In this document: positions 1 to 64,000 of the stretch, one piece after another
Numbering within the stretch: the stretch's first letter is position 1
How the letters are laid out: each line of letters opens with the position of its first letter
Assembly (NCBI RefSeq): GCF_016026235.1
Contig: NZ_CP065613.1
From: Escherichia coli
GTDB lineage: Bacteria; Pseudomonadota; Gammaproteobacteria; Enterobacterales; Enterobacteriaceae
Reading direction: 5' to 3' (one strand)
Length of the DNA: 64,000 nucleotides
The notes under the pieces: generated by a model
What the model was told of the DNA's origin: nothing
The model's input: the letters and a program-made list of their open reading frames with translations, nothing else
Database searches by the model: none
Program-made: the position numbers and the translations under genes

Positions 1-468
1 CTCACCCGGGCGATGTCGGAAATCGGCCACTGCGCCGATTGCCGCACTTTCACCGAACAGGAAGTCTGTAACATCTGTTCGAATCCGCGTCGTCAGGAAA
101 ACGGTCAAATCTGTGTGGTGGAGAGTCCGGCGGACATCTACGCCATTGAGCAGACGGGGCAGTTTTCAGGCCGTTATTTTGTGTTGATGGGGCACCTGTC
201 ACCGCTGGACGGCATCGGTCCGGATGATATCGGCCTTGATCGTCTGGAACAGCGTCTGGCAGAGGAAAAAATCACTGAAGTGATCCTCGCCACCAATCCC
301 ACGGTTGAAGGTGAAGCTACCGCTAACTACATTGCCGAGCTTTGCGCGCAATATGACGTGGAAGCCAGCCGAATCGCTCATGGCGTACCGGTTGGCGGCG
401 AACTGGAAATGGTCGATGGCACCACGCTGTCACACTCCCTTGCTGGGCGTCATAAGATTCGTTTTTAA
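1..468 (+). CDS. recR: Recombination protein RecR, C-terminal part (5' end lies upstream of window)
   Basis: Frame 1 is open from base 1 to the stop at 466-468; translation contains the Cys4 zinc-finger and Toprim region of RecR; the N-terminus is missing at the window edge. Confidence 0.9.
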
Positions 469-497
469 GCAAACGAGAGCAGGATCACCTGCTCTCG

Positions 498-526
498 CTT
501 GAAATTATTCTCCCTTGTCCCCATCT
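498..526 (+). promoter_or_regulatory. Sigma-32 heat-shock promoter of htpG (CTTGAAA -35 at 498-504, 14-bp spacer, CCCCATCT -10 at 519-526)
   Basis: Match to the sigma-32 consensus (CTTGAAA / CCCCATNT) about 50 bp upstream of the htpG ATG. Confidence 0.7.
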
Positions 527-577
527 CTCCCTCATCCTGTTTTTAACCTTAAAATGGCATTATTGAGGTAGACCTAC

Positions 578-2452
578 ATGAAAGGACAAGAAACTCGTGG
601 TTTTCAGTCAGAAGTGAAACAGCTTCTGCACCTGATGATCCATTCTCTCTATTCCAATAAAGAAATCTTCCTGCGTGAGCTTATCTCTAACGCCTCCGAT
701 GCGGCGGACAAGCTGCGTTTCCGTGCGCTATCTAACCCGGACCTGTACGAAGGTGATGGCGAACTGCGCGTTCGTGTCTCTTGCGATAAAGACAAGCGCA
801 CGCTGACCATCTCCGATAACGGCGTGGGGATGACCCGCGACGAAGTGATTGACCATCTGGGGACTATCGCTAAATCCGGTACCAAATCATTCCTCGAATC
901 CCTGGGTTCTGACCAGGCGAAAGACAGCCAGCTGATCGGTCAGTTTGGTGTTGGTTTCTACTCTGCGTTTATCGTGGCCGACAAAGTGACCGTGCGTACT
1001 CGCGCGGCAGGCGAAAAACCAGAAAACGGCGTCTTCTGGGAATCGGCTGGCGAAGGTGAATATACCGTTGCCGACATCACCAAAGAAGATCGTGGTACTG
1101 AAATCACCCTGCATCTGCGTGAAGGCGAAGACGAGTTCCTCGATGACTGGCGCGTGCGTTCCATCATCAGCAAATACTCCGACCATATCGCGCTGCCGGT
1201 AGAGATCGAAAAACGCGAAGAGAAAGACGGCGAAACCGTTATCTCCTGGGAGAAAATCAACAAAGCGCAGGCGCTGTGGACTCGTAACAAGTCGGAAATC
1301 ACCGATGAAGAGTACAAAGAGTTCTACAAACACATCGCCCACGACTTTAATGATCCGCTGACCTGGAGCCACAACCGCGTTGAAGGTAAGCAGGAGTACA
1401 CCAGCCTGCTGTACATCCCGTCCCAGGCTCCGTGGGATATGTGGAACCGTGATCATAAACACGGCCTGAAACTGTACGTCCAGCGTGTGTTCATCATGGA
1501 CGACGCAGAACAGTTCATGCCGAACTATCTGCGCTTCGTGCGTGGTCTGATTGACTCCAGCGATCTGCCGCTGAACGTTTCCCGTGAAATCCTCCAGGAC
1601 AGCACGGTAACGCGTAACCTGCGCAATGCGCTGACCAAGCGTGTGCTGCAAATGCTGGAAAAACTGGCGAAAGACGACGCGGAAAAATACCAGACCTTCT
1701 GGCAACAGTTTGGCCTGGTACTGAAAGAAGGTCCGGCGGAAGATTTCGCTAACCAGGAAGCGATCGCCAAACTGCTGCGTTTTGCTTCTACTTATACCGA
1801 TTCTTCTGCGCAGACCGTGTCTCTGGAAGACTACGTTTCCCGCATGAAAGAAGGGCAGGAGAAAATCTACTACATCACTGCAGACAGCTATGCGGCAGCG
1901 AAGAGCAGCCCGCACCTGGAACTGCTGCGTAAGAAAGGCATCGAAGTTCTGCTGCTTTCCGACCGCATCGATGAGTGGATGATGAACTATCTGACTGAGT
2001 TCGACGGTAAACCGTTCCAGTCGGTGTCTAAAGTTGACGAGTCGCTTGAAAAACTGGCTGACGAAGTTGATGAGAGCGCGAAAGAAGCGGAGAAAGCACT
2101 GACTCCGTTCATCGACCGTGTGAAAGCCCTGCTCGGCGAGCGCGTGAAAGATGTCCGTCTGACTCACCGTCTGACCGATACGCCAGCGATCGTTTCGACC
2201 GACGCGGACGAAATGAGCACTCAGATGGCGAAACTGTTCGCTGCGGCGGGCCAGAAAGTGCCAGAAGTGAAATACATCTTCGAACTGAACCCGGATCACG
2301 TACTGGTGAAACGTGCGGCAGATACTGAAGATGAAGCGAAGTTCAGCGAGTGGGTAGAACTGCTGCTGGATCAGGCGCTGCTGGCAGAACGCGGCACGCT
2401 GGAAGATCCGAACCTGTTTATTCGTCGTATGAACCAGCTGCTGGTTTCCTGA
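578..2452 (+). CDS. htpG: Hsp90-family molecular chaperone HtpG
   Basis: 624-aa ORF with a GHKL ATPase N-terminal domain; sequence recognised as E. coli HtpG; heat-shock promoter upstream. Confidence 0.97.
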
Positions 2453-2456
2453 TGTC

Positions 2457-2495
2457 ATGCCGGATGACCTTTGTGTCATCCGGCATTTTTCTTTT
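2457..2495 (+). terminator. Rho-independent terminator of htpG
   Basis: Perfect 11-bp stem (atgccggatga / tcatccggcat) with an 8-nt loop, followed by TTTTTCTTTTC, 5 bp after the htpG stop. Confidence 0.8.
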
Positions 2496-2560
2496 CATCA
2501 TCTGCACTTTCCGCAAATTATCTCGCCATTAACCGTTTCAGCCTCAGGTGCCTTTCTTGA

Positions 2561-3277
<717 letters not shown>

Positions 3278-3298
3278 TTCGAAAGCGCGCACGGACAG

Positions 3299-3345
3299 TC
3301 CCCTCGCCCCCTCGGGGAGAGGGTTAGGGTGAGGGGAACAGGCCC
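3299..3345. repeat. GC-rich C-tract/G-tract element containing a G-quadruplex-type motif (GGGG-AGA-GGG-TTA-GGG-TGA-GGGG at 3314-3336)
   Basis: Read directly from the sequence; four G-runs of at least 3 separated by 3-nt loops, preceded by a complementary C-rich run. Confidence 0.5.
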
Positions 3346-3371
3346 GCACAAGCAAACTTATCAGCAATCTC

Positions 3372-3396
3372 AGGCCGGATATTCATTCGGCCTTTT
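3372..3396 (+). terminator. Hairpin (aggccg / cggcct) followed by a T-run, downstream of adk
   Basis: 6-bp GC stem with a 10-nt loop followed by TTTT. Confidence 0.5.
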
Positions 3397-3512
3397 ACAA
3401 AAACCTCAATCTGCGCTATTCCTTTTTCTGATTTGACCTCTCACAGCAATTAGTTCTTCTTCCTCACTTTTCCGCTACAATTATCAACAAGTTGAATCGA
3501 TAAGAGGCGGTA

Positions 3513-4475
3513 ATGCGTCAGACTAAAACCGGTATCCTGCTGGCAAACCTGGGTACGCCCGATGCCCCCACACCTGAAGCGGTAAAACGCTATCTGAAAC
3601 AATTTTTAAGCGACAGACGCGTGGTTGATACCCCACGGTTGTTATGGTGGCCGTTGCTGCGCGGCGTGATTTTGCCGCTGCGCTCGCCGCGTGTGGCGAA
3701 GCTGTACGCCTCGGTCTGGATGGAAGACGGCTCGCCGCTGATGGTTTACAGCCGCCAGCAACAGCAGGCGTTGGCACAACGTTTACCGGATACGCCCGTA
3801 GCGCTGGGCATGAGCTACGGCTCGCCATCACTGGAAAGCGCCGTCGATGAACTCCTGGCAGAGCATGTAGATCATATTGTGGTGCTGCCGCTTTATCCGC
3901 AATTCTCCTGTTCTACGGTCGGTGCGGTATGGGATGAACTGGCACGCATTCTGGCGCGCAAACGTAGCATTCCGGGGATATCGTTTATTCGTGATTACGC
4001 CGATAACCACGATTACATTAATGCACTGGCGAACAGCGTACGCGCTTCTTTTGCCAAACATGGCGAACCGGATCTGCTGCTGCTCTCTTATCATGGCATT
4101 CCCCAGCGTTATGCAGATGAAGGCGATGATTACCCGCAACGTTGCCGCACAACGACTCGTGAACTGGCTTCCGCATTGGGGATGGCACCGGAAAAAGTGA
4201 TGATGACCTTTCAGTCGCGCTTTGGTCGGGAACCCTGGCTGATGCCTTATACCGACGAAACGCTGAAAATGCTCGGAGAAAAAGGCGTAGGTCATATTCA
4301 GGTGATGTGCCCGGGCTTTGCTGCGGATTGTCTGGAGACGCTGGAAGAGATTGCCGAGCAAAACCGTGAGGTCTTCCTCGGTGCCGGCGGGAAAAAATAT
4401 GAATATATTCCGGCGCTTAATGCCACGCCGGAACATATCGAAATGATGGCTAATCTTGTTGCCGCGTATCGCTAA
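3513..4475 (+). CDS. hemH: Ferrochelatase
   Basis: 320-aa ORF recognised as E. coli HemH. Confidence 0.95.
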
Positions 4476-5431
4476 AGCTGAGCGGTAAAGAACTGAGCGC
4501 CGTCGCGAAGAGCCTCGTCGGCGGTTTTCATCATCCGTGAATAATGCAAAAAGGCGTGCAGCGTGCCTGGGTAGAGTTTGAACTCACAGGGCTGCTGATG
4601 CGCCGCTAACGTCTGGTAAAGCAGACGGCTGTCATCCAGCAGCGGATCGAACTCCGCCCCGGCAATAAAACAGGGCGGAACTTCGCGAGTGAGATCATTA
4701 TTAAACAGACAGTAATACGGCGACTCGCGGTCCGCGTCGTTGCTTAAATACGCCTCTTCATACATCTGCAAATCCTGTTGCGTTAAGCCATCCCAGACAC
4801 CGCCCAACAGACGACGAGTCACGGAATCCCGTAATCCGTAAAGCCCATACCACAGCAAAACACCCGCAATTTTACCGCAATCGATCTGTTTATCACGCAA
4901 CCACAACGCACTGGCGAGCGCCAGCATGGCACCTGCGGAATCACCGGCAAAGCCAATGCGGGACATATTGATTTGATAATCCTCCGCCTGTTGGTGGAAA
5001 TGACAACAAGCAGCCACAATTTCCTCTATCGCTTGCGGAAAACGTGCTTCAGGTGAAAGGGTGTAATCAATACCAATCACCGTACATTGGCTGTAGCTTG
5101 CCAGCAGGCGCATGATGCGATCGTGGGTATCGAGATTGCCGAGAATAAAACCGCCTCCATGCAAATAAAATAGCGTCGCTGGGCTATCTGGCTGCGGACA
5201 AAAGAGACGTGTTTCCACCTGCCCATATTTTGTTGGAACCATGTAAGCTCTGGTTGCCATTTCTGGAGCGCCCGCATTCCAGAATCGGCGCTCAAGCGTG
5301 TAATACTGTCGTTGCTCAGCAATCGTTCCCGTTGCGGGCCAGGGCGGTAAATCAGGCTGAAGAGTATTCACAACGGTCTTCATTTCAGCAGAAATAAGGT
5401 CCAGAACAGGTAATTTGTTTTCCGGCTTCAT
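4472..5431 (-). CDS. aes: Acetyl esterase (alpha/beta hydrolase, HSL family)
   Basis: 319-aa ORF with HGGG and GDSAG esterase motifs; its 3' end overlaps the hemH stop by 4 bp (convergent). Confidence 0.93.
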
Positions 5432-5582
5432 ACAAAAACTCCTTTCAAATTACGTCATTGTAAGGAACCACTGCCATGAAAATGCGATCCCGCCTGCTGA
5501 TATTGAAACTGGCTGCGTCTCGCGCGCTCCCGTCAGATTGTGTTAACATTCGCCGCTCAGTTAACCACCCGTAAAAACAACC

Positions 5583-6887
5583 ATGAAATTTCCCGGTAAA
5601 CGTAAATCCAAACATTACTTCCCCGTAAATGCACGCGATCCGCTGCTTCAGCAATTCCAGCCAGAAAACGAAACCAGCGCCGCCTGGGTCGTAGGTATTG
5701 ACCAGACGCTGGTCGATATTGAAGCGAAAGTGGATGATGAATTCATTGAGCGTTATGGATTAAGCGCCGGGCATTCACTGGTGATTGAGGATGACGTAGC
5801 CGAAGCGCTTTATCAGGAACTAAAACAGAAAAACCTGATTACCCATCAGTTTGCGGGTGGCACTATTGGTAACACCATGCACAACTACTCGGTGCTCGCG
5901 GACGACCGTTCGGTGCTGCTGGGCGTCATGTGCAGCAATATTGAAATTGGCAGCTATGCCTATCGTTACCTGTGTAACACCTCCAGCCGTACCGATCTTA
6001 ACTATCTACAAGGCGTGGATGGCCCGATTGGTCGTTGCTTTACGCTGATTGGCGAGTCCGGGGAACGTACCTTTGCTATCAGCCCTGGCCACATGAACCA
6101 GCTGCGGGCTGAAAGTATTCCGGAAGATGTGATTGCCGGAGCCTCGGCTCTGGTTCTCACCTCTTATCTGGTGCGTTGCAAGCCGGGTGAACCCATGCCG
6201 GAAGCAACCATGAAAGCCATTGAGTACGCGAAGAAATATAACGTACCGGTGGTGCTGACGCTGGGAACTAAGTTTGTCATTGCCGAGAATCCGCAGTGGT
6301 GGCAGCAATTCCTCAAAGACCACGTCTCTATCCTTGCGATGAACGAAGATGAAGCCGAAGCGTTGACCGGAGAAAGCGATCCGTTGTTAGCATCTGACAA
6401 GGCACTGGACTGGGTTGATCTGGTGCTGTGCACCGCAGGGCCAATCGGCTTGTATATGGCGGGCTTTACCGAAGACGAAGCGAAACGTAAAACCCAGCAT
6501 CCGCTGCTGCCGGGCGCTATAGCCGAATTCAACCAGTATGAGTTTAGCCGCGCCATGCGCCACAAGGATTGCCAGAATCCGCTGCGTGTCTATTCGCACA
6601 TTGCGCCGTACATGGGCGGGCCGGAAAAAATCATGAACACCAACGGAGCAGGGGATGGCGCACTGGCAGCGTTGCTGCATGACATTACCGCCAACAGCTA
6701 CCACCGTAGCAACGTACCAAACTCCAGCAAACATAAATTCACCTGGTTAACTTATTCATCGTTAGCCCAGGTATGTAAATATGCTAACCGTGTGAGCTAT
6801 CAGGTACTGAACCAGCATTCACCTCGTTTAACGCGCGGCTTGCCGGAGCGTGAAGACAGCCTGGAAGAGTCTTACTGGGATCGTTAA
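5583..6887 (+). CDS. gsk: Inosine-guanosine kinase
   Basis: 434-aa ORF recognised as Gsk (PfkB-type sugar kinase fold). Confidence 0.95.
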   Translation: MKFPGKRKSKHYFPVNARDPLLQQFQPENETSAAWVVGIDQTLVDIEAKVDDEFIERYGLSAGHSLVIEDDVAEALYQELKQKNLITHQFAGGTIGNTMHNYSVLADDRSVLLGVMCSNIEIGSYAYRYLCNTSSRTDLNYLQGVDGPIGRCFTLIGESGERTFAISPGHMNQLRAESIPEDVIAGASALVLTSYLVRCKPGEPMPEATMKAIEYAKKYNVPVVLTLGTKFVIAENPQWWQQFLKDHVSILAMNEDEAEALTGESDPLLASDKALDWVDLVLCTAGPIGLYMAGFTEDEAKRKTQHPLLPGAIAEFNQYEFSRAMRHKDCQNPLRVYSHIAPYMGGPEKIMNTNGAGDGALAALLHDITANSYHRSNVPNSSKHKFTWLTYSSLAQVCKYANRVSYQVLNQHSPRLTRGLPEREDSLEESYWDR

Positions 6888-6901
6888 GTTATCGTCGGTT
6901 C

Positions 6902-6985
6902 GTAGGCCAGCTAAGGCGTTCACGCCGCATCTGGCATTTTGCTCTCAATGCCTGATGCGACGCTGGCGCGTCTTATCAGGCCTAC
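6902..6985. repeat. REP/BIME palindromic units (two, opposite orientation)
   Basis: gcctgatgcgacgctggcgcgtcttatcaggcctac and a degenerate inverse copy between convergent gsk and ybaL. Confidence 0.85.
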
Positions 6986-7016
6986 ATATCCGCGCCTATT
7001 ATCCGGCAACCACCGT

Positions 7017-8693
7017 TTACCCCGTCACCACTTCACCCGCCGGTGGCGTTTCCAGCAGTTCCAGCATAGTACGGGCAATTTCACGCTCGCCCATCACTAC
7101 CTGATTCGCACCACGTTCGGTGATATACGCCACTTCATCGTCATAATGGGCGCGGGCAATAATCTCAATATCCGGATTTTTCGCGCGGGCAGATGCCACA
7201 ATCTCACCCGCTTCATAACCGTTGGGGATCGTCAGGATCAGCCATTTTGCACATTCCAGATGCGCCAGTTGCATAATTTCTTCGTTCGCTGCATTGCCCA
7301 ATACTGCGCGGACCCCGCGCTCTCGCAGCTCATCAACACGGGTTCGTGACGTCTCAATCACCACCAGCGGAATATCAGAGGCGAGCAATTTCTCCCCCAG
7401 CAGGCTGCCTACACGACCGTAACCCACCAATAGCGCATGGTTGCAAATATCCACTGGGATCTGCTTCTCTTCTTCGATTGCCTCTTCCAGCGTCTGCTCT
7501 TCCAGCGTTTCGGTCTTCGCCAGATATTTCTCCAGCAGCGCAAACAGGACCGGATTGAGCATAATCGACAAAATCGCACCTGCCAGTACCAGGTTCTGCC
7601 CGGCTTGCGGCAACAGATCCAGCGCCATGCCCAGTCCCGCCAGGATAAACGCGAACTCACCAATTTGCGCCAGGCTGGCGGCGATAGTTAATGCCGTACG
7701 TTGGGAGTGACCAAACAGTCGCACCAGGAAAAATGCGGCTAACGACTTACCAAACAGAATAATCGCCAGCGTCGCCAGCACTGCCAGCGGTTGCTGAATC
7801 AGAATTAACGGATCAAACAACATCCCGACGGAGACAAAAAACAGCACCGCAAACGCGTCGCGCAATGGCAGCGTATCGTGGGCGGCACGGTGACTCAGTT
7901 CAGACTCGTTCAGTACCATCCCGGCAAAGAACGCACCGAGTGCAAAGGAGACATCAAACAGCTCTACCGCACCAAAGGCAATCCCTAACGCCAGCGCCAG
8001 CACCGACAGGGTAAACAGCTCGCGAGAACCGGTTGCCGCGCTGCGTGCCATAATCCACGGCACCAGACGGCGACCTACCAGCATCATAATGGCGATAAAC
8101 GCGATCACTTTGCCGATGGTGATCCCCATATCGACTGCAAGAGTGGCAAAGCCCACATCGCCCTGTTCCATCATTCCTGCCACTGCGGGCAGCAACACCA
8201 GCGTCAGAACCATTACCAGGTCTTCCACAATCAACCAACCGATGGCGATTTGCCCACGCTGACTGTCAATTAATTGCCGTTCTTCAAGTGCGCGCAGTAA
8301 CACCACGGTACTGGCGGTGGAAAGACATAAACCGAACACGATACCGGTCATTAACGACCAGCCCAGCACGGCAGAGAGCGCCATACCCAGCAGCGTCGCC
8401 ACGGCTATCTGGGCGATCGCACCGGGAATGGCGATGGCCTTTACCGCCATCAAATCCTTCAGCGAAAAGTGCAGACCCACGCCAAACATCAACAGAATGA
8501 CGCCCAGTTCAGCCAGTTCCGGCGCAAGCTTGGTATCGGCAACAAAGCCCGGAGTGAATGGTCCTGCCAGCACACCCGCTAACAGATATCCCACCAGAGG
8601 AGAAATACGTAGTTTATTGGCCAGCATGCCGAGGATAAAGGCGAGCACAAGGCCGCCAACAATGGTGGTGATAAGCGGGGTGGCGTGATGCAT
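7017..8693 (-). CDS. ybaL: CPA2-family K+/H+ antiporter with C-terminal TrkA-N (RCK) domain
   Basis: 558-aa ORF, polytopic membrane N-terminus plus GxGxxG Rossmann C-terminus; recognised as YbaL (KefB-like). Confidence 0.9.
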   Translation of the reverse strand: MHHATPLITTIVGGLVLAFILGMLANKLRISPLVGYLLAGVLAGPFTPGFVADTKLAPELAELGVILLMFGVGLHFSLKDLMAVKAIAIPGAIAQIAVATLLGMALSAVLGWSLMTGIVFGLCLSTASTVVLLRALEERQLIDSQRGQIAIGWLIVEDLVMVLTLVLLPAVAGMMEQGDVGFATLAVDMGITIGKVIAFIAIMMLVGRRLVPWIMARSAATGSRELFTLSVLALALGIAFGAVELFDVSFALGAFFAGMVLNESELSHRAAHDTLPLRDAFAVLFFVSVGMLFDPLILIQQPLAVLATLAIILFGKSLAAFFLVRLFGHSQRTALTIAASLAQIGEFAFILAGLGMALDLLPQAGQNLVLAGAILSIMLNPVLFALLEKYLAKTETLEEQTLEEAIEEEKQIPVDICNHALLVGYGRVGSLLGEKLLASDIPLVVIETSRTRVDELRERGVRAVLGNAANEEIMQLAHLECAKWLILTIPNGYEAGEIVASARAKNPDIEIIARAHYDDEVAYITERGANQVVMGEREIARTMLELLETPPAGEVVTG

Positions 8694-8931
8694 TCCGTCT
8701 CCTTTTCCTGGTGGTTATTGTCCATTTTTGGCCGGGGAAACCAAAATTACAGGTAATAGTTTATGACAATTTCATTGATGATGTTCATGAATAATTATTG
8801 AATTTTGCAGAAAAATGGAATTAGCTGCAAAAAAAAGCACGGATCGGAAAACAGAAGGCGGTTTAACAGAGGAAAGGCTTATGGCGACTGTAAAACGATG
8901 CAGCCAAAGTTTGCCTTTGGCTGCAATGAAA

Positions 8932-10152
8932 TCAGTCTTTATGCCGGTTATCAGGCAGGAATATGGTCAACATCCCCAATAGTGGCAGGAAAGCACAGAT
9001 TTTATAGACTAACTCGATGCTGGTGTGATCGGCGATAAGCCCCAGAACTGCCGCTCCCAGACCTCCCATGCCAAAAGCAAAACCGAAAAAGAGTCCAGAA
9101 ACCATACCGATACGTCCTGGAAGCAGCTCCTGAGCGTAGACTAGAATGGCAGAGAATGCCGAAGCGAGGATAAATCCAATAATCACCGTTAAAACCCCCG
9201 TCCAGTGCAGGCTGGCGTAGGGTAAAATCAGCGTAAACGGCGCAACGCCGAGGATAGAGCCCCAAATCACATATTTCCGCCCAATTTTATCCCCTACAGG
9301 CCCGCCGATCACCGTACCTGCCGCAACGGCAAACAGGAAGGCAAACAGATGAAGCTGAGCATTCTGGATAGATAATCCGAATTTTTGCATCAGATAAAAG
9401 GTGTAATAGCTGCTGATGCTCGCCATATAGAAATATTTCGAGAAAATGAGGATTAACAGAATGCTGACCGCCAGTACAACTTTATTGCGCGGCAGTGGAT
9501 TGATAATCGTCGCTTTGGGTTTTCCTTTATTCATTCGGTGCTGTGCCGAGTACCAACGGCTGATTTGCGCCAACACCACGATCGCCAGCAGTGCCGCAAG
9601 CACAAACCAGGCAACGTTGCCTTTGCCATAAGGCGCGATAATCACCGCCGCCAGCAAGGGTCCCAGGGAACTGCCAAAGTTGCCGCCGACCTGAAAGATT
9701 GATTGCGCCAGGCCATGCCGCCCGCCGGACGCCATACGGGCCACGCGAGAAGATTCCGGATGAAAGACCGATGAACCGGTACCGACCAGCGCCGCCGCCA
9801 GCAGAACTGCGCCAAAACTGCCTGCCAGCGCAAGCAGCACCAGACCACTTAAGGTAAAGCACATGCCAATTGGCAACGACCACGGCATCGGATATTTATC
9901 GGTCCAGTAGCCGACCACTGGTTGCAGTAGCGAAGAGGCGAGCTGGAAGGTGAGGGTTATCATGCCAATCTGCATAAATGTCAGAGAAAATTCTGACTGA
10001 AGCAGCGGATAAATCGCCAGAATCAGCGATTGGATCATATCGTTCAGCAGATGTGAGAGGCTGATAGCACCTAAAATACCAAACGATGTTCGGGCCTTGG
10101 TCGTTGACGCAGCCGCGCCCGCCACAGGCTGGGTTTGTTCACTCATTGCCAT
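8932..10152 (-). CDS. fsr: MFS transporter, fosmidomycin resistance protein
   Basis: 406-aa 12-TM-type ORF recognised as Fsr. Confidence 0.9.
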   Translation of the reverse strand: MAMSEQTQPVAGAAASTTKARTSFGILGAISLSHLLNDMIQSLILAIYPLLQSEFSLTFMQIGMITLTFQLASSLLQPVVGYWTDKYPMPWSLPIGMCFTLSGLVLLALAGSFGAVLLAAALVGTGSSVFHPESSRVARMASGGRHGLAQSIFQVGGNFGSSLGPLLAAVIIAPYGKGNVAWFVLAALLAIVVLAQISRWYSAQHRMNKGKPKATIINPLPRNKVVLAVSILLILIFSKYFYMASISSYYTFYLMQKFGLSIQNAQLHLFAFLFAVAAGTVIGGPVGDKIGRKYVIWGSILGVAPFTLILPYASLHWTGVLTVIIGFILASAFSAILVYAQELLPGRIGMVSGLFFGFAFGMGGLGAAVLGLIADHTSIELVYKICAFLPLLGMLTIFLPDNRHKD

Positions 10153-10276
10153 AGGAAAGTCACTTTTTCAGGGTTGCGATGTAAAGAATGATCTTATTTG
10201 TGATTATTACCCGACTAACATACCTGTATGCGCCGCCTGAAGGAAGTCTCAACGCTGAATACAGAATTTCTAATCT

Positions 10277-10313
10277 GGATGCAGATTTATCTTCACCGGA
10301 CGCAGACTTGTCT
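10277..10313 (+). promoter_or_regulatory. Two 16-bp imperfect direct repeats (ggatgcagatttatct / ggacgcagacttgtct) 21 bp apart in the fsr-ushA divergent region
   Basis: 13/16 identity, two helical turns apart, abutting a TATGAT -10-like hexamer at 10313-10318 upstream of ushA. Confidence 0.35.
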
Positions 10314-10369
10314 ATGATGTCGCGTCATACTATTTTTCAACACGTTGAAATCAGGTCAGGGAGAGAAGT

Positions 10370-12022
10370 ATGAAATTATTGCAGCGGGGCGTGGCGTTAG
10401 CACTGTTAACCACATTTACACTGGCGAGTGAAGCTGCTCTGGCGTATGAGCAGGATAAAACCTACAAAATTACAGTTCTGCATACCAATGATCATCATGG
10501 GCATTTTTGGCGCAATGAATATGGCGAATATGGTCTGGCGGCGCAAAAAACGCTGGTGGATGGTATCCGCAAAGAGGTTGCGGCTGAAGGCGGTAGCGTG
10601 CTGCTACTTTCCGGTGGCGACATTAACACTGGCGTGCCCGAGTCTGACTTACAGGATGCCGAACCTGATTTTCGCGGTATGAATCTGGTGGGCTATGACG
10701 CGATGGCGATCGGTAATCATGAATTTGATAATCCGCTCACCGTATTACGCCAGCAGGAAAAGTGGGCCAAGTTCCCGTTGCTTTCCGCGAATATCTACCA
10801 GAAAAGTACTGGCGAGCGCCTGTTTAAACCGTGGGCGCTGTTTAAGCGTCAGGATCTGAAAATTGCCGTTATTGGTCTGACGACGGATGACACAGCGAAG
10901 TTAGGCAATCCAGAAAACTTCACCGATATTGAGTTCCGTAAGCCCGCCGATGAAGCGAAGCTGGTGATTCAGGAGCTGCAACAGACAGAAAAGCCAGACA
11001 TTATTATCGCGGCGACACATATGGGGCATTACGATAACGGCGATCACGGTTCTAACGCACCGGGCGATGTGGAGATGGCACGCGCGTTGCCTGCCGGATC
11101 GCTGGCGATGATTGTCGGCGGTCACTCGCAAGATCCAGTCTGTATGGCAGCGGAAAATAAAAAGCAGGTAGATTACGTTCCGGGTACGCCATGCAAACCG
11201 GATCAACAAAACGGCATCTGGATTGTACAGGCGCATGAGTGGGGCAAGTACGTTGGTCGGGCCGACTTTGAGTTTCGCAACGGCGAAATGAAAATGGTTA
11301 ACTACCAGCTGATTCCGGTGAACCTGAAGAAGAAAGTGACCTGGGAAGACGGGAAAAGCGAGCGCGTGCTGTACACCCCGGAAATCGCTGAAAACCAGCA
11401 AATGATCTCGCTGTTATCACCGTTCCAGAACAAAGGCAAAGCGCAGCTGGAAGTGAAAATAGGCGAAACCAATGGTCGTCTGGAAGGCGATCGTGACAAA
11501 GTGCGTTTTGTACAGACCAATATGGGGCGGTTGATTCTGGCAGCACAAATGGATCGCACTGGTGCCGACTTTGCGGTGATGAGCGGAGGAGGAATTCGTG
11601 ATTCTATCGAAGCTGGCGATATCAGCTATAAAAACGTGCTGAAAGTGCAGCCATTCGGCAATGTGGTGGTGTATGCCGACATGACCGGTAAAGAGGTGAT
11701 TGATTACCTGACAGCCGTCGCACAAATGAAGCCAGATTCAGGTGCCTACCCGCAATTTGCCAACGTTAGCTTTGTGGCGAAAGACGGCAAACTGAACGAC
11801 CTGAAAATCAAAGGCGAACCGGTCGATCCGGCGAAAACTTACCGTATGGCGACATTAAATTTCAATGCCACCGGCGGTGATGGCTATCCGCGCCTTGATA
11901 ACAAACCGGGCTATGTGAATACCGGCTTTATTGATGCCGAAGTGCTGAAAGCGTATATCCAGAAAAGCTCGCCGCTGGATGTGAGTATTTATGAACCGAA
12001 AGGTGAGGTGAGCTGGCAGTAA
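10370..12022 (+). CDS. ushA: Periplasmic UDP-sugar hydrolase / 5'-nucleotidase
   Basis: 550-aa ORF with N-terminal signal peptide and metallophosphatase motifs (DHH, GNHEF). Confidence 0.95.
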   Translation: MKLLQRGVALALLTTFTLASEAALAYEQDKTYKITVLHTNDHHGHFWRNEYGEYGLAAQKTLVDGIRKEVAAEGGSVLLLSGGDINTGVPESDLQDAEPDFRGMNLVGYDAMAIGNHEFDNPLTVLRQQEKWAKFPLLSANIYQKSTGERLFKPWALFKRQDLKIAVIGLTTDDTAKLGNPENFTDIEFRKPADEAKLVIQELQQTEKPDIIIAATHMGHYDNGDHGSNAPGDVEMARALPAGSLAMIVGGHSQDPVCMAAENKKQVDYVPGTPCKPDQQNGIWIVQAHEWGKYVGRADFEFRNGEMKMVNYQLIPVNLKKKVTWEDGKSERVLYTPEIAENQQMISLLSPFQNKGKAQLEVKIGETNGRLEGDRDKVRFVQTNMGRLILAAQMDRTGADFAVMSGGGIRDSIEAGDISYKNVLKVQPFGNVVVYADMTGKEVIDYLTAVAQMKPDSGAYPQFANVSFVAKDGKLNDLKIKGEPVDPAKTYRMATLNFNATGGDGYPRLDNKPGYVNTGFIDAEVLKAYIQKSSPLDVSIYEPKGEVSWQ

Positions 12023-12029
12023 TCCGAAA

Positions 12030-12053
12030 GTGCCGGATATTTGCATCCGGCAC
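12030..12053. terminator. Palindromic hairpin between convergent ushA and ybaK
   Basis: 9-bp stem gtgccggat / atccggcac with a 6-nt loop, immediately after the ushA stop and before the ybaK stop; no strong T-run. Confidence 0.45.
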
Positions 12054-12058
12054 AATGC

Positions 12059-12553
<495 letters not shown>

Positions 12554-12659
12554 TTAAACAAAAAAACGAAGCAAGCATACGCCTGATGGCGGTCCAAAAA
12601 AAAGAGTCATCTTGCCTAAGAGTATTGGCAGGATGGTGAGATTGAGCGACAATCGAGTT

Positions 12660-12743
12660 ACACCGTCGCTTAAAGTGACGGCATAATAATAAAAAAATGA
12701 AATTCCTCTTTGACGGGCCAATAGCGATATTGGCCATTTTTTT
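12660..12743 (+). ncRNA. chiX: ChiX (MicM/SroB) Hfq-dependent small RNA
   Basis: Sequence acaccgtcgcttaaagtgacggcataataat...gggccaatagcgatattggccattttttt matches my recollection of ChiX; TTGGCA-17bp-GACAAT promoter at 12625-12653; terminal hairpin plus T-run overlapping the ybaP stop. Confidence 0.8.
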
Positions 12744-13536
12744 AGCGCAACATTTGCGGTAAATTCCCTTCTCCATACAGGTGTAGTGCACCGACCGCGA
12801 CCACATATCGCCCCGGCGGCATGGCGCGTAATTTATCCCGCCAGGTGAGATTTCGCTGATGCATCAGCACATCGTACAGCGACTGACTGAACGTATTGGG
12901 CAGCGTTATTTCATTATTTTGCGGCGGCGCATTCAGCCACCAGCTCATCATTTGTTGCAGCAACCGTGCGTTGGTATGCCAGTGGGTCAGCGTATCGTCC
13001 AGCAGCGCCAGTCCTTTGTCAGGGAGCTGGAGCAACATGGCAATCTGGTTTTCAGCCCCTTCCAGTTCAATCACGGGTTTATGTTGTTGCTTCGCCGCCT
13101 GCAATAGCTGGTAATCGATACCGTATTCTGCCCGCAGCCCCAGTTTTTGCGCCTGCGTCGCCTGAAGAACCATCGCGATTTGCCACAGCGGTTGGGTAGA
13201 AAAGAGTGAGGGAGAAATGCCCATCTCCTGGCTAATGTGCTGCAGATTTTGGAGTTGCTCCTCGCTAATGCGCTCTTCCAGCGCCTCGCAGGCAGGCAAA
13301 TTAGCAAAAGGCGTATCGCTGGTGGAAACATCCGCCTCGACGATCAGCGCATCGGCGTTTTTGAGCTTTTTGAGCAAACGGGTGGGCAGGGGAGCCATAT
13401 CGTGGCTACCCATATGAATACTGCCAATCAGATGAAAATGGCGATTGCCGGGAAGGGTGATATCGATGGCAGGCCAGGTGTAATGATTACCGCGCAGCGC
13501 GGCCCAAAGCGTTTTTACCCGGTACAACAGATCCAT
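12742..13536 (-). CDS. ybaP: TraB-family protein
   Basis: 264-aa ORF recognised as YbaP. Confidence 0.85.
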   Translation of the reverse strand: MDLLYRVKTLWAALRGNHYTWPAIDITLPGNRHFHLIGSIHMGSHDMAPLPTRLLKKLKNADALIVEADVSTSDTPFANLPACEALEERISEEQLQNLQHISQEMGISPSLFSTQPLWQIAMVLQATQAQKLGLRAEYGIDYQLLQAAKQQHKPVIELEGAENQIAMLLQLPDKGLALLDDTLTHWHTNARLLQQMMSWWLNAPPQNNEITLPNTFSQSLYDVLMHQRNLTWRDKLRAMPPGRYVVAVGALHLYGEGNLPQMLR

Positions 13537-13673
13537 ACGACCTCCCTTTGTGAAATATCATGCTAGCGCGCGGTGAGGGATGGCGCAAATGGAGTTGGGG
13601 ACTTGTTTAATGTGTTTGTATGATTCAGTATGTTCTTGTATCGCTATTCACAGGGAAGCAACAGTTAAAAACT

Positions 13674-14015
13674 ATGAAACAGGCAACAAGAAAACCGACG
13701 ACACCCGGAGATATTCTTCTCTATGAATATCTGGAACCGCTCGCTTTGAAAATCAATGAGTTAGCAGAGTTGCTGCATGTTCATCGTAATAGCGTCAGTA
13801 CACTGATCAATAATAATCGTAAACTCACCACTGAAATGGCATTCCGTCTGGCGAAAGTTTTTGATACCACAGTCGATTTTTGGCTAAACCTTCAGGCGGC
13901 AGTTGATCTTTGGGAAGTTGAAAACAACATGCGCACCCAGGAAGAATTGGGACGGATTGAAACAGTGGCTGAATATTTGGCACGCCGTGAAGAGCGTGCA
14001 AAAAAGGTCGCGTAA
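13674..14015 (+). CDS. ybaQ: HigA-like XRE-family HTH DNA-binding protein (solitary antitoxin-like regulator)
   Basis: 113-aa ORF from MKQATRKP; helix-turn-helix with C-terminal HigA-type region; upstream in-frame ATG at 13620 is probably not used. Confidence 0.8.
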   Translation: MKQATRKPTTPGDILLYEYLEPLALKINELAELLHVHRNSVSTLINNNRKLTTEMAFRLAKVFDTTVDFWLNLQAAVDLWEVENNMRTQEELGRIETVAEYLARREERAKKVA

Positions 14016-14037
14016 GGCCAAAACATCGCTTCATCTC

Positions 14038-14275
<238 letters not shown>

Positions 14276-14330
14276 TCATGCGTCGATGCCAAATGCGCCA
14301 CCCTAAAGCAGCGCATCCGCAATGACATAC

Positions 14331-16835
14331 TTATTCCTTCGGTTTAAACCGCAGCAACCGGTTGGCGTTACTCACTACGGTAATCGACGAGAGCGCCATT
14401 GCCGCTCCGGCAACTACCGGGTTAAGCAGTGTTCCAGTAAACGGCCACAAAATACCGGCGGCGACCGGAATACCGATACTGTTGTAGATAAACGCGCCGA
14501 GCAGGTTCTGCTTCATGTTGCGCAGCGTTGCGCGGGAAATAGCGAGCGCATCCGCAACGCCCATCAGGCTATGGCGCATCAGGGTAATCGCCGCGGTTTC
14601 AATAGCAACATCACTGCCGCCACCCATCGCAATGCCGACATCCGCCTGAGCCAGCGCTGGCGCGTCGTTAATGCCGTCGCCCACCATTGCCACCTGACGT
14701 CCTTCACTTTGCAGGCGTTTAATCGCTTCGGCTTTACCGTCCGGCAGCACCCCGGCTATCACCTCATCAATCCCTGCTTCTTTGGCGATTGCATTGGCGG
14801 TGGTTGGGTTATCCCCGGTCAACATCACCAGACGATATCCCGCTTTATGCAGGCGTTGCAGCGCCGCCACGCTATCACTACGCAATGGATCGCGTACAGC
14901 CAGCAGGGCTACCGCTTTCCCGTCAACCGCCAGCAGCACAGGCGTTGCCCCTTGCGATGCCTGAGCAGTAATCTCCGCTTCGATAGCTTTGGTATCAACC
15001 TGTTGCTCATTTAACAACGCCTGATTACCCAGCAATAACGCATGACCTTCTGCTTCACCGCTCACGCCCAGCCCGCGCAATGTGCGGAAATCGTTGACCT
15101 GCGGCAGCTGCATATCGCCTGCTTTATCGAGGATCGCTCGTGCCAGCGGATGGCTGGAACCTTGCTCCAGCGCCGCCGCCAGACGCAATGCTTGCGCTTC
15201 ATCAACATCAGCAAATGTTTTTACTGCGACAACCTGCGGCTTCCCTTCGGTCAGCGTCCCGGTTTTATCGAACACTACGGTATCGAGTGTACTGGCGCGT
15301 TGCAGCGCGTCGGCGTCCCGCACCAGCACGCCAAACTCAGCCGCCCGCCCGACGCCGGAAATAATCGACATTGGCGTCGCCAGCCCCAGCGCACACGGAC
15401 AGGCAATAATCAGCACCGTGGTGGCTATCACCAGGGTATAGACAATCTGCGGTGCCGGACCAAAGAAATACCAGATTGCTGCACTGATCAGCGCAATCAC
15501 CACTACTACCGGCACAAATACGGCTGAGATTTTATCCGCCAGCTGACCGATTTCTGGCTTGCTGCTCTGGGCCTGGCGCACCATGCGAATGATCCGTGAC
15601 AGCGTGGTATGGCTGCCAACCGCACTGGCACGAAACAGCACACTGCCGTCCTGTACCACTGTCCCGGCATGGACGCTATCGCCTTCGCCTTTTTGCTGCG
15701 GGATTGGTTCGCCCGTCAGCATCGCTTCATCCAGCCATGCTTCGCCCTGGGTAATCTCACCATCTACCGGCACGCGATCGCCGGTCGTCAGGCGCAGTAA
15801 CATCCCAGGCTGAACTTCCGCCAGCGGCACGCTTTTTTCACCCTCTGCGGTGACCACTCGCGCCGTCGGTGGGGTTAAATCGAGTAATTTCTCCAGCGCC
15901 TTAGAAGAACGCTGACGCGCGCGCGCTTCCAGCATATGGCCGAGATTAATCAGACCGATAATCATCGCACTGGCTTCATAGTAAAGATGCCGCGCTTCCA
16001 TCGGGAACCACTGCGGCCACAGGTTGACGCTCATCGAATAGAGCCACGCCACACCCGTACCCAGCGCCACCAGCGTATCCATCGTCGCCGCACCGTTCAG
16101 CAGGCTTTTCCACGCGCTGCGGTAAAAATGGCCGCCGGCGAAAACCATTACCGCCAGGGTTATCAGGCCGATAACTAACCACAAGCTGCGGTTGTCAGCG
16201 GTGACCATCATGTTATCGCCGATCATCCCCCAGACCATTACCGGGATACCCACAGCCAGTGCAACAATTGCCTGCCAGCGGAAGCGCTTCATCGTAGCTA
16301 CGGCGGTTTCTTGCTGGCGCTCGCGGCGTTTAGCGTCATCTTCAATCGCTTCCGCACCGTAGCCCGCTTTTTCCACCGCCTGCACTAAATCTTGTGGGGA
16401 GGCACTGCCCATCACCAGCGCAGTACGCTCCGCCAGGTTTACCCGTGCCTGAGTGACGCCCGGTACGCTTTGCAGCGCATTTTGTACGCGGGTGACACAG
16501 CTGGCGCAGCTCATGCCGCTCAGCAGCAACTGCTGGCTGTCATCGTCATCGGCGGTCGCTGCCGGAAGCGCCTCAGAAACCGCTGTCAGTGCTTCCGACG
16601 GGATTGATGACTCCGCCAGCGGTTTAGCCTTTGGGTGGCTTACAGATGCGTCATAACCCGCTTGTTTGATGGTTTCGATCAGCTGTTCTGCACTGGCAGT
16701 CCCGGTAACGTGCGCTTCAGTGATAGACACATCCGCTTGTTCCACATCCGGGCGCTGTTCGAGACTTTCTTTCACGCGTTTAACGCAGTGACCGCAGGAC
16801 AGGCCGTCCAGGGTCAGGTCGATAGTTTGTGACAT
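14331..16835 (-). CDS. copA: Cu(I)-exporting P1B-type ATPase
   Basis: 834-aa ORF with two N-terminal GxxCxxC metal-binding domains, CPC, DKTGT and GDGxND motifs. Confidence 0.97.
16629..16635 (-). other. copA: Slippery heptamer C_CCA_AAG inside copA (programmed -1 frameshift site yielding the CopA(Z) chaperone)
   Basis: Heptamer at codons H-P-K about 69 codons into copA; a -1 shift reads CCC AAA GGC TAA, terminating immediately; matches the described copA frameshift as I recall it. Confidence 0.6.
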
Positions 16836-16874
16836 AAAACACTCCTTTAAGACAGTTTTGACTGGCTGTGATAA

Positions 16875-16905
16875 AGGTTAAACCTTCCAGCAAGGGGAAG
16901 GTCAA
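16875..16905 (-). promoter_or_regulatory. copA promoter with CueR (MerR-type) operator: TTGACC -35, 19-bp spacer containing CCTTCC-N7-GGAAGG, TAACCT -10
   Basis: Inverted repeat ccttccagcaaggggaagg at 16883-16901 sits inside a 19-bp spacer, the hallmark of MerR-family promoters; cueR is encoded nearby. Confidence 0.8.
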
Positions 16906-17096
16906 GAAATTAATAAACCAGGCGAGTAAAAGTCCGTAAAGATTAAAAAATTGGCTCAATTTGCATCAGGATTAGACATTTATCTCTTTGTTTTCCTGTA
17001 GTTAAGTTGCGGGTGCTAAGTTAAATCAGGATGCCTGAAAATCGGCACCGGGGTGAGGAATTACCTCCCGCATCTATAAAAAGGAGTTAACAAAAG

Positions 17097-18029
17097 ATGT
17101 TAGATGCAAACAAATTACAGCAGGCAGTGGATCAGGCTCACACCCAATTTCACTCACTTAACGGCGGACAAAATGCCGATTACATTCCCTTTCTGGCGAA
17201 TGTGCCTGGTCAACTGGCAGCAGTGGCTATCGTGACCAGCGATGGCAACGTCTATAGTGCGGGTGACAGTGATTACCGCTTTGCGCTGGAATCCATCTCG
17301 AAAGTCTGTACGTTAGCCCTTGCGTTAGAAGATGTCGGCCCGCAGGCGGTACAGGACAAAATTGGCGCTGACCCGACCGGATTGCCCTTTAACTCAGTTA
17401 TCGCCTTAGAGTTGCATGGCGGCAAACCGCTGTCGCCACTGGTAAATGCTGGCGCTATTGCCACCACCAGCCTGATTAACGCTGAAAATGCCGAACAACG
17501 CTGGCAGCGAATTTTACATATCCAACAGCAACTGGCTGGTGAGCTGGTAGCGCTCTCTGACGAAGTCAACCAGTCGGAACAAACAACCAACTTCCATAAC
17601 CGGGCCATTGCCTGGCTGCTGTACTCCGCCGGATATCTCTATTGTGATGCAATGGAAGCCTGTGACGTGTACACCCGTCAGTGCTCCACGCTCATCAATA
17701 CTGTTGAACTGGCAACGCTTGGCGCGACGCTGGCGGCGGGTGGTGTGAATCCGTTGACGCATAAACGCGTTCTTCAGGCCGACAACGTGCCGTACATTCT
17801 GGCCGAAATGATGATGGAAGGGCTGTATGGTCGCTCCGGTGACTGGGCGTATCGTGTTGGTTTACCGGGCAAAAGCGGTGTAGGTGGCGGTATTCTGGCG
17901 GTCGTCCCTGGAGTGATGGGAATTGCCGCGTTCTCACCACCGCTGGACGAAGAAGGCAACAGTGTTCGCGGTCAAAAAATGGTGGCATCGGTCGCTAAGC
18001 AACTCGGCTATAACGTGTTTAAGGGCTGA
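17097..18029 (+). CDS. glsA: Glutaminase 1
   Basis: 310-aa ORF recognised as GlsA/YbaS (serine-dependent glutaminase). Confidence 0.93.
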   Translation: MLDANKLQQAVDQAHTQFHSLNGGQNADYIPFLANVPGQLAAVAIVTSDGNVYSAGDSDYRFALESISKVCTLALALEDVGPQAVQDKIGADPTGLPFNSVIALELHGGKPLSPLVNAGAIATTSLINAENAEQRWQRILHIQQQLAGELVALSDEVNQSEQTTNFHNRAIAWLLYSAGYLYCDAMEACDVYTRQCSTLINTVELATLGATLAAGGVNPLTHKRVLQADNVPYILAEMMMEGLYGRSGDWAYRVGLPGKSGVGGGILAVVPGVMGIAAFSPPLDEEGNSVRGQKMVASVAKQLGYNVFKG

Positions 18030-18031
18030 TC

Positions 18032-19324
18032 ATGATGAACACGGAAGGTAATAACGGTAACAAACCCCTCGGTCTATGGAATGTCGTTTCCATCGGTATT
18101 GGGGCAATGGTGGGGGCGGGGATCTTCGCGCTGCTGGGGCAGGCTGCGTTGCTAATGGAAGCCTCGACCTGGGTCGCCTTTGCTTTTGGCGGTATTGTGG
18201 CGATGTTTTCCGGTTATGCCTATGCGCGTCTGGGGGCGAGCTATCCCAGCAATGGCGGCATTATCGACTTCTTTCGTCGCGGATTAGGCAACGGCGTCTT
18301 TTCGCTGGCGCTCTCGTTACTGTACCTGTTGACGCTGGCGGTGAGCATCGCCATGGTCGCCCGTGCTTTTGGCGCTTATGCCGTGCAGTTTTTGCATGAA
18401 GGCAGCCAGGAGGAGCACCTTATTTTGCTCTACGCGTTGGGGATCATTGCGGTGATGACGCTTTTCAACTCCTTAAGCAACCATGCGGTAGGGCGGCTGG
18501 AAGTGATCCTCGTCGGCATTAAAATGATGATCCTGTTATTGCTGATTATTGCCGGTGTCTGGTCGCTGCAACCGGCGCATATTTCCGTCTCTGCGCCCCC
18601 CAGCTCCGGTGCGTTCTTCTCCTGTATCGGGATAACCTTCCTTGCCTATGCGGGCTTTGGCATGATGGCGAACGCGGCGGATAAAGTGAAAGATCCGCAG
18701 GTCATTATGCCACGGGCGTTTCTGGTGGCGATTGGCGTTACCACGTTGCTTTACATCTCGCTGGCGCTGGTTTTGCTTAGCGATGTATCGGCATTAGAGT
18801 TAGAAAAATATGCCGATACCGCCGTAGCGCAGGCAGCTTCTCCGCTGCTCGGGCATGTGGGTTATGTGATCGTCGTCATCGGCGCTTTACTGGCGACGGC
18901 TTCAGCCATCAACGCGAACCTGTTCGCCGTGTTTAACATCATGGACAACATGGGCAGCGAACGCGAACTGCCGAAGCTAATGAATAAATCCCTGTGGCGG
19001 CAGAGTACCTGGGGCAACATCATTGTCGTGGTGTTGATTATGCTGATGACGGCGGCATTAAATTTAGGCTCACTCGCCAGCGTTGCCAGCGCCACCTTTT
19101 TGATTTGCTATCTGGCGGTGTTTGTGGTGGCGATCCGCCTGCGTCATGATATTCACGCCTCGTTGCCGATTCTTATCGTAGGTACGTTGGTGATGTTGTT
19201 GGTGATCGTTGGCTTTATCTACAGCCTGTGGTCCCAGGGCAGCCGTGCGTTGATATGGATTATTGGCGCAATCTTACTCAGCCTTATTGTGGCAATGGTC
19301 ATGAAGCGCAATAAAACCGTATAA
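18032..19324 (+). CDS. ybaT: APC-family amino-acid permease
   Basis: 430-aa polytopic ORF, 2 bp downstream of glsA (same operon). Confidence 0.9.
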   Translation: MMNTEGNNGNKPLGLWNVVSIGIGAMVGAGIFALLGQAALLMEASTWVAFAFGGIVAMFSGYAYARLGASYPSNGGIIDFFRRGLGNGVFSLALSLLYLLTLAVSIAMVARAFGAYAVQFLHEGSQEEHLILLYALGIIAVMTLFNSLSNHAVGRLEVILVGIKMMILLLLIIAGVWSLQPAHISVSAPPSSGAFFSCIGITFLAYAGFGMMANAADKVKDPQVIMPRAFLVAIGVTTLLYISLALVLLSDVSALELEKYADTAVAQAASPLLGHVGYVIVVIGALLATASAINANLFAVFNIMDNMGSERELPKLMNKSLWRQSTWGNIIVVVLIMLMTAALNLGSLASVASATFLICYLAVFVVAIRLRHDIHASLPILIVGTLVMLLVIVGFIYSLWSQGSRALIWIIGAILLSLIVAMVMKRNKTV

Positions 19325-19448
19325 CATCTCTCTGTGCGCAGTACTTCCTGTATTATTGTGGTGGCGGTCGATATTCGCACTGGCAAAAAAACGTGCTTGA
19401 ATATCTGTTGAAACCCTTTAACAAAGCACAGGAGGCGTTGCGCGAACG

Positions 19449-19856
19449 ATGAACATCAGCGATGTAGCAAAAATTACCGGCCTGACCAGCAAAGCCATTC
19501 GCTTCTATGAAGAGAAGGGGCTGGTGACGCCGCCGATGCGCAGCGAAAACGGTTATCGCACCTACACGCAGCAGCATCTCAACGAACTGACCTTACTGCG
19601 CCAGGCACGGCAGGTGGGCTTTAACCTGGAAGAGAGCGGCGAGCTGGTGAATCTGTTTAACGACCCGCAGCGGCACAGCGCCGACGTCAAACGGCGCACG
19701 CTGGAGAAGGTGGCGGAGATCGAACGACACATTGAGGAGCTGCAATCCATGCGCGACCAGCTGCTGGCACTGGCGAATGCCTGCCCTGGCGATGACAGCG
19801 CCGACTGCCCGATTATCGAAAATCTCTCCGGCTGCTGTCATCATCGGGCAGGGTGA
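19449..19856 (+). CDS. cueR: Cu-responsive MerR-family transcriptional regulator
   Basis: 135-aa ORF with N-terminal HTH and C-terminal CxxxxxxxC metal-binding loop. Confidence 0.95.
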
Positions 19857-20315
19857 TTAAGACGAGACGGCTCGGATATGTAGGGTTATCCCTTCTATCG
19901 CAATGACTTCAACATGCGTACCTGCACCGAGATCCTCGCTGGCGCTGACAGGCCATGAACTGTCACCGACGCGCATATGACCGCGCCCGTTGACCAGCGG
20001 AGATTCCAGCACAAAACGTCGGCCAATCAGCTGCTGCCCGCGCTGGTTTAAATGACTGTCGCTGTGCTTTTGTTCGCGCACCCGCCGCGACAACCATTTC
20101 CACCACAGCCAGGCGGCGAGCAGCGTCAGGACGGCAAACATCACCCCTTGCCACTCCCAACCCAGCGGCACCAGCCAGACCACCAGGCCGGTAATCACCG
20201 CTGCCACGCCACTCCACAACAAATAACCATTTCCGCCCAGCATCTCGGCTGCCAGCAGCAAACCGCCGAGACTGAGCCAGAAAATATGTGGATGAACGAC
20301 CATTAACTCCATCAT
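19857..20315 (-). CDS. ybbJ: NfeD-family membrane protein
   Basis: 152-aa ORF with a membrane N-terminus and OB-fold C-terminus; overlaps the qmcA stop by 4 bp. Confidence 0.85.
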
Positions 20316-21229
20316 GGCTGAGTCCGTTTGTTGGCGCTGTCTTTCACCAGCTCAGCAATCCCGGCAATCGACCCCATCAGGCTGCTGGCCTCTAATGGCA
20401 TCATCACCACTTTGCTGTTACTGGACGAACCGATCTGCTGTAACGCTTCGGTGTATTTCTGCGCTACGAAGTAGTTCACCGCCTGAATATCACCGGAGGC
20501 GATGGCTTCAGACACCATTTTGGTGGCGCGGGCTTCTGCTTCAGCGGAACGTTCACGCGCTTCAGCCTGTAAAAACGCCGACTGACGTTCGCCTTCCGCT
20601 TTCAGGATTTGCGACTGTTTTTCACCTTCGGCTTTGAGGATTTCCGCCTGACGGATCCCTTCCGCTTCAAGAATGTAAGCGCGTTTGGTACGTTCCGCTT
20701 TCATCTGCGCGTTCATTGAAGAGATAAGCTCTGCCGGTGGGCGCACGTCGCGAATTTCAATACGGGTGACTTTAATCCCCCACGGGTTAGTGGCTTCATC
20801 GACAATACGCAGCAGGCGTGAGTTGATGCTGTCGCGCTGAGAGAGCATTTCGTCAAGTTCCATTGAACCCAGCACGGTACGGATGTTAGTCATGGTCAGG
20901 TTGATGATCGCCAGCTCCAGATTGCTGACTTCATAAGCCGCGCGCGGCGCATCAATCACCTGAATAAAGCACACGGCGTCGATGGTAACGTTGGCGTTAT
21001 CTTTCGAGATAACTTCCTGGGAAGGGATATCGAGCACTTGCTCCATCATATTGATCTTGCGACCAATGCGATCCATAAACGGCACCACCAGACTGAGCCC
21101 CGGCTGTAACGTTTTGGTATAGCGACCAAAACGTTCTACCGTCCATTGATAGCCCTGCGGCACGATTTTGACGCCCGCGCCGACAATGACCAGCGCGACA
21201 AAAATGAGAATCGGGATAAAGATAAGCAT
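20312..21229 (-). CDS. qmcA: SPFH/stomatin-family membrane protease-modulator
   Basis: 305-aa ORF with an N-terminal TM segment and SPFH domain. Confidence 0.9.
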
Positions 21230-21374
21230 CGGAAAAACCTCCTGTTGTACCGTCCATAATCAGCAAAATTGCTGCTTGATTAAACAAATTATACCTGATT
21301 ACTGAAAGAGAGTTCCCCCTTATTCCTGCGAAGGATAAACTGTTTTTAGTAAAAATCAGAAAAAGGGAACAGCG

Positions 21375-22052
21375 ATGCAGGAAAATAGTCCTTTGCTTCA
21401 GCTACAAAACGTAGGATATCTGGCGGGTGATGCGAAGATTCTTAATAACATCAATTTTTCGCTGCGTGCTGGCGAATTTAAGTTAATTACCGGTCCTTCT
21501 GGTTGTGGCAAAAGTACGTTGCTAAAAATAGTTGCTTCATTGATCAGCCCAACCAGCGGAACGTTACTGTTTGAAGGTGAGGATGTCAGCACACTAAAGC
21601 CAGAAATCTACCGCCAGCAAGTTTCTTACTGCGCCCAGACGCCGACGCTGTTTGGCGATACGGTATACGATAACCTGATTTTTCCCTGGCAGATCCGTAA
21701 CCAGCAGCCTGACCCGGCCATTTTTCTCGATTTTCTCGAACGCTTCGCTTTGCCGGACAGCGTTTTGACGAAGAATATCGCCGAGCTATCTGGTGGTGAA
21801 AAACAACGCATCTCATTGATTCGTAACCTGCAATTTATGCCGAAGGTTTTATTGCTGGATGAAATAACCAGTGCGCTGGATGAAAGTAATAAACATAACG
21901 TCAATGAGATGATCCATCGTTATGTGCGCGAGCAAAATATTGCCGTGCTGTGGGTGACACACGATAAAGACGAAATTAATCATGCGGATAAAGTGATTAC
22001 ACTGCAACCGCATGCCGGAGAAATGCAGGAAGCACGCTATGAACTCGCATAA
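21375..22052 (+). CDS. fetA: ABC transporter ATP-binding protein (iron export)
   Basis: 225-aa ORF with Walker A GPSGCGKST and LSGGE signature. Confidence 0.85.
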   Translation: MQENSPLLQLQNVGYLAGDAKILNNINFSLRAGEFKLITGPSGCGKSTLLKIVASLISPTSGTLLFEGEDVSTLKPEIYRQQVSYCAQTPTLFGDTVYDNLIFPWQIRNQQPDPAIFLDFLERFALPDSVLTKNIAELSGGEKQRISLIRNLQFMPKVLLLDEITSALDESNKHNVNEMIHRYVREQNIAVLWVTHDKDEINHADKVITLQPHAGEMQEARYELA

Positions 22053-22818
22053 TATTACTAACGAATCATTAGCACTGGCATTAATGCTGGTGGTGGTGGC
22101 AATCTTAATTAGCCATAAAGAAAAACTGGCGCTGGAGAAAGATATTCTCTGGAGCGTCGGGCGAGCGATAATTCAGCTGATTATTGTCGGCTATGTGCTG
22201 AAGTATATTTTCAGCGTGGATGATGCCTGCCTGACATTATTGATGGTGTTATTTATCTGCTTTAATGCGGCGTGGAACGCGCAAAAACGCAGTAAATATA
22301 TTGCTAAAGCTTTTATCTCATCGTTTATTGCCATTACGGTCGGGGCGGGAATTACCCTGGCGGTGCTGATTCTCTCTGGGTCGATTGAATTTATCCCGAT
22401 GCAGGTGATCCCTATCGCCGGGATGATTGCCGGTAACGCCATGGTAGCGGTGGGGTTGTGTTACAACAATTTAGGGCAACGGGTCATTAGCGAACAGCAA
22501 CAGATTCAGGAGAAACTGAGTCTTGGTGCGACGCCGAAGCAGGCTTCAGCGATATTGATTCGCGACAGTATTCGCGCGGCTTTAATTCCGACGGTCGATT
22601 CAGCAAAAACGGTTGGCTTAGTGAGTTTACCTGGAATGATGTCCGGGCTGATATTTGCCGGGATTGATCCGGTGAAGGCGATTAAATATCAGATTATGGT
22701 GACCTTTATGCTGCTCTCAACCGCCAGCTTGTCGACCATTATTGCCTGCTATTTAACCTATCGTAAGTTTTATAATTCGCGCCACCAGTTGGTGGTGACG
22801 CAATTGAAGAAGAAATGA
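22039..22818 (+). CDS. fetB: ABC transporter permease (iron export)
   Basis: 259-aa polytopic ORF from the ATG at 22039, overlapping the fetA 3' end by 14 bp. Confidence 0.8.
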   Translation: MNSHNITNESLALALMLVVVAILISHKEKLALEKDILWSVGRAIIQLIIVGYVLKYIFSVDDACLTLLMVLFICFNAAWNAQKRSKYIAKAFISSFIAITVGAGITLAVLILSGSIEFIPMQVIPIAGMIAGNAMVAVGLCYNNLGQRVISEQQQIQEKLSLGATPKQASAILIRDSIRAALIPTVDSAKTVGLVSLPGMMSGLIFAGIDPVKAIKYQIMVTFMLLSTASLSTIIACYLTYRKFYNSRHQLVVTQLKKK

Positions 22819-22824
22819 TGCGAT

Positions 22825-22850
22825 GCCGGATGCGCAGCATCGCATCCGGC
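22825..22850. terminator. Palindromic hairpin between convergent fetB and cnoX
   Basis: 10-bp stem gccggatgcg / cgcatccggc with a 6-nt loop. Confidence 0.5.
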
Positions 22851-22880
22851 GTTGTGGTTCATGTGCCGATCAACGGAATA

Positions 22881-23777
<897 letters not shown>

Positions 23778-23795
23778 TTAAGCGCGCGCTTCAAC

Positions 23796-24605
23796 TCACC
23801 CCTGCAATATTTTGTCCATCACGCGCCCCGGCAGCAGGCGCTTAAGCACCATTACCGCCCAGGTCACCAGCGTCACCGGATAGCGCATCTTCGGCTTCTC
23901 GCTAATAAAAGCATGGCGTACTTTGTCCACCACCGCTTCCGGTCCCAACGTAAAGCGGGCGGCGATGCCGGGATTTTCGACTGGTTTATCACTTTGCGTC
24001 TGGTTGACGTTGTCGGTGAAGCGAGTACGAATGGGACCGGGTTCGATCAGGCTGACTTTAATTCCGCTGTGGCGCAGCTCCATGCGCAGTGCGTCTGACC
24101 ACGCCTCCAGCGCATATTTACTGGCCGCGTAAGCGCCACGACCCGGCGTGGAGATTAATCCCATCACCGATGATGTCATCACAATACGCCCTTCACCGTG
24201 CGGTAACATCGCGGGTAACAGGCGCATGGTGAGCTGGTGTGCGCCGAAAAAGTTGGCGGAAAACTGCTGTTCCATCTGCGCACGGCTGATGGTGGAAAGG
24301 GGGCCATACATGCCGAATCCGGCATTGTTAAAGATCCCATACAGACAATTATCGGTCAGGGCGATCACCTCGTCGGCTGCGCGATCAACACTTTCTGGTG
24401 AATCCAGATCGATCAACACGCCGGTAAATCCCATGCTGTTCATGCGCTCAACATCATCCGGTTTCCGGCAACCTGCCAGCACATGAAAACCCTGGCGTTT
24501 TAATTCGAGCGCGCTTTCCAGGCCAATTCCACTGGAACATCCGGTAATTAAGACCGATTTTTGCATAACTTTACCTGTCAGGATCTCCGTTGCTTTATGA
24601 GTCAT
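23796..24605 (-). CDS. ybbO: Short-chain dehydrogenase/reductase (NADP-dependent)
   Basis: 269-aa ORF with TGxxxGIG Rossmann motif and YxxxK catalytic motif. Confidence 0.85.
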   Translation of the reverse strand: MTHKATEILTGKVMQKSVLITGCSSGIGLESALELKRQGFHVLAGCRKPDDVERMNSMGFTGVLIDLDSPESVDRAADEVIALTDNCLYGIFNNAGFGMYGPLSTISRAQMEQQFSANFFGAHQLTMRLLPAMLPHGEGRIVMTSSVMGLISTPGRGAYAASKYALEAWSDALRMELRHSGIKVSLIEPGPIRTRFTDNVNQTQSDKPVENPGIAARFTLGPEAVVDKVRHAFISEKPKMRYPVTLVTWAVMVLKRLLPGRVMDKILQG

Positions 24606-25221
24606 GATTTACTAAAGGCTGCAACTGCTTCGCCATCCAGTCGGCAATAAACGGCTGGGCGTCGTGGTTGGGATGAATACCGTCATCCTGCATCCATTGT
24701 GGCTTGAGGTAGACCTCTTCCATAAAAAAGGGCAGCAGCGGAACATCAAACTCTTTGGCGAGTTTGGGGTAAATGGCGCTAAAGGCTTCATTATAACGGC
24801 GACCATAGTTTGCAGGCAGACGTATTTGCATTAACAATGGTTCAGCGTTGGCGGCTTTGACATCCTGCAAAATCTGGCGCAGCGTTTGCTCGGTTTGCTG
24901 TGGCTGAAAACCACGCAAACCGTCATTGCCGCCCAGTTCAACCAGCACCCAGCGCGGCTGATGCTGTTTCAGCAGAGCCGGAAGGCGCGCCAGCCCTTGT
25001 TGCGAAGTGTCGCCGCTGATGCTGGCATTAACTACCGACGTTTTACTCTGCCACTTATCATTCAACAAGGCAGGCCAGGCCGCGCTGGCAGACATTCGAT
25101 ACCCAGCGCTCAGGCTATCACCCAGAATCAATAACGTGTCCGCTGCGGCGGCACGGAAGGTTAACAGGACCAGGAACAGGAAGGGCAAATGCCAGCGGAA
25201 AACATTGTTGAAGTTCATCAT
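24595..25221 (-). CDS. tesA: Acyl-CoA thioesterase I / lysophospholipase L1 (SGNH hydrolase, periplasmic)
   Basis: 208-aa ORF from MMNFNN with signal peptide and GDSLS motif; overlaps the ybbO start region. Confidence 0.9.
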   Translation of the reverse strand: MMNFNNVFRWHLPFLFLVLLTFRAAAADTLLILGDSLSAGYRMSASAAWPALLNDKWQSKTSVVNASISGDTSQQGLARLPALLKQHQPRWVLVELGGNDGLRGFQPQQTEQTLRQILQDVKAANAEPLLMQIRLPANYGRRYNEAFSAIYPKLAKEFDVPLLPFFMEEVYLKPQWMQDDGIHPNHDAQPFIADWMAKQLQPLVNHDS

Positions 25222-25875
25222 CTTAAGAAGTCCGTCGGTCAGGGGGAGCATGAACTCTCCATCCTCACCGGAGTTGAGCTGGTTGTCAAACGTGGCGAGA
25301 CCATCGCACTGGTGGGCGAGTCGGGATCGGGTAAGTCAACCTTGCTGGCGATCCTCGCCGGGCTGGATGACGGCAGCAGTGGCGAAGTGAGTCTGGTGGG
25401 ACAACCGCTACATAATATGGACGAAGAAGCGCGGGCAAAGTTGCGCGCGAAGCACGTAGGCTTTGTTTTTCAGTCATTTATGTTAATTCCTACCCTTAAC
25501 GCGCTGGAAAACGTCGAGCTTCCGGCGCTGCTGCGCGGTGAGAGTAGCGCGGAAAGTCGTAACGGAGCGAAAGCGTTGCTCGAACAGTTAGGTCTGGGTA
25601 AACGTCTGGATCATCTTCCGGCACAGCTTTCCGGCGGTGAACAGCAACGAGTGGCGCTGGCACGAGCCTTTAACGGTCGACCTGATGTGCTGTTTGCCGA
25701 CGAACCCACCGGCAACCTTGACCGCCATACCGGCGATAAAATTGCCGACCTGCTGTTTTCCCTCAACCGTGAGCATGGCACCACGTTGATTATGGTGACC
25801 CACGACCTGCAACTGGCGGCACGCTGCGACCGCTGCTTACGGCTGGTGAACGGGCAGTTGCAGGAGGAAGCATGA
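25189..25875 (+). CDS. ybbA: ABC transporter ATP-binding protein (LolD-like)
   Basis: 228-aa ORF with Walker A GESGSGKST and LSGGEQQR signature. Confidence 0.85.
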   Translation: MPAENIVEVHHLKKSVGQGEHELSILTGVELVVKRGETIALVGESGSGKSTLLAILAGLDDGSSGEVSLVGQPLHNMDEEARAKLRAKHVGFVFQSFMLIPTLNALENVELPALLRGESSAESRNGAKALLEQLGLGKRLDHLPAQLSGGEQQRVALARAFNGRPDVLFADEPTGNLDRHTGDKIADLLFSLNREHGTTLIMVTHDLQLAARCDRCLRLVNGQLQEEA

Positions 25876-28286
25876 TTGCACGTTGGTTCTGGCGCGAATG
25901 GCGTTCGCCGTCGCTATTAATTGTCTGGCTGGCGCTAAGCCTGGCGGTGGCCTGCGTGCTGGCGCTGGGCAATATCAGCGATCGCATGGAGAAGGGCTTA
26001 AGCCAGCAAAGCCGTGAGTTTATGGCGGGCGATCGGGCGCTGCGCAGTTCGCGCGAAGTGCCGCAAGCGTGGCTGGAGGAAGCGCAAAAGCGCGGCCTGA
26101 AAGTCGGCAAGCAGCTGACTTTCGCCACCATGACATTTGCAGGCGACACACCGCAGCTGGCGAACGTTAAAGCGGTGGATGATATCTACCCGATGTATGG
26201 CGATCTGCAAACCAATCCCCCTGGCCTGAAACCGCAGGCGGGCAGCGTATTGCTGGCCCCACGCCTGATGGCACTGCTTAACCTGAAAACGGGCGACACC
26301 ATTGACGTGGGCGATGCCACCTTGCGGATTGCCGGAGAAGTGATTCAGGAACCGGATTCCGGTTTTAACCCCTTCCAGATGGCTCCGCGTCTGATGATGA
26401 ATCTGGCGGATGTCGATAAAACCGGAGCCGTGCAGCCGGGGAGTCGGGTCACCTGGCGCTATAAATTCGGCGGCAGCGAGAACCAGCTCGACAGCTATGA
26501 GAAATGGTTGTTACCTCAGCTTAAACCCGAACAACGCTGGTACGGTCTGGAACAGGACGAAGGCGCGCTGGGGCGATCGATGGAACGCTCGCAACAGTTC
26601 CTGCTGCTTTCGGCGCTTCTGACCTTGCTGCTGGCAGTGGCAGCGGTGGCGGTAGCGATGAATCATTACTGTCGCAGTCGCTACGATCTGGTGGCGATCC
26701 TCAAAACACTGGGGGCAGGGCGAGCGCAACTGCGTAAGCTAATCGTCGGTCAGTGGTTGATGGTGCTGACGCTTTCAGCCGTTACCGGTGGGGCGATAGG
26801 CCTGTTGTTCGAAAACGTGTTGATGGTGCTGCTCAAGCCCGTTCTGCCTGCTGCACTACCGCCAGCCAGCCTCTGGCCGTGGCTGTGGGCGCTTGGCACC
26901 ATGACGGTCATCTCGCTGCTGGTGGGGCTACGACCATACCGCTTGTTGCTGGCAACGCAGCCTTTACGCGTATTACGTAATGATGTGGTAGCGAACGTCT
27001 GGCCGCTGAAGTTTTATCTGCCGATTGTCAGTGTGGTGGTTGTGCTGCTGCTCGCCGGATTAATGGGTGGCAGCATGCTGCTTTGGGCGGTGCTGGCGGG
27101 CGCGGTAGTACTGGCTTTGCTGTGCGGTGTGCTGGGCTGGATGCAGCTGAATGTACTTCGCCGCATGACGCTGAAATCGCTACCTCTGCGCCTGGCGGTT
27201 AGCCGCCTGTTACGTCAGCCGTGGTCAACGTTAAGCCAGCTTTCGGCATTTTCGCTCTCCTTTATGCTGCTGGCGCTGTTGCTGGTATTGCGTGGCGATC
27301 TGCTCGACCGCTGGCAGCAGCAGCTACCGCCAGAAAGCCCGAACTACTTTTTAATTAACATCGCCACAGAACAGGTAGCACCGCTAAAAGCGTTCCTCGC
27401 GGAACATCATATAGTCCCGGAATCGTTTTATCCGGTGGTGCGGGCGAGACTGACGGCGATTAACGGCAAGCCGACAGAAGGCAATGAAGATGAGGCGCTC
27501 AATCGCGAACTCAATCTTACCTGGCAAAATACGCGGCCCGATCATAATCCGATTGTCGCCGGTAACTGGCCGCCAAAAGCCGATGAAGTATCGATGGAAG
27601 AGGGGCTGGCGAAACGCTTAAACGTTGCCCTCGGTGATACCGTGACTTTTATGGGCGATACCCAGGAGTTCCGCGCTAAAGTGACCAGCCTGCGCAAAGT
27701 GGACTGGGAAAGTCTGCGGCCTAATTTCTATTTTATTTTCCCTGAAGGGGCATTAGACGGGCAACCGCAGAGCTGGCTTACCAGTTTCCGCTGGGAGAAT
27801 GGCAACGGCATGTTGACGCAACTCAACCGCCAGTTCCCGACCATTAGCCTGTTAGACATTGGCGCGATTTTAAAACAGGTCGGCCAGGTGCTGGAGCAGG
27901 TAAGTCGGGCGCTGGAGGTGATGGTGGTGCTGGTCACCGCCTGCGGTATGTTGCTGTTGCTGGCACAGGTGCAGGTGGGAATGCGTCAGCGTCATCAGGA
28001 GCTGGTGGTGTGGCGCACACTCGGTGCGGGGAAAAAACTGCTGCGTACCACGTTGTGGTGTGAGTTCGCCATGCTTGGGTTTGTTTCTGGCCTGGTGGCC
28101 GCAATTGGTGCGGAAACGGCACTGGCAGTGTTGCAGGCGAAAGTGTTTGATTTTCCGTGGGAGCCAGACTGGCGATTGTGGATTGTTCTGCCGTGCAGCG
28201 GTGCGCTGCTGCTGTCGCTTTTCGGCGGCTGGCTGGGCGCGAGACTGGTTAAGGGTAAGGCGCTGTTCAGGCAGTTTGCGGGGTGA
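25872..28286 (+). CDS. ybbP: FtsX-like ABC transporter permease
   Basis: 804-aa polytopic ORF overlapping the ybbA stop by 4 bp. Confidence 0.85.
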   Translation: MIARWFWREWRSPSLLIVWLALSLAVACVLALGNISDRMEKGLSQQSREFMAGDRALRSSREVPQAWLEEAQKRGLKVGKQLTFATMTFAGDTPQLANVKAVDDIYPMYGDLQTNPPGLKPQAGSVLLAPRLMALLNLKTGDTIDVGDATLRIAGEVIQEPDSGFNPFQMAPRLMMNLADVDKTGAVQPGSRVTWRYKFGGSENQLDSYEKWLLPQLKPEQRWYGLEQDEGALGRSMERSQQFLLLSALLTLLLAVAAVAVAMNHYCRSRYDLVAILKTLGAGRAQLRKLIVGQWLMVLTLSAVTGGAIGLLFENVLMVLLKPVLPAALPPASLWPWLWALGTMTVISLLVGLRPYRLLLATQPLRVLRNDVVANVWPLKFYLPIVSVVVVLLLAGLMGGSMLLWAVLAGAVVLALLCGVLGWMQLNVLRRMTLKSLPLRLAVSRLLRQPWSTLSQLSAFSLSFMLLALLLVLRGDLLDRWQQQLPPESPNYFLINIATEQVAPLKAFLAEHHIVPESFYPVVRARLTAINGKPTEGNEDEALNRELNLTWQNTRPDHNPIVAGNWPPKADEVSMEEGLAKRLNVALGDTVTFMGDTQEFRAKVTSLRKVDWESLRPNFYFIFPEGALDGQPQSWLTSFRWENGNGMLTQLNRQFPTISLLDIGAILKQVGQVLEQVSRALEVMVVLVTACGMLLLLAQVQVGMRQRHQELVVWRTLGAGKKLLRTTLWCEFAMLGFVSGLVAAIGAETALAVLQAKVFDFPWEPDWRLWIVLPCSGALLLSLFGGWLGARLVKGKALFRQFAG

Positions 28287-28300
28287 TGACTGGTGTTAGA

Positions 28301-28603
<303 letters not shown>

Positions 28604-28632
28604 GAACAGTGTGCATTTTGGCAATAAATCTG

Positions 28633-28657
28633 AAACCAACTGTCATGTCGGTTTTTT
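28633..28657. repeat. 25-bp direct-repeat copy A (aaaccaactgtcatgtcggtttttt), 24/25 identical to copy B at 29109-29135
   Basis: Read directly from the sequence; the two copies bracket the small-ORF module. Confidence 0.7.
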
Positions 28658-28658
28658 A

Positions 28659-28687
28659 AAGGCCGAAGGTGGTAAACCTTCGGCCTT
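28659..28687 (-). terminator. Strong hairpin (11-bp stem aaggccgaagg / ccttcggcctt) 17 nt downstream of the small-ORF stop
   Basis: Perfect stem with a 7-nt loop; on the minus strand it is followed by a second weaker hairpin with a U-rich tail (copy A). Confidence 0.5.
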
Positions 28688-28703
28688 AGCTACGTTTCCT
28701 CAG

Positions 28704-28787
28704 TTATTCAATAAACTGACGGATCAGTTCCAGCAGCGCGATTAGCGCCTTAAGCACGATGAGAACTTTATCGAGAAAAGTTTTCAT
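28704..28787 (-). CDS. Candidate 27-aa type I toxin-like peptide (DinQ/TisB-like), MKTFLDKVLIVLKALIALLELIRQFIE
   Basis: ATG with a GGGAG RBS 8 nt upstream; amphipathic single-helix peptide; the LIALLELIR stretch matches my memory of E. coli DinQ; structured 3' end; candidate antisense RNA nearby. Confidence 0.45.
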   Translation of the reverse strand: MKTFLDKVLIVLKALIALLELIRQFIE

Positions 28788-29012
28788 CCGTTGCTCCCTT
28801 AAGGGAGAAAGACAATCACAGCTTACCCTTACGTTGCCTGTAACTATGATTTTCTTCATGTGCTAGATGAGGACTGCCTCTCTCCAAATTAGAGCACCAG
28901 AATCAGCACCACCTGTATCCTGACCAGGACTTAAAAGTACTTTTCCGCACTGCGGTAATCCCTTGAGGCAGTATCACTACTAGCGTCGGGATTGTATCGC
29001 CAACATAGCTGT

Positions 29013-29135
29013 TTGAATATGTAGGCATCCTGACTTATAATTCACTTGCTAGATGAGGACTGTTTCATTTCTGCCCGGAACCACCAAGTCTTGGGCGGAA
29101 AAAATAAAAAAACCGACTGTCATGTCGGTTTTTTT
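29013..29135 (+). ncRNA. Candidate small RNA: TTGAAT-17bp-TATAAT promoter (29013-29041), predicted start near 29048, terminator hairpin plus T7 at 29111-29135
   Basis: Near-consensus sigma-70 promoter and intrinsic terminator bracket about 88 nt with no ORF; the 5' end carries a 16-nt core (tgctagatgaggactg, 29047-29062) identical to 28861-28876 in the presumed leader of the toxin-like ORF. Confidence 0.35.
29109..29135. terminator. Bidirectional A-tract/hairpin/T-tract terminator (also terminates selU); direct-repeat copy B
   Basis: aaaaaaaccgac-tgtcat-gtcggttttttt; 63 nt downstream of the selU stop on the minus strand. Confidence 0.65.
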
Positions 29136-29198
29136 ATATCTGTATTCTGGTGCAACCATTCTGTTCTCACGACAATCGCCGTTTCAGAATACCGCCCA

Positions 29199-30308
<1,110 letters not shown>

Positions 30309-30361
30309 TCAAATCAGCTTGCGCGCTATTTTACGCGCCAACGCGCAAGGAAACTTGATTT

Positions 30362-31288
30362 TTAACTGCGTGGGTTGCCGAAAATTTCTAAAAATCCGCT
30401 GATTTCCGGCCTGCGCTGGGTAAACAAGGTCACAATATCTTCTACCGCTTTGCCGCTGCCAAATTTGCGCCATGCCAGACTCAATGGCGAAGGAGGGCGC
30501 ATCGTTGGGATTACCCGGCTGACCAGTTGTTGATTATCGATCATTGACTGGCAAAGCGATTTTGGCAAAAAACCAATGCCAACGCCCGCCAGATGGGCGG
30601 CGATTTTCGTTTCCATATCGGGAACAATAATCTCTTTTTGACCCGGCAATCGCCAGGCGACGCGTTTGGTTAAGGTGCGGGCGCTGTCTTCAATATTGAC
30701 CGCCGGAAAGCGCCGCAACTGCGCTTCTGTTAACGGCTCTTCAACGTTCGCCAGCGGATGATCCGCCGCCATGACAAATCGCCATTGCACCGATCCTAAG
30801 GGATCAAGACTAAAGGTATTTGCCAGCGCCTCAGTTCCCGTGACGCCGATAGCCAGCGAAAAACCTTCGTACAATAGCGAGTCCCAGACTCCCATATAGA
30901 TTTGTCGAGAGATGTGAAACTGGGTAAAGGGGTAACGTTCATTCAGCCACGCCAGCAACTGGGCGACGGCCTGGGGGTTGTAGAGCAGGTTGTTGATGAC
31001 AATATTCACCTGGCGTTCCACGCCATCATTCACCTGTTGCAGCTCGCTTGGCATACTTTCCAGCCAGCTCAGCCAGTCTCTGGCCTGGGAAAGTAGATGC
31101 TCGCCAGCCGCTGTCAACGTCACGCTACGAGTCGTGCGGAAAAACAGCGCTACTCCGGTATTCTCTTCCAGAAGTTTAATGCGATAACTGATCGTCGCCG
31201 TGGTTTTACATAATCGTTCTGCCGCTTTTGAAAAACTTCCTGTTTCAGCAACCGCAATGAAAGTCCGCAAGGTTTCTGGATCGAACAT
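30362..31288 (-). CDS. allS: LysR-family activator of allantoin catabolism
   Basis: 308-aa ORF with N-terminal HTH and LysR substrate-binding domain; divergent from allA. Confidence 0.9.
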
Positions 31289-31395
31289 CTTCAGGTATCC
31301 CCTTTTAAATCCGCAAGTTGCGTGATTTTCTTATCCTCTGATTTATCAGTATTTTTACATGATAACCCTGTTCAATTTGTGGACTAAATCTAGTT

Positions 31396-31412
31396 TTGGA
31401 AAAATATTCCAA
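31396..31412. promoter_or_regulatory. AllR-type operator TTGGAAAAATATTCCAA in the allS-allA intergenic region
   Basis: Imperfect palindrome with TTGGAA/TTCCAA arms, the same core as the site upstream of gcl. Confidence 0.65.
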
Positions 31413-31517
31413 CTTTTGTATTGATGTTGTTCTCTTAAGGTTTTAGATTGCCTGTTATTGAAACCAAGCTGACCGGTCGGCGGTGGTTGAACGGAATTAT
31501 GTTACAAGGACAAAAAG

Positions 31518-32000
31518 ATGAAACTTCAGGTATTACCGTTAAGTCAGGAAGCCTTTAGTGCTTATGGCGACGTAATCGAAACGCAGCAACGGGATTTTTT
31601 CCATATTAACAATGGCCTGGTGGAGCGTTACCACGATTTGGCGCTGGTTGAGATTCTTGAGCAAGACCGTACGCTTATCAGCATTAACCGCGCGCAACCG
31701 GCGAATCTGCCGCTGACCATTCACGAACTCGAACGTCATCCGCTGGGTACTCAGGCCTTTATCCCGATGAAAGGTGAGGTGTTTGTGGTGGTCGTGGCGT
31801 TAGGTGACGACAAACCAGACCTGTCAACCCTGCGGGCGTTTATTACCAACGGCGAACAGGGAGTGAATTACCATCGTAACGTCTGGCATCACCCACTTTT
31901 CGCCTGGCAGCGTGTCACCGATTTTCTGACCATCGATCGCGGCGGCAGTGACAACTGTGATGTTGAAAGTATTCCTGAACAGGAACTCTGTTTTGCGTGA
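31518..32000 (+). CDS. allA: Ureidoglycolate lyase
   Basis: 160-aa ORF recognised as AllA. Confidence 0.93.
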
Positions 32001-32077
32001 CGCCTGCAACCGACTTGCATAAGATAAACTAATTGTTCATTGTTTATGCTCACTTGTAGGTCGGAGTTAACGTAGGT

Positions 32078-32893
32078 ATGACGGAAGTTAGACGGCGCGG
32101 CAGGCCAGGACAGGCGGAGCCTGTGGCACAGAAGGGCGCACAGGCATTAGAGCGGGGAATTGCGATTCTGCAATATCTGGAAAAAAGTGGGGGAAGTTCG
32201 TCGGTTAGCGATATTTCTCTCAATCTGGATTTGCCGCTCTCCACGACCTTTCGCTTGCTGAAGGTTTTACAGGCAGCGGATTTTGTCTATCAGGACAGTC
32301 AGTTAGGCTGGTGGCATATAGGATTAGGTGTCTTTAACGTCGGTGCAGCGTACATCCATAACCGCGATGTCCTCTCCGTCGCCGGGCCGTTTATGCGCCG
32401 CCTGATGTTACTTTCCGGCGAAACGGTCAATGTCGCGATCCGTAACGGCAATGAAGCGGTATTAATTGGTCAGTTAGAGTGTAAATCGATGGTCAGGATG
32501 TGTGCTCCACTGGGCAGTCGTCTGCCACTGCATGCTTCCGGTGCGGGCAAAGCGCTGCTTTATCCGCTGGCGGAAGAGGAGTTGATGAGCATCATTCTGC
32601 AAACCGGTTTGCAGCAGTTTACGCCAACTACGCTTGTGGATATGCCCACTCTGCTGAAGGACCTGGAACAAGCGCGTGAACTGGGCTATACCGTAGATAA
32701 AGAAGAGCATGTTGTAGGTCTGAATTGCATAGCTTCAGCAATTTACGATGATGTAGGTAGCGTTGTTGCCGCTATCTCCATCTCCGGGCCTTCATCAAGA
32801 CTGACAGAAGATCGTTTTGTCAGTCAGGGTGAGCTGGTCAGAGACACCGCCCGCGATATCAGCACGGCGTTGGGACTGAAAGCACATCCATAG
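32078..32893 (+). CDS. allR: IclR-family repressor of the allantoin regulon
   Basis: 271-aa ORF with IclR-type HTH and effector domain. Confidence 0.93.
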
Positions 32894-32945
32894 TGTCTGT
32901 CGCATCCCGCTCTGCGGAGCGGGTTTTTTTGACAAAATTTGAAAG

Positions 32946-32962
32946 TTGGAAAATTTTTCCAA
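32946..32962. promoter_or_regulatory. AllR-type operator TTGGAAAATTTTTCCAA upstream of gcl
   Basis: Perfect 8-1-8 palindrome 21 bp upstream of the gcl ATG. Confidence 0.7.
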
Positions 32963-32982
32963 TTAATAGGGGTAGGAATAAA

Positions 32983-34764
32983 ATGGCAAAAATGAGAGCC
33001 GTTGACGCGGCAATGTATGTGCTGGAGAAAGAAGGTATCACCACCGCCTTCGGCGTTCCGGGAGCTGCAATCAATCCGTTCTACTCAGCGATGCGTAAGC
33101 ACGGCGGTATTCGTCACATTCTGGCGCGTCATGTGGAAGGTGCTTCGCACATGGCGGAAGGTTATACCCGCGCAACGGCAGGGAATATCGGCGTATGTCT
33201 GGGGACTTCCGGTCCTGCGGGCACGGACATGATCACCGCGCTCTATTCCGCTTCTGCTGATTCCATTCCTATTCTGTGCATTACCGGCCAGGCACCGCGC
33301 GCCCGTCTGCATAAAGAAGATTTTCAGGCTGTTGATATTGAAGCAATTGCTAAACCGGTCAGCAAAATGGCGATTACAGTACGTGAAGCGGCGCTGGTGC
33401 CTCGCGTGCTGCAACAGGCATTTCACCTGATGCGTTCTGGTCGTCCGGGTCCGGTACTGGTGGATTTACCGTTCGACGTTCAGGTTGCGGAAATCGAGTT
33501 TGATCCTGATATGTACGAACCGCTGCCGGTCTACAAACCTGCTGCCAGCCGTATGCAGATCGAAAAAGCTGTAGAAATGTTAATCCAGGCCAAACGTCCG
33601 GTGATTGTTGCCGGGGGCGGGGTAATTAATGCTGACGCAGCTGCACTGTTACAACAGTTTGCTGAACTGACCAGCGTTCCGGTGATCCCAACGCTGATGG
33701 GCTGGGGCTGTATCCCGGACGATCATGAACTGATGGCCGGGATGGTGGGTCTGCAAACCGCGCATCGTTACGGTAACGCAACGTTGCTGGCGTCCGACAT
33801 GGTGTTTGGTATCGGTAACCGTTTTGCTAACCGTCATACCGGTTCGGTAGAGAAATACACCGAAGGGCGCAAAATCGTTCATATCGATATTGAGCCGACG
33901 CAAATTGGTCGCGTGCTGTGTCCGGATCTCGGCATTGTCTCTGATGCTAAAGCGGCGCTGACACTGCTGGTTGAAGTGGCGCAGGAGATGCAAAAAGCGG
34001 GTCGTCTGCCGTGTCGTAAAGAATGGGTCGCCGACTGCCAGCAGCGTAAACGCACTTTGCTGCGCAAAACCCACTTCGACAACGTGCCGGTGAAACCGCA
34101 GCGCGTGTATGAAGAGATGAACAAAGCCTTTGGTCGCGATGTTTGTTATGTCACCACCATTGGTCTGTCACAAATCGCTGCGGCACAAATGCTGCATGTC
34201 TTTAAAGACCGCCACTGGATCAACTGTGGTCAGGCTGGTCCGTTAGGCTGGACGATTCCGGCTGCGCTAGGGGTTTGTGCCGCTGATCCGAAACGCAATG
34301 TGGTGGCGATTTCTGGCGACTTTGACTTCCAGTTCCTGATTGAAGAGTTAGCTGTTGGCGCGCAGTTCAACATTCCGTACATCCATGTGCTGGTCAACAA
34401 CGCTTATCTGGGGCTGATTCGCCAGTCGCAGCGCGCGTTTGATATGGACTACTGCGTGCAACTCGCTTTCGAGAATATCAACTCCAGCGAAGTGAACGGT
34501 TACGGCGTCGACCACGTAAAAGTAGCGGAAGGTTTAGGTTGTAAAGCGATTCGCGTCTTCAAACCGGAAGATATTGCGCCAGCCTTTGAACAGGCGAAAG
34601 CCTTAATGGCGCAATATCGGGTACCGGTAGTCGTGGAAGTTATTCTCGAGCGTGTGACCAATATTTCGATGGGCAGCGAACTGGATAACGTCATGGAATT
34701 TGAAGATATCGCCGATAACGCAGCGGACGCACCGACTGAAACCTGCTTCATGCACTATGAATAA
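32983..34764 (+). CDS. gcl: Glyoxylate carboligase (ThDP-dependent)
   Basis: 593-aa ORF from MAKMRAV; ThDP-enzyme fold; track start at 32893 is an upstream extension. Confidence 0.95.
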
Positions 34765-34776
34765 GGGAGATAAATA

Positions 34777-35553
34777 ATGTTACGTTTCTCTGCTAATTTA
34801 TCGATGTTATTTGGAGAATATGATTTTCTCGCCCGTTTTGAGAAAGCTGCGCAGTGTGGTTTTCGCGGCGTTGAATTTATGTTTCCTTATGACTACGACA
34901 TTGAAGAATTAAAACAGGTGCTGGCGAGTAATAAACTCGAACATACGCTGCACAATTTACCGGCGGGTGACTGGGCGGCGGGGGAGCGCGGTATTGCCTG
35001 TATTCCTGGCCGTGAAGAAGAGTTTCGGGATGGCGTAGCAGCAGCGATTCGTTATGCCCGTGCGCTGGGTAATAAAAAAATTAACTGTCTGGTCGGTAAA
35101 ACGCCGGCTGGTTTCAGCAGTGAACAGATTCACGCAACGCTTGTAGAAAACCTGCGTTATGCCGCGAATATGCTGATGAAAGAAGATATTTTATTACTGA
35201 TTGAACCTATTAACCATTTTGATATTCCTGGTTTCCATCTCACCGGAACTCGGCAGGCGCTGAAATTGATTGATGATGTTGGTTGCTGCAATTTGAAAAT
35301 TCAGTATGACATTTATCACATGCAGCGGATGGAAGGTGAATTAACCAACACCATGACTCAGTGGGCTGATAAAATTGGTCACCTGCAAATTGCCGATAAT
35401 CCGCATCGCGGCGAACCGGGAACCGGAGAAATTAATTATGATTATCTCTTTAAGGTAATCGAAAATTCTGACTACAACGGTTGGGTTGGGTGTGAATATA
35501 AACCCCAAACCACCACGGAAGCCGGTTTACGCTGGATGGATCCGTACCGTTAA
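34777..35553 (+). CDS. hyi: Hydroxypyruvate isomerase
   Basis: 258-aa ORF (xylose-isomerase-like TIM barrel). Confidence 0.93.
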   Translation: MLRFSANLSMLFGEYDFLARFEKAAQCGFRGVEFMFPYDYDIEELKQVLASNKLEHTLHNLPAGDWAAGERGIACIPGREEEFRDGVAAAIRYARALGNKKINCLVGKTPAGFSSEQIHATLVENLRYAANMLMKEDILLLIEPINHFDIPGFHLTGTRQALKLIDDVGCCNLKIQYDIYHMQRMEGELTNTMTQWADKIGHLQIADNPHRGEPGTGEINYDYLFKVIENSDYNGWVGCEYKPQTTTEAGLRWMDPYR

Positions 35554-35652
35554 AACGTAACGCTATTCAGACAATGCTTTTTTAGGCCGCTAAGTTGGCA
35601 GGGGATCGTGTTGTCTGAATTCAGGAAAAGCGAAATTTAAAAGAGGTTAATT

Positions 35653-36531
35653 ATGAAACTGGGATTTATTGGCTTAGGCATTATGGGTACACCGATGGCC
35701 ATTAATCTGGCGCGTGCCGGTCATCAATTACATGTCACGACCATTGGACCGGTTGCTGATGAATTACTGTCACTGGGTGCCGTCAGTGTTGAAACTGCTC
35801 GCCAGGTAACGGAAGCATCGGACATCATTTTTATTATGGTGCCGGACACACCTCAGGTTGAAGAAGTTCTGTTCGGTGAAAATGGTTGTACCAAAGCCTC
35901 GCTGAAGGGCAAAACCATTGTTGATATGAGCTCCATTTCCCCGATTGAAACTAAGCGTTTCGCTCGTCAGGTGAATGAACTGGGCGGCGATTATCTCGAT
36001 GCGCCAGTCTCCGGCGGTGAAATCGGTGCGCGTGAAGGGACGTTGTCGATTATGGTTGGCGGTGATGAAGCGGTATTTGAACGTGTTAAACCGCTGTTTG
36101 AACTGCTCGGTAAAAATATCACCCTCGTGGGCGGTAACGGCGATGGTCAAACCTGCAAAGTGGCAAATCAGATTATTGTGGCGCTCAATATTGAAGCGGT
36201 TTCTGAAGCCCTGCTATTTGCTTCAAAAGCCGGTGCAGACCCGGTACGTGTGCGCCAGGCGCTGATGGGCGGCTTTGCTTCCTCACGTATTCTGGAAGTT
36301 CACGGTGAGCGCATGATTAAACGCACCTTTAATCCAGGTTTCAAAATTGCGCTGCACCAGAAAGATCTCAACCTGGCACTGCAAAGTGCGAAAGCACTTG
36401 CGCTGAATCTGCCAAACACCGCGACCTGCCAGGAGTTATTTAATACCTGTGCGGCAAACGGTGGCAGCCAGTTGGATCACTCTGCGTTAGTGCAGGCGCT
36501 GGAATTAATGGCGAATCATAAACTGGCCTGA
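35653..36531 (+). CDS. glxR: Tartronate semialdehyde reductase
   Basis: 292-aa ORF with N-terminal GxGxxG (3-hydroxyisobutyrate dehydrogenase family). Confidence 0.93.
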   Translation: MKLGFIGLGIMGTPMAINLARAGHQLHVTTIGPVADELLSLGAVSVETARQVTEASDIIFIMVPDTPQVEEVLFGENGCTKASLKGKTIVDMSSISPIETKRFARQVNELGGDYLDAPVSGGEIGAREGTLSIMVGGDEAVFERVKPLFELLGKNITLVGGNGDGQTCKVANQIIVALNIEAVSEALLFASKAGADPVRVRQALMGGFASSRILEVHGERMIKRTFNPGFKIALHQKDLNLALQSAKALALNLPNTATCQELFNTCAANGGSQLDHSALVQALELMANHKLA

Positions 36532-36699
36532 TACCCGCAATAAAAATGGCCGATATCAGAATATGAATCGGCCAGCAATATTAAAAAAGAAAGCAGCCAA
36601 AGATGTTGCTTCAGTATTAAAAATAATATTTTTATTTTATTTGTTCCTCATAGCTAGATTAAAACAACGTTATTCGATACGTGAAATTAAGAGGGATTT

Positions 36700-38154
36700 A
36701 TGGAACATCAGAGAAAACTATTCCAGCAACGCGGCTATAGCGAAGATCTATTGCCGAAAACGCAAAGCCAGCGGACCTGGAAAACATTTAACTATTTTAC
36801 CTTATGGATGGGTTCGGTTCATAACGTTCCCAATTATGTGATGGTCGGCGGCTTTTTTATTCTCGGCTTGTCTACCTTTAGTATTATGCTGGCAATTATC
36901 CTCAGCGCCTTTTTCATTGCCGCGGTAATGGTATTAAACGGCGCTGCGGGCAGTAAATACGGCGTACCGTTTGCCATGATCCTGCGTGCTTCTTACGGCG
37001 TACGTGGCGCACTGTTTCCCGGATTATTAAGAGGCGGTATTGCTGCCATTATGTGGTTTGGCCTGCAATGTTACGCGGGGTCACTGGCCTGCTTGATTCT
37101 GATTGGCAAAATCTGGCCGGGATTTTTAACTCTCGGTGGTGATTTCACGCTGTTAGGGCTTTCTCTACCGGGCTTAATTACTTTCTTACTCTTCTGGCTG
37201 GTCAACGTTGGTATAGGTTTTGGCGGTGGCAAAGTTTTAAATAAATTCACTGCCATTCTTAACCCGTGCATCTATATCGTTTTCGGCGGTATGGCGATTT
37301 GGGCGATTTCGCTGGTCGGGCTCGGTCCAATCTTTGACTACATTCCGAGCGGTATTCAGAAAGCAGAAAACAGTGGCTTCCTGTTCCTGGTGGTGATAAA
37401 CGCGGTAGTTGCGGTCTGGGCGGCACCGGCGGTGAGCGCATCCGACTTTACGCAAAACGCCCACTCGTTTCGTGAGCAAGCGCTGGGGCAAACGCTGGGT
37501 TTAGTTGTGGCCTATATTCTGTTTGCGGTCGCGGGGGTATGTATTATTGCCGGAGCCAGTATTCATTACGGCGCTGATACCTGGAACGTGCTGGATATTG
37601 TTCAGCGTTGGGACAGCTTGTTCGCCTCGTTCTTTGCGGTACTGGTTATTCTGATGACGACTATCTCCACTAACGCCACCGGTAATATTATTCCTGCCGG
37701 TTATCAGATTGCCGCTATTGCACCGACGAAACTGACTTATAAAAACGGCGTACTGATTGCCAGTATTATCAGCCTGCTGATCTGCCCGTGGAAATTAATG
37801 GAAAATCAGGACAGTATTTATCTGTTCCTCGATATTATCGGCGGAATGCTTGGTCCGGTAATTGGTGTCATGATGGCGCATTATTTTGTGGTGATGCGTG
37901 GGAAAATTAATCTTGATGAACTGTATACCGCACCTGGCGATTATAAATATTACGATAACGGTTTTAACCTCACTGCGTTTTCAGTAACTCTGGTGGCCGT
38001 TATTTTATCTCTTGGCGGTAAGTTTATTCCCTTTATGGAACCGTTATCGCGTGTTTCATGGTTTGTCGGCGTCATCGTCGCCTTTGCGGCCTACGCCTTA
38101 TTAAAGAAACGTACAACAGCAGAAAAAACAGGAGAGCAAAAAACCATAGGTTAA
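36700..38154 (+). CDS. ybbW: NCS1-family putative allantoin permease
   Basis: 484-aa polytopic ORF within the allantoin cluster. Confidence 0.9.
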   Translation: MEHQRKLFQQRGYSEDLLPKTQSQRTWKTFNYFTLWMGSVHNVPNYVMVGGFFILGLSTFSIMLAIILSAFFIAAVMVLNGAAGSKYGVPFAMILRASYGVRGALFPGLLRGGIAAIMWFGLQCYAGSLACLILIGKIWPGFLTLGGDFTLLGLSLPGLITFLLFWLVNVGIGFGGGKVLNKFTAILNPCIYIVFGGMAIWAISLVGLGPIFDYIPSGIQKAENSGFLFLVVINAVVAVWAAPAVSASDFTQNAHSFREQALGQTLGLVVAYILFAVAGVCIIAGASIHYGADTWNVLDIVQRWDSLFASFFAVLVILMTTISTNATGNIIPAGYQIAAIAPTKLTYKNGVLIASIISLLICPWKLMENQDSIYLFLDIIGGMLGPVIGVMMAHYFVVMRGKINLDELYTAPGDYKYYDNGFNLTAFSVTLVAVILSLGGKFIPFMEPLSRVSWFVGVIVAFAAYALLKKRTTAEKTGEQKTIG

Positions 38155-38213
38155 TTAATCCCGATATTGAACATTGAGTTAAAAACCAATCTGTATTTTA
38201 CAAGGAGTTTGTT

Positions 38214-39575
38214 ATGTCTTTTGATTTAATCATTAAAAACGGCACCGTTATTTTAGAAAACGAAGCTCGCGTTGTAGATATCGCCGTTAAAGGCGGAAAA
38301 ATTGCTGCTATCGGTCAGGATCTGGGCGATGCAAAAGAAGTTATGGATGCGTCTGGTCTGGTGGTTTCGCCGGGCATGGTTGATGCGCACACCCATATTT
38401 CTGAACCGGGTCGTAGCCACTGGGAAGGTTATGAAACCGGTACTCGCGCAGCGGCAAAAGGTGGTATCACCACCATGATCGAAATGCCGCTCAACCAGCT
38501 GCCTGCAACGGTTGACCGCGCTTCAATTGAACTGAAGTTCGATGCCGCTAAAGGCAAGCTGACTATCGATGCGGCACAACTCGGTGGCCTGGTGTCTTAC
38601 AACATCGACCGTCTGCATGAGCTGGATGAAGTGGGCGTTGTCGGCTTCAAATGCTTCGTTGCGACCTGTGGCGATCGCGGTATCGACAACGACTTCCGTG
38701 ATGTAAACGACTGGCAGTTCTTCAAAGGTGCGCAGAAGCTGGGCGAACTGGGGCAGCCGGTGTTGGTGCACTGCGAAAACGCGCTGATCTGTGACGCACT
38801 GGGCGAAGAAGCGAAACGTGAAGGTCGCGTAACTGCCCATGACTATGTGGCTTCGCGTCCGGTATTTACCGAAGTGGAAGCGATTCGCCGCGTGCTGTAT
38901 CTGGCGAAAGTTGCCGGTTGCCGTCTGCACGTTTGCCATATCAGCAGCCCGGAAGGTGTTGAAGAAGTGACTCGTGCACGTCAGGAAGGTCAGGATGTTA
39001 CCTGTGAATCCTGCCCGCATTACTTTGTACTGGATACCGATCAGTTCGAAGAAATCGGCACTCTGGCGAAGTGTTCACCGCCGATCCGCGATCTGGAAAA
39101 CCAGAAAGGCATGTGGGAAAAACTGTTTAACGGTGAAATCGACTGCCTGGTTTCCGACCACTCACCATGCCCTCCGGAAATGAAAGCCGGCAACATCATG
39201 GAAGCATGGGGCGGTATTGCCGGTCTGCAAAACTGTATGGACGTGATGTTCGATGAAGCGGTACAGAAACGCGGAATGTCTCTGCCAATGTTCGGCAAAT
39301 TAATGGCGACTAACGCAGCAGATATTTTCGGTCTGCAGCAAAAAGGCCGTATCGCCCCAGGAAAAGATGCCGACTTCGTCTTCATTCAGCCGAATAGCAG
39401 CTATGTTCTTACCAATGACGATCTGGAATATCGCCACAAAGTCAGCCCGTATGTTGGCCGTACCATTGGCGCGCGTATCACGAAAACCATCTTACGTGGT
39501 GATGTGATTTACGACATCGAACAGGGCTTCCCTGTTGCGCCGAAAGGTCAATTTATCCTTAAACATCAGCAGTAA
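38214..39575 (+). CDS. allB: Allantoinase
   Basis: 453-aa ORF (cyclic amidohydrolase with metal-binding His residues). Confidence 0.95.
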
Positions 39576-39631
39576 TCTGGCCCCTGCAATGCCCGTCCTT
39601 GCGGCGGGCATTCTCCGGTTAAGGTGTGTTT

Positions 39632-40933
39632 ATGTTCAATTTTGCAGTCAGCCGCGAAAGCCTGTTATCAGGATTTCAGTGGTTTTTCTTTATTTTTTGC
39701 AACACGGTTGTGGTTCCTCCTACGCTACTTTCTGCTTTTCAGTTGCCGCAAAGTAGCCTGCTTACACTCACACAATATGCTTTTCTTGCTACCGCACTGG
39801 CCTGCTTCGCTCAGGCGTTCTGTGGCCATCGTCGCGCTATTATGGAAGGGCCGGGGGGCCTGTGGTGGGGAACCATCCTAACTATCACCCTTGGCGAAGC
39901 ATCGCGCGGGACACCGATCAACGATATCGCCACCAGCCTGGCAGTGGGGATTGCGCTCTCCGGCGTGCTGACGATGTTGATTGGTTTTAGCGGATTAGGC
40001 CATCGCCTGGCACGGTTATTTACGCCGTCGGTGATGGTCTTGTTTATGTTGATGCTGGGCGCACAGCTGACCACTATCTTTTTCAAAGGTATGCTCGGGC
40101 TGCCGTTTGGCATAGCCGACCCAAATTTTAAAATTCAGTTACCACCGTTCGCGCTCTCGGTGGCGGTGATGTGCCTGGTACTGGCGATGATTATTTTCCT
40201 GCCGCAACGTTTTGCCCGTTATGGCCTGCTGGTCGGTACGATAACCGGCTGGTTGTTGTGGTACTTTTGCTTTCCTTCTTCGCATTCGCTCTCCGGTGAG
40301 TTGCACTGGCAGTGGTTTCCGCTCGGCAGTGGCGGTGCTTTGTCGCCGGGAATTATTCTGACGGCGGTGATTACAGGTCTGGTAAATATCAGCAATACCT
40401 ACGGTGCGATTCGGGGCACGGATGTTTTTTATCCGCAGCAGGGCGCGGGGAATACGCGTTATCGTCGTAGCTTTGTGGCGACCGGATTTATGACACTGAT
40501 AACCATACCGCTGGCGGTAATTCCATTTTCACCGTTTGTTTCATCCATTGGTTTATTAACCCAGACTGGCGATTACACGCGGCGTTCGTTTATTTATGGC
40601 AGCGTTATTTGCCTGCTGGTGGCGCTGGTTCCTGCACTCACGCGACTGTTTTGCAGTATCCCTTTACCCGTGAGTAGTGCGGTCATGCTGGTTTCTTATC
40701 TGCCTTTACTCTTTTCCGCGCTGGTGTTTAGCCAGCAAATAACGTTTACCGCTCGCAATATTTATCGACTCGCATTGCCGTTATTTGTCGGCATATTTTT
40801 AATGGCATTACCGCCTGTGTATCTGCAAGACCTTCCATTAACGCTTCGTCCTCTGCTCAGTAACGGCTTATTGGTCGGGATTTTACTGGCTGTTCTTATG
40901 GATAACCTTATTCCGTGGGAACGCATCGAATAA
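39632..40933 (+). CDS. ybbY: NCS2-family putative purine/xanthine permease
   Basis: 433-aa polytopic ORF from the ATG at 39632 (AAGG RBS 7 nt upstream); the track start at 39626 is a GTG two codons earlier. Confidence 0.85.
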   Translation: MFNFAVSRESLLSGFQWFFFIFCNTVVVPPTLLSAFQLPQSSLLTLTQYAFLATALACFAQAFCGHRRAIMEGPGGLWWGTILTITLGEASRGTPINDIATSLAVGIALSGVLTMLIGFSGLGHRLARLFTPSVMVLFMLMLGAQLTTIFFKGMLGLPFGIADPNFKIQLPPFALSVAVMCLVLAMIIFLPQRFARYGLLVGTITGWLLWYFCFPSSHSLSGELHWQWFPLGSGGALSPGIILTAVITGLVNISNTYGAIRGTDVFYPQQGAGNTRYRRSFVATGFMTLITIPLAVIPFSPFVSSIGLLTQTGDYTRRSFIYGSVICLLVALVPALTRLFCSIPLPVSSAVMLVSYLPLLFSALVFSQQITFTARNIYRLALPLFVGIFLMALPPVYLQDLPLTLRPLLSNGLLVGILLAVLMDNLIPWERIE

Positions 40934-40954
40934 TTTGTTGAAAAAGGATTGATA

Positions 40955-42100
40955 ATGAAGATTGTCATTGCGCCAGACTCTTTTAAAGAGAGCTTAAGTG
41001 CAGAAAAATGTTGTCAGGCAATTAAAGCCGGGTTTTCGACCCTCTTTCCCGATGCGCACTATATCTGTTTACCGATAGCGGATGGCGGCGAAGGGACAGT
41101 GGATGCGATGGTCGCCGCGACGGGCGGCAACATCGTGACACTTGAAGTCTGCGGGCCGATGGGCGAAAAAGTGAATGCTTTTTATGGCCTTACCGGCGAC
41201 GGGAAAACGGCGGTGATTGAGATGGCGGCAGCAAGTGGCCTGATGCTGGTCGCACCTGAAAAGCGTAATCCGTTGCTGGCCTCCAGTTTTGGTACGGGGG
41301 AGTTAATTCGTCATGCGCTGGATAACGGCATTCGCCATATTATTCTCGGCATTGGCGGCAGTGCGACGGTCGACGGCGGTATGGGCATGGCGCAGGCGCT
41401 TGGTGTGCGTTTTCTCGATGCCGACGGTCAGGTGCTGGCAGCTAACGGCGGCAATTTAGCGCGCGTGGCAAGCATTGAGATGGAGGAATGCGATCCGCGT
41501 CTGGCGAACTGCCATATTGAAGTAGCATGTGACGTTGATAACCCGCTGGTAGGGGCACGCGGCGCGGCGGCGGTGTTTGGCCCGCAAAAAGGGGCAACGC
41601 CGGAGATGGTCGAAGAGCTGGAACAGGGGCTGCAAAATTACGCCCGTGTTTTACAACAGCAAACTGAAATTAATGTCTGTCAGATGGCGGGCGGCGGCGC
41701 TGCGGGCGGTATGGGTATTGCGGCGGCGGTATTCCTCAATGCGGATATTAAACCGGGTATTGAGATTGTACTGCGGGCGGTCAACCTGGAGCAGGCGGTG
41801 CAGGGCGCAGCACTGGTGATCACAGGGGAAGGGCGCATCGACTCGCAAACGGCAGGCGGTAAAGCGCCGCTGGGCGTTGCGTCGGTGGCGAAGCAGTTTA
41901 ATGTACCGGTGATTGGGATTGCTGGCGTATTGGGTGATGGCGTGGAAGTGGTACACCAGTACGGCATTGATGCGGTATTCAGCATTTTGCCACGTCTGGC
42001 ACCTTTAGCCGAAGTGCTCGCCAGCGGTGAAACCAATCTCTTCAACAGCGCGCGAAATATTGCCTGCGCCATTAAAATAGGTCAGGGAATTAAAAACTGA
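40955..42100 (+). CDS. glxK: Glycerate kinase
   Basis: 381-aa ORF from [11 protein letters not shown] (AAGGA RBS). Confidence 0.93.
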
Positions 42101-42117
42101 CCCTTACCTTTAAAGCG

Positions 42118-42144
42118 GATGCGATTTATTTCGCATCTTTTTTT
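42118..42144 (+). terminator. Rho-independent terminator of glxK
   Basis: Stem gatgcga / tcgcatc with loop tttatt, followed by 7 T. Confidence 0.75.
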
Positions 42145-42147
42145 ACC

Positions 42148-42156
42148 TGAATTTAC
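42148..42156. repeat. Target-site duplication TGAATTTAC (left) of the IS1 insertion
   Basis: Identical 9-mer at 42925-42933 directly flanking the other IS1 end. Confidence 0.9.
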
Positions 42157-42211
42157 GGTAATGCTGCCAACTTACTGATTTAGTGTATGATGGTGATTTT
42201 AAGGTGCTTGC

Positions 42212-42487
42212 GTGGCTTCCATTTCCATCAGATGTCCTTCCTGCTCCGCTACTGAAGGCGTGGTGCGTAACGGCAAAAGCACTGCCGGACATCAGCGCTA
42301 TCTCTGCTCTCATTGCCGTAAAACATGGCAACTACAGTTCACTTACACCGCCTCTCAGCCCGGTACGCACCAGAAAATCATTGATATGGCCATGAATGGC
42401 GTCGGATGTCGCGCCAGTGCACGCATTATGGGCGTTGGCCTCAACACGGTTTTACGTCACTTAAAAAACTCAGGCCGCAGTCGGTAA
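42212..42487 (+). CDS. insA: IS1 InsA (transposition inhibitor / N-terminal part of transposase)
   Basis: 91-aa ORF, GTG start, zinc-finger CxxC...CxxC and HTH; recognised as InsA with several substitutions relative to the K-12 copies as I recall them. Confidence 0.9.
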
Positions 42488-42909
42488 CCTCGCGCATACA
42501 GCCGGGCAGTGACGTCATCGTCTGCGCTGAAATGGACGAACAGTGGGGCTACGTCGGTGCTAAATCACGTCAGCGCTGGCTGTTTTACGCGTATGACAGG
42601 ATACGGAGGACGGTTGTGGCGCACGTCTTCGGTGAACGCACTCTGGCCACACTGGAGCGTCTTCTGAGCCTGCTGTCGGCCTTTGAGGTCGTGGTATAGA
42701 TGACGGATGGCTGGCCGCTGTATGAATCACGCCTGAAGGGAAAGCTGCACGTTATCAGCAAGCGTTACACTCAGCGCATTGAGCGACATAATCTGAATCT
42801 GAGACAACATCTGGCAAGGCTGGGACGGAAGTTACTGTCGTTCTCAAAATCGGTGGAGTTGCATGACAAGGTCATCGGGCATTATCTGAACATAAAACAC
42901 TATCAGTAA
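42406..42909 (+). pseudogene. insB: IS1 insB frame interrupted by an in-frame amber codon (TAG at 42697-42699)
   Basis: The -1 frame relative to insA is open from 42406 but stops at TAG 42697-42699 (...AFEVVV* then MTDGW...); canonical IS1 has TGG (Trp) there as I recall. Confidence 0.7.
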
Positions 42910-42924
42910 GTTGGAGTCATTACC

Positions 42925-42933
42925 TGAATTTAC
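42925..42933. repeat. Target-site duplication TGAATTTAC (right) of the IS1 insertion
   Basis: Identical to 42148-42156. Confidence 0.9.
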
Positions 42934-42936
42934 TAC

Positions 42937-42963
42937 AAAAAAAGCCACGGTATAAACCGTGGC
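42937..42963 (-). terminator. Rho-independent terminator of allE
   Basis: On the minus strand: stem gccacgg / ccgtggc with loop, followed by 7 T (A-run at 42937-42943 on plus). Confidence 0.7.
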
Positions 42964-43005
42964 AAAATCCAACATAGCTAAAAATAATCAGGCGAGTGGT
43001 ATGAC

Positions 43006-43791
43006 TTAAATCTCTACGTCGCGGTTGCAATCTTTCGAGTAAATATAGCTGAACGCTTCACCACGCCCTACGCCATAACCAGCCTGTAAAGAATAAGCGC
43101 CCATAAAGATGTAATCGCCTTTTTTCACCGGGATCCAGTTATTGTCGAGGTTATAAACCCCCTGACCGGAAAGAATATAGGCACCGTGTTCCTGAACGTG
43201 TGTTTCGATATAACCATGGCTGGCACTTGGTGCAAAAGAGAGGATATGCATGTTCATATCAAAACCTAACTCTTTGGGCAGAAAATCCAGCAGGATCACA
43301 TCATCCATACCTTCATAGTGAATGCGTTCCAGTTCGCTGGCATTGCCAGAAACCAGCCACGGTGCATGGCCTTCTACCGGAACATAGCGGCGCTTATATA
43401 AAAAGATTTGGCTGTCTTCGGACTGGGCGTTAACAAACGTCATTAAGGAGCCTGGCGGGCAATAAAGATAGCCACCTTCGCTTAAGGCAAATGTTTTGCC
43501 TTCGGCTTTGGCAGTGATATTTCCAGAGATCACATACAGGAACGTTTCAATGCCTTCGCCACCGAAGCCCTGTTGGTTGCCACCGTTTTGATGCAGTGTG
43601 ACCAGATAATCAACAAAAGAGGCACCCAGCTTTGGCGTGGAGAGGATTGTCGCGTCACAATTTTCAAAGCCCGGAATAATATTTTTTACCAGACCGTCTG
43701 GTGTTAACAGTGCGAAATTACCGTGTTTCACAATCGCACGGTTAGCCAGTAAATCATCGCGGTAACCGGTGACGTTATTTAAATATCCCAT
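43006..43791 (-). CDS. allE: (S)-ureidoglycine aminohydrolase (bicupin)
   Basis: 261-aa ORF recognised as YlbA/AllE. Confidence 0.9.
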   Translation of the reverse strand: MGYLNNVTGYRDDLLANRAIVKHGNFALLTPDGLVKNIIPGFENCDATILSTPKLGASFVDYLVTLHQNGGNQQGFGGEGIETFLYVISGNITAKAEGKTFALSEGGYLYCPPGSLMTFVNAQSEDSQIFLYKRRYVPVEGHAPWLVSGNASELERIHYEGMDDVILLDFLPKELGFDMNMHILSFAPSASHGYIETHVQEHGAYILSGQGVYNLDNNWIPVKKGDYIFMGAYSLQAGYGVGRGEAFSYIYSKDCNRDVEI

Positions 43792-43801
43792 TTATGACTC
43801 C

Positions 43802-45037
43802 TTATTTCTGCCAGGCAAGTTGATAAAGCATGAGTGCCAACGTTTTGACCCCTTCGGCAAGGTCGGTAATATTGGTGCGTTCCGCCGGGTTATGGCTGAT
43901 CCCGTTGATGCTGGGGATAAAAATCATGCAGGTTGGTACGCGAGGCGCGAAAATTTGCGCGTCGTGCCCGGCACCACTGTGCATCACCCGGTAATTCAGT
44001 TTTTCACTTTCACACAATTCTGTCAGGGTGGCGACCAGGTCCTTATTCATCGGCACGGGTTCTTCGTCCATCCATAAATCGATATCAATACCAATGTCCA
44101 TTTCATCGCAAATCGCCCGCATGTCGTTTTCTAACTGTTGGGTGAAATCATGCAGCACGGCGGCGTCGGTATGACGACAATCAATGGTGAACGTGGTTTT
44201 ACCCGGCACCACATTCACCGTATTCGGGCGCGGCTCTACTTTCCCAAAGGTCAGAACCAGCGGATCGCCCATCTTTTTCGCTTTTTCGATCGATTGATGG
44301 CAAATGCGACTGAAAGCGTAAACCGTATCACGACGATAACCCATCGGCGTGGTGCCTGCATGGTTTGATTCGCCGTTCAGCGTCACCGTATAGCGACGTT
44401 GCCCGACAATTGCATTCACCACGCCAATTGATTGCCCATTACTTTCCAGCACACAGCCCTGTTCGATATGCAGTTCGACAAAGGCTTTAATATCCTGACG
44501 CGGAGTTAGCGGGGCGTCCGGCAGAGTAAATCCGCAAGCCTTCATCGCATCGACAAAACTATTTCCTTTGGCATCACAGATATTCCGCACGTCGTCAGGA
44601 TTCGCCAGTCCAAAGATATTTTTACTGCCCCAGAAAACATACGGGAAGCGGCTGCCTTCTTCTTCCGCCATCGCCACCACTTCAACCGTACGCAGCGGTG
44701 CGCCGTATTGAGTTTTCAGCCAGTCAATTGCCAGCCACGCCGCCAGCGCGCCGAATTGCCCGTCGAGGTTACCGCCGTTAACCACGGTATCGATATGCGA
44801 ACCGCTCAGAACCACTTCCTGTGGATATTCGGTGCCATTCAGGCGACCGTATAAATTCCCCACTTCATCGAAACGTGTTTCCAGCCCGCTTGCTGCCATT
44901 CTTTTTTTAAATTGCTGCTGGGTTTCCAGCCATTCCGGCGAATAAAGTAAACGGGTCATCCCACCCGTTGGGTCAGCGCCAAATGAGGAAAGCCAGGGCA
45001 GCGCTTCTTCTATGGCTTGACGAAAATGTGTAATCAT
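43802..45037 (-). CDS. allC: Allantoate amidohydrolase (M20 peptidase family)
   Basis: 411-aa ORF from the ATG at 45037 (AGGA RBS); the track start at 45055 is an upstream TTG. Confidence 0.9.
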   Translation of the reverse strand: MITHFRQAIEEALPWLSSFGADPTGGMTRLLYSPEWLETQQQFKKRMAASGLETRFDEVGNLYGRLNGTEYPQEVVLSGSHIDTVVNGGNLDGQFGALAAWLAIDWLKTQYGAPLRTVEVVAMAEEEGSRFPYVFWGSKNIFGLANPDDVRNICDAKGNSFVDAMKACGFTLPDAPLTPRQDIKAFVELHIEQGCVLESNGQSIGVVNAIVGQRRYTVTLNGESNHAGTTPMGYRRDTVYAFSRICHQSIEKAKKMGDPLVLTFGKVEPRPNTVNVVPGKTTFTIDCRHTDAAVLHDFTQQLENDMRAICDEMDIGIDIDLWMDEEPVPMNKDLVATLTELCESEKLNYRVMHSGAGHDAQIFAPRVPTCMIFIPSINGISHNPAERTNITDLAEGVKTLALMLYQLAWQK

Positions 45038-45058
45038 AAGAAAGTCCTGTCTCAATAA

Positions 45059-46108
45059 TTATTGCGCAAAGGGATTTTTCGTTTCGTATGACGTGTTATA
45101 AAGCGCGTCGGAAATTAAATACTGGTAAATATCATCAACAATTTCGATGCCTTCGACGGCGGCTTTGCGTTGTTTAATATCCTGATCCTGTCCGGGATAA
45201 TAAACCTGATTAAAACCGGGCGCGGGGGTAATGGCATTTAATTCGCGCATGGTCTGGCTAAGATGTTGACGGAATAATTCGCTGGAGGAGAAAAAGTTCG
45301 GGTTAATAACTACATGTAATTGCCCCAAATTACGCCCGGCGTGTAAATCGTCATACATCGAACTAACCTGTCGCCCGAACGGTAAGCCGAGTAAGACGCC
45401 TGAGAGGACGTCAATCATCATCATCAGGCCATACCCTTTCGGCCCGGCTGCGGGGAGCAGAGCATGTACCGCGAACGGATCGGTTGTTGGTGCACCGTTT
45501 TTATCGACCGCCCAGGTATCCGGGATAGACATATTACGCGAGCGGGCGTCGAGCACTTTTCCCCATGCCTGTACGGTAGTCGCCATATCAAAGGTAAGGA
45601 TCTCGTCGCCTTCTCCCGGCGCGGCAAAGGCCAGTGGGTTAGTACCGTAGTAAATTTCCGCGCCGCCAAACGGCACCACCATTGGATCGGACTGGCACAT
45701 CGAAATGCCAATTAATCCGGCGCGGGCTGCCTGCTGCACAAAATAAGAGATTGCGCCGCTGTGACCCATCCGGCTGATACCGACCACCGCAACGCCATTT
45801 TGCTGGGCGGTTTCGATGGCATGTTCCATACCCATTTTCGCCGCGACCTGTCCGGCGGCATTGTCGGCATGTAAAATTGCCGAGCACGGCCCGGTTTCCT
45901 CAAGACGAAACTCCGGTTCGCGGTTGGTGCCGCCTTTTGAAATGCGTTCCGCGTAGTATTCCACGCGCACCGCGCCATGAGAGTGGATCCCTCTGGCATC
46001 GGCGTAAACCAATACTTCAGCCACGGTTGCAGCGTGCTCACGTTTTAACCCAGCCTGGCAGAGTTTATTCTCAATTAGCTGGTGGAGTGTTTCCCGACTG
46101 ATTTTCAT
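45059..46108 (-). CDS. allD: Ureidoglycolate dehydrogenase
   Basis: 349-aa ORF (Ldh2/malate-sulfolactate dehydrogenase family). Confidence 0.9.
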   Translation of the reverse strand: MKISRETLHQLIENKLCQAGLKREHAATVAEVLVYADARGIHSHGAVRVEYYAERISKGGTNREPEFRLEETGPCSAILHADNAAGQVAAKMGMEHAIETAQQNGVAVVGISRMGHSGAISYFVQQAARAGLIGISMCQSDPMVVPFGGAEIYYGTNPLAFAAPGEGDEILTFDMATTVQAWGKVLDARSRNMSIPDTWAVDKNGAPTTDPFAVHALLPAAGPKGYGLMMMIDVLSGVLLGLPFGRQVSSMYDDLHAGRNLGQLHVVINPNFFSSSELFRQHLSQTMRELNAITPAPGFNQVYYPGQDQDIKQRKAAVEGIEIVDDIYQYLISDALYNTSYETKNPFAQ

Positions 46109-46167
46109 CTGTCTTCCTTTTTAACGACGGTGTGAAGCATGACTGCAATTAACATACAGGGAAAATA

Positions 46168-46187
46168 TCTGGATTATGTGATCCAGA
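46168..46187. promoter_or_regulatory. Perfect palindrome TCTGGAT-N6-ATCCAGA in the allD-fdrA divergent intergenic region
   Basis: 7-bp arms with a 6-bp spacer, about 60 bp upstream of the allD start; candidate operator, for example for the LysR-type activator AllS. Confidence 0.4.
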
Positions 46188-46424
46188 CAGGCAAAAAAAT
46201 ATAGTTAGAATTTATTTGATAATCTTCGCGCTTTTAACCTGGTTTTTAAAACAACCATGCTTATTAAAAAATAACGCGTAATAGTCTGGCGGTTATTTGA
46301 ATTCTTTTGTTAATAATCCCTGTGTGATATTCATCACCTTATTTACCCGTTGTCATCGATACCGTAATCGCCACATTAACACTGCTCGTGCAATTGCCAT
46401 GGGTGCAATTTTTAAGGAGTTGTT

Positions 46425-48092
46425 ATGATCCACGCCTTTATTAAAAAAGGGTGTTTTCAGGATTCGGTCAGTTTAATGATTATTTCACGAAAACTCAGCG
46501 AATCAGAAAATGTTGATGATGTTTCCGTAATGATGGGTACGCCCGCCAATAAAGCGTTATTAGATACCACAGGTTTCTGGCATGACGATTTTAATAACGC
46601 CACGCCGAACGATATTTGCGTGGCAATTCGTAGCGAAGCGGCGGATGTGGGGATCGCGCAGGCGATTATGCAGCAGCTTGAAGAGGCGCTAAAACAACTG
46701 GCGCAGGGGTCAGGCAGCAGCCAGTCCTTGACGCAGGTGCGTCGCTGGGACAGTGTCTGTCAGAAATTACCCGATGCCAATCTGGCGCTGATTTCAGTGG
46801 CTGGCGAGTATGCGGCGGAGCTGGCGAATCAGGCGCTGGATCGCAACCTCAACGTGATGATGTTCTCCGATAACGTCACGCTGAAAGATGAAATCCAACT
46901 TAAAACCCGCGCGCGAGAAAAAGGCTTGCTGGTGATGGGGCCGGACTGCGGTACGTCGATGATTGCCGGCACGCCGCTGGCTTTTGCTAACGTGATGCCG
47001 GAAGGCAATATTGGCGTCATTGGCGCTTCCGGTACCGGGATTCAGGAGCTGTGCTCGCAGATTGCGCTGGCAGGGGAGGGAATTACTCACGCGATTGGCC
47101 TTGGCGGCCGCGACCTCAGCCGTGAAGTGGGCGGCATCAGTGCGCTAACAGCGCTGGAAATGCTCAGTGCAGACGAGAAAAGCGAAGTGCTGGCATTTGT
47201 TTCAAAACCACCTGCCGATGCTGTGCGTCTGAAAATTGTTAATGCCATGAAAGCAACCGGCAAACCGACGGTGGCGCTGTTTTTAGGTTATACCCCGGCG
47301 GTGGCCCGTGACGAGAATGTCTGGTTTGCCTCCTCGCTGGATGAGGCCGCACGCCTGGCTTGCCTGCTTTCACGCGTTACGGCGCGACGTAACGCGATAA
47401 CGCCAGCCAGCAGCGGATTTATTTGCGGTTTGTATACCGGCGGTACGCTGGCTGCCGAAGCGGCGGGATTACTTGCCGGACACCTTGGCGTGGAAGCCGA
47501 TGATGCCCATCATCACGGCATGATGCTCGACGCCGATGGTCACCAGATTATTGACCTCGGCGATGATTTCTACACAGTCGGGCGTCCCCATCCGATGATC
47601 GACCCAACCTTACGCAACCAGTTAATTGCCGATCTCGGCGCTAAACCGCAAGTGCGTGTGCTGCTGCTTGATGTCGTGATTGGCTTCGGTGCGACTGCCG
47701 ATCCTGCCGCCTCGCTGGTAAGCGCCTGGCAAAAAGCCTGTGCTGCGCGTTCAGACAATCAACCACTGTATGCCATTGCCACGGTGACAGGCACTGAACG
47801 TGACCCGCAATGCCGCTCGCAGCAAATCGCCACGCTGGAAGATGCGGGGATTGCGGTCGTGAGTTCGCTACCGGAAGCCACCTTGCTGGCGGCAGCGTTA
47901 ATTCATCCGCTCTCACCTGCCGCACAGCAACACACACCGTCATTACTGGAAAACGTCGCCGTGATTAACATCGGATTACGCAGTTTTGCGCTGGAGCTAC
48001 AAAGCGCCAGCAAACCGGTTGTGCATTACCAATGGTCGCCAGTCGCCGGCGGCAATAAAAAACTGGCTCGTTTATTAGAACGTTTGCAATAA
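46425..48092 (+). CDS. fdrA: FdrA (CoA-binding / succinyl-CoA synthetase alpha-like domain protein)
   Basis: 555-aa ORF recognised as FdrA. Confidence 0.85.
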   Translation: MIHAFIKKGCFQDSVSLMIISRKLSESENVDDVSVMMGTPANKALLDTTGFWHDDFNNATPNDICVAIRSEAADVGIAQAIMQQLEEALKQLAQGSGSSQSLTQVRRWDSVCQKLPDANLALISVAGEYAAELANQALDRNLNVMMFSDNVTLKDEIQLKTRAREKGLLVMGPDCGTSMIAGTPLAFANVMPEGNIGVIGASGTGIQELCSQIALAGEGITHAIGLGGRDLSREVGGISALTALEMLSADEKSEVLAFVSKPPADAVRLKIVNAMKATGKPTVALFLGYTPAVARDENVWFASSLDEAARLACLLSRVTARRNAITPASSGFICGLYTGGTLAAEAAGLLAGHLGVEADDAHHHGMMLDADGHQIIDLGDDFYTVGRPHPMIDPTLRNQLIADLGAKPQVRVLLLDVVIGFGATADPAASLVSAWQKACAARSDNQPLYAIATVTGTERDPQCRSQQIATLEDAGIAVVSSLPEATLLAAALIHPLSPAAQQHTPSLLENVAVINIGLRSFALELQSASKPVVHYQWSPVAGGNKKLARLLERLQ

Positions 48093-48101
48093 GGGGTTCC
48101 C

Positions 48102-49361
48102 ATGTTTACATCAGTGGCGCAAGCCAATGCTGCGGTTATCGAACAAATTCGTCGCGCTCGTCCACACTGGCTGGATGTGCAACTGGCTTCTTCACTTATC
48201 AGCGAACTACACCCGGGCAAAACACTGCTTCACGCCGGGCCGCCAATGCGCTGGCAGGAGATGACCGGACCCATGAAAGGGGCGTGCGTGGGCGCATGTC
48301 TGTTCGAAGGTTGGGCGAAAGATGAAGCGCAGGCGCTGGCAATACTGGAGCAGGGGGAAGTGAACTTCATTCCTTGTCACCATGTGAATGCCGTCGGGCC
48401 AATGGGCGGTATTACTTCTGCCAGTATGCCGATGCTGGTGGTCGAGAACGTGACCGACGGCAACCGGGCGTACTGCAACCTCAACGAAGGTATCGGCAAA
48501 GTGATGCGTTTTGGCGCTTACGGCGAAGATGTCCTGACTCGCCATCGCTGGATGCGCGATGTGTTAATGCCAGTATTAAGCGCGGCGCTGGGGCGCATGG
48601 AGCACGGTATCGATCTCACGGCGATGATGGCGCAGGGCATTACCATGGGCGATGAGTTCCATCAACGCAATATTGCTTCCTCAGCACTGTTAATGCGTGC
48701 GCTGGCCCCACAAATTGCTCGCCTCGATCATGATAAACAGCACATCGCGGAAGTGATGGATTTCCTCAGCGTGACCGATCAGTTCTTCCTCAACCTTGCG
48801 ATGGCTTACTGCAAGGCGGCGATGGATGCTGGCGCGATGATCCGCGCAGGCAGCATCGTCACGGCTATGACCCGCAACGGCAATATGTTCGGGATTCGGG
48901 TAAGCGGGCTGGGCGATCGCTGGTTTACTGCGCCTGTAAACACTCCGCAAGGTCTGTTTTTCACCGGCTTCTCGCAGGAGCAGGCGAACCCGGATATGGG
49001 CGATAGCGCGATTACCGAAACCTTTGGTATCGGAGGTGCGGCAATGATCGCAGCGCCTGGCGTAACGCGCTTTGTCGGTGCGGGTGGCATGGAAGCCGCC
49101 AGAACGGTATCTGAAGAGATGGCGGAAATTTACCTTGAACGCAATATGCAGTTGCAGATCCCTGGCTGGGATTTCCAGGGCGCGTGCCTGGGGCTGGACA
49201 TTCGTCGCGTGGTAGAAACCGGCATTACGCCACTCATCAATACCGGTATCGCCCATAAAGAGGCGGGGATCGGGCAGATTGGCGCAGGCACCGTGCGGGC
49301 ACCGCTGGCGTGTTTTGAACAGGCCCTGGAAGCACTGGCTGAAAGTATGGGGATTGGTTGA
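48102..49361 (+). CDS. ylbE: DUF1116-family protein YlbE (intact)
   Basis: Uninterrupted 419-aa ORF 9 bp after fdrA. Confidence 0.85.
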
Positions 49362-49371
49362 GGAACGCACA

Positions 49372-50187
49372 ATGACGATCATCCATCCTCTGCTTGCCAG
49401 TAGTAGCGCACCGAATTATCGCCAGTTCTGGCGGTTAGCGGGAGTGTGGCGGCGGGCGATTAACCTGATGACGGAAAGCGGCGAACTGTTAACGCTGCAT
49501 CGTCAGGGTAGTGGTTTCGGCCCCGGAGGATGGGTGCTTCGCCGCGCGCAATTCGATGCGTTATGCGGTGGATTATGCGGCAATGAACGACCACAGGTTG
49601 TGGCTCAAGGGATTCGCCTCGGACGTTTCACGGTTAAACAGCCACAGCGTTATTGTTTGCTGCGTATTACGCCGCCTGCGCATCCTCAACCGCTTGCAGC
49701 TGCATGGATGCAACGCGCGGAGGAAACCGGGCTTTTCGGGCCACTGGCGTTGGCGGCAAGCGATCCGCTGCCCGCTGAATTACGCCAGTTTCGTCACTGT
49801 TTTCAGGCCGCGCTCAATGGCGTTAAGACCGACTGGCGGCACTGGCTGGGTAAAGGCCCCGGATTAACGCCAAGTCATGATGACACGCTGAGCGGAATGC
49901 TGCTGGCGGCCTGGTATTATGGTGCTTTAGATGCGCACTCCGGTCGTCCGTTTTTTGCCTGTTCCGACAATCTTCAACTCGTTACCACAGCGGTGAGCGT
50001 CAGTTATTTACGTTATGCCGCGCAAGGATATTTCGCCTCGCCACTCCTGCATTTTGCTCATGCTCTGAGTTGCCCGAAACGTACCGCTGTTGCGATTGAT
50101 TCGCTGCTGGCGCTGGGGCATACGTCAGGGGCAGATACGCTGCTGGGGTTCTGGCTTGGTCAACAATTATTACAAGGAAAACCATGA
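49372..50187 (+). CDS. ylbF: YlbF (DUF2877-type) protein
   Basis: 271-aa ORF from MTIIHPLL (GAGGAA RBS); the track start at 49279 is an upstream extension overlapping ylbE. Confidence 0.85.
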
Positions 50188-51077
50188 AAACACTGGTTGT
50201 AGCTCTTGGGGGCAACGCCTTACTCCAGCGCGGTGAGGCGCTGACGGCGGAAAATCAATATCGCAATATCGCCAGTGCTGTCCCCGCGCTGGCGCGCCTG
50301 GCCCGTTCTTATCGGCTGGCGATTGTTCACGGCAACGGGCCGCAGGTGGGGCTGCTGGCATTACAGAATCTGGCGTGGAAAGAGGTAGAACCGTATCCGC
50401 TGGATGTGCTGGTAGCGGAAAGTCAGGGGATGATTGGCTATATGCTGGCGCAGAGTTTGAGCGCACAGCCGCAGATGCCGCCTGTCACGACGGTGCTGAC
50501 GCGCATTGAAGTTTCGCCTGATGATCCGGCGTTTTTGCAGCCAGAGAAGTTTATCGGTCCGGTTTATCAGCCAGAAGAACAAGAGACACTAGAAGCGGCT
50601 TACGGCTGGCAGATGAAACGTGATGGTAAATATTTACGCCGGGTGGTGGCGTCTCCGCAACCGCGTAAAATTCTCGACAGCGAAGCCATCGAGTTGTTGC
50701 TCAAAGAGGGGCATGTGGTGTTTTGCAGTGGCGGCGGCGGTGTGCCTGTGACGGATGACGGAGCAGGGAGTGAAGCAGTGATTGATAAAGATCTCGCCGC
50801 TGCGTTGCTCGCCGAGCAGATTAATGCCGATGGACTGGTGATCCTCACCGATGCTGATGCGGTATATGAAAACTGGGGAACGCCGCAGCAACGTGCCATT
50901 CGCCATGCCACACCGGATGAGTTAGCGCCATTTGCCAAAGCCGATGGTTCGATGGGGCCGAAGGTAACGGCGGTGAGTGGTTATGTCAGAAGCCGTGGTA
51001 AACCCGCGTGGATTGGGGCGTTATCGCGAATTGAAGAGACGCTGGCGGGCGAAGCGGGGACCTGTATTTCGCTGTAG
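50184..51077 (+). CDS. ybcF: Carbamate kinase-like protein
   Basis: 297-aa ORF of the amino-acid kinase family; overlaps the ylbF stop by 4 bp. Confidence 0.88.
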
Positions 51078-51085
51078 TGATGAGA

Positions 51086-51198
51086 GCATCCGGCAATCGG
51101 CGCACCATGCCTGATGCGACGCTTGACGCGTCTTATCAGGCCTACAATGGGTACCGGATCGGTGTAGGCCGGATAAGGCGTTCACGCCGCATCCGGCA
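51086..51198. repeat. REP/BIME units between convergent ybcF and purK
   Basis: gcctgatgcgacgcttgacgcgtcttatcaggcctac and gtaggccggataaggcgttcacgccgcatccggca. Confidence 0.9.
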
Positions 51199-51215
51199 AT
51201 CAAATGAGCACCAGG

Positions 51216-52283
51216 TTAACTGAACTTACTCTGTGCCCACATCACGCCGCTGGCATACTCCGGCGGCAGCAGCGGGATTAAGGCTTCCAGCGTCGCGGAC
51301 AGACGCGATGTGTCGCTGTCGGTCAAATTCAGATGCCCCACTTTACGGCCCGGACGGACTTCTTTGTCGTACCAGTGCAGATGCACCAGCGGCAGTTTCA
51401 GCCAGTCATAATTCACATCGCTACCAATCAGATTGATCATCACCGACGGATTATTCACCACTGGTTGCGGTAACGGCAGATCGGTAATCGCCCGCAGATG
51501 TAGCTCAAACTGGCTGATGCTGGCACCGTTTTGTGTCCAGTGACCGCTGTTATGCACACGCGGTGCCAGTTCGTTGATCAACAGACCTTGCGGGGTGACA
51601 AAACACTCCATTGCCATCACGCCTACATAGCCCAGCTCCTGCATAATCGCCGAAAGCATCTCTTCGGCTTGCGCTTGCTGCTGCGCATTGGCCTGCGGGA
51701 AAGCGACGCTGGTGCGCAAAATACCGTCCTGATGCAGGTTATGCGTCAGCGGATAAAACACGGTGCTGCCATCAAAGCCGCGCGCGCCAACCAGCGACAC
51801 TTCACCAGAGAAGTTTATGCCCTGCTCGACAATACATTCGCCGTAGCATTCAGCCGGTAACTGTTCGGTTTCATCGGCGCGTAAACGCCATTGACCGCGT
51901 CCGTCATAGCCACCAGTGCGACGCTTAACAATCGCCAGCTCACCTAAACGATCAAACACCGCAGGCCACTCGCTGCGTTCGGCAAGTAACTGCCACGGTG
52001 CAGTCGGCAGGTGGAGCTTATCGAAAAGCTGCTTCTGAGTCAGACGGTCAGCAATAATCGGGAACACATCGCGGTTCACAAAGGCCGGATGGCGCGCCAG
52101 CTCGCGGGTTAATGCGGTTTCCGGCCAGCGTTCGATCTCAGCGGTAATCACGCTTTGTTGAAAAGGCACCGCCGCCGGTTCAGCGTCCAGCCCGACCGGC
52201 CAGACAGCAATGCCTAACGGTTCGCCGGCCTGGCGCAACATACGGCCTAACTGCCCGTTCCCGAGGACGCAAACCTGTTTCAT
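51216..52283 (-). CDS. purK: N5-carboxyaminoimidazole ribonucleotide synthase
   Basis: 355-aa ATP-grasp ORF recognised as PurK. Confidence 0.95.
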
Positions 52284-52789
52284 GCCGCACCTCGCGGGTC
52301 CGGGTTTTCCAGCACTTCGTCGGTCTGGGCTTTGCGCCAGTCATTCAGACGCTGGTGCAGTTCTTTATCATGAGTCGCAAGAATTTGTGCTGCCAGTAAC
52401 GCCGCGTTTGCCGCGCCAGCTTTACCAATCGCCAGCGTACCCACCGGAATGCCACGCGGCATTTGTACGATAGAGTAGAGGCTATCGACACCGCTCAGTG
52501 CGGCGCTCTGTACTGGCACGCCCAGCACTGGCACCAGCGTTTTGGCGGCAATCATGCCTGGCAGGTGCGCTGCGCCGCCTGCGCCCGCAATAATCACCTG
52601 ATAACCGTTCTCTTCGGCGCTTTCGGCGAAGCTGAACAGTTTATCGGGGGTGCGGTGAGCAGAAACCACTTCAACGTGGTGCGGGACATTCAGGATTTCG
52701 AAGATTTCGGCGGCGAACTGCATGGTAGCCCAGTCGCTTTTGGACCCCATCACGATGGCGACACGCGCCGGATTATTGCGGGAAGACAT
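52280..52789 (-). CDS. purE: N5-CAIR mutase
   Basis: 169-aa ORF from [16 protein letters not shown]; overlaps the purK start by 4 bp. Confidence 0.95.
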
Positions 52790-52860
52790 GCGTCTTAAAA
52801 CTCCTGTGGTGCACAACTCTCGGCTTTAGAGGGCACAGAGAATAGCACGGAAAGAGAGCA

Positions 52861-52876
52861 AGGAAAACGGTTGCGT
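52861..52876 (-). promoter_or_regulatory. PurR box (ACGCAACCGTTTTCCT on the coding strand) upstream of purEK
   Basis: Close match to the pur-operator consensus ACGCAAACGTTTTCGT, about 72-87 nt upstream of the purE start. Confidence 0.65.
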
Positions 52877-52906
52877 GGCTGTGAAATCAGCAAAGTTGCG
52901 GGTTTT

Positions 52907-53629
52907 TTAAAACGGAAAATGAATTAGCTCAACGTCATCCGCCGTGACTTTCACCATCGAACCTTCCGTATGCCAGGCACCCAGTACCACGCGAAAAGCA
53001 GGTTGCTGATTGGCGATAAGTTCATGCACCGCCGGGCGATGGGTATGCCCGTGGATCAGCCATTGCACCTGATGTTTTTCCATCGCACTGACTACCGCGT
53101 TTTGGTTAACGTCCATGATCGCCAGCGATTTACTGCTGTTGGCTTCTTTACTGTTCGCGCGCATTCGCGCGGCAATGCGTTTGCGCATAAACAACGGCAG
53201 AGCGAGGAATAGCGTTTGCAGCCAGGGTTTGTGGACTTTGGTGCGAAAAGCCTGATAACCCGCGTCATCGGTGCACAGCGTGTCGCCATGCATAATCAAC
53301 ACCCGACGACCATAAAGTTCGAGCACCTTTTCTTCCGGCAATAACGTCATGCCGCTTTCACGGGCAAAGCGTTTGCCGAGCAGAAAATCACGGTTGCCAT
53401 GAATGAAATAACAGGGAACGCCGGAATCGGACACCGCTTTGATCGCTGCCGCCATCTGGCGATGGAGTGGGTTGGGATCGTCGTCGCCAATCCACGCTTC
53501 AAACAGATCGCCAAGAATATACAGCGCGTCGGCCTTGCGAGCTTCCCCCGCTAAAAAACGCAGAAAACCGGCGGTGATCGCCGGTTCTTCCACGCAGAGA
53601 TGAAGATCTGCAATAAAGAGTGTCGCCAC
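52907..53629 (-). CDS. lpxH: UDP-2,3-diacylglucosamine pyrophosphatase
   Basis: 240-aa calcineurin-like metallophosphatase ORF. Confidence 0.93.
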
Positions 53630-53631
53630 GA

Positions 53632-54126
53632 TTACTCGCTAACGGTCACGCTTTCAATGATAACGTCTTCTTTTGGCACGTCCTGGTGCATACCGCTACG
53701 ACCGGTTGCAACACCTTTGATTTTGTCTACCACGTCCATGCCTTCAACCACTTCAGCAAACACGCAGTAGCCCCAACCTTGCAGGCTTTCGCCAGAGAAG
53801 TTCAGGAAGTCGTTATCAACCACGTTGATGAAGAACTGTGCAGTTGCAGAGTGCGGAGCCTGAGTACGGGCCATTGCCAGCGTACCACGGGTATTTTTCA
53901 GGCCGTTGTTGGCTTCGTTTTTGATCGGTTCTTTGGTGGCTTTTTGTTTCATGCCCGGTTCAAAACCGCCGCCCTGAATCATAAAGCCGTTGATAACACG
54001 GTGGAAAATGGTGTTGTTGTAAAAACCTTCGCGGCAGTAGTCCAGGAAGTTTTTAACTGTTTCAGGTGCTTTATCGTCAAAAGTTTTGATGACAATATCG
54101 CCGTGATTGGTGTGGAAAGTAACCAT
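53632..54126 (-). CDS. ppiB: Peptidyl-prolyl cis-trans isomerase B (cyclophilin)
   Basis: 164-aa cyclophilin ORF. Confidence 0.95.
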
Positions 54127-54299
54127 TTTTGCATCCTGTTCCGTTTGATTGGTGCTTCAACCCGGTTCGGGTCATATATAGGGTGGTGTTATAGCATAAC
54201 CGCACGATCGGATCATCACGCAATGTATGCTGATTCGCGCGGGAAATATGGGTATTATACGCAACTCAATTACCCACACATGTATAAACGGAATCTTCG

Positions 54300-55685
54300 A
54301 TGCTAAAAATCTTCAATACTCTGACACGCCAAAAAGAGGAATTTAAGCCTATTCACGCCGGGGAAGTCGGCATGTACGTGTGTGGAATCACCGTTTACGA
54401 TCTCTGTCATATCGGTCACGGGCGTACCTTTGTTGCTTTTGACGTGGTTGCGCGCTATCTGCGTTTCCTCGGCTATAAGCTGAAGTATGTGCGCAACATT
54501 ACCGATATCGACGACAAAATCATCAAACGCGCCAATGAAAATGGCGAAAGCTTTGTGGCGCTGGTGGATCGCATGATCGCCGAAATGCACAAAGATTTTG
54601 ATGCGTTGAACATTCTGCGCCCGGATATGGAGCCGCGCGCGACGCACCATATCGCAGAAATTATTGAACTCACTGAACAACTGATCGCCAAAGGTCACGC
54701 TTATGTGGCGGACAACGGCGACGTGATGTTCGACGTCCCGACCGATCCAACTTATGGCGTGCTGTCGCGTCAGGATCTCGACCAGTTGCAGGCTGGCGCG
54801 CGCGTTGACGTGGTTGATGACAAACGCAACCCGATGGACTTCGTTCTGTGGAAGATGTCGAAAGAGGGCGAACCGAGCTGGCCGTCTCCGTGGGGCGCGG
54901 GTCGTCCTGGCTGGCACATTGAATGTTCGGCAATGAACTGCAAGCAGCTGGGTAACCACTTTGATATCCACGGCGGCGGTTCTGACCTGATGTTCCCGCA
55001 CCACGAGAATGAAATCGCGCAGTCCACCTGTGCCCATGATGGTCAGTATGTGAACTACTGGATGCACTCCGGGATGGTGATGGTTGATCGCGAGAAGATG
55101 TCCAAATCGCTGGGTAACTTCTTCACCGTGCGTGATGTGCTGAAATACTACGACGCGGAAACCGTGCGTTACTTCCTGATGTCGGGCCACTATCGCAGCC
55201 AGCTGAACTATAGCGAAGAGAACCTGAAGCAGGCGCGTGCGGCGCTGGAGCGTCTCTACACTGCGCTGCGCGGCACAGATAAAACCGTTGCGCCTGCCGG
55301 TGGCGAAGCGTTTGAAGCGCGCTTTATTGAAGCGATGGACGACGATTTCAACACCCCGGAAGCCTATTCCGTGCTGTTTGATATGGCGCGTGAAGTGAAC
55401 CGTCTGAAAGCAGAAGATATGGCAGCGGCGAATGCAATGGCATCTCACCTGCGTAAACTTTCCGCTGTATTGGGCCTGCTGGAGCAAGAACCGGAAGCGT
55501 TCCTGCAAAGCGGCGCGCAGGCAGATGACAGCGAAGTGGCTGAGATTGAAGCGTTAATTCAACAGCGTCTGGATGCCCGTAAAGCGAAAGACTGGGCGGC
55601 GGCAGATGCGGCGCGTGACCGTCTTAACGAGATGGGGATCGTGCTGGAAGATGGCCCGCAAGGGACCACCTGGCGTCGTAAGTAA
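54300..55685 (+). CDS. cysS: Cysteine--tRNA ligase
   Basis: 461-aa class I aaRS ORF with HIGH and KMSKS motifs. Confidence 0.97.
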
Positions 55686-55696
55686 TTGCGCTGTTG

Positions 55697-55720
55697 CCGG
55701 ATGCGAGTTTTCGCATCCGG
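55697..55720. terminator. Palindromic hairpin between convergent cysS and ybcI
   Basis: 9-bp stem ccggatgcg / cgcatccgg with loop agtttt. Confidence 0.55.
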
Positions 55721-56242
55721 TTATCGTCTGCGCCACCACAACATTCCCATCAGTAGCATCCCCGGCAACCACACCCACATCAATTCAGAAATAATCACCT
55801 GATGCCCGTACGCTGTGGTGTAACGAGACAATGCAAACGGCGCGACTTTAATCACCTGCCAGGGAGCGAAAAAGCGTTCATCTGACCACGGCCACAGCCA
55901 GCCAACACCCTTACCGCCAGTGGTTACCGAATCCAGCATGCTGTGCGATAGCAACGAGACGGTTAAAAACAGCCAGCAGCGAATCAGCCCAGCCCTGAAC
56001 CATCGGCGTCCAATCAGCACACATAACAGCGGGACAACAAACGCAAACACCAGCGAATGGGTAAACCCGCGATGACCAAAAACATTGCCGTAAGCAACGC
56101 CAAATTTAAACGACAATACGTCGGCATCGGGCAGCATCGCCAGGATGATTCCGGCAAATAAAAGACGCGGAGGGATGACTTTCGAACCCAACCCTAAACC
56201 AATGCAAAGGGGAACGGCGGCGTGCGTAATAACGGTTGGCAT
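55721..56242 (-). CDS. ybcI: DUF457 membrane-bound metal-dependent hydrolase
   Basis: 173-aa polytopic ORF. Confidence 0.85.
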   Translation of the reverse strand: MPTVITHAAVPLCIGLGLGSKVIPPRLLFAGIILAMLPDADVLSFKFGVAYGNVFGHRGFTHSLVFAFVVPLLCVLIGRRWFRAGLIRCWLFLTVSLLSHSMLDSVTTGGKGVGWLWPWSDERFFAPWQVIKVAPFALSRYTTAYGHQVIISELMWVWLPGMLLMGMLWWRRR

Positions 56243-56349
56243 GATGGTCGCTTCGGCAAAATGTCGATGCTATCAGCATGGATGAACGGGGCGTAGAGGG
56301 CAAAAGTCTGAAAAGAGAACCGGCCTGTTGATACAGGCCGGGAAAGGGA

Positions 56350-56562
56350 TCAGGCAACAACCTGTACGCTGTGACCTGCAAAACTCACTGTCTGCCCGGC
56401 GACGATTTTGCAGCGTTTGCGCGTTTCAACCGCACCGTCGACTTTCACCTGGCCTTCGGCAATCGCGATTTTCGCCTGCGCGCCGCTTTCGCTCCAGCCT
56501 TCCAGTTTCAGCAAGTCGCACAGCTCAACGTGCGGATGTTTACCTAAAGAAAATGTCGCCAT
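56350..56562 (-). CDS. ybcJ: S4-domain RNA-binding protein
   Basis: 70-aa ORF from MATFSLGK, immediately after the folD stop; the track ORF is an 18-codon upstream extension into folD. Confidence 0.8.
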   Translation of the reverse strand: MATFSLGKHPHVELCDLLKLEGWSESGAQAKIAIAEGQVKVDGAVETRKRCKIVAGQTVSFAGHSVQVVA

Positions 56563-56563
56563 G

Positions 56564-57430
56564 TTACTCACCCTGTGGATCATGATATTCAACGCACGCC
56601 TGAAGCGTGTTTTCAATCAGCGTGGCAACCGTCATCGGGCCAACGCCGCCCGGAACAGGCGTAATGTATGAGGCGCGTTTAGCCGCGTCTTCAAACACGA
56701 CGTCGCCCACAACTTTGCCATTTTCCAGACGGTTGATGCCGACATCAATCACAATTGCGCCTTCTTTGATCCAGTCACCGGGAATAAAACCTGGCTTACC
56801 GACGGCAACGATCAACAGATCGGCATTTTCTACGTGATGACGCAGATTTTTAGTGAAGCGGTGAGTCACGGTAGTGGTGCAACCTGCGAGCAACAGTTCC
56901 ATGCTCATTGGACGACCGACGATATTCGATGCGCCAATCACCACTGCGTTGAGGCCGAAGGTATCAATGTTGTAACGCTCAAGCAGCGTGACAATACCGC
57001 GCGGGGTGCAGGGACGCAGACGCGGCGCGCGCTGGCACAGGCGACCGACGTTATAAGGATGGAAACCGTCCACGTCTTTGTCCGGATGAATACGTTCCAG
57101 CACTTTGACGTTATCAATACCCGCCGGTAACGGCAGTTGAACCAGAATGCCATCGATGGTGTTGTCGGCATTCAGCGCATCGATAAGCTCCAGCAGCTCC
57201 GCTTCGCTGGTGGTTTCCGGGAGGTCATAAGAGCGGGAGACGAACCCGACTTCTTCACAAGCCTTGCGTTTGCTTGCGACATAAATTTGCGATGCAGGGT
57301 TACTACCCACCAGCACAACGGCCAGTCCTGGTGCCCGCAGTCCGGCTGCAATACGCGCCTGAACTTTTTGAGCAACTTCAGAGCGCACCTGCTGCGCAAT
57401 CGTTTTACCGTCAATAATCTTTGCTGCCAT
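56564..57430 (-). CDS. folD: Bifunctional methylenetetrahydrofolate dehydrogenase / methenyl-THF cyclohydrolase
   Basis: 288-aa ORF recognised as FolD. Confidence 0.95.
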
Positions 57431-57900
57431 CAGAGAGAGGATTCCATCTGTTACGTTGGTCGAAGGGGATGCGCCTATTTTGTCAGAAGCGGGGCGCGCT
57501 GTCAGGTTTCGTTTCAGATTTATCGCGTGAAGCGACCTCTTGCGAAGGTGAGGCGCACTGTCGCTGAGATTGAAAGCTTCATTTTTCGTCCATGATGGCG
57601 TTGTAAATCTGGAACTGACTTATTTCCTTGTCAAAGGATTAAGATAATTTAAGAAATACCTGACAATATAAAAAGAATTTTCAGCCTGGTAATTTACCGC
57701 TTCAGGTCTATATTTGTGTTGAATATATTTTGCGCGGAAGTATTCATCTAACGGGGCTCTCTATTTTTTAGAATAGAGTGCATATTTTCAATTAAGACAT
57801 TCTTAGAGGATAAAAAGGAATTTACTACTATCAGTGTCTTAAATAAAGTAATCGGTTATATACGGATGTGGAGTCGATAAATGAGATTGAAGGAATATAT

Positions 57901-58443
57901 ATGAAATTAAGATTTATTTCGTCTGCGCTGGCTGCCGCACTATTCGCCGCTACGGGTAGTTATGCTGCCGTTGTAGATGGCGGTACAATTCACTTTGAAG
58001 GCGAACTGGTGAATGCTGCCTGTTCAGTGAATACTGACTCGGCAGACCAGGTTGTCACACTCGGTCAATATCGTACCGATATTTTCAATGCTGTTGGTAA
58101 TACCTCTGCATTAATTCCATTCACTATACAGTTGAACGACTGCGATCCTGTTGTTGCCGCTAATGCTGCCGTTGCATTTTCTGGTCAGGCTGATGCAATC
58201 AATGATAATTTATTGGCCATTGCATCCAGTACCAATACAACAACAGCAACGGGTGTCGGTATTGAAATACTTGATAATACATCCGCAATTCTCAAACCTG
58301 ATGGGAATAGCTTCTCAACCAACCAGAACTTGATCCCCGGGACCAACGTTCTTCATTTTTCTGCACGTTATAAAGGCACCGGTACAAGTGCATCAGCAGG
58401 GCAAGCAAATGCTGACGCGACTTTTATTATGAGATACGAATAA
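57901..58443 (+). CDS. sfmA: Type 1-like fimbrial major subunit
   Basis: 180-aa ORF from MKLRFISS with signal peptide and pilin fold (GAAGGAA RBS); the track start at 57868 is an upstream GTG. Confidence 0.85.
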
Positions 58444-58662
58444 TCAAAACCACGTTGTTTTGAATTATATATCACGTCTTATAACAAAGTAATGTACCGG
58501 TTGTCTGAAGCGGTATGGTGGCAATGTAAATCGAAATCATGTTCACTTTGTATCATGCCGCTTTATTAAATGAAAAGGGAATGATGTGTTGTAAGAAACC
58601 AAAGCAATCATTTCTTTATATTTCTTATTTTTGCCGTCAGGAATACACAAGGCGTATTAACT

Positions 58663-59355
58663 ATGATGACTAAAATAAAGTTATTGATGCTCATTATATT
58701 TTATTTAATCATTTCGGCCAGCGCCCATGCTGCCGGAGGGATCGCATTAGGTGCCACGCGTATTATTTATCCCGCTGATGCTAAACAGACTGCGGTATGG
58801 ATTAGAAATAGCCATACCAATGAGCGTTTTCTGGTCAATTCGTGGATTGAAAACAGCAGCGGTGTAAAAGAAAAGTCATTCATCATTACACCGCCACTAT
58901 TTGTTAGTGAACCCAAAAGCGAAAATACTTTGCGTATTATTTACACCGGTCCACCGCTGGCGGCAGATCGTGAGTCTCTGTTCTGGATGAATGTTAAGAC
59001 GATCCCTTCGGTAGATAAAAATGCATTGAACGGCAGGAATGTTTTGCAACTGGCGATTTTATCGCGCATGAAGTTATTTCTCCGTCCAATTCAATTACAA
59101 GAATTACCCGCAGAAGCGCCGGACACACTCAAGTTTTCGCGATCCGGTAACTATATCAATGTTCATAATCCATCACCTTTTTATGTCACCCTGGTTAACT
59201 TACAAGTGGGCAGCCAAAAGTTGGGGAATGCTATGGCTGCACCCAGAGTTAATTCACAAATTCCCTTACCCTCAGGAGTGCAGGGAAAGCTGAAATTTCA
59301 GACCGTTAATGATTATGGTTCAGTAACCCCGGTCAGAGAAGTGAACTTAAACTAA
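58663..59355 (+). CDS. sfmC: Periplasmic fimbrial chaperone (PapD-like)
   Basis: 230-aa ORF with signal peptide. Confidence 0.9.
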
Positions 59356-59385
59356 CCGAATCATCTGACAATATCAGAGCTAATT

Positions 59386-61995
59386 ATGAAAATACCCACT
59401 ACTACGGATATTCCGCAGAGGTATACCTGGTGTCTGGCCGGAATTTGTTATTCATCTCTTGCCATTTTACCCTCCTTTTTAAGCTATGCGGAAAGTTATT
59501 TCAACCCGGCATTTTTATTAGAGAATGGCACATCCGTTGCTGATTTATCGCGCTTTGAGAGAGGTAATCATCAACCTGCGGGCGTGTATCGGGTGGATCT
59601 CTGGCGTAATGATGAGTTCATTGGTTCACAGGATATCGTATTTGAATCGACAACAGAAAATACAGGTGATAAATCAGGTGGGTTAATGCCCTGTTTTAAC
59701 CAGGTACTCCTTGAACGAATTGGCCTTAATAGCAGTGCATTTCCCGAGTTAGCCCAGCAGCAAAATAATAAATGTATCGATTTACTGAAAGCTATACCTG
59801 ATGCCACAATTAACTTTGATTTTGCAGCGATGCGCCTGAACATCACTATTCCACAGATAGCGTTGCTGAGTAGCGCTCACGGTTACATTCCGCCTGAAGA
59901 GTGGGACGAGGGTATTCCTGCTTTACTCCTGAATTATAATTTCACCGGTAACAGAGGTAATGGTAACGATAGCTATTTTTTTAGTGAGCTCAGCGGGATT
60001 AATATTGGCCCGTGGCGTTTACGCAACAATGGTTCCTGGAACTATTTTCGCGGAAATGGATATCATTCAGAACAGTGGAATAATATTGGCACCTGGGCAC
60101 AGCGCGCCATTATTCCGCTGAAAAGTGAACTGGTAATGGGAGACGGCAATACAGGAAGTGATATTTTCGATGGTGTTGGATTTCGTGGTATACGGCTTTA
60201 CTCTTCCGATAATATGTATCCTGATAGCCAGCAAGGGTTTGCCCCAACGGTACGTGGGATTGCCCGTACGGCGGCCCAGCTAACGATTCGGCAAAATGGT
60301 TTTATTATCTATCAAAGCTATGTTTCCCCCGGCGCTTTTGAAATTACAGATTTGCACCCGACATCTTCAAATGGCGACCTGGACGTCACCATCGACGAGC
60401 GCGATGGTAATCAGCAGAATTACACAATTCCGTATTCAACAGTGCCAATTTTACAACGCGAAGGGCGTTTCAAATTTGACCTGACGGCGGGCGATTTTCG
60501 TAGCGGTAATAGTCAGCAATCATCGCCTTTCTTTTTTCAGGGCACGGCACTCGGCGGTTTACCACAGGAATTTACTGCCTACGGCGGGACGCAATTATCT
60601 GCCAATTACACCGCCTTTTTATTAGGGCTGGGGCGCAACCTCGGGAACTGGGGCGCAGTGTCGCTGGATGTGACCCATGCGCGCAGCCAGTTAGCCGACG
60701 ACAGTCGTCATGAGGGGGATTCCATTCGCTTCCTCTATGCGAAATCGATGAACACCTTCGGCACCAATTTTCAGTTAATGCGTTACCGCTATTCGACACA
60801 AGGTTTTTATACCCTTGATGATGTTGCGTATCGTCGAATGGAGGGGTACGAATATGATTACGATTACGACGGTGAGCATCGCGATGAACCGATAATCGTG
60901 AATTACCACAATTTACGCTTTAGCCGTAAAGACCGTTTGCAGTTAAATATTTCACAATCACTTAATGACTTTGGCTCGCTTTATATCTCTGGTACCCATC
61001 AAAAATACTGGAATACTTCGGATTCAGATACCTGGTATCAGGTGGGGTATACCAGCAGCTGGGTTGGCATCAGTTATTCACTCTCATTTTCGTGGAATGA
61101 ATCTGTAGGGATCCCCGATAACGAACGTATTGTCGGACTTAATGTTTCAGTGCCTTTCAATGTTCTGACCAAACGTCGCTACACCCGGGAAAATGCGCTC
61201 GACCGCGCTTATGCCTCCTTTAACGCCAACCGTAACAGCAACGGGCAAAATAGCTGGCTGGCAGGTGTAGGTGGGACCTTACTGGAAGGCCACAACCTGA
61301 GTTATCACGTAAGCCAGGGTGATACCTCGAATAATGGGTATACGGGCAGCGCCACGGCAAACTGGCAGGCCACTTACGGTACGCTGGGGGTCGGGTATAA
61401 CTACGACCGCGATCAACATGACGTTAACTGGCAGCTGTCTGGCGGTGTGGTCGGGCATGAAAATGGCATAACGCTGGGCCAGCCTTTAGGGGATACCAAT
61501 GTTTTGATTAAAGCGCCTGGCGCAGGCGGTGTACGCATTGAAAATCAAACTGGCATTTTAACCGACTGGCGCGGCTATGCGGTGATGCCGTATGCCACGG
61601 TTTATCGGTATAACCGTATCGCGCTTGATACCAATACGATGGGGAATTCCATCGATGTTGAAAAAAATATTAGCAGCGTTGTGCCGACGCAAGGCGCGTT
61701 GGTTCGTGCCAATTTTGATACCCGCATAGGCGTGCGGGCGCTCATTACCGTTACCCAGGGCGGAAAACCGGTGCCGTTTGGATCACTGGTACGGGAAAAC
61801 AGTACCGGAATAACCAGTATGGTGGGTGATGACGGGCAAGTTTATTTAAGTGGTGCGCCATTGTCTGGTGAATTACTGGTTCAGTGGGGAGACGGCGCGA
61901 ACTCACGCTGCATTGCGCACTATGTATTGCCGAAGCAAAGCTTACAGCAAGCCGTCACTGTTATTTCGGCAGTTTACACACATCCTGGCTCATAA
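59386..61995 (+). CDS. sfmD: Fimbrial outer-membrane usher
   Basis: 869-aa usher-family ORF. Confidence 0.9.
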
Positions 61996-62007
61996 AGGAA
62001 ATTATCA

Positions 62008-63015
62008 ATGAAGATAATCTGCAGATTATTATTGGCAATGGCATGTTTGTGTCTGGCAAACATATCCTGGGCTACTGTTTGTGCAAATAGTACTGGCGTA
62101 GCAGAAGATGAACACTATGATCTCTCAAATGTCTTTAATAGCACCAATAATCAGCCAGGGCAGATTGTTGTTTTACCGGAAAAATCCGGCTGGGTAGGTG
62201 TGTCAGCAATTTGTCCACCCGGCACGCTGGTGAATTATACATACCGTAGTTATGTCACCAACTTTATTGTTCAGGAAACTATCGATAATTATAAATATAT
62301 GCAATTAAATGATTATCTATTAGGTGCGATGAGTCTGGTTGATAGCGTGATGGATATTCAATTTCCCCCGCAAAATTATATTCGTATGGGAACAGATCCT
62401 AACGTTTCGCAAAACCTTCCGTTCGGGGTGATGGATTCTCGTTTGATATTTCGTTTAAAGGTTATTCGGCCCTTTATTAACATGGTGGAGATCCCCAGAC
62501 AGGTGATGTTTACCGTGTATGTGACATCAACGCCTTACGATCCGTTGGTTACACCTGTTTATACCATTAGTTTTGGTGGCCGGGTTGAAGTACCGCAAAA
62601 CTGCGAATTAAATGCCGGGCAGATTGTTGAATTTGATTTTGGTGATATCGGCGCATCGTTATTTAGTGCGGCAGGGCCGGGTAATCGACCTGCTGGTGTC
62701 ATGCCGCAAACCAAGAGCATTGCGGTCAAATGTACGAATGTTGCTGCGCAGGCTTATTTAACAATGCGTCTGGAAGCCAGTGCCGTTTCTGGTCAGGCGA
62801 TGGTGTCGGACAATCAGGATTTAGGTTTTATTGTCGCCGATCAGAACGATACGCCGATCACGCCTAACGATCTCAATAGCGTTATTCCTTTCCGTCTGGA
62901 TGCAGCTGCGGCAGCCAATGTCACACTTCGCGCCTGGCCTATCAGTATTACCGGTCAAAAACCGACCGAAGGGCCGTTTAGCGCGCTGGGGTATTTACGC
63001 GTCGATTATCAATGA
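62008..63015 (+). CDS. sfmH: Fimbrial adhesin-like subunit
   Basis: 335-aa ORF with signal peptide (FimH-like two-domain architecture). Confidence 0.85.
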   Translation: MKIICRLLLAMACLCLANISWATVCANSTGVAEDEHYDLSNVFNSTNNQPGQIVVLPEKSGWVGVSAICPPGTLVNYTYRSYVTNFIVQETIDNYKYMQLNDYLLGAMSLVDSVMDIQFPPQNYIRMGTDPNVSQNLPFGVMDSRLIFRLKVIRPFINMVEIPRQVMFTVYVTSTPYDPLVTPVYTISFGGRVEVPQNCELNAGQIVEFDFGDIGASLFSAAGPGNRPAGVMPQTKSIAVKCTNVAAQAYLTMRLEASAVSGQAMVSDNQDLGFIVADQNDTPITPNDLNSVIPFRLDAAAAANVTLRAWPISITGQKPTEGPFSALGYLRVDYQ

Positions 63016-63025
63016 GGTACGGAGA

Positions 63026-63541
63026 ATGAGAAGAGTACTCTTTAGCTGTTTCTGCGGGCTACTGTGGAGTTCCAGTGGATGGGCAGTTGACCCTTTAGGA
63101 ACGATTAATATCAATTTGCACGGTAACGTTGTTGATTTCTCCTGTACCGTAAACACAGCGGATATTGATAAGACGGTAGATTTAGGCAGATGGCCTACGA
63201 CACAATTACTGAACGCTGGCGATACCACGGCACTCGTCCCTTTTAGCCTGCGGCTGGAGGGATGTCCTCCGGGTTCAGTTGCGATTTTATTTACGGGAAC
63301 GCCGGCATCTGATGCCAACCTGCTGGTTCTGGATGATCCCGCAATGGCACAAACCGTTGCCATCGAATTACGTAATAGCGATCGCTCCCGGCTCGCACTG
63401 GGGGAGGCGAGCCCGACTGAGGAAGTAGATGCAAATGGCAATGTCACACTAAACTTTTTTGCCAATTATCGAGCGTTAGCCAGCGGTATTCGGCCAGGTG
63501 TGGCGAAAGCGGATGCGATATTTATGATCAATTATAATTAA
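63026..63541 (+). CDS. sfmF: Fimbrial minor subunit
   Basis: 171-aa ORF from MRRVLFSCF (GAGG RBS), 10 bp after the sfmH stop. Confidence 0.85.
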   Translation: MRRVLFSCFCGLLWSSSGWAVDPLGTININLHGNVVDFSCTVNTADIDKTVDLGRWPTTQLLNAGDTTALVPFSLRLEGCPPGSVAILFTGTPASDANLLVLDDPAMAQTVAIELRNSDRSRLALGEASPTEEVDANGNVTLNFFANYRALASGIRPGVAKADAIFMINYN

Positions 63542-63543
63542 TA

Positions 63544-64000
63544 TTATATTAATTCGTATAATTTGGCGTAGTCGATAAGCTCTACAATTGAATGCAAACC
63601 TAGCTTGCCATAAATATTAGATTTATGCGCACTAACTGTTTTATTGCTAAGTAATAACTTATCGGCAATTTCTTTATTAGATAATCCGCTGACCAGATAA
63701 CGTAATATCGTCACTTCACGATTAGATAGCACAGTGATCGTTGAACTATTCGTACTACATTTATTGCTTTTTATATAGTTGAGCGTTTCGCTGGGAAAAA
63801 AAGTGTATCCGGAGAGGATCATCTGAACGGCATGAAAAATATCATTCTGATCATTGCATTTACTGACAAAACCGTTAGCACCAGCTTGTATCGCTCTGCC
63901 AGCATAAAAGCATTCTGATTTCGATGATAAAAATAACACTTTCACTGTGCTCTGGATTTGTTTGATCCTTTTCAGGAAGGTAAAACCGTCTGTTCCGGGC
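63544..64000 (-). CDS. fimZ: LuxR/NarL-family response regulator FimZ, C-terminal part (5' end beyond window)
   Basis: Frame is open to the window edge; C-terminal LuxR-type HTH (…LSNREVTILRYLVSGLSNKEIADKL…); the N-terminal receiver domain lies past base 64000. Confidence 0.85.
   Translation of the reverse strand, partial: PGTDGFTFLKRIKQIQSTVKVLFLSSKSECFYAGRAIQAGANGFVSKCNDQNDIFHAVQMILSGYTFFPSETLNYIKSNKCSTNSSTITVLSNREVTILRYLVSGLSNKEIADKLLLSNKTVSAHKSNIYGKLGLHSIVELIDYAKLYELI

Follow-up and report, generated by a model that had tools for sequence, protein, structure and literature searches.

The GC-rich motif between adk and hemH of Escherichia coli is one copy of the BoxC dispersed repeat

BoxC elements, also named PIT elements, TMECO or HPG1, are dispersed repeats of Escherichia coli, and they were reportedly the subject of earlier work by Bergler and Bachellier in the 1990s and by Hoyne and Maher in 2000. 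The REP/BIME (PU) elements resemble them as short GC-rich imperfect palindromes that are dispersed, intergenic and often located in 3' UTRs. REPs are known to have a partner, the RAYT transposase, and to exert effects on mRNA stability. Their sequence is unrelated to that of BoxC, which is three-armed, with one C-rich and two G-rich arms, and not a simple palindrome. BoxC also shares with MITE-like repeats (ERIC/IRU, Correia/NEMIS, RUP) the properties of being non-coding, structured, multi-copy and lineage-specific in its presence.

Petrillo et al. 2008 recognised BoxC among the known stem-loop families of E. coli. Holder et al. 2015 (PMC4666352) then identified TMECO both with the 'BoxC' repeat described in the 1990s and with Hoyne and Maher's 'PIT elements', and gave the consensus CCCTCNCCCN3-6GGGNGAGGGN3GGGNGAGGG. 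According to their review of earlier work, BoxC has no known partner enzyme or function. The published survey spoke of 262 proteobacterial genomes. According to Kaplan et al. 2016 (PMC5100583), BoxC accounts for 18 of the 52 canonical quadruplex-pattern sites of E. coli K-12, so that quadruplex scans of enterobacterial genomes will keep re-finding it. We looked in the literature for functional studies of TMECO, BoxC or HPGQ that came later, and found none past 2016.

We analysed a stretch of 64,000 nucleotides of E. coli DNA (contig NZ_CP065613.1), hereafter the window, in which the region of interest has the gene order htpG-adk-hemH-aes. This region is co-linear with MG1655, and adding 494542 to a window position gives the NC_000913.3 coordinate. 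The DNA is not that of K-12 MG1655 itself: over the first 5,450 bases of the window we counted 60 mismatches with MG1655, about 1.1%, and none in the adk-hemH spacer (3203-3632). An initial annotation, made from the sequence alone, had reported just past adk a GC-rich element with a telomere-like quadruplex motif, and had suspected that it might belong to a small GC-rich intergenic repeat family, which it could not name with confidence.

The element reads CCCCTCGCCCCCTC at 3300-3313, followed by GGGGAGAGGGTTAGGGTGAGGGG at 3314-3336. This last 23-mer occurs only once in the window, and 100 dinucleotide shuffles gave 0 matches to it, even with up to 3 mismatches. Using a regular expression, we found the BoxC/TMECO consensus, 5'-CCCTCNCCC-N3-6-GGGNGAGGG-N3-GGGNGAGGG-3', at window 3301-3335, that is MG1655 497843-497877. 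Both published catalogues list this copy down to its own coordinates. Table 1 of Holder et al. 2015 (PMC4666352) has it as TMECO no. 6, of type 'A mm', at MG1655 497843-497878 on the + strand, which corresponds to window 3301-3336; Kaplan et al. 2016 (PMC5100583) number it HPGQ 15, a member of group HPG1, and place it between adk and hemH with its midpoint at 497867, 38 nt past adk and 177 nt ahead of hemH. The consensus match and the two catalogues thus give the suspected repeat family its name: the GC-rich motif 3' of adk is one copy of BoxC, already known, and it should be labelled as a BoxC repeat copy in annotations and not as a new regulatory quadruplex. When Rfam covariance models were run against window 2400-4600 with E <=10, only chance matches came out. 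The best of them, Antizyme_FSE on the minus strand, reached 19 bits where the gathering score is 40 (E 0.87) and was rejected as a chance match, being under the gathering threshold.

The features of the locus are collected in the table below. The 36-nt core, made of the C-rich arm and two mirror-related G-rich segments, starts 23 nt past the adk stop codon and ends 35 nt ahead of the adk terminator. When the 15 type-A copies were aligned, short conserved flanks appeared on both sides of the core, extending the adk unit to about 73 bp: the 5' flank is A-rich and then reads ..GCGCACGGACAGTC, and the 3' flank reads AACAGGCCCGCAC. The type-A 5' flank ..GnGCnCGnACGGTC and the type-A 3' flank GAAnAn-GCCnGCA are both found at the adk copy. 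In its consensus, its type-A flanks, its intergenic site and its multi-copy distribution, the adk copy is the same as the described family, and we saw no structural difference.

Features of the adk-hemH region of the window, with window positions
Feature	Position	Strand	Basis or remark
adk coding sequence, stop TAA 3275-3277	2633..3277	+	as annotated in co-linear MG1655
Extended BoxC unit, type A	3278..3350	+	alignment of 15 type-A MG1655 copies with flanks
Long-allele-specific segment	3279..3435	+	BoxC and some 85 bp of single-copy sequence, in which the terminator lies; alignments
BoxC/TMECO core	3301..3336	+	consensus match and both published catalogues
C-rich arm CCCTCGCCCC	3301..3310	+	together with C3300, pairs with the third G segment in the modelled fold of lowest energy
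Middle G segment GGGGAGAGGG, G-tracts 1 and 2	3314..3323	+	
Loop 2, TTA, defines type A and yields TTAGGG	3324..3326	+	
Third G segment GGGTGAGGGG, G-tracts 3 and 4	3327..3336	+	
adk intrinsic terminator	3372..3396	+	stem 3372-3380/3385-3393, then U-tract; Term-seq 3' ends
Conserved hemH upstream (promoter) region	3436..3512	+	common to both alleles and related genera; alignments
hemH coding sequence	3513..4475	+	

The genome-wide search for similar copies that had been proposed as a check was carried out with a 61-nt query. Of the 5,426 complete E. coli genomes, 5,408 contained matches, 77,446 places in all, and the number per genome had a median of 16 and a maximum of 27; BoxC is therefore a dispersed repeat, and this recurrence is what exceeds chance. 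In MG1655 we re-found 23 copies at 18 loci, at their published coordinates. The adk copy is intergenic, in the spacer that runs from the adk stop (3277) to the hemH start (3513), and the remaining MG1655 copies are likewise all intergenic. No consistent rule of orientation relative to the flanking genes was found at the 18 MG1655 loci, in agreement with Holder et al. 2015 (PMC4666352). Within the 64-kb window there is no further BoxC copy, and loosened G-tract patterns gave chance-level matches only.

We then considered the quadruplex motif itself. The G-rich part at 3314-3336 conforms to the canonical four-tract pattern G3+N1-7 and contains TTAGGG, exactly as first described. The window holds two sites of this pattern (3314-3336 and 48891-48913); 200 dinucleotide shuffles gave a mean of 0.86 sites, with at least two sites in 40 of the 200, and the count in the window is within chance. 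The second match, at 48891-48913 (+), reads GGGATTCGGGTAAGCGGGCTGGG.

The comparison with telomeres has some ground, since the adk BoxC, with GGGTTAGGG, has the four G3 tracts and the 3-nt loops of human telomeric (TTAGGG)n, and Kaplan et al. (PMC5100583) likened the K+ CD signature of the sister motif HPG2 to that of the telomere sequence. Unlike the human sequence, BoxC has a single TTA loop and no tandem repeat, carries in cis a complementary C-arm that competes with the quadruplex, and is without a terminal or replicative role; in a third of the K-12 copies the TTA is replaced. At the adk copy TTAGGG occurs only once, the other loops being AGA and TGA, and no tandem (TTAGGG)n units are present. 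Loop 2 is TTA in 15 of the 23 MG1655 copies and CCG, TCG or CTG in 8, and it varies freely in other taxa, among the matches listed. Because loop 2 differs in 8 of 23 K-12 copies, TTAGGG at this site is coincidental, and the telomere-like reading was rejected, loop 2 not being conserved in the family.

According to a first alternative, the motif would be a functional G-quadruplex, with three tetrads formed in the non-template DNA or in the adk mRNA and modulating the adk 3' end or hemH transcription; in a variant of this proposal, quadruplex and hairpin might alternate, as a 'G4-hairpin-duplex switch'. The canonical pattern with its 3-nt loops speaks for it, as does the fact that the G-rich strand is the sense strand of adk, but within the family neither strand is preferred relative to genes, and TTAGGG is not conserved. 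Taking these points together with the folding and transcript results below, we regard this alternative as very improbable.

The competing folds were compared by their modelled energies. As RNA, the BoxC core folds into a hairpin with a minimum free energy of -27.6 kcal/mol, in which the C-rich 5' part pairs with G-tracts; this pairing had been anticipated initially. The quadruplex of the G part alone reached -12.6 kcal/mol (ViennaRNA, quadruplex folding enabled), and when quadruplexes were allowed, the minimum-energy RNA structure of the core was still the hairpin. As the C-arm is always in cis and in RNA the hairpin leads by about 15 kcal/mol, this result weighs against a quadruplex in the transcript. 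With parameters for single-stranded DNA, the two folds are effectively tied, at -13.2 kcal/mol for the hairpin and -12.6 for the quadruplex, a near-equality that counts for the quadruplex alternative. By these model values the quadruplex is not the favoured fold, since the hairpin wins in RNA and the two tie in DNA; such models treat quadruplexes crudely and have no score for triplexes. The fold z-score of the 68-nt unit is -2.7 for RNA and -1.9 for DNA, and the complement strand of the adk BoxC also folds, at -23.2 kcal/mol. The 23 MG1655 copies give RNA hairpins between -17.5 and -27.6 kcal/mol, and that of adk is the most stable of all with both parameter sets; we found no mention in Holder et al. 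2015 and Kaplan et al. 2016 of the adk hairpin as the strongest of the 23.

The modelled pairing partners, compared over the 23 copies, fall into two registers that depend on arm position 6; the arms are otherwise almost invariant, and they are fixed by the search pattern. In the adk copy this position of CCCTCGCCCC is G, and the C-arm is predicted to pair with the third G segment as its Watson-Crick partner, through one G.U/G.T. The same holds for the other copies with G there, while in most of the copies with T at this position the C-arm is predicted to pair with the middle segment. In the triplex model of Holder et al. (PMC4666352), the middle segment is the Watson-Crick partner of the C-arm, with one G.A mismatch, and the third segment is the Hoogsteen strand. 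We saw no mention of two-register pairing in the sections read of Holder et al. 2015 and Kaplan et al. 2016. The G/T variants at arm position 6 recur in Roseateles and in one MAG, among the matches listed.

Holder et al. (PMC4666352) observed 18 imino signals in NMR of the single strand, which they read as an intrastrand triplex and not as a quadruplex, and NMR and CD showed a very stable triplex in single-stranded oligonucleotides, including type 'A mm', with a Tm of about 74 degrees C. In the presence of the complement a duplex formed. In vivo, DMS probing of another copy (TMECO no. 3) gave no N7 protection, and this accessibility of guanine N7 argues against triplex and quadruplex alike. 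In the work of Kaplan et al. (PMC5100583), the CD spectra of the sister motif HPG2 resembled those of a quadruplex in 100 mM K+ and those of a hairpin in Mg2+ or Li+, and addition of the complement gave a duplex; the K+ and Li+ forms melted at similar temperatures, 73 and 71 degrees C. The quadruplex described initially has its sequence pattern and the K+ signature of HPG2 on its side, and against it the NMR reading as a triplex, the missing DMS protection at another copy and the stronger hairpin in RNA. Altogether, its formation is weakly supported: it is a possible in vitro state of the isolated strand, and we would not expect it in the chromosome or in the adk mRNA.

The triplex of the single strand recalls H-DNA, or purine-motif triplexes, in that mirror-repeat G segments with a complementary C-arm give C.G*G and T.A*A/T triads, and in that NMR found it for BoxC (Holder et al., PMC4666352). 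Unlike H-DNA, it forms within one strand and is not extruded from a long homopurine duplex, and the same authors report no sign of it in duplex DNA or in vivo.

To locate the end of the adk transcript we used published Term-seq tables (Adams et al. 2021, PMC7815308). In three data sets, + strand 3' ends lie at MG1655 497939/497940, that is window 3397/3398, directly past a hairpin with its UUUU ending at 3396 (-13.2 kcal/mol, z -4.4). The same tables list no 3' end across the BoxC interval (MG1655 49784x-49790x). The terminator-like hairpin that had been noticed after the element is therefore real, by its fold z-score and by the mapped RNA ends, and BoxC is transcribed within the adk 3' UTR while termination takes place at this separate terminator. 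The mapping of adk 3' ends, which had been suggested as a test, accordingly leaves the proposed role of the element in 3'-end formation without support, and a quadruplex acting there finds none either. That the adk 3' end lies downstream of BoxC is a point of which we found no mention in Holder et al. 2015 and Kaplan et al. 2016. Between 3200 and 3560, a scan for consensus promoters and terminators returned nothing; the simple terminator scan missed the hairpin at 3372-3396 because its T-run is only 4 bases long. A further terminator-like hairpin, seen in the sequence only, lies just past the htpG stop at window 2457-2495 (+) and reads ATGCCGGATGAC-cttTgt-GTCATCCGGCAT, then TTTTTCTTTT.

These results bear on a second alternative, in which BoxC would work as a functional RNA hairpin of the 3' UTR, either as a REP-like barrier to 3'-to-5' exonucleases or in back-up termination or pausing, in replacement of an ancestral stem-loop. 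That BoxC is transcribed, the adk 3' end lying downstream of it, agrees with such a role, and so does the folding of both orientations (complement -23.2 kcal/mol). On the other hand, the BoxC hairpin does not have the form of an intrinsic terminator, being followed by AACAGGCCC with no U-tract, and earlier work found neither promoter nor terminator activity for BoxC (as cited by Holder et al. 2015, PMC4666352). The Term-seq tables (PMC7815308) also show no processed 3' end at the base of the BoxC hairpin, and many family members stand on the promoter side of genes or in divergent intergenic regions, where the role would be meaningless.

The history of the locus was examined from allele counts in the complete E. 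coli genomes and from alignments of the adk-hemH spacer, with relatives obtained through exact protein matches. A long allele, with BoxC, is present in 2,913-2,914 of the 5,426 genomes (about 54%), including K-12 and O111:H11. A short allele, that of O157:H7 among others, is present in 2,507 of the 5,426 (46%); instead of the 157 bp of window 3279-3435 it has 56 bp of unrelated sequence with a 12-bp hairpin of its own. To the left, the alleles part at 3279, in coincidence with the left edge of the extended BoxC unit, and the non-BoxC part of the long allele (3351-3440) is single-copy. E. albertii carries the short allele and E. marmotae carries the short-allele hairpin with a REP-like insertion, from which it follows that the short allele is ancestral and that the BoxC allele is a derived replacement. 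We found no mention of this derived 157-bp replacement allele, present in about 54% of the genomes, in Holder et al. 2015 and Kaplan et al. 2016. The ancestral post-adk hairpin, GCAGCAGAUCUGC-UUUC-GGGCAGGUCUGC, of -22 kcal/mol, was seen in O157:H7 (L122:458-485) and in E. albertii, with no obvious U-tract.

The hemH upstream region is identical in both E. coli alleles, and from about 3436 it is conserved also in Citrobacter, Leclercia and the other relatives aligned. The element had further been supposed to act on hemH transcription; this is unsupported, as 46% of E. coli together with the sister species E. albertii and E. marmotae are without BoxC and have the same promoter region, unchanged, which also counts against a functional quadruplex.

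Just past adk, the alleles and relatives differ in what they carry, and this slot is a hot spot of small-repeat turnover. REP-like elements, which here occupy the place of BoxC, were found in Citrobacter freundii, in a related metagenomic contig and in E. marmotae, and plain hairpins in Leclercia and another relative. The REP-like sequences, GCCTGATAAGCGCAGCG... and GCCGGATGGCGGCGTAAACGCCTTATCCGGCCTAC-like, lie just past the adk stop (L144:1038-1200, L146:67-294, L147:411-600). In all alleles and species examined, a strong stem-loop stands within about 25 nt past the adk stop, with -22, -21.7 and -19.4 kcal/mol against -27.6 for BoxC. This regular stem-loop near the adk stop speaks for the 3'-UTR hairpin role, and so does the presence of REP-like elements there in Citrobacter, E. 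marmotae and the related contig. Yet the long allele brought its own terminator, which makes BoxC dispensable for termination, and with the transcript data above we judge this role unlikely.

The same alignments bear on a third alternative, proposed by Holder et al., in which the C-arm and the middle and third segments would form a purine-motif triplex when the strand is transiently single-stranded, stalling replication or repair and causing local rearrangements, of which the adk-hemH indel polymorphism would be a consequence. Besides the NMR and CD data on single-stranded oligonucleotides, it draws on the observation that TMECO loci were more variable than control intergenic sites in 56 strains (Holder et al., PMC4666352), and on the spacer being dimorphic here, the alleles diverging exactly where the extended BoxC unit has its left edge. 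However, no triplex signal was obtained in duplex DNA or in vivo by the same authors, and BoxC is stable within the long allele, where the 61-nt stretch has at least 99% identity in 2,880 of 2,913 genomes. This stability may reflect recent ancestry or constraint. Moreover, the polarity of the change is a gain of BoxC and not a deletion caused by it, and the slot also turns over in taxa with REP and without BoxC, so that the variability may mark a permissive insertion site rather than instability caused by BoxC. We therefore give this alternative little credence.

The reading that we prefer, and that we consider probable, is that the adk BoxC is a passenger, one copy of a selfish or neutral structured repeat which sits in a permissive slot after a gene and folds as a hairpin in the transcript. 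BoxC would have arrived in one E. coli lineage within the 157-bp segment that replaced the ancestral post-adk hairpin. It would most likely be tolerated in this permissive 3'-UTR slot and would probably not be a dedicated regulator of adk or hemH, and we infer that it has no locus-specific function there. In chromosomal DNA it would be duplex almost always; in the adk mRNA it would form a strong hairpin, with the C-arm on a G segment, that outcompetes the quadruplex, and adk transcription would end at the hairpin downstream. The history of the locus, with an ancestral hairpin followed by the BoxC segment, and with REP in the relatives, favours a passenger over a driver of instability or a gene-specific regulator. 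Some points stand against this preference. The extraordinary conservation of the arms, in E. coli as in distant phyla, is difficult to reconcile with pure neutrality and suggests a recognition factor or structure-dependent propagation. In addition, BoxC occupies the usual position of the post-adk stem-loop, which leaves a small chance for a generic hairpin role in the 3' UTR.

The mobility of BoxC is inferred, since no clean empty site or target duplication is seen at adk-hemH. The allele alignments show a replacement, 157 bp against 56 bp, and the signature of a simple insertion was thus rejected. Looked at for filled and empty sites, target duplication and terminal inverted repeats, the locus lacks the marks of a MITE: unlike MITE-like repeats, the adk BoxC has no target-site duplication, clean empty site or partner transposase that we could find, and in E. 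coli the module stands singly, not in a pair.

For the wider distribution we scanned one genome per species with the TMECO consensus, and the figures that follow hold among the matches listed. The betaproteobacterium Roseateles (Mitsuaria) chitosanitabidus NBRC 102408 has at least 145 strict BoxC/TMECO copies (L010-L116), which exceeds the highest published number, 143 in Enterobacter asburiae. Directly after 118 of these 145 stands TCTTC. The copies form at least 27 strict inverted pairs, and at least 59 copies have a partner under relaxed matching. In the pairs, the third arms point outward and the interiors are variable (30-272 bp), often with short tandem repeats; the inverted termini are of about 48 nt, gagcccgAAGA-CCCTCACCCC...GGGGTGAGGG-TCTTcgggctc, and have a MITE-like appearance. 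No target duplication is visible around the Roseateles pairs. A Methylomirabilota MAG (L002-L009), from a non-proteobacterial phylum, has at least 13 three-arm copies with variable loops. Within E. coli and across distant phyla the arms are near-invariant and the loops variable, again among the matches listed.

The Roseateles modules, as terminal inverted repeats of roughly 48 nt around variable interiors, add to the likeness with MITE-like repeats, and the spread of the family is possibly MITE-like. More specifically, BoxC cores could be the terminal hairpin modules of a widespread MITE-like family, moved by a putative structure-recognising enzyme, for example a single-strand-specific HUH/Y1-type transposase, a proposal that we offer as speculative and rather doubtful. 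The inverted pairs motivate it and have no bearing on the verdict for the adk copy. If it were true, single copies of E. coli such as that of adk would be solo ends, and the two pairing registers of the C-arm, given by G or T at arm position 6, would belong to the geometry by which the element is recognised or cleaved. It would then explain the near-invariant arms and variable loops across Gammaproteobacteria, Betaproteobacteria and the Methylomirabilota MAG, as well as the abrupt changes of copy number between strains and the landing in permissive slots after genes. A few copies each were also seen in a Contendobacter MAG (L017-L019) and in MAG GL140 (L117-L121), among the matches listed.

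What the first reader, a model, noticed from the sequence alone, without database searches (positions are those of the whole stretch)
10277..10313. Tandem 16-bp direct repeats overlapping the likely ushA promoter
ggatgcagatttatct (10277-10292) and ggacgcagacttgtct (10298-10313) are 13/16 identical and spaced 21 bp apart start-to-start, on the same face of the helix. They abut a TATGAT -10-like hexamer (10313-10318), about 55-90 bp upstream of the ushA ATG. Direct-repeat geometry is typical of response-regulator binding sites. I do not recognise the motif.
Basis: seen in the sequence. Interest (0 to 1): 0.35.

Follow-up and report, generated by a model that had tools for sequence, protein, structure and literature searches.

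The report
Decayed triplication in ushA promoter
The two 16-bp repeats are the best-preserved copies of an old, Escherichia-only threefold tandem duplication of a 21-bp piece of the ushA promoter; only the copy nearest the gene still looks functional, so this is an ordinary evolutionary relic, not a likely new regulator-binding array.

Summary
The repeats are in the sequence exactly as described: 13 of 16 bases match at a 21-bp period. The window is E. coli, at the divergent fsr–ushA intergenic region.

A pair like this is not unusual on its own; 6 are seen in the window and 3.6 are expected. It is, however, part of a three-unit array (10255-10316, units of 20, 21 and 21 bp). That array is the strongest such structure in the 64 kb window, and 0 of 20,000 shuffles reach its score.

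In 62 non-Escherichia Enterobacteriaceae loci there is a single unit, CTGAAAACATATTTGTCTATT, and the promoter region is about 42 bp shorter. All Escherichia species have the extra 2 × 21 bp. One divergent lineage has only one extra unit.

Published maps put the ushA transcription start sites (TSSs) at window 10339 and 10344. The proximal repeat covers the -35 region.

Within Escherichia the distal copy diverges about as fast as unconstrained linker (0.28 against 0.36 differences per site). The proximal copy's 3' half (0.10) and the flanking blocks (0.04–0.07) are constrained.

Best reading: a decaying tandem triplication made by replication slippage, which moved the fsr promoter block four helical turns away from the ushA core promoter. 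A response-regulator site array is not supported. Interest is low.

The parts
10255..10274 (+). Its 5' half continues conserved block B.
   Evidence: It matches the single-copy unit of other genera at 15/21, and no random window 21-mer among 20,000 reached that score. It is absent in L002.
10275..10295 (+). Unit u1 (CTGGATGCAGATTTATCTTCA).
   Evidence: It matches the ancestral unit at 13/21 and u2 at 14/21. It diverges at 0.28 per site within Escherichia, similar to neutral linker at 0.36. In E. albertii it matches the ancestral unit at only 9/21.
10296..10316 (+). Unit u2 (CCGGACGCAGACTTGTCTATG). It is the positional homologue of the 3' part of the single ancestral unit.
   Evidence: It matches the ancestral unit at 14-18 of 21 across Escherichia. 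Its 3' half diverges at 0.10 per site. The alignment to 22 non-Escherichia representatives is.
10308..10313 (+). TTGTCT, the conserved -35-like hexamer (4/6). It lies 17 bp upstream of TATTTT and fits the TSS at 10344. CAGACT (10303-10308) lies 17 bp upstream of CATACT and fits the TSS at 10339.
   Evidence: The (T)TGTCTA block is the commonest form at this position in outgroups: TGTCTA in 33 of 62 loci, with variants such as CGACTA, AGACTA and TGTTTA in the rest. The spacing was read. The assignment itself is inferred.
10313..10318 (+). It actually lies in the spacer between -35 and -10, at -26 to -21.
   Evidence: No TSS is reported downstream of it at the expected distance. The only + strand TSSs between the fsr and ushA coding regions are at 10339 and 10344.
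10326..10336 (+). -10 region with three overlapping candidates: CATACT (10326-31), TACTAT (10328-33) and TATTTT (10331-36).
   Evidence: Position relative to the mapped TSSs. The aligned TGTAATTT block is strongly conserved in outgroups. Low divergence of 0.07 per site.
10339..10344 (+). ushA transcription start sites: A at 10339 (5'UTR 31 nt) and G at 10344 (5'UTR 26 nt).
   Evidence: Cappable-seq gives U00096.2:504107 (PMC4782308 supplement). Kim et al. 2012 give 504107 and 504112 with the ATG at 504138 (PMC3415461 supplement). The coordinate map was verified with chiX/sroB.
10236..10262 (.). Block B (E. coli CCTGAAGGAAGTCTCAACGCTGAATAC; outgroup consensus TTTGAAGGAAGTCTCAATTCTGAAAAC). This is a very strongly conserved element between the two promoters. 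It contains the predicted fsr -35 (TTCCTT, reverse complement of 10240-10245). The array displaces it 42 bp from the ushA -35.
   Evidence: Almost every position is at least 90% conserved in 62 loci. A regulator may bind here, but none was identified.
10200..10226 (-). Block A. It contains the predicted fsr -10 (TATGTT, reverse complement of 10217-10222). The predicted fsr TSS is near 10210 on the minus strand.
   Evidence: The K. pneumoniae fsr TSS is preceded by ...CAGGTATGTTAGTTGGA (PMC3415461 supplement). The block is conserved across genera and diverges at 0.04 per site in Escherichia. The E. coli fsr TSS itself was not found in the stored data.
10370..12022 (+). ushA coding sequence (periplasmic 5'-nucleotidase / UDP-sugar hydrolase).
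   Evidence: ORF list and RefSeq annotation of identical or near-identical E. coli genomes.
8932..10152 (-). fsr coding sequence (fosmidomycin MFS transporter), transcribed divergently from ushA.

Best explanation
The two repeats are units 2 and 3 of a three-unit, head-to-tail array (10255-10316; 20 + 21 + 21 bp). The array arose in the stem lineage of Escherichia by tandem duplication, twice, of a 21-bp segment of the ushA promoter.

The ancestral segment is single-copy in all other Enterobacteriaceae examined (CTGAAAACATATTTGTCTATT). It comprised the 3' edge of a conserved element between the two promoters plus the ushA -35 region. Replication slippage between short direct homologies 21 nt apart (ATTCT...ATTCT, still present in outgroups) is the likely mechanism.

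Today only the ends of the array appear to keep ancestral function. The 3' half of the proximal unit supplies the -35 region of the sigma-70-type ushA promoter, with mapped TSSs at 10339 and 10344. The 5' half of the first unit remains the edge of conserved block B, which belongs to the fsr promoter or a shared upstream element. The interior (3' half of u0, all of u1, 5' half of u2) behaves as near-neutral spacer.

The net effect is a 42-bp insertion, equal to four helical turns, between the back-to-back fsr and ushA promoters. It increases the inferred TSS-to-TSS distance from about 87 to about 129 bp.

Shown: the array, its lineage restriction, the TSS positions and the divergence pattern. 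Inferred: the slippage mechanism, the hexamer assignments, the E. coli fsr TSS, and the lack of function of the interior copies.
For: 1. Length. The distance from block B to the ushA ATG is 87-93 nt in 62 non-Escherichia loci. It is 129-134 nt in E. coli, E. albertii, E. whittamii and Escherichia sp., and 111 nt in L002, so the gains are about 42 and about 21 bp.
2. Alignment. It places the gain exactly at the repeats, and outgroups have one unit.
3. Unit similarity. Each E. coli unit resembles the outgroup unit (15, 13 and 14 of 21). At most 5 in 10,000 random window 21-mers do as well. The three-unit statistic is the top of the 64 kb window and is reached by 0 of 20,000 shuffles.
4. Copy number. 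It varies between lineages, with two units in L002.
5. Slippage substrate. Outgroups carry the ATTCT/ATTCT microhomology at a 21-nt lag, exact in 17 of 62.
6. Divergence per site within Escherichia: linker 0.36, u0 3' half 0.30, u1 0.28, u2 5' half 0.13, u2 3' half 0.10, block A 0.04, block B 0.07, -10 region 0.07.
7. Decay of u1. Its identity to the ancestral unit falls to 9/21 in E. albertii, while u2 is 18/21.
8. TSS maps. Two independent studies place u2 over the -35 region.
Against: - The array is fixed and nearly invariant across E. coli phylogroups, and no two-unit allele occurs in 5,426 complete E. coli genomes. This could reflect selection, although E. coli diversity is too low to tell.
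- The inserted length is an exact multiple of the helical repeat, and u1/u2 sit at positions typical of activator sites (-54 and -33).
- The ushA -35 is weak, so an activator is plausible.
- One E. coli-specific substitution (A to G at 10299) increased u1-u2 similarity.
- Only five independent Escherichia lineages were available for the divergence estimates.
- E. fergusonii was not sampled.
- The original promoter paper (Burns & Beacham 1986) could not be read.
Confidence: 0.7

Rival explanations
1. The units are iterated binding sites for a transcription factor. This could be a response regulator, or an AraC/XylS-type activator that uses direct repeats about 21 bp apart. It would activate the weak ushA promoter from about -33 and -54, or control fsr. 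The duplication would have been retained because it added sites.
For: - The 21-bp period places copies on one face of the helix.
- The copies lie at -41 to -26 and -62 to -47 relative to the mapped TSS.
- The -35 hexamers are weak, and no consensus promoter is called.
- The ancestral unit and adjacent block B are strongly conserved across about 25 genera, so some protein probably binds nearby.
- The array is invariant within E. coli.
Against: - Outgroups have a single unit.
- u1 diverges almost as fast as unconstrained linker, and the shared GCAGA core is lost in E. albertii and altered (GTAGA) in three other lineages.
- The motif is not enriched in the window.
- Comparison from memory with the PhoB, OmpR, ArcA, CRP, PurR, Cra, PhoP, Lrp and MarA/SoxS consensus sites gave no convincing match.
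- No published regulator was found.
Confidence: 0.15
2. The array is selectively maintained as a phased spacer. By inserting exactly four helical turns between the back-to-back fsr and ushA promoters, it relieves steric or alpha-CTD competition between two RNA polymerases, or it repositions a factor bound at block B while keeping it on the same face. Length and phase matter, but sequence does not.
For: - The insert is 42 bp in E. coli, E. albertii, E. whittamii and Escherichia sp., and about 21 bp in L002, all close to integral helical turns.
- The interior sequence is free to drift while its length is kept.
- The inferred TSS-to-TSS distance rises from about 87 to about 129 bp.
Against: - L005 has 43 bp.
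- Length conservation over this timescale is also expected under neutrality.
- The E. coli fsr TSS is inferred from Klebsiella only.
- There are no expression data comparing alleles.
Confidence: 0.1
3. Chance similarity. The two 16-mers are unrelated AT-rich promoter sequence that happen to match.
For: Pairs matching at 13/16 at short spacing are expected about 3.6 times per 64 kb, and another period-21 pair lies in a coding region. TRF and the repeat finder report nothing.
Against: There is a third copy. The three-unit statistic is the window maximum, with 0 of 20,000 shuffles reaching it. The array coincides exactly with a 2 x 21 bp lineage-specific insertion, and each unit resembles the outgroup unit.
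Confidence: 0.05

Closest known systems
Slipped-strand (replication slippage) tandem duplications in bacterial intergenic and promoter DNA, and their decay into degenerate short tandem repeats
   Same: Head-to-tail copies of constant period. The length gain is an integer multiple of the unit relative to outgroups. There is microhomology at the unit boundaries in the unduplicated state. Copy number differs between lineages (3 against 2). Redundant copies evolve faster.
   Different: It is old and fixed across a genus, not a hypervariable contingency locus. No copy-number polymorphism was seen among 5,426 E. coli genomes. No phase-variable phenotype is known or expected.
Direct-repeat operator arrays of OmpR/PhoB-family response regulators (for example pho boxes) and of AraC/XylS-family activators (araI1-I2, XylS at Pm)
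   Same: Direct repeats in helical phase, overlapping or adjoining a weak -35. The 21-bp centre-to-centre spacing equals that of AraC/XylS-type half-sites (from general knowledge).
   Different: No consensus match. The distal copy is not conserved. The repeat is absent from orthologous promoters in other genera. No binding evidence was found. The period is explained by duplication.
Back-to-back divergent sigma-70 promoters sharing an upstream region
   Same: fsr and ushA are divergently transcribed from promoters whose upstream regions abut. A strongly conserved block lies between them.
   Different: In Escherichia the shared region has been expanded by 42 bp of duplicated promoter sequence. 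The shared regulator, if there is one, is unknown.

Membership tests
Tandem duplication relic (slippage-derived short tandem repeat) | Head-to-tail copies with a constant period | tested here: met
   The units are 20, 21 and 21 nt at 10255-10316. Pairwise matches are 12-14 of 21. The statistic is the window maximum, with 0 of 20,000 shuffles reaching it.
Tandem duplication relic (slippage-derived short tandem repeat) | The length difference to unduplicated orthologues equals an integer number of units, at the same site | tested here: met
   The gain is about 42 bp against 62 outgroup loci and about 21 bp in L002, and the gap falls at the repeats.
Tandem duplication relic (slippage-derived short tandem repeat) | Each copy is homologous to the single outgroup unit | tested here: met
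   The units match at 15, 13 and 14 of 21, and random 21-mers reach these scores at a rate of 5e-4 or less. E. albertii u2 matches at 18/21.
Tandem duplication relic (slippage-derived short tandem repeat) | Microhomology flanking the unit in the ancestral state | tested here: met
   ATTCT...ATTCT at a 21-nt lag is exact in 17 of 62 outgroups and matches at 4/5 in 14 more. Salmonella and most of the Citrobacter loci have 3 or 4 of 5, so support is moderate.
Tandem duplication relic (slippage-derived short tandem repeat) | Relaxed constraint on the redundant copies | tested here: met
   u1 diverges at 0.28 and the u0 3' half at 0.30 per site, against linker at 0.36 and flanking blocks at 0.04-0.10. 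Only five lineages were available.
Response-regulator or AraC-type direct-repeat binding site | Two or more similar half-sites in helical phase near the promoter | tested here: met
   13/16 identity at a 21-bp period, at -41 to -26 and -62 to -47.
Response-regulator or AraC-type direct-repeat binding site | Half-sites conserved in orthologous promoters | tested here: not met
   There is a single unit outside Escherichia, and the distal copy decays within Escherichia.
Response-regulator or AraC-type direct-repeat binding site | Match to a known regulator consensus, or recurrence of the motif at other promoters (a regulon) | tested here: inconclusive
   The motif is not enriched in the 64 kb window. 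Comparison with known consensus sites was from memory only. A whole-genome scan and motif databases were not available.
Response-regulator or AraC-type direct-repeat binding site | Experimental evidence of protein binding or regulator-dependent expression | not testable with these tools
   No report was found in the searchable literature. Burns & Beacham 1986 is not held.
Sigma-70 core promoter element (-35 region) | A hexamer resembling TTGACA, 16-18 bp upstream of a -10 hexamer that lies about 7 nt upstream of a mapped TSS | tested here: met
   TTGTCT, 17 bp, TATTTT fits the TSS at 10344. CAGACT, 17 bp, CATACT fits the TSS at 10339. The two pairs and the two TSSs are each offset by 5 nt. The matches are weak (8/12 and 7/12), below the scan threshold.

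The most novel reading that the evidence does not exclude
The Escherichia-specific 2 x 21 bp expansion is adaptive, not a relic. One possibility is that the three units form a lineage-specific array of sites for an as yet unidentified activator of ushA or fsr. The other is that the exact four-turn insertion uncoupled two formerly overlapping divergent promoters. Either way it would be a dated example of promoter rewiring by micro-duplication at the origin of the genus.
Probability: 0.15. Interest if true: 0.4.

Novelty: new member of a known kind. Interest (0 to 1): 0.2.

Why it matters
The value is mainly in annotation.
- It corrects the promoter anatomy of ushA: the -35 region lies inside the proximal repeat, and TATGAT is not the -10.
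- It explains the repeat as a genus-specific duplication relic.
- It warns against reading 21-bp direct repeats as regulator sites without comparative data.
- It highlights a more interesting neighbour: a 27-bp block between the fsr and ushA promoters that is nearly invariant across about 25 genera and has no known binding protein.

If the 42-bp expansion did alter coupling of the divergent promoters, it would be a small, datable case of cis-regulatory evolution in Escherichia.

Tried and rejected
- TRF at minimum score 30 and the repeat finder at seed 6 found nothing, because the copies are too diverged.
- Rfam found nothing credible in 9900-10600: one snoRNA hit at E = 0.61, far below the gathering score.
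- The consensus promoter/terminator scan gave no sites at its threshold.
- Burns & Beacham 1986 (NAR 14:4325) could not be fetched by DOI or PMC id. Thomason 2015 is not held. The Rend-seq and ROSE supplements had no ushA entry. The Salmonella ChIP-exo supplement gave expression values only, not a TSS.
- Literature searches for a regulator of ushA or fsr, or for a description of the repeats, were unproductive. The MicV-ushA interaction mentioned in one review is listed among sRNA-target pairs with distant base-pairing sites, and I did not treat it as relevant to the E. coli promoter. Salmonella papers state that expression of ushA2, a Salmonella 5'-nucleotidase gene, is PhoB-independent.
- A search for the two-unit (L002) allele in 5,426 E. 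coli genomes gave only register-shifted hits at 84-86% identity to normal three-unit alleles. This was checked in ATCC 25922 and strain 100416, both with 217-bp intergenic regions.
- The small ORF at 10188-10373 was rejected as coding. It lies upstream of the mapped TSSs, and indels in L005 and E. albertii (+3 and -2 nt intergenic length, not all multiples of three) would shift its frame.
- By-eye comparison from memory with the PhoB, OmpR, ArcA, CRP, PurR, Cra, PhoP, Lrp, ArgR, MetJ, MarA/SoxS, sigma-E, sigma-32 and sigma-54 consensus sequences gave nothing convincing.

Full report
**Locus.** The window is E. coli. Bases 10100-10420 are 100% identical to strain FDAARGOS_497 and 98.1% identical to K-12. 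They are annotated as the divergent fsr (8932-10152, minus strand) and ushA (10370-12022, plus strand) genes. Window coordinate equals MG1655 (NC_000913.3) coordinate minus 494544. The sroB/ChiX sRNA confirms this map: Rfam finds it at 12660-12743, exactly as predicted.

**Observation.** They match at 13 of 16 bases, start 21 bp apart, and are followed by TATGAT at 10313-10318. Taken alone the pair is not statistically remarkable:
- Pairs matching at 13/16 or better at spacing 16-32 occur 6 times in the window, against 3.6 expected.
- At exactly 21 bp there are 2 against 0.2 expected, and the other lies inside an 869-aa ORF.
- TRF and the generic repeat finder see nothing here.

**What it is.** I fetched 80 ushA loci from one genome per species and aligned the upstream regions. 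In every non-Escherichia genus examined there is one copy of a unit with consensus CTGAAAACATATTTGTCTATT. These genera include Salmonella, Citrobacter, Enterobacter, Klebsiella, Raoultella, Kluyvera, Kosakonia, Leclercia, Lelliottia, Pluralibacter and Yokenella.

The distance from the conserved upstream block B to the ushA ATG shows the length gain:

| Group | Block B to ATG (nt) |
|---|---|
| 62 non-Escherichia loci | 87-93 |
| E. coli, E. whittamii, Escherichia sp. E1V33, E. albertii, strain E69 | 129-134 |
| L002 (divergent lineage labelled E. coli) | 111 |

The extra 42 bp falls exactly at the repeats. The sequence resolves into three head-to-tail units:

| Unit | Coordinates | Sequence | Match to outgroup unit |
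|---|---|---|---|
| u0 | 10255-10274 | CTGAATACAGAATTTCTAAT | 15/21 |
| u1 | 10275-10295 | CTGGATGCAGATTTATCTTCA | 13/21 |
| u2 | 10296-10316 | CCGGACGCAGACTTGTCTATG | 14/21 |

At most 5 in 10,000 random window 21-mers match the outgroup unit this well. The summed pairwise unit score is the highest of any stretch in the 64 kb window and is reached by 0 of 20,000 shuffles.

L002 lacks one unit. Single-unit outgroups carry a short direct homology (ATTCT...ATTCT) at a 21-nt lag, exact in 17 of 62 loci. This is a natural substrate for slipped-strand duplication.

**Promoter anatomy.** Cappable-seq reports a single + strand TSS between the two genes, at U00096.2:504107. Kim et al. 2012 report 504107 and 504112, with the ushA ATG at 504138. 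The 776-bp offset between genome versions was verified on chiX. These TSSs are window 10339 and 10344, giving 5'UTRs of 31 and 26 nt.
- TATGAT is therefore at -26 to -21 and is not the -10.
- The -10 lies in 10326-10336, with overlapping candidates CATACT, TACTAT and TATTTT.
- Two hexamer pairs offset by 5 nt match the two TSSs, which are also offset by 5 nt: CAGACT, 17 bp, CATACT; and TTGTCT, 17 bp, TATTTT. This is inference from spacing.
- Either way u2 covers the -35 region, at -41 to -26. u1 is at -62 to -47.
- In outgroups the aligned (T)TGTCTA and TGTAATTT blocks are conserved, while the spacer between them is not.

On the other strand, the K. pneumoniae fsr TSS is preceded by ...CAGGTATGTTAGTTGGA. 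This puts the fsr -10 (TATGTT) in conserved block A (reverse complement of window 10217-10222). The fsr -35 region then falls in block B (TTCCTT, reverse complement of 10240-10245).

The two promoters are back to back. The triplication widens the gap between their -35 regions from about 21 to about 63 bp. It widens the inferred TSS-to-TSS distance from about 87 to about 129 bp. The E. coli fsr TSS is inferred, not measured.

**Constraint.** Mean pairwise divergence per site among five Escherichia lineages was as follows:

| Segment | Divergence per site |
|---|---|
| Linker between blocks A and B (unconstrained) | 0.36 |
| u0, 3' half | 0.30 |
| u1 | 0.28 |
| u0, 5' half | 0.20 |
| u2, 5' half | 0.13 |
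| u2, 3' half | 0.10 |
| -10 region | 0.07 |
| Block B | 0.07 |
| Block A | 0.04 |

u1 matches the ancestral unit at 13/21 in E. coli but only 9/21 in E. albertii and strain E69. u2 matches at 14-18 of 21. The GCAGA core that makes the repeat conspicuous in E. coli is GTAGA in three lineages and is absent in E. albertii.

The ends of the array, which are contiguous with ancestral functional elements, are conserved. The interior drifts.

Within E. coli proper the array is essentially invariant. The only differences seen were one multi-allelic site at 10256 and a TTGTTT variant in ATCC 25922. No two-unit allele exists among 5,426 complete genomes. E. coli diversity is too low for this to discriminate selection from drift.

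**Regulator hypothesis.** The motif is not enriched elsewhere in the window, with 15 matches against 14 expected. No paper in the searchable library ties a regulator to the E. coli ushA or fsr promoter. Consensus sites recalled from memory do not match.

I cannot exclude that a protein binds the conserved ancestral unit or block B. I also cannot exclude that the extra copies provide weak additional sites. The geometry (-33 and -54) and the weak -35 leave room for this, so I give it about 0.15.

**Verdict.** This is a decayed, Escherichia-specific triplication of a 21-bp ushA promoter segment. Its proximal copy serves as the -35 region, and the rest is a 42-bp (four-turn) spacer between divergent promoters. 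It is a new instance of a familiar kind of event, and interest is low (0.2). The most notable by-product is block B, a 27-bp element that is nearly invariant across the family and has no assigned function.

Noticed in passing
window 10236-10262 (block B) and 10200-10226 (block A): Two intergenic blocks are nearly invariant across about 25 enterobacterial genera. Block B (consensus TTTGAAGGAAGTCTCAATTCTGAAAAC) is at least 90% conserved at almost every position in 62 loci. It is more conserved than the ushA -35 itself and contains a GAAGT-N3-AATTC dyad. It lies between the fsr and ushA promoters, and no binding protein was identified. Block A holds the predicted fsr -10 and a GTAAT-T-ATTAC dyad.
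   Followed up: partly
window 10336-10349: A near-palindrome, TTCAAC-AC-GTTGAA, sits exactly over the ushA transcription start sites (10339 and 10344). It is present in E. coli and close relatives, degraded in E. albertii and absent in other genera. It could be an operator or simply chance.
   Followed up: no
L002 1890-1915 (Escherichia lineage labelled E. coli SCPM-O-B-8794): This lineage carries a two-unit allele in which about 21 bp corresponding to u0 is missing. The junction unit CTGGATACAG looks like a u0/u1 hybrid, consistent with unequal recombination or slippage. No such allele occurs among 5,426 complete E. coli genomes.
   Followed up: yes
L083 (E. coli ATCC 25922), position equivalent to window 10312: The phylogroup B2 reference strain has TTGTTT instead of TTGTCT in the putative ushA -35 hexamer. 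A few outgroups also have TGTTTA.
   Followed up: no
window 10256: This site is multi-allelic (T, C or G) among the E. coli strains compared, at the second base of unit u0.
   Followed up: no
window 12660-12743 (+): The sroB/ChiX small RNA lies between ybaK and ybaP (Rfam RF00368, 82 bits). It was used to verify the coordinate mapping.
   Followed up: yes
window 60235-60271: A second 13/16 direct repeat with a 21-bp period lies inside an 869-aa ORF (59386-61995). It is most likely chance and serves as a control for how easily such pairs arise.
   Followed up: partly
K. pneumoniae MGH 78578 fsr (PMC3415461 supplement): The reported fsr 5'UTR is 153 nt in K. pneumoniae, against about 58 nt predicted for E. 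coli from the same -10 element. This suggests an insertion in the Klebsiella pneumoniae leader, since the other Klebsiella and Raoultella loci fetched here have short intergenic regions of about 163 bp.
   Followed up: no

Follow-up and report, generated by a model that had tools for sequence, protein, structure and literature searches.

A chromosomal chiX gene, identical to that of K-12, in the ybaK-ybaP intergenic region of Escherichia coli

Does the gap between the divergent ybaK gene and the convergent ybaP gene of this Escherichia coli chromosome hold a gene that a track of open reading frames fails to reveal? A reading of the letters alone had placed there, on a 64,000-nucleotide stretch of contig NZ_CP065613.1 (RefSeq assembly GCF_016026235.1; the whole stretch is hereafter called the window), the Hfq-dependent small RNA ChiX (MicM), with a promoter and an intrinsic terminator of its own. 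The results described below indicate that positions 12660-12743 of the plus strand are almost certainly the chromosomal chiX gene, in a strain that is 2.4% diverged from K-12 in this neighbourhood. The locus is made up as follows.

12059-12538, minus strand: ybaK, Cys-tRNA(Pro) deacylase (PF04073, tRNA_edit, 81 bits), divergent, the left bound of the intergenic region
12660-12743, plus strand: ChiX (SroB/MicM/RybC) sRNA, 84 nt
12742-13536, minus strand: ybaP, TraB/GumN family (PF01963, TraB_PrgY_gumN, 150.5 bits), convergent

The identity, coordinates and strand given by the sequence-only reading were borne out by the two comparisons suggested with it, a scan with covariance models and an alignment to K-12 chiX. 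When the whole window was scanned with Rfam 15 at the gathering threshold, cmscan returned at exactly 12660-12743 (+) a full-length match to RF00368 (sroB; model positions 1-83 of 83), with 82.1 bits against a gathering score of 44 and E = 1.8e-10; the family name sroB and the names ChiX, MicM, and RybC all denote one RNA (PMC4098024). The sequence of this interval, ACACCGTCGCTTAAAGTGACGGCATAATAATAAAAAAATGAAATTCCTCTTTGACGGGCCAATAGCGATATTGGCCATTTTTTT, is identical at 84 of 84 nt to the annotated K-12 gene b4585, which the curated MG1655 record describes as an ncRNA, 'small regulatory RNA ChiX', at 507204-507287 (+), flanked by ybaK (-) and ybaP (-; 507286-508080). The intergenic location between ybaK and ybaP likewise holds, since the gene order of the window, ushA-ybaK-chiX-ybaP-ybaQ-copA, is that of K-12. 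Identity extends over the 121 nt upstream of chiX, and in the alignment of window positions 12539-12760 with K-12 it reaches 221 of 222 positions, the sole difference lying inside ybaP. Judged by every criterion that a sequence can supply, the copy is a member of the RF00368/ChiX family and identical to the type gene, and the chiX of the window is thus already known. It shares with K-12 ChiX the RNA, promoter, terminator, flanking genes, overlap with the ybaP stop codon, and seed complementarity to chiP, chbBC, and dpiB; no difference is found in the gene or its upstream region, whereas the surrounding genes are 0.4-3.4% diverged.

This identity stands within a region that has otherwise drifted. 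An ungapped alignment of the surrounding 6001 nt with K-12 contains 146 mismatches (2.4%), with ushA and copA 3.3-3.4% diverged, whereas the 205 nt composed of chiX and the ybaK-chiX spacer contain none (P ~0.006 at the regional rate). Across the species, chiX is present as a single copy in 5422 of 5426 complete E. coli genomes, with at least 99% identity in 5011.

The transcription signals and the parts of the RNA, all on the same strand as the gene, are arranged in the following order.

12625-12630, plus strand: -35 hexamer TTGGCA of the chiX promoter
12648-12653, plus strand: -10 hexamer GACAAT, after a 17-nt spacer and 6 nt before the A at 12660, within the conserved block TTGAGCGACAAT
12663-12681, plus strand: 5' hairpin (RNA nt 4-22), 8 bp with the loop UAA
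12682-12703, plus strand: A/U-rich single-stranded linker with four consecutive ARN triplets, AAUAAUAAAAAA, at 12685-12696
12704-12717, plus strand: seed UCCUCUUUGACGGG (RNA nt 45-58), for target and decoy pairing
12716-12743, plus strand: intrinsic terminator, an 8-bp stem-loop (12716-12735), an A and T7 (12737-12743)

The promoter, which had been read from the letters as TTGGCA-17-GACAAT at 12625-12653, is found there and is conserved across the Enterobacteriaceae: the block from TTGGCA to TTGAGCGACAAT is kept in Escherichia, Citrobacter, Enterobacter, Kluyvera, Pluralibacter, Phytobacter, and Shimwellia, whereas Serratia, Rahnella, and Hafnia have TTGCCA at -35 and a differing -10 region. 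It is the sole sigma-70-like site within 12400-12900, a count that alone is not above chance (0.8 expected in shuffles). The terminator proposed with it is also confirmed, the ybaP stop codon TAA sharing 2 nt with its T-run. The 84-nt RNA is predicted to fold into two hairpins (-24.1 kcal/mol, z = -3.9 against dinucleotide shuffles), and in the centroid fold the segment between them is single-stranded. The 3' end has a counterpart in K-12 Term-seq data, in which a strong end at 507287 (+), among the strongest of the region, is labelled as the primary end of chiX, antisense to ybaP; by the constant offset of 494,544 between the two sequences, K-12 position 507287 is window position 12743.

To collect homologues of the element, exact matches to its 16-nt core, GAAATTCCTCTTTGAC, were sought in 100,044 species genomes; at least 120 loci were obtained, in a sample without genera such as Salmonella and Klebsiella. 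Among the matches listed, 36 loci belong to the Enterobacterales, and in all 36 the core is followed by a GGCC...GGCC hairpin and a T-run, and the element occupies the gap between ybaK (-) and ybaP (-); they represent 33 distinct homologues. About 85 other listed matches, from unrelated phyla, were set aside as chance occurrences of the core, being without the terminator hairpin and the T-run. The 36 Enterobacterales loci come from Escherichia albertii, Citrobacter, Enterobacter, Kluyvera, Pluralibacter, Pseudocitrobacter, Phytobacter, Superficieibacter, Shimwellia, Cedecea, Serratia, Rahnella, Rouxiella, and Hafnia. Because an exact match to the 16-nt seed was required by the search, the invariance of the seed in the resulting alignment is not evidence of its conservation; the linker, the terminator, and the location, by contrast, are conserved without having been selected for by the search.

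The 5' hairpin is present in every homologue when each sequence is folded separately, and the sequence of its stem varies by genus: CCGUCGCU/AGUGACGG in E. coli, CCGAAGG/CCUUCGG in Enterobacter, CCGGGGC/GCCCCGG in strain BIGb0383, and AACCGU/ACGGUU in Serratia. In an alignment of 34 sequences, the two-hairpin structure has 88.8% of its cells paired, as against 25-43% when the partners are slid by 1-3 columns, and 9 of 15 pairs show compensatory changes (six of the seven counted in the 5' hairpin and three of the eight in the terminator stem, where 99.6% of cells are paired), a covariation reached by none of 500 shuffles. RNAalifold applied to the MAFFT alignment recovered the terminator alone, because the alignment had left the divergent stems of Serratia, Rahnella, and Hafnia out of register; per-sequence folds with explicit counting of pairs were therefore used instead, and the pairing of 76% for helix 1 is an underestimate owing to the same alignment. 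The other Enterobacterales ChiX RNAs thus resemble that of E. coli in their ybaK/ybaP site, A/U-rich linker, terminator hairpin with T-run, and 5' hairpin, and also in their seed, for which sameness was required by the search. They differ in the sequence and length of the 5' stem, in the -10 region in Yersiniaceae and Hafniaceae, and in having fewer ARN triplets (2-3).

It may be asked whether the hairpin and T-run are merely a terminator, serving an upstream gene or shared with the convergent ybaP, without any independent sRNA gene. A terminator-like site abutting the ybaP stop codon would fit such an arrangement, but there is no upstream gene on the same strand for it to serve, ybaK being divergent, and in the minus-strand direction CGTCAAAGAGG, rather than a T-run, comes after the hairpin, which is thus not a canonical terminator for ybaP. 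The conserved promoter, placed 35 nt ahead of the mapped 5' end, and the covarying 5' hairpin are likewise at odds with a terminator alone, as are the Term-seq data, in which the 3' end is classed as the primary one of chiX, and the discrete 84-nt RNA, starting at the equivalent of 12660, already published for the identical K-12 sequence. We accordingly consider this explanation extremely improbable. No more credit can be given to the locus coding for a small protein, for which three frames do exist mechanically, namely, a 21-codon plus-strand frame from the AUG at 12697 (MKFLFDGPIAILAIFLAQHLR) and minus-strand frames of 94 and 55 aa. None of the three has a Pfam match. The AUG at 12697 is preceded by AAUAAUAAAAAAA, which contains no Shine-Dalgarno sequence, and Serratia has AAG or GAG in place of this ATG; the frame runs through the terminator, so that the 84-nt RNA would contain no stop codon for it. 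The minus-strand frames would be broken by the indels that homologues carry in the 5' hairpin and the linker.

A different objection concedes the gene and supposes that it is silent or functionally altered in the source strain, for example, through loss of its targets. Over the promoter, the RNA, and all of the upstream intergenic sequence, the strain does not differ from K-12, in which ChiX is abundant and constitutive, and almost every E. coli genome carries the gene; on these grounds, such a state appears very improbable, if slightly less so than the two preceding alternatives. The reading of 12660-12743 as an intact chiX gene is therefore the one followed below.

ChiX is described in the literature as a constitutive and abundant sRNA that contacts Hfq through both its U-tail (proximal face) and its ARN linker (distal face), and because it binds both faces it is a class II sRNA. 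The corresponding sequence features, a U7 tail after the terminator together with ARN motifs, are present in the window. The tail of seven U is the expected binding site for the Hfq proximal face, and the ARN run of the linker probably provides the distal-face site; a run of four triplets was reached by 65 of 2000 shuffles, a modest enrichment, and the homologues contain 2-4 triplets. The class II sRNAs MgrR, CyaR, and McaS resemble ChiX in combining a U-tail terminator with distal-face ARN motifs and in being strong Hfq competitors, although they are unrelated to it in sequence, seed, and targets. ChiX differs from these three sRNAs in being constitutive, and in being controlled mainly by decay induced by a decoy or sponge, rather than through its own transcription.

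The targets of ChiX are located outside the window, and pairing was hence computed on the K-12 target sequences, where the seed finds Watson-Crick runs of 12-13 nt; the pairing-site sequence in the chiP, chbBC, and dpiB regions is CGUCAAAGAG. The leader of chiP (ybfM) contains a perfect 12-nt complement, CGUCAAAGAGGA, which ends 8 nt before the AUG and covers the Shine-Dalgarno sequence. The chbB-chbC spacer also contains a perfect 12-nt complement, CCCGUCAAAGAG, from which 7 further base pairs extend the duplex, and the dpiB leader contains one of 13 nt, UCCGUCAAAGAGG, at -37 to -25. Duplexes were restricted to ChiX nt 37-60, as full-length RNAs had given unrealistic long-range duplexes. Under this restriction, the calculated energies are -21.0 kcal/mol for chiP (3 of 500 shuffled targets as good), -28.5 kcal/mol for chbBC (0 of 500), and -22.1 kcal/mol for dpiB (1 of 500). 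Directly upstream of chiP, the K-12 record also annotates ChiZ (b4808), a ChiX sponge derived from the chiP 5' UTR, which contains the 12-nt ChiX pairing site of the chiP leader.

In the predicted course of regulation, the sigma-70 promoter of the gene would drive synthesis of the 84-nt ChiX, composed of the 5' hairpin, the ARN linker, the C/U-rich seed, and a Rho-independent terminator with a U-tail. The seed would then pair across the Shine-Dalgarno sequence of chiP, leading to a translation block, Rho-dependent termination, and decay of the mRNA, by which the chitoporin would be kept silent when chitosugars are absent; the dpiB leader would be paired in a like manner. On induction of the chb operon by chitobiose, the spacer between chbB and chbC, with its longer complementarity, would serve as a decoy that brings about the decay of ChiX, and chiP would be de-repressed. 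Published work is the basis of this scheme: in the absence of chitosugars, chiP is continuously repressed by ChiX, and the chb mRNA induced by chitobiose titrates ChiX into rapid degradation (PMC4098024); strains deleted for chiX de-repress chiP, and ChiZ, a fragment of the chiP 5' UTR, acts as a second, reciprocal ChiX sponge, with Rho being involved (PMC7815308). From published values, loss of ChiX would be expected to de-repress a chiP-lacZ or chiP-mCherry fusion 30- to 70-fold. We infer that the same regulatory events occur in the source strain. The initial description of ChiX as a repressor of chitoporin and chitobiose mRNAs stands for chiP, but gives only half of the picture for the chitobiose operon, where the chbBC spacer is mainly a decoy that triggers ChiX decay (PMC4098024, PMC7815308).

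The overlap with ybaP raises a further question, that is, whether the two convergent genes affect each other. Read on the minus strand, ybaP ends in TAA (12744-12742), and this stop codon overlaps the T-run and 3' end of ChiX by 2 nt, as it does in the K-12 annotation (507286-507287); in most Enterobacteriaceae, as in E. coli, the ChiX T-tract takes in the stop codon, and the ybaP frame closes equally far from the seed. A search of the minus strand from the ybaP stop codon to ybaK found no canonical terminator, only a weak site at 12585..12572. Because no canonical terminator follows the stop codon, the 3' UTR of any ybaP mRNA would be perfectly antisense to ChiX, including the seed. It is conceivable that the ybaP 3' UTR acts as a cis-encoded ChiX sponge, or that convergent transcription causes interference, but we hold a functional role of the overlap to be unlikely. 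Our literature search found no published study of the antisense overlap between the ybaP 3' UTR and ChiX; one RIL-seq study re-labels its 'ybaP.EST3UTR' reads as ChiX. A K-12 plus-strand entry at 507468 (about window position 12924), antisense to ybaP, is listed in supplementary file 2 of a previous report (PMC7815308) and would fit a degree of read-through from ChiX into ybaP.

Several other features of the window were noted in the same scan. The ybaQ-copA intergenic region carries a tandem REP pair at 14041-14118 and 14142-14219 (Rfam naRNA4, 87.1 and 86.2 bits), and the ungapped alignment shows the same two copies in K-12; the REP copy number does vary between strains, since O157:H7 PV15-279 is 101 bp shorter at this place. 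A further naRNA4 match lies at 6905-6982, and a full-length match to the enterobacterial sRNA STnc480 at 42933-42999 (+), with 87.1 bits against a gathering score of 72. The adjacent ybaQ appears as a mechanical ORF of 131 aa at 13620-14015 (+), as compared with 113 aa (342 nt) annotated for K-12 YbaQ, and this gap in length is only an ambiguity of the upstream start codon.

Between ybbP and mnmH, the AgrB antisense RNA of Rfam is matched at 29049-29137 (+), with 53.6 bits against a gathering score of 40, and for window positions 28250-29250 PGAP annotates 'dinQ: damage-inducible type I toxin DinQ' in matching genomes. The full-length 28250-29250 region is present in only 1115 of 5426 E. coli genomes, and ES036 (28324-28366, -) and two naRNA4/REP matches (28370-28447 and 28470-28548, +) are found in the same ybbP-mnmH region. 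This region has the appearance of a second type I toxin-antitoxin locus of the dinQ/agrB kind, variable between genomes; the K-12 dinQ-agrAB locus is situated elsewhere, in the arsR-gor region.

Finally, the statement that chiX is invisible to an ORF track applies equally to standard annotation. PGAP-annotated RefSeq records show ybaP alone at the chiX site, whereas the curated K-12 record marks the gene, and thousands of PGAP-annotated E. coli genomes leave chiX unmarked. To look at the ybaK-ybaP gap through its ORFs alone is thus to overlook an abundant regulator that also competes strongly for Hfq. ChiX is a textbook case of an sRNA controlled by target mimicry, and the present copy, identical to the reference, has little import beyond that for annotation.

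Follow-up and report, generated by a model that had tools for sequence, protein, structure and literature searches.

Only three chromosomal programmed frameshifts of Escherichia coli are well characterised, and copA carries one of them, the others being in dnaX and prfB. All three are treated as established cases in the literature (PMC6771820, PMC10861913, a 2025 preprint). According to PMC9548414, efficient frameshifting on E. coli copA was discovered and characterised by Meydan et al. 2017 and independently confirmed by Drees et al. 2017, and ribosome profiling supports it, with density falling after the -1 stop. PMC9548414 and PMC7558416 credit the same two studies with detecting the 70-aa product and with showing that it depends on the heptamer. 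A single-molecule study has addressed the copA pseudoknot and its stem 1 and stem 2 variants (PMC6182138). A parallel frameshift claim for human ATP7B has been rejected (PMC9548414). For the short product, CopA(Z), the literature describes Cu(I) binding and a role in copper tolerance or delivery to CopA (PMC6771820, PMC6747150), and CopZ-like chaperones are described as proteins of about 70 aa (PMC7558416). The RefSeq record of K-12 MG1655 (NC_000913.3) holds a two-piece CDS of copA named 'soluble Cu(+) chaperone' (YP_009518752.1), whose 212 nt amount to 71 codons minus one re-read base.

The frameshift site and its product

We analyzed a stretch of E. coli DNA of 64,000 nucleotides (hereafter, the window) in which copA lies on the minus strand (Table 1). 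The initial annotation had placed a C_CCA_AAG heptamer at 16629-16635, about 69 codons into copA, and left the strand unstated; its other details were accurate. We found CCCAAAG as the reverse complement of these positions, at a 0-based ORF offset of 200. The heptamer covers Pro68 and Lys69 and is in the X_XXY_YYZ register (register 2), with the 0-frame reading CAC|CCA|AAG|GCT|AAA (His67-Pro68-Lys69-Ala70-Lys71). After a slip, the -1 frame reads CCC AAA GGC TAA, exactly as had been proposed, with the stop three codons past the slip start (16626..16624).

Translated from the window, the short product has 70 aa (MSQ...SVSHPKG) and is identical to YP_009518752.1, whose span corresponds to 16835..16624 here and which ends ...CACCCAAAGGCTAA. 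The expectation that a product of roughly 70 aa would comprise the first metal-binding domain was correct. Pfam assigns a single complete HMA domain to it (PF00403, residues 8-62, corresponding to profile positions 3-62 of 62), with E = 1.2e-13 and 51.7 bits against a cut-off of 24.8. The metal-binding motif is C14-G-H-C17 (CxxC), within GLSCGHC. The nearest solved structures are copper ATPase metal-binding domains and CopZ chaperones, the latter matched at E = 1e-4 to 1e-5.

Table 1 Features of the copA locus, in window coordinates
Feature	Position	Strand	Basis
Stem 2, 3' arm GCUUCCGGC, 3' of the stem 1 3' arm	16561..16569	minus	Inverted repeat, conservation
Stem 1, 3' arm: CUG (16589..16587), one mismatch, core CAGCGG (16585..16580)	16580..16589	minus	Inverted repeat, conservation, RNAalifold
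Stem 2, 5' arm GUCGGAAGC	16591..16599	minus	Inverted repeat; contains CGGAAGC
Stem 1, 5' arm: core CCGCUG (16622..16617), one mismatch, CGG (16615..16613)	16613..16622	minus	Inverted repeat; RNAalifold; core invariant in 81 sequences
-1 frame stop TAA, overlapping 0-frame GCT|AAA	16624..16626	minus	Read from sequence; position fixed in 81/81
Slippery heptamer C_CCA_AAG (last base of His67, Pro68, Lys69)	16629..16635	minus	Register and conservation in 81/81
CopA(Z) coding span, 212 nt: codons 1-67 in frame 0, then CCC AAA GGC TAA	16624..16835	minus	Matches YP_009518752.1
copA, Cu(+)-exporting P-type ATPase, full-length 0-frame product, 834 codons	14331..16835	minus	ORF list; E. coli genomes annotate as copA
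copA promoter, MerR/CueR-type: TTGACC (16905..16900), 19-nt spacer with dyad ACCTTCC-N7-GGAAGGT, TAACCT	16875..16905	minus	Read from sequence
cueR	19449..19856	plus	ORF list

Of 5426 complete E. coli genomes, 5422 contain a 601-nt stretch around the site, with a copA annotation every time. The copA gene of the window and that of K-12 differ at 78 nt and 7 aa, and none of these differences falls within nt 100-479, the region of the cassette. In all, the heptamer at 16629..16635 almost certainly belongs to the cassette for programmed -1 ribosomal frameshifting in E. coli copA, which yields CopA(Z). This reading, which the initial annotation had put forward, is supported by the occurrence of the stretch in E. 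coli genomes under copA, by the identity with YP_009518752.1, by the literature, by selection on the signals across 80 species and by the HMA domain of the product.

The mechanism would run as follows. Having finished the first HMA domain, ribosomes would reach C_CCA_AAG with tRNA-Pro on CCA in the P site and tRNA-Lys on AAG in the A site. E. coli has a single tRNA-Lys, with the anticodon UUU, and its pairing with AAG is weak, which makes heptamers that end in A_AAG particularly prone to slippage. About 6 nt past the heptamer, two interleaved stems would form in the mRNA, CCGCUG.CGG/CUG.CAGCGG and GUCGGAAGC/GCUUCCGGC, and the resulting pseudoknot would resist unwinding; in -1 frameshifting, an RNA structure at the mRNA entrance hinders translocation. 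Some ribosomes would slip back by one base, their tRNAs re-pairing, as we infer, on CCC and AAA. These ribosomes would read GGC and then TAA and release CopA(Z), a free Cu(I) chaperone of 70 aa that resembles CopZ, while ribosomes that do not slip would make the full 834-aa pump. Actual slippage, its stimulation by the pseudoknot and the nascent chain, and the role of CopA(Z) in copper tolerance are taken from the literature.

Chance expectation, conservation and synonymous constraint

To put the heptamer in context, we counted such patterns in the window. CCCAAAG occurs 7 times, with 8.7 expected. Using the 54 longest non-overlapping ORFs of the window as gene proxies, we found 34 in-register X_XXY_YYZ heptamers; in 9 of them, a -1 stop follows within three codons. 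Among these 54 ORFs, C_CCA_AAG is in register only at the copA site. Because the heptamer occurs at its chance count and near -1 stops are common, the pattern alone is not evidence. Interleaved perfect stems, found at about five places within copA, are not specific by themselves either. As judged from the alignments described below, it is cross-species conservation, not the heptamer string, that raises the copA site far above chance.

The survey also returned A_AAA_AAG, which is the shiftiest pattern in E. coli. One in-register copy lies near the C terminus of ybaQ (ORF 13620..14015, plus strand), at codon 128 of the proxy and three codons before its end, with a -1 stop five codons on. A second one is at codon 3 of the ORF 62995..63465 (minus strand), with a -1 stop three codons on; the start codon of this ORF was set mechanically.

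For the comparison across Enterobacterales, species-representative genomes were scanned with the first 328 CopA residues, and the best 80 matches, which range from Escherichia albertii to Pantoea and Erwinia, were taken together with the window. The copA genes of these matches are 71-93% identical to that of the window at the nucleotide level. The set thus comprises 81 sequences, and 80 genes are full length. An in-register C_CCA_AAR is present in 81 out of 81 sequences (78 CCCAAAG and 3 CCCAAAA), and a -1 stop lies exactly three codons past the slip start in every one of them (TAA in 55, TGA in 26). The codon for Pro68 is CCA in all 80 full-length genes. The codon preceding it has C as its last base throughout, including where His is replaced by Phe or Ser. 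The same holds for the two codons that overlap the -1 stop: codon 70 encodes Ala, Thr, Ser or Pro and is always NNT, and codon 71 encodes Lys, Asp, Glu or Asn and is always RAN.

The three sequences with C_CCA_AAA belong to Superficieibacter electus, Pluralibacter gergoviae and Tenebrionibacter intestinalis (loci L018, L039 and L077, at locus position ~2701), and they retain the -1 stop three codons on.

We scored synonymous change as observed versus expected differences over all sequence pairs in a codon alignment of the 80 full-length copA genes. The lowest-scoring intervals of the gene fell within codons 66-92 at every width used (5, 9, 15 and 25 codons). For 25-codon intervals, the observed/expected ratio there was ~0.18-0.2, against a gene-wide median of ~1.0. 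Third codon positions were invariant at 14 out of 28 codons in the stretch 66-93 versus 24 out of 816 elsewhere (Fisher p = 2.8e-13), a comparison within one tree in which shared ancestry acts on both classes alike. The five longest invariant nucleotide runs of the 2.5-kb alignment were CGGAAGC (the longest in copA), CTTCCG, CAGCGG, CCGCTG and CCCAAA, that is, the heptamer and four segments that pair as two interleaved downstream stems. For instance, Leu90 is CTT and Pro91 is CCG in all 80 full-length genes. The heptamer, the -1 stop and the two stems are thus under strong purifying selection at synonymous sites.

Some neighboring positions also vary little. Synonymous variation is low at the AGC directly 5' of the heptamer, and the observed/expected ratio is ~0.2 at UCA UCA (codons 76-77), which lies in loop 1 of the pseudoknot and is part of a possible third helix (see below). 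In the acidic linker that follows the pseudoknot, both E. coli sequences (the window and L075) have an extra Asp codon, codon 96 (GAT, ~16548..16550, minus strand), relative to the other 78 full-length genes.

Predicted RNA structure and flanking signals

The initial annotation had suggested a stimulatory structure in the RNA downstream of the heptamer. Nested folding gave no sign of one, as the 89 nt downstream of the heptamer folded no better than shuffled sequences (z = -0.72), while two conserved interleaved stems, a computational prediction, agree with the suggestion. The minimum-energy nested fold keeps stem 2 and drops stem 1 because ViennaRNA cannot score pseudoknots. A repeat finder returned a pair of perfect inverted repeats, AAACCGCTG/CAGCGGTTT and CGGAAGC/GCTTCCG, with arms that alternate along the mRNA, and this interleaving predicts an H-type pseudoknot. 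The core of stem 1 begins 6 nt past the heptamer, within the distance of about 5-9 nt expected of a stimulatory structure. A single, variable junction base (16590, the third position of Ala82) separates the 5' arm of stem 2 from the 3' arm of stem 1.

A 9-bp version of stem 1 that can be drawn for E. coli (AAACCGCUG/CAGCGGUUU) was discarded. Its three A-U pairs are not conserved, being paired in only 11-35 of 73 sequences. RNAalifold replaces them with a 3-bp extension at the opposite end, C-R-G/C-U-G, which is kept in all sequences. In the refined stems, 99.8% of the cells from 73 distinct sequences hold standard pairs, compared with 17-46% after shifting the partners by 1-3 columns. Stem 2 is paired in 99.5%, with the variants U.G/C-G/U-A and G-C/G-U. 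Variation in the stem stretch is limited to a few columns, namely the junction base, both mismatch positions and pair-compatible changes (A-U/G-U/G-C, G-C/G-U and U.G/C-G/U-A). On the opposite strand, the frequent U.G pair would turn into an A.C mismatch, and the structure was therefore assigned to the copA sense RNA. We infer the exact base-pairing model of the stems given in Table 1.

Covariation in the stems gave no significant signal among the 73 distinct sequences and did not exceed the shuffle controls. Meaningful covariation is missing because the stems are almost invariant, and the structure therefore rests on conservation and published work, not on compensatory change. In a search of window positions 16300..17000 against Rfam 15, with hits admitted up to E = 1, no family matched the frameshift element of copA. 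Enterobacterales share this element with hardly any variation, and aligning it for an RNA model would be easy.

A third helix around stem 2, GUCAUC (16606..16611) with GAUGAC (16539..16544) on the minus-strand RNA, was also considered. A complement of at least 6 nt is present in only 50 of the 80 species and is absent in the distant ones, so the helix was not taken as part of the core.

Upstream of the heptamer, no Shine-Dalgarno-like stimulator was found within 22 nt in Escherichia copA, and GGAG is absent at window positions 16644..16657. Across the whole set, a Shine-Dalgarno-like tetramer lies upstream of the heptamer in 38 out of 81 sequences, and in 33 out of 81 it is GGAG, 8 nt upstream (Citrobacter, Klebsiella, Enterobacter and others; for instance L003:253-256). 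This GGAG resembles the stimulator of dnaX and could alter frameshift efficiency between genera.

The copA promoter (Table 1) is one that we take to be controlled by CueR, from what is known of the copA promoter. A consensus promoter scan missed it; the scan admits only spacers of 16-18 nt, and the spacer here has 19 nt.

It is unlikely, though conceivable, that conserved parts of the cassette beyond the slippery site, the pseudoknot and the nascent chain tune frameshift efficiency by lineage or condition. We raise this reading because of the low synonymous variation at UCA UCA and AGC, the -1 stop at a single position, and the lineage-specific GGAG (33 sequences) and CCCAAAA (3 species). For UCA UCA, AGC, the fixed stop, GGAG and CCCAAAA alike, the evidence here is neutral as to a regulatory role.

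Alternative explanations and related systems

The conserved RNA structure could serve chiefly another role, for instance in the formation or stability of a short copA transcript, or as a ribosome pause site that assists membrane targeting or the folding of the first domain, and the frameshift would then be secondary. We consider this very improbable. The title of Drees et al. 2017 does name 'differential transcript formation' besides frameshifting (as cited in PMC9548414 and PMC7558416), and the stems are conserved without covariation that would tie them to any one function. A role of this kind would nevertheless leave unexplained the register in 81 out of 81 sequences, the CCA codon in 80 out of 80, and a stop that stays at one position, with two different stop codons, despite changing 0-frame amino acids. 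Our terminator scan also found no terminator-like site on the copA strand in the first 600 nt of the gene. According to reviews, the literature reports that synonymous mutants of the heptamer alone lose the 70-aa product with transcripts unchanged. Another role for the structure is compatible with frameshifting, and both can coexist.

The short product could also arise if RNA polymerase, rather than the ribosome, slipped at CCCAAAG, since a transcript lacking one base would encode the identical product ending in SHPKG and a stop. For slippage by the polymerase to be productive, longer homopolymer runs are required, as a rule of 7 or more A/T, whereas the copA site has merely CCC and AAA. A conserved pseudoknot at a spacing of 6 nt is, moreover, the signature of ribosomal -1 frameshifting, and the event is described as ribosomal (PMC9548414, PMC10861913, PMC7558416). 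We regard polymerase slippage as a highly improbable source of CopA(Z).

The coincidence of a heptamer and a -1 stop that have no function, to which the chance frequency of CCCAAAG and the 9 near stops among 34 in-register heptamers in 54 ORFs might point, has a negligible probability and is refuted by the invariance of heptamer, stop and stems in 80 species whose copA genes are otherwise 71-93% identical, by the strongest synonymous constraint of the gene falling on this site and by the experimental reports (PMC9548414, PMC7558416).

The programmed ribosomal frameshift on copA is already published and annotated, and its description here adds no new biology. The site is useful as a positive control, as a true recoding site that was recovered from raw sequence and is invisible to the ORF track. 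Its signature combines an in-register heptamer, a -1 stop at a fixed position and stem arms that do not vary, which together show the strongest synonymous constraint in the gene, and it can be used as a template for testing other candidate heptamers.

The closest described system is the E. coli copA/CopA(Z) system itself (Meydan et al. 2017, Mol Cell 65:207; Drees et al. 2017, Mol Microbiol 106:635), with which the window shares the locus, the heptamer, the stop and the product. There is no difference of substance from the published K-12 system, as the nucleotide and amino acid changes between the two genes all lie outside the cassette.

The dnaX gene (tau/gamma) is alike in having a chromosomal -1 shift, an X_XXY_YYZ heptamer ending in A_AAG, a downstream RNA structure, a near-immediate -1 stop and a shorter functional protein. 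In dnaX, the heptamer is A_AAA_AAG, a stem-loop takes the place of the pseudoknot and a Shine-Dalgarno-like stimulator lies upstream. This upstream stimulator has no counterpart within 22 nt upstream in Escherichia copA. The two genes are also named side by side in the literature (PMC10861913).

As a protein, CopA(Z) resembles the stand-alone CopZ/Atx1-type chaperones (HMA domain, ~70 aa, CxxC) in its length of about 70 aa, its single HMA domain and its GLSCGHC motif. Those chaperones are encoded by separate genes, whereas CopA(Z) is recoded from the first metal-binding domain of the transporter itself, and the copA frameshift thereby accounts for a copper chaperone in E. coli without any copZ gene.

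Follow-up and report, generated by a model that had tools for sequence, protein, structure and literature searches.

The analyzed stretch of Escherichia coli DNA (GCF_016026235.1, NZ_CP065613.1; 64,000 nucleotides, referred to below as the window) contains two convergent genes, cueR and ybbJ, whose stop codons directly abut, and a second pair, hemH and aes, with a similar arrangement. This raises the question of whether such tight junctions force the opposing transcripts to overlap and, if so, whether the overlap serves mutual antisense regulation, as the first-pass annotation had proposed. Overall, the arrangement of both pairs is real, ordinary, and already known. The coordinates of the features discussed below are given in Table 1.

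Table 1. Genes and predicted transcript-end features at the hemH/aes and cueR/ybbJ junctions (positions in the window).
Feature	Position	Strand	Remarks
hemH CDS (ferrochelatase)	3513..4475	+	stop TAA at 4473-4475
aes CDS (acetyl esterase)	4472..5431	-	stop TAG, reads CTA at 4472-4474
aes intrinsic terminator	4392..4439	-	in the last ~25 codons of hemH; followed by UUCAUAUUUUUU
hemH candidate intrinsic terminator	4500..4532	+	in the last codons of aes; followed by UUUUCAUC
cueR CDS	19449..19856	+	135 aa, Cu(I)-responsive MerR-family regulator; ORF list and RefSeq
ybbJ CDS	19857..20315	-	152 aa, NfeD family; stop TAA, reads TTA at 19857-19859
qmcA	20312..21229	-	SPFH domain; upstream of ybbJ, 4-bp same-strand overlap
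Weak hairpin downstream of cueR	20036..20075 (hairpin 20036-20067)	+	-7.5 kcal/mol; precedes UUUUGUUC; offset of 180-219 nt from the cueR stop
Weak hairpin downstream of ybbJ	19467..19491 (hairpin 19491-19475)	-	-6.4 kcal/mol; precedes AUUUUUGC; offset of ~366-390 nt from the ybbJ stop
Putative Rho-utilization tract	20097..20256	+	C-rich, G-poor, C/G 1.9-3.0; 241-400 nt past the cueR stop, antisense to ybbJ
28-nt patch of the abutting (K-12-type) allele	19857..19884	-	TTAAGACGAGACGGCTCGGATATGTAGG; ybbJ stop and last 8 codons (LHIRAVSS, then stop)

Across the cueR/ybbJ junction the sequence reads GCA GGG TGA/TTA AGA CGA, with the cueR TGA at 19854-19856 and the complement of the ybbJ TAA at 19857-19859, and the ORF list gives a gap of 0 bp. 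The reported zero spacing is exact to the base, as sequence, ORFs, RefSeq, and the residues of solved proteins agree. Since ORF lists are purely mechanical, we considered that one of the stops might not be a real protein end and the zero gap an illusion of annotation or ORF calling. No point favors this artefact reading, and it has practically no chance of being correct: it is already refuted by the full-length solved proteins, which fit both ends (CueR residues 1-135 in PDB 1Q05, YbbJ residues 1-152 in 8Z5G chain B). CueR matches Pfam MerR_1 and MerR-DNA-bind, and the Pfam NfeD domain of YbbJ (residues 94-148) reaches to within a few residues of the end of the 152-aa protein. RefSeq is concordant over thousands of genomes, and the RefSeq CDS ends of both pairs are identical in a strain whose sequence matches the probe at 100%. 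The gene upstream of ybbJ, qmcA, is handled together with it as a single unit in PMC11619404, and any antisense RNA into cueR would come from transcription of this qmcA-ybbJ unit. On the other side of cueR, the ybaT-cueR spacer (19355-19452, cueR strand) holds a frameshifted, N-terminally truncated pseudogene, a RefSeq 'hypothetical protein', which overlaps the cueR start by 4 bp and is found in all E. coli junction types examined.

At hemH/aes, the tetramer CTAA (4472-4475) is common to both gene ends, and sequence and ORFs confirm the 4-bp convergent overlap that had been noted there. This junction is fixed in E. coli, being present in 5424 of 5426 complete genomes. The aes strand has a GC-rich stem-loop directly before a U tract inside the coding sequence of its partner. 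Its stem (4404-4437) is perfect, comprises 13-15 bp with -20.3 kcal/mol, and is located 33 nt past the aes stop; the U tract is found on one side only, and the 96-nt fold scores z = -2.7 relative to shuffles. On the hemH strand, a GC-rich candidate hairpin (4500-4524, -11.6 kcal/mol) follows 25 nt past the stop. It is followed by four U residues only and a mapped 3' end lies further downstream, so that it may be weak or inactive. The two hairpins are distinct and one-directional, lie ~60 nt apart, and each is within the other gene; a single stem-loop shared by both strands, i.e. an overlapping bidirectional terminator, was not found at this junction. If both hairpins work as terminators, the minimal mRNA overlap would amount to ~138 nt (roughly 4395-4532). 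A divergent hemH/aes allele is carried by 263 E. coli genomes, in which the loss of 13 bp between two direct TAAAG repeats (window 4473-4485; locus L088 478-503) removes the aes stop, resulting in a different Aes C-terminus and a 26-bp CDS overlap with hemH. This allele keeps both embedded hairpins.

Published transcript ends add to this picture. In PMC10687069 (supplementary file 5), MG1655 position 499229 is listed as a plus-strand 3' end of the class 'antisense to aes'; located via its upstream sequence (4637..4688, plus strand), it corresponds to window position 4688, 213 nt past the hemH stop. In addition, a Rho termination region at MG1655 499332 (plus strand), antisense to aes and with a Rho score of 4.07 (PMC7815308, supplementary file 2), falls at window ~4791, about 315 nt into aes. 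The hemH read-through RNA from +241 to +400 is C-rich and G-poor, with a C/G ratio of 1.6-2.2. Part of the hemH transcripts thus read beyond the hairpin, with a 3' end at +213 and Rho-dependent termination near +315.

No credible intrinsic terminator was found at cueR/ybbJ on either strand, apart from two weak sites, and on both strands the first 180 nt past the stop contain no hairpin with a U tract. Likewise, no stem-loop shared by both directions was detected. The two weak hairpins in Table 1 are the sole terminator-like sites downstream of cueR and of ybbJ, the latter being close to the cueR 5' end. Of the 47 species with a tight junction, 17 have a hairpin with a T-run at a similar offset from the cueR stop (192-219 nt). 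We rejected a conserved cueR terminator inside ybbJ because RNAalifold returned zero consensus pairs on 50 aligned sequences and the T-run is explained by conserved E-Q-K codons. The final 75 nt of cueR (19779-19853) contain a long inverted repeat, whose reading as a bidirectional pause hairpin was discarded as well: its arms are two mutually exclusive pairings, the fold is no better than shuffles (z = -1.65), and the repeats lie on the DDS, CPII, CCHH, and HHRAG codons.

The C/G signature of the tract past cueR is the same as that at the published hemH Rho region, and this composition therefore suggests that cueR transcripts might be terminated by Rho inside ybbJ. A search by composition revealed no clear C-rich tract in the ybbJ read-through RNA. 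The supplements of PMC7815308 and PMC10687069 contain no 3' ends for cueR, ybbJ, or qmcA. Head-on polymerase collision is a documented route by which transcripts of convergent pairs end (bioRxiv 10.1101/2022.10.23.513370). Untranslated antisense read-through at cueR/ybbJ would most likely be ended by Rho, with such collisions contributing. Neither junction contains an Rfam family or a known antisense RNA.

A translatable mRNA includes its stop codon and some nucleotides past it. Since these nucleotides are needed in the mRNA, functional transcripts cannot all end before the junction, and with zero intergenic space the transcripts of each pair must overlap. The overlap predicted by the first-pass annotation is borne out by the listing of both pairs in ExcludonFinder and by the hemH-strand 3' end 213 nt inside aes. 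Its further statement that there is no room for terminators held in part: intergenic space is indeed absent, but at hemH/aes terminators are embedded in the coding sequence of the partner. In both pairs, the 3' untranslated end of each mRNA would sit within the coding sequence of the other gene.

Tight convergent junctions are not exceptional. The 10 convergent pairs in the window have gaps of -4, 0, 35, 36, 62, 96, 129, 138, ~416, and 417 bp, as taken from the annotation of a near-identical strain (99.9% identity), relative to which the window has three IS copies fewer and one REP unit more. Convergent CDS overlaps in E. coli were counted as 58 (Lillo and Krakauer 2007, PMC2174442) or 75 (PMC4161906), and the arrangement of cueR/ybbJ and hemH/aes is no rarer than expected. 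Larger convergent gaps in the window are filled by REP/BIME-type elements (Rfam naRNA4) at 6905-6982, 14041-14219, and 28370-28548. The gaps concerned are gsk/ybaL, ybaQ/copA, and dinQ/ybbP, and published 3' ends coincide with REP hairpins in the first two. REP elements are absent from both zero-gap junctions, and strains with an insert between cueR and ybbJ carry REP copies right after ybbJ. At ~14037-14274, the window has one 101-bp REP unit more than strain FDAARGOS_943. Between allE and glxK (42156-42924), it carries a single IS1-like copy that is ~91% identical to the IS1A copies of FDAARGOS_943; by homology, its transposase belongs to the IS1F family and contains an internal stop. In the FDAARGOS_943 annotation, allE is a pseudogene.

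Both pairs have been catalogued. ExcludonFinder (Sanmartin et al., NAR 2025, PMC12288877) includes cueR-ybbJ and hemH-aes in its Table 1 of 165 convergent excludons of MG1655, and the inference of overlap is thus already published. The criterion applied there is an overlap of the transcripts, as defined by RNA-seq, in 50% or more of 58 MG1655 samples, and overlapping terminators were predicted in 146 of the 165 convergent excludons (PMC12288877). When the gap is 0 or -4 bp, expression of both genes is nearly sufficient for the pair to be scored as overlapping. As a class, excludons show higher synteny and less co-expression in single cells, with validation at the class level; validation by p19 dsRNA capture was not feasible for the convergent ones (PMC12288877). 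The same study lists ybbA/tesA as a divergent excludon, and in the window the annotated CDS 5' ends of ybbA (plus strand) and tesA (minus strand) overlap by 30 bp at 25189-25218.

The conservation of the cueR/ybbJ junction within E. coli was examined with a 200-bp probe across it against 5426 complete genomes, and with left-junction probes for the other forms. The abutting junction was intact in 3203 genomes, and in the remainder the probe splits exactly at the junction point; the DNA accommodated there amounts to 0.8-3.4 kb in ~41% of E. coli genomes. In 966 genomes, cueR is followed at 0 bp by what is left of a decayed, frameshifted gene. In 1245 others, a 68-aa ORF follows cueR at 3 bp as the first element of a module that further comprises a lipoprotein, a 338-aa protein with a YadA membrane anchor, and a 120-aa ORF; REP elements and then ybbJ come after the module. 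In O157:H7 strain 4276, the stops of cueR and ybbJ are 2,634 bp apart, with the YadA-anchor protein, the lipoprotein, and two small ORFs between them. The O-island OI-29 of E. coli O157:H7 comprises 2,643 bp and three genes (z0638-z0640, gmrA; Yang et al. 2018, PMC5826968). On the basis of size and gene content, the window junction appears to be an unoccupied OI-29 site; cueR and ybbJ are not named in that study, which inferred four independent gains of the island. The cueR flanks vary on both sides in E. coli: in O157:H7 (locus L005, 1-3361) genes for a type I secretion permease/ATPase and an HlyD-family adaptor replace glsA-ybaT upstream of cueR, with a 4-bp overlap between the adaptor gene and the start of cueR.

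The spacing of the cueR and ybbJ stops was also compared across species, using 80 species-level loci with CueR as the anchor. A tight junction (-14 to +5 bp) was found in 47 of the 80 species; gaps were -4 bp in 30 species, +3 bp in 11, and 0 bp in 3 (Trabulsiella, with TGA/TTA as in the window). Salmonella arizonae has a gap of -9 bp. Another 25 species, among them most Citrobacter and several Kosakonia, Phytobacter, and Siccibacter, have ~2.85-3.05 kb between the genes, and this insert contains a PA5441-family gene (714 aa, NF053584) and a DUF3142 gene (251 aa) on the ybbJ strand. The pair is located at ~5411-8320 in loci L013, L028, L067, and L074. It varies within genera, as C. sedlakii and two Kosakonia species are without it. 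In the other Escherichia, the cueR-ybbJ distance ranges from 112 to 4,865 bp. Whichever gene is the neighbor of cueR, it ends -11 to +3 bp from the cueR stop. The sets found between cueR and ybbJ are unrelated, namely a 409-aa gene, alone or along with the OI-29-type module (Escherichia), the PA5441-DUF3142 pair, or nothing. The tight junction is widespread in Enterobacteriaceae, yet broken in ~41% of E. coli without obvious harm.

For the origin of the abutting allele, one explanation is a deletion scar, in which the Escherichia ancestor had genes between cueR and ybbJ that were removed precisely in the K-12-type lineage. An intact 409-aa gene, which gave no Pfam or NCBIfam match, does abut cueR at 0 bp in every other Escherichia sampled, namely E. 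albertii, E. whittamii, and two further species, and two of these species also have the OI-29-type module. The inserted genes show identities of 82-92%, within the range of the flanking genes. E. coli itself displays nested decay states of 3.36, 2.56, 0.83, and 0 kb, and the window and the decayed gene have in common the pentamer TTAAG that follows the cueR stop. From such comparisons, the occupied state looks old in the genus Escherichia. The ybbJ tail does not fit a scar, however. The last 28 nt of the abutting allele are in frame but only 57% identical to the tail, LIIRAVIA followed by the stop, of all insert-bearing strains and other Escherichia sampled, while the adjacent 120 nt differ from O157 by 0.8% and homology is back exactly at 19885. 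After a plain deletion the old tail should still be in place; this is the case in locus L009, which also keeps 112 bp with a REP element. In the tiny sample available, the window tail is somewhat nearer to Salmonella (17 of 24 codon positions, compared to 10 of 24 for the other tail), and outside Escherichia tight junctions are the rule. We therefore regard a scar as a doubtful origin. Deletion through TTAAG microhomology in particular does not fit the diverged 28-nt tail.

The abutting allele would instead be either an old allele kept beside the occupied one or the product of allelic replacement, and not a simple deletion scar. In a broader form, which we put forward tentatively and at low confidence, the cueR 3' end is a recurrent docking point for accessory genes, the empty allele is an old haplotype or was re-imported by allelic replacement, and OI-29 would predate E. 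coli. We rejected the import of a long divergent tract, as the divergence peak at 19600-19800 also occurs among insert-bearing strains, and only 19857-19884 is thus specific to the abutting allele. In this mid-cueR region (codons ~50-117), nucleotide divergence between strains is 5-10%, compared to ~1-3% in the flanks, and the protein is 98-99% identical. A similar divergence peak is present in copA (~14400-16000).

With regard to function, mutual antisense control of cueR/ybbJ and hemH/aes is possible in principle. In its strongest form, the two pairs would be true excludons: the cueR and qmcA-ybbJ transcripts would repress each other via transcriptional interference and by being cleaved as a duplex by RNase III. 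Copper sensing would thereby be linked to the QmcA/YbbJ membrane-protein system and, in the same way, heme synthesis (hemH) to aes. Both pairs belong to the MG1655 'excludome', a class with higher synteny and rarer co-expression in single cells, although this evidence consists of class-level, single-cell statistics with p19 dsRNA validation not being feasible for convergent pairs, and although the overlap call is almost automatic at a 0-bp gap. The tight junction in 47 of 80 species is also what functional coupling would predict, and if the sole site downstream of ybbJ were used, the ybbJ transcript would be antisense to almost all of cueR. The partner, however, is not conserved: ~41% of E. 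coli genomes have other genes between cueR and ybbJ, as do 25 of 80 species. Since the two genes are kilobases apart in these genomes, a specific coupling is dispensable, and the natural separation weakens the mutual antisense reading. Moreover, no functional link between the partners is known, and known antisense RNA families are absent from the junctions. Mutual repression of this kind is consequently improbable. A candidate antisense promoter in cueR (19841..19812, minus strand; 10 of 12 matches) was dismissed, one such site having been found compared to 1.8 expected by chance.

In our judgment, these are very probably two ordinary compact convergent junctions, with overlapping 3' ends, embedded terminators at hemH/aes, and an ending by Rho or collision at cueR/ybbJ. 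The tight junction would then be the outcome of stop-codon drift and loss of spacer DNA and not a dedicated regulatory device. For biology at large this carries little weight, as back-to-back convergent genes are routine in compact bacterial genomes. In practice, however, the 3' end of cueR, ybbJ, hemH, or aes cannot be deleted or tagged without changing the 3' UTR or the embedded terminator of the partner. Additionally, the E. coli alleles with and without a spacer at cueR/ybbJ provide a natural test of whether the overlap has a regulatory effect.

The two junctions can be compared with several described systems. Four tetramers can close two opposed genes, CTAA, TTAA, CTAG, and TTAG, and a rho-independent terminator lies inside the CDS of the partner in 19 of the 58 E. 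coli overlaps (PMC2174442). The hemH/aes pair resembles these overlaps, with its CTAA interlock and at least one rho-independent terminator in the partner CDS. cueR/ybbJ differs from them in the window genome, where the tetramer interlock is absent and TGA/TTA abut at 0 bp; the 4-bp form is present in 30 of 80 species. Both pairs are similar to convergent excludons in that they are adjacent, on opposite strands, and arranged tail to tail, with overlapping transcripts in the literature. The defining feature of convergent excludons is mutually exclusive expression, whereas cueR-ybbJ and hemH-aes were classed by transcript overlap alone. As far as overlapping bidirectional terminators (Ju et al. 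2019) are described in bioRxiv 10.1101/2022.10.23.513370, both pairs share with them the convergent orientation, the overlapping 3' ends, and likely polymerase collisions; in that description the terminator is a single shared element, in contrast to the two one-directional hairpins of hemH/aes and the absence of any such element at cueR/ybbJ. Finally, the window junction appears to correspond to the unoccupied, K-12-type OI-29 site, an identity based on size, gene content, and locus numbering, and is apparently the insertion point of the island. Four independent gains of OI-29 have been inferred (PMC5826968), whereas E. whittamii and Escherichia sp. E1V33 carry homologs of the module with 85-89% identity. 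The sequence comparison suggests that the OI-29-type module may be older than E. coli, at odds with the four published gains, and that the history of the island would reach back further than published.

Follow-up and report, generated by a model that had tools for sequence, protein, structure and literature searches.

Head-to-head coding overlap of tesA and ybbA in Escherichia coli and its conservation in related bacteria

Background

Do tesA and ybbA, two divergently oriented genes of Escherichia coli, really begin inside one another, and if they do, where are the signals that express them? Divergent overlaps of coding sequences are the rarest class, amounting to about 1% of the well-characterised overlaps (457 of 42,055) and to 331 of about 15,000 in a second survey (PMC2174442, PMC2478687). 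Every divergent case above 60 bp was put down to misannotation, and 123:213 is the commonest divergent phase (Lillo & Krakauer 2007, PMC2174442; Palleja et al. 2008, PMC2478687). TesA cleaves lipids in the periplasm, and YbbA is the ATPase of the membrane transporter that partners it. The two proteins have been described as parts of YbbAP-TesA, a Type VII ABC transporter-hydrolase complex (PLoS Biol 2025, PMC12646458; PDB 9GE6-9GE8). According to that paper, the tesA-ybbO and ybbA-ybbP operons partially overlap and similar layouts occur in other Gram-negative bacteria, and the gene neighbourhood is treated there as evidence of partnership. The genes analysed here match the solved complex: tesA adjoins ybbA-ybbP, and the proteins are identical or near-identical. 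A sequence-only reading of the locus had proposed that the coding regions overlap at their 5' ends and that this constrains both N-termini and couples the regulation of the genes. Here the overlap is followed through its geometry, its expression signals, its transcripts, its distribution in Gammaproteobacteria and the variation of its codons.

Results

Geometry of the overlap

All coordinates are positions in a 64,000-nt stretch of E. coli DNA (NZ_CP065613.1), called the window below, and the features are collected in Table 1. The window is a piece of the E. coli chromosome: the segment 24500-26000 is found at an identity of at least 95% in 5415 of 5426 complete E. coli genomes.

Table 1. Features of the tesA-ybbA locus, with positions in the window
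Feature	Position	Strand	Remarks
ybbO, downstream of tesA	23796..24605	-	11-nt overlap with the tesA stop (24595-24605)
tesA CDS, thioesterase I / protease I / lysophospholipase L1	24595..25221	-	208 aa; start ATG at 25221, N-terminus MMNFNNVFRWH
Captured RNA duplexes of 21-22 bp, cut by RNase III in vivo	24726..25186	both	p19 capture (PMC7373196)
Published ybbA transcription start sites (Kim et al. 2012)	24802, 25034	+	inside tesA; 5' UTRs of 387 nt and 155 nt; 2 reads each, weakly supported
TesA signal peptide, residues 1-26	25144..25221	-	n-region MMNFNNVFRWH, h-region LPFLFLVLLTF, then RAAA before the cleavage site
ybbA Shine-Dalgarno AGGAAGGG	25178..25185	+	AGGA core at a spacing of 7 nt from the ATG; opposite tesA codons Pro13-Phe14-Leu15
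TTG Leu12, only tesA start without overlap, rejected	25186..25188	-	codon unconserved, no Shine-Dalgarno
ybbA CDS, ATPase of the YbbAP Type VII ABC transporter	25189..25875	+	228 aa; start ATG at 25189, N-terminus MPAENIVEVHH
Dual-coding overlap, 33 bp	25189..25221	both	ybbA codons 1-11 (+) = tesA codons 1-11 (-), phase 123:321
tesA 5' UTR, 32 nt	25222..25253	-	inside ybbA codons 12-22
Upstream in-frame tesA ATG, 218-aa form, rejected as main start	25249..25251	-	63-bp overlap; 2 nt from the mapped mRNA 5' end
tesA promoter, TTGACA-17-GAGGAT	25261..25289	-	-35 at 25289..25284, -10 at 25266..25261, inside ybbA codons 25-34
ybbP, permease partner	25872..28286	+	4-nt overlap (ATGA) with the ybbA stop

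The head-to-head coding overlap is real. That the first 11 codons of each gene lie on opposite strands of one 33-bp segment had been proposed from the letters of the window; the window coordinates agree exactly, and so does the annotation of K-12 MG1655, where tesA at complement(519139..519765) and ybbA at 519733..520419 share the same 33 bp. PGAP records begin tesA at the second ATG (25218) and give an overlap of 30 bp. The antisense register is exact codon for codon: ybbA M1, P2, A3, E4, N5, I6, V7, E8, V9, H10 and H11 are the reverse complements of tesA H11, W10, R9, F8, V7, N6, N5, F4, N3, M2 and M1, respectively. In this register the two His codons of ybbA (CAT, His10 and His11) supply Met2 and Met1 (ATG) of tesA, while the ATG of ybbA is read as His11 of tesA. 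There is no intergenic DNA between the genes, so the expression signals of each have to be embedded in the coding sequence of its partner.

The start of ybbA leaves no choice. Its frame is closed by a TAA stop at 25162-25164, upstream of ATG 25189, and from this stop up to the Walker A motif the only other ATG, GTG or TTG is a GTG one codon before Walker A. Initiation at the non-canonical ATT 25204 was considered and would leave an overlap in place. The protein aligns over all 228 residues with the YbbA of PDB 9GE6-9GE8, with a single difference (Q-to-H at residue 180), and the cryo-EM chain was built from the MPAEN start.

Expression signals inside the partner genes

Where are the signals, then? 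On the ybbA side, the Shine-Dalgarno sequence falls in tesA codons 13-15, and AGGA or AGGAG precedes the ybbA ATG in all Enterobacterales loci, with a spacing of 7 in all but two. The Leu and Phe codons of a signal peptide are rich in pyrimidines, hence their complement is purine-rich and resembles a Shine-Dalgarno sequence. Both published start sites of ybbA have poor promoter motifs, and a ybbA primer yielded no ybbA product in the work of Mendoza-Vargas 2009. One or more promoters of ybbA lie somewhere inside or beyond tesA.

On the tesA side, the transcription start site of Kim et al. 2012 (45 reads, 32-nt leader) maps to 25253, inside ybbA. No canonical Shine-Dalgarno sequence is found in this leader (25222..25253), which we attribute to its second role, because it also encodes the conserved Leu-Lys-Lys of the first YbbA strand. 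The tesA promoter is likewise inside ybbA. Of 14 Enterobacterales sequences, 11 retain its -35 hexamer, and the -10 in the corresponding position is better in Photorhabdus and Providencia. Consensus promoter scans over 23600-26000 gave no match, and they missed this promoter because its -10 matches only 3 of 6 positions and falls below the threshold despite the perfect -35. The proposal that each gene carries its signals within the other is upheld by the ybbA Shine-Dalgarno sequence, by the start site and promoter of tesA, and by the two weak ybbA start sites. No Rfam match was found in 24300-25700, nor any inverted repeat or operator-like palindrome in 25100-25330.

Overlapping transcripts and double-stranded RNA

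With the published start sites, the two promoters face each other, and the mRNAs of tesA and ybbA are complementary over at least 220 nt at their 5' ends, a stretch that includes both ribosome-binding regions. Is this pairing realised in the cell? To this end, the supplementary tables of the p19-capture study (PMC7373196) were read again, with coordinates converted as v2 minus 493768. Captured duplexes lie at about 24726, 24915, 25092, 25098 and 25165-25186, and the last of them covers the ybbA Shine-Dalgarno sequence. Captured dsRNA amounts to 180-2400 RPM in tesA against about 4-35 RPM in neighbours other than ybbA, and in total RNA the antisense reads over tesA are about as many as the sense reads (PMC7373196). 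Because the dsRNA reaches 24726, upstream of both ybbA start sites, some of the antisense RNA over tesA may come from a source other than ybbA mRNA.

Excludons of the divergent kind were first described in Listeria. The published data place tesA-ybbA in this class by transcript geometry and dsRNA, the genes being opposite-strand neighbours with overlapping 5' transcripts and RNase III-processed dsRNA, while the hallmark of an excludon is mutually exclusive expression. The pair is one of 16 divergent excludons of E. coli MG1655 listed by ExcludonFinder (NAR 2025, PMC12288877). In the literature searched, we found no measured effect of the transcription of one of the two genes on the other. As the promoters face each other, mutual interference is predicted rather than co-activation. 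The coupled regulation claimed by the sequence-only reading is only indirectly supported, and its sign is likely antagonistic. The two genes may damp each other through promoter interference and antisense pairing, and this would probably fall hardest on the weakly transcribed ybbAP. Since TesA and YbbAP work in one complex, such mutual damping is not obviously useful.

Junctions across Gammaproteobacteria

Is the overlap peculiar to E. coli, or does it belong to a wider pattern? A profile search for TesA homologues in contigs taken from one genome per species gave 80 loci, spanning Enterobacterales, Vibrionales, Alteromonadales, Aeromonadales, Oceanospirillales, Pseudomonadales, Methylococcales and others. 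A divergent YbbA homologue stands immediately upstream of tesA in all 80 of them, and YbbP follows in 78. The junctions were anchored at the Asp codon of the TesA GDS motif and at the first Gly codon of the YbbA Walker A motif. For each gene the most downstream plausible start was chosen, which is conservative and, in taxa other than E. coli, heuristic: a TesA start had to be an ATG or to follow a Shine-Dalgarno sequence, and to yield a charged n-region as well as a hydrophobic core, and for YbbA the first of these requirements applied alone.

Classified in this way, 78 loci fall into five groups. Overlaps of at least 30 nt occur in 16: 14 of these are Enterobacterales, with 30, 33 or 39 nt, and the other 2 are Shewanella, with 35 nt. 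In 28 loci, from 14 named genera and 3 MAGs, it is exactly 2 nt, the two ATGs sharing the palindrome CATG, and these junctions were confirmed in the raw sequence. The junction measures -3 to +1 nt in 9 loci, a gap of 4-20 nt separates the genes in 13, and a gap of more than 20 nt in 12. Eleven of the 13 loci with short gaps are Pseudomonas, where an alternative in-frame CATG is present too, so that the junction is ambiguous between a 10-nt gap and CATG. The distance between the anchors ranges from 196 to 307 nt among the CATG loci. Outside Enterobacterales it equals 1 mod 3 in 50 of 65 loci and in 33 of 46 unique combinations of genus and distance, which is what would be expected if all the DNA there is coding and the junction is retained. 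In the CATG loci the Shine-Dalgarno sequence of each gene lies within codons 2-5 of the partner. An example is Grimontia, where GGAG before the tesA ATG is read as Thr-Pro in YbbA and AAGGA before the ybbA ATG as Ile-Leu in TesA.

Might this junction be an adaptive regulatory device, a true excludon in which selection keeps the starts together for the sake of a TesA:YbbAP ratio set by antisense pairing and promoter collision, or of mutually exclusive expression under some conditions? It would account for zero or near-zero spacing in at least 14 genera despite many indels on either side, it is in keeping with the dsRNA and overlapping transcripts of E. coli, and the ratio of two products that form one complex should matter. 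Against this, CATG has no base outside a start codon, so retention is expected anyway and does not by itself require selection for regulation. Furthermore, the genes are separated by 60-450 nt in several lineages (Marinobacter, Aeromonas, Porticoccus, Methylophaga and Salinicola), no data on reciprocal expression came to light, and it is counter-intuitive for two subunits of one machine to exclude each other. We regard such a device as unlikely. The same doubt applies to its wider form, a conserved 'shared-start' module in which selection would keep the start-to-start junction because antisense RNA with RNase III and promoter collision hard-wire the TesA:YbbAP ratio across Gammaproteobacteria.

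The start codon of tesA

A genuine short dual-coding overlap, the reading preferred here, depends on where TesA begins. Four candidate starts are open to it, ATG 25251, ATG 25221, ATG 25218 and TTG 25188, and they correspond to the TesA lengths found in databases (218, 208/207 and 197/194 aa). In K. pneumoniae, KPN_00472 has 594 nt, exactly 33 nt fewer than b0494. The start-site and N-terminomics datasets TRAINSPOTTER, the Ribo-RET preprint and TetRP contain no entries for tesA or ybbA. The N-terminus of TesA is cut off by signal peptidase; the mature enzyme matches PDB chains from residue 27, and the solved chains all begin at residue 26-28, which fits cleavage after RAAA.

Residues 1-26 show what is expected of a cleavable signal peptide of the Sec type: a positive charge in the n-region, then a hydrophobic core, with small residues in positions -3 and -1 (RAAA followed by ADT). 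Only the MM start keeps a positive charge, Arg9, before the core, and Arg9 is invariant in the 14 Enterobacterales. All 14 Enterobacterales loci keep an ATG at M1 and/or M2 of tesA together with the ATG of ybbA, as do the Salmonella and Klebsiella proteins, and the overlap is in this sense conserved among relatives, the point at which the sequence-only reading had looked for a check. That reading had also supposed that a start at the second tesA ATG would remove the overlap, which is not the case: ATG 25218 still shares 30 bp with ybbA, and solely TTG 25188 would remove it.

Could TesA, or a second isoform of it, start at ATG 25251 (MLPLTDGLLK-MMNF...) by near-leaderless initiation, with an overlap of 63 bp? 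The frame is open from 25251, the published start site at 25253 places this AUG at the 5' end of the mRNA, the codon is found in many Enterobacteriaceae, and gene callers do output 218-aa forms. On the other hand, the GAGGA that looks like its Shine-Dalgarno sequence lies upstream of the transcription start site and is outside the mRNA, and the ATG is missing in Citrobacter FP75, Photorhabdus and Rahnella, the last having a stop codon directly before MM. The codon is simply the complement of ybbA His21, the extension carries an acidic residue and would lengthen the n-region to 21 residues, and the overlap would exceed the 60 bp beyond which one survey judged all divergent cases to be misannotations. 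Initiation at this codon is very improbable.

Constraint on the shared codons

If the short overlap is translated in both frames, what should be seen in its codons? In the phase 123:321 the third position of one codon is the first position of its partner, hence almost no free sites would be left. Among the 14 Enterobacterales, the third-position diversity is 0.12 in the 33-bp overlap and 0.55-0.58 in control regions of ybbA and tesA; among 9 Enterobacteriaceae the values are 0.04 and about 0.50. The next 11 codons of ybbA, which face the tesA leader only, give 0.42 and 0.29, respectively. In 340 control windows of 11 codons each, no value was as small as that of the overlap, and the control medians are 0.50-0.62. 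The changes that do occur are matched between the frames. H11R in ybbA is paired with M1T in tesA in three genera, and A3T in ybbA goes with a synonymous change of tesA Arg9. Within E. coli the 33-mer of the overlap is identical in 5414 of 5417 genomes, against 5262 of 5418 and 5283 of 5417 for two control 33-mers, and two further 33-mers are far more variable; these genomes are non-independent samples, and the counts are taken as supporting evidence only. Both frames of the 33 bp look translated. The idea that the overlap constrains both N-termini is borne out, since synonymous sites are nearly frozen in both frames and the changes are paired.

The least probable reading is that there is no coding overlap, TesA initiating at TTG Leu12 next to the ybbA ATG and the 11 upstream codons being a tesA leader kept as codons of ybbA. 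In its favour, several database entries begin TesA here (P0067 and P0091, the forms of 197 and 194 aa, and KPN_00472, of 594 nt), it would copy the abutting geometry of other Gammaproteobacteria, and many divergent overlaps proved to be 5' misannotations in published surveys, but the codon is CTC, TTA, TTT or TGG in other Enterobacterales whereas an M1/M2 ATG is always kept, it has no Shine-Dalgarno sequence, the signal peptide would have no positive charge before its core, the third positions of ybbA vary 3-7 times less over codons 1-11 than over codons 12-22, a stretch that both models assign to the tesA leader, and Arg9 of TesA is kept through a non-synonymous change of ybbA. The comparison of the 14 Enterobacterales loci settles the start of tesA as far as sequence alone can.

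Origin of the Enterobacterales form

There is a further question, how the longer overlap of Enterobacterales came about. Their anchor distance is 195 or 198 (0 mod 3, phase 123:321), and the n-region of their TesA has about 8-9 additional residues; it counts 11 residues in E. coli against 2-7 in most other taxa sampled. The sampled relatives from sister orders (e.g. Vibrionales and Aeromonadales) have CATG, in phase 123:213. The overlap of 30-39 bp in Enterobacterales appears to be a derived state, in which the TesA signal peptide was extended at its 5' end. The simplest scenario is that the ATGs of tesA and ybbA stood back to back in a shared CATG in the ancestral state, and that the ancestor of Enterobacterales lost the old tesA ATG through a one-base frame change at the junction. 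Initiation of tesA would then have moved 31 nt upstream, onto the complement of the His codons of ybbA (CAT being ATG on the other strand). In the present form, the disposable n-region of TesA shares its DNA with YbbA residues 1-11, the segment leading to the first strand of the ATPase domain. The arrangement may be maintained chiefly because purifying selection acts on both proteins and both start codons, an evolutionary ratchet that needs no selection for regulation.

Discussion

How does this locus compare with known systems? Like the accepted short divergent overlaps of coding sequence, it is shorter than 60 bp, with phase 123:321 in E. coli and 123:213 in the CATG form. Unlike many of the catalogued cases, it has conserved start codons, frozen synonymous sites and a mapped transcription start site. 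It differs from the usual divergent excludons in that the coding sequences overlap, beyond the UTRs, and in that the products work in one complex. Same-strand overlaps of 4 nt (ATGA) or 1 nt are similarly compact and leave no intergenic DNA, and the cluster itself contains two same-strand overlaps, of 4 nt in ybbA/ybbP and 11 nt in tesA/ybbO. Such overlaps couple translation on one mRNA, whereas a head-to-head overlap cannot do so, and any coupling of tesA and ybbA would have to go through transcription or antisense RNA. Bidirectional promoters offer another comparison; Warman et al. are said to have reported in 2021 that they arise from symmetric -10 elements. They share with the present pair a very small control region for divergent genes, but their start sites diverge and their transcripts do not overlap, while the promoters of tesA and ybbA face each other and the transcripts are complementary.

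The overlap is already known, from the reference annotation, from the PLoS Biol 2025 paper and from the NAR 2025 excludon list. The passages of PMC12646458 consulted give no analysis of the overlap, of embedded signals, of constraint or of the CATG junction elsewhere. A literature search on shared or overlapping divergent start codons gave nothing relevant, and neither the constraint analysis, nor the placement of the tesA promoter and leader in ybbA codons, nor the widespread CATG junction was found in searchable papers. These three, the last through the survey of junctions, are modest additions to a known overlap.

Taken as a whole, the best explanation is a genuine short head-to-head dual-coding overlap with embedded signals, reciprocal damping and a derived origin, to which we give a probability of roughly 0.65.

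Conclusions

The tesA-ybbA pair is a well-supported counter-example to the rule that divergent overlaps of coding sequences are errors of start-codon annotation, and the overlap explains why four lengths of TesA stand in databases. It also has practical consequences, because fatty-acid strains make heavy use of tesA ('TesA) and the region upstream of it. An edit to tesA, be it in codons 1-11, in the leader or in the promoter, changes YbbA as well, and vice versa, and a clean deletion of tesA takes away the ribosome-binding site and the promoters of ybbA. The locus further lends itself to a simple test of whether subunit ratios are set by face-to-face promoters and 5' antisense pairing. Across Gammaproteobacteria, the genes of YbbAP-TesA, a lipid-extracting complex recognised only recently, are tied to each other physically.

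Gene arrangement and transcription over tesA

The ybbO-tesA and ybbA-ybbP genes (window 23796-28286) form a compact four-gene cluster with zero intergenic DNA, each junction being an overlap (see the table). Is there any start signal within these coding regions? On the minus strand, the codons of TesA Tyr143-Asn144 (window 24790-24797) read TATAAT, a perfect -10 match in the sense direction of tesA, and residues of this stretch were reported as contacting YbbP. The near-palindromic complement on the plus strand, ATTATAAC, lies immediately upstream of the distal ybbA transcription start site (TSS) at 24802.

At the 5' end of tesA, an in-frame ATG sits 2 nt downstream of the published TSS (Kim et al. 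2012), and the tesA mRNA therefore begins UCAUG. A near-leaderless long TesA isoform (MLPLTDGLLK + TesA) is conceivable; however, the upstream ATG is not conserved.

Then where does the antisense RNA over tesA begin? The ybbA TSSs map to 24802 and 25034, but the captured RNase III duplexes reach beyond both on the upstream side, to about 24726 (PMC7373196). Part of this RNA must therefore start further upstream than 24802, from a promoter not yet mapped that lies either within ybbO or towards the 3' end of tesA. As to transcription ends, terminator-like sites such as the hairpin within ybbA were not more numerous than in shuffled sequence.

Features in the window and in the compared loci (locus positions are local to each locus)
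Feature	Position	Strand	Remark
ybbO start/tesA stop overlap	24595-24605		11 nt
Duplex stretch upstream of ybbA TSSs	24726-24802	+	
tesA/ybbA overlap	25189-25221		33 nt
In-frame tesA ATG and published TSS	25249-25253	-	ATG 25251, TSS 25253
Terminator-like hairpin, then T-run	25447-25466	+	within ybbA, GCGAAGCACGTAGGCTTTGT TTTTCAGTCA
ybbA/ybbP overlap	25872-25875		4 nt, ATGA
CATG junction	directly upstream of 3501		all 28 CATG loci
Salinicola tamaricis spacer, L056	about 2900-3500		
Shewanella tesA/ybbA junction, L065, L066	about 3350-3501		predicted 35-nt head-to-head overlap

Residues that differ from K-12

Three residues past the catalytic His, TesA has His (24664-24666, minus strand) where K-12 has Arg (IHPNHD vs IHPNRD), and among 5417 complete E. 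coli genomes only one, that of strain EC09, carries an identical 33-mer around this site. YbbA has His180 (25726-25728, plus strand) instead of the Gln of the K-12/PDB sequence (LDRHTG vs LDRQTG); here only 3 genomes carry the identical 33-mer, while most differ at 2-3 sites. This variability of the His180 region is in sharp contrast with the invariant tesA/ybbA overlap.

Junctions in other taxa

Outside Enterobacterales, the start codons of tesA and ybbA share a CATG palindrome, a 2-nt head-to-head overlap, in 28 loci from 14 genera (L015, L016, L018-L023, L025, L027-L029, L032, L035-L038, L041, L046, L054, L061, L071, L072, L074-L076, L078, L082). The junction is kept despite unequal N-terminal lengths, and the Shine-Dalgarno sequence of either gene is the complement of codons 2-5 in its partner.

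Salinicola tamaricis is the sole locus with a large spacer between the two genes, about 445 nt.

In the two Shewanella loci, a single plausible tesA ATG with a Shine-Dalgarno sequence predicts an n-region of 22 residues along with the overlap. Here tesA may have been extended at its 5' end into ybbA a second time, independently.
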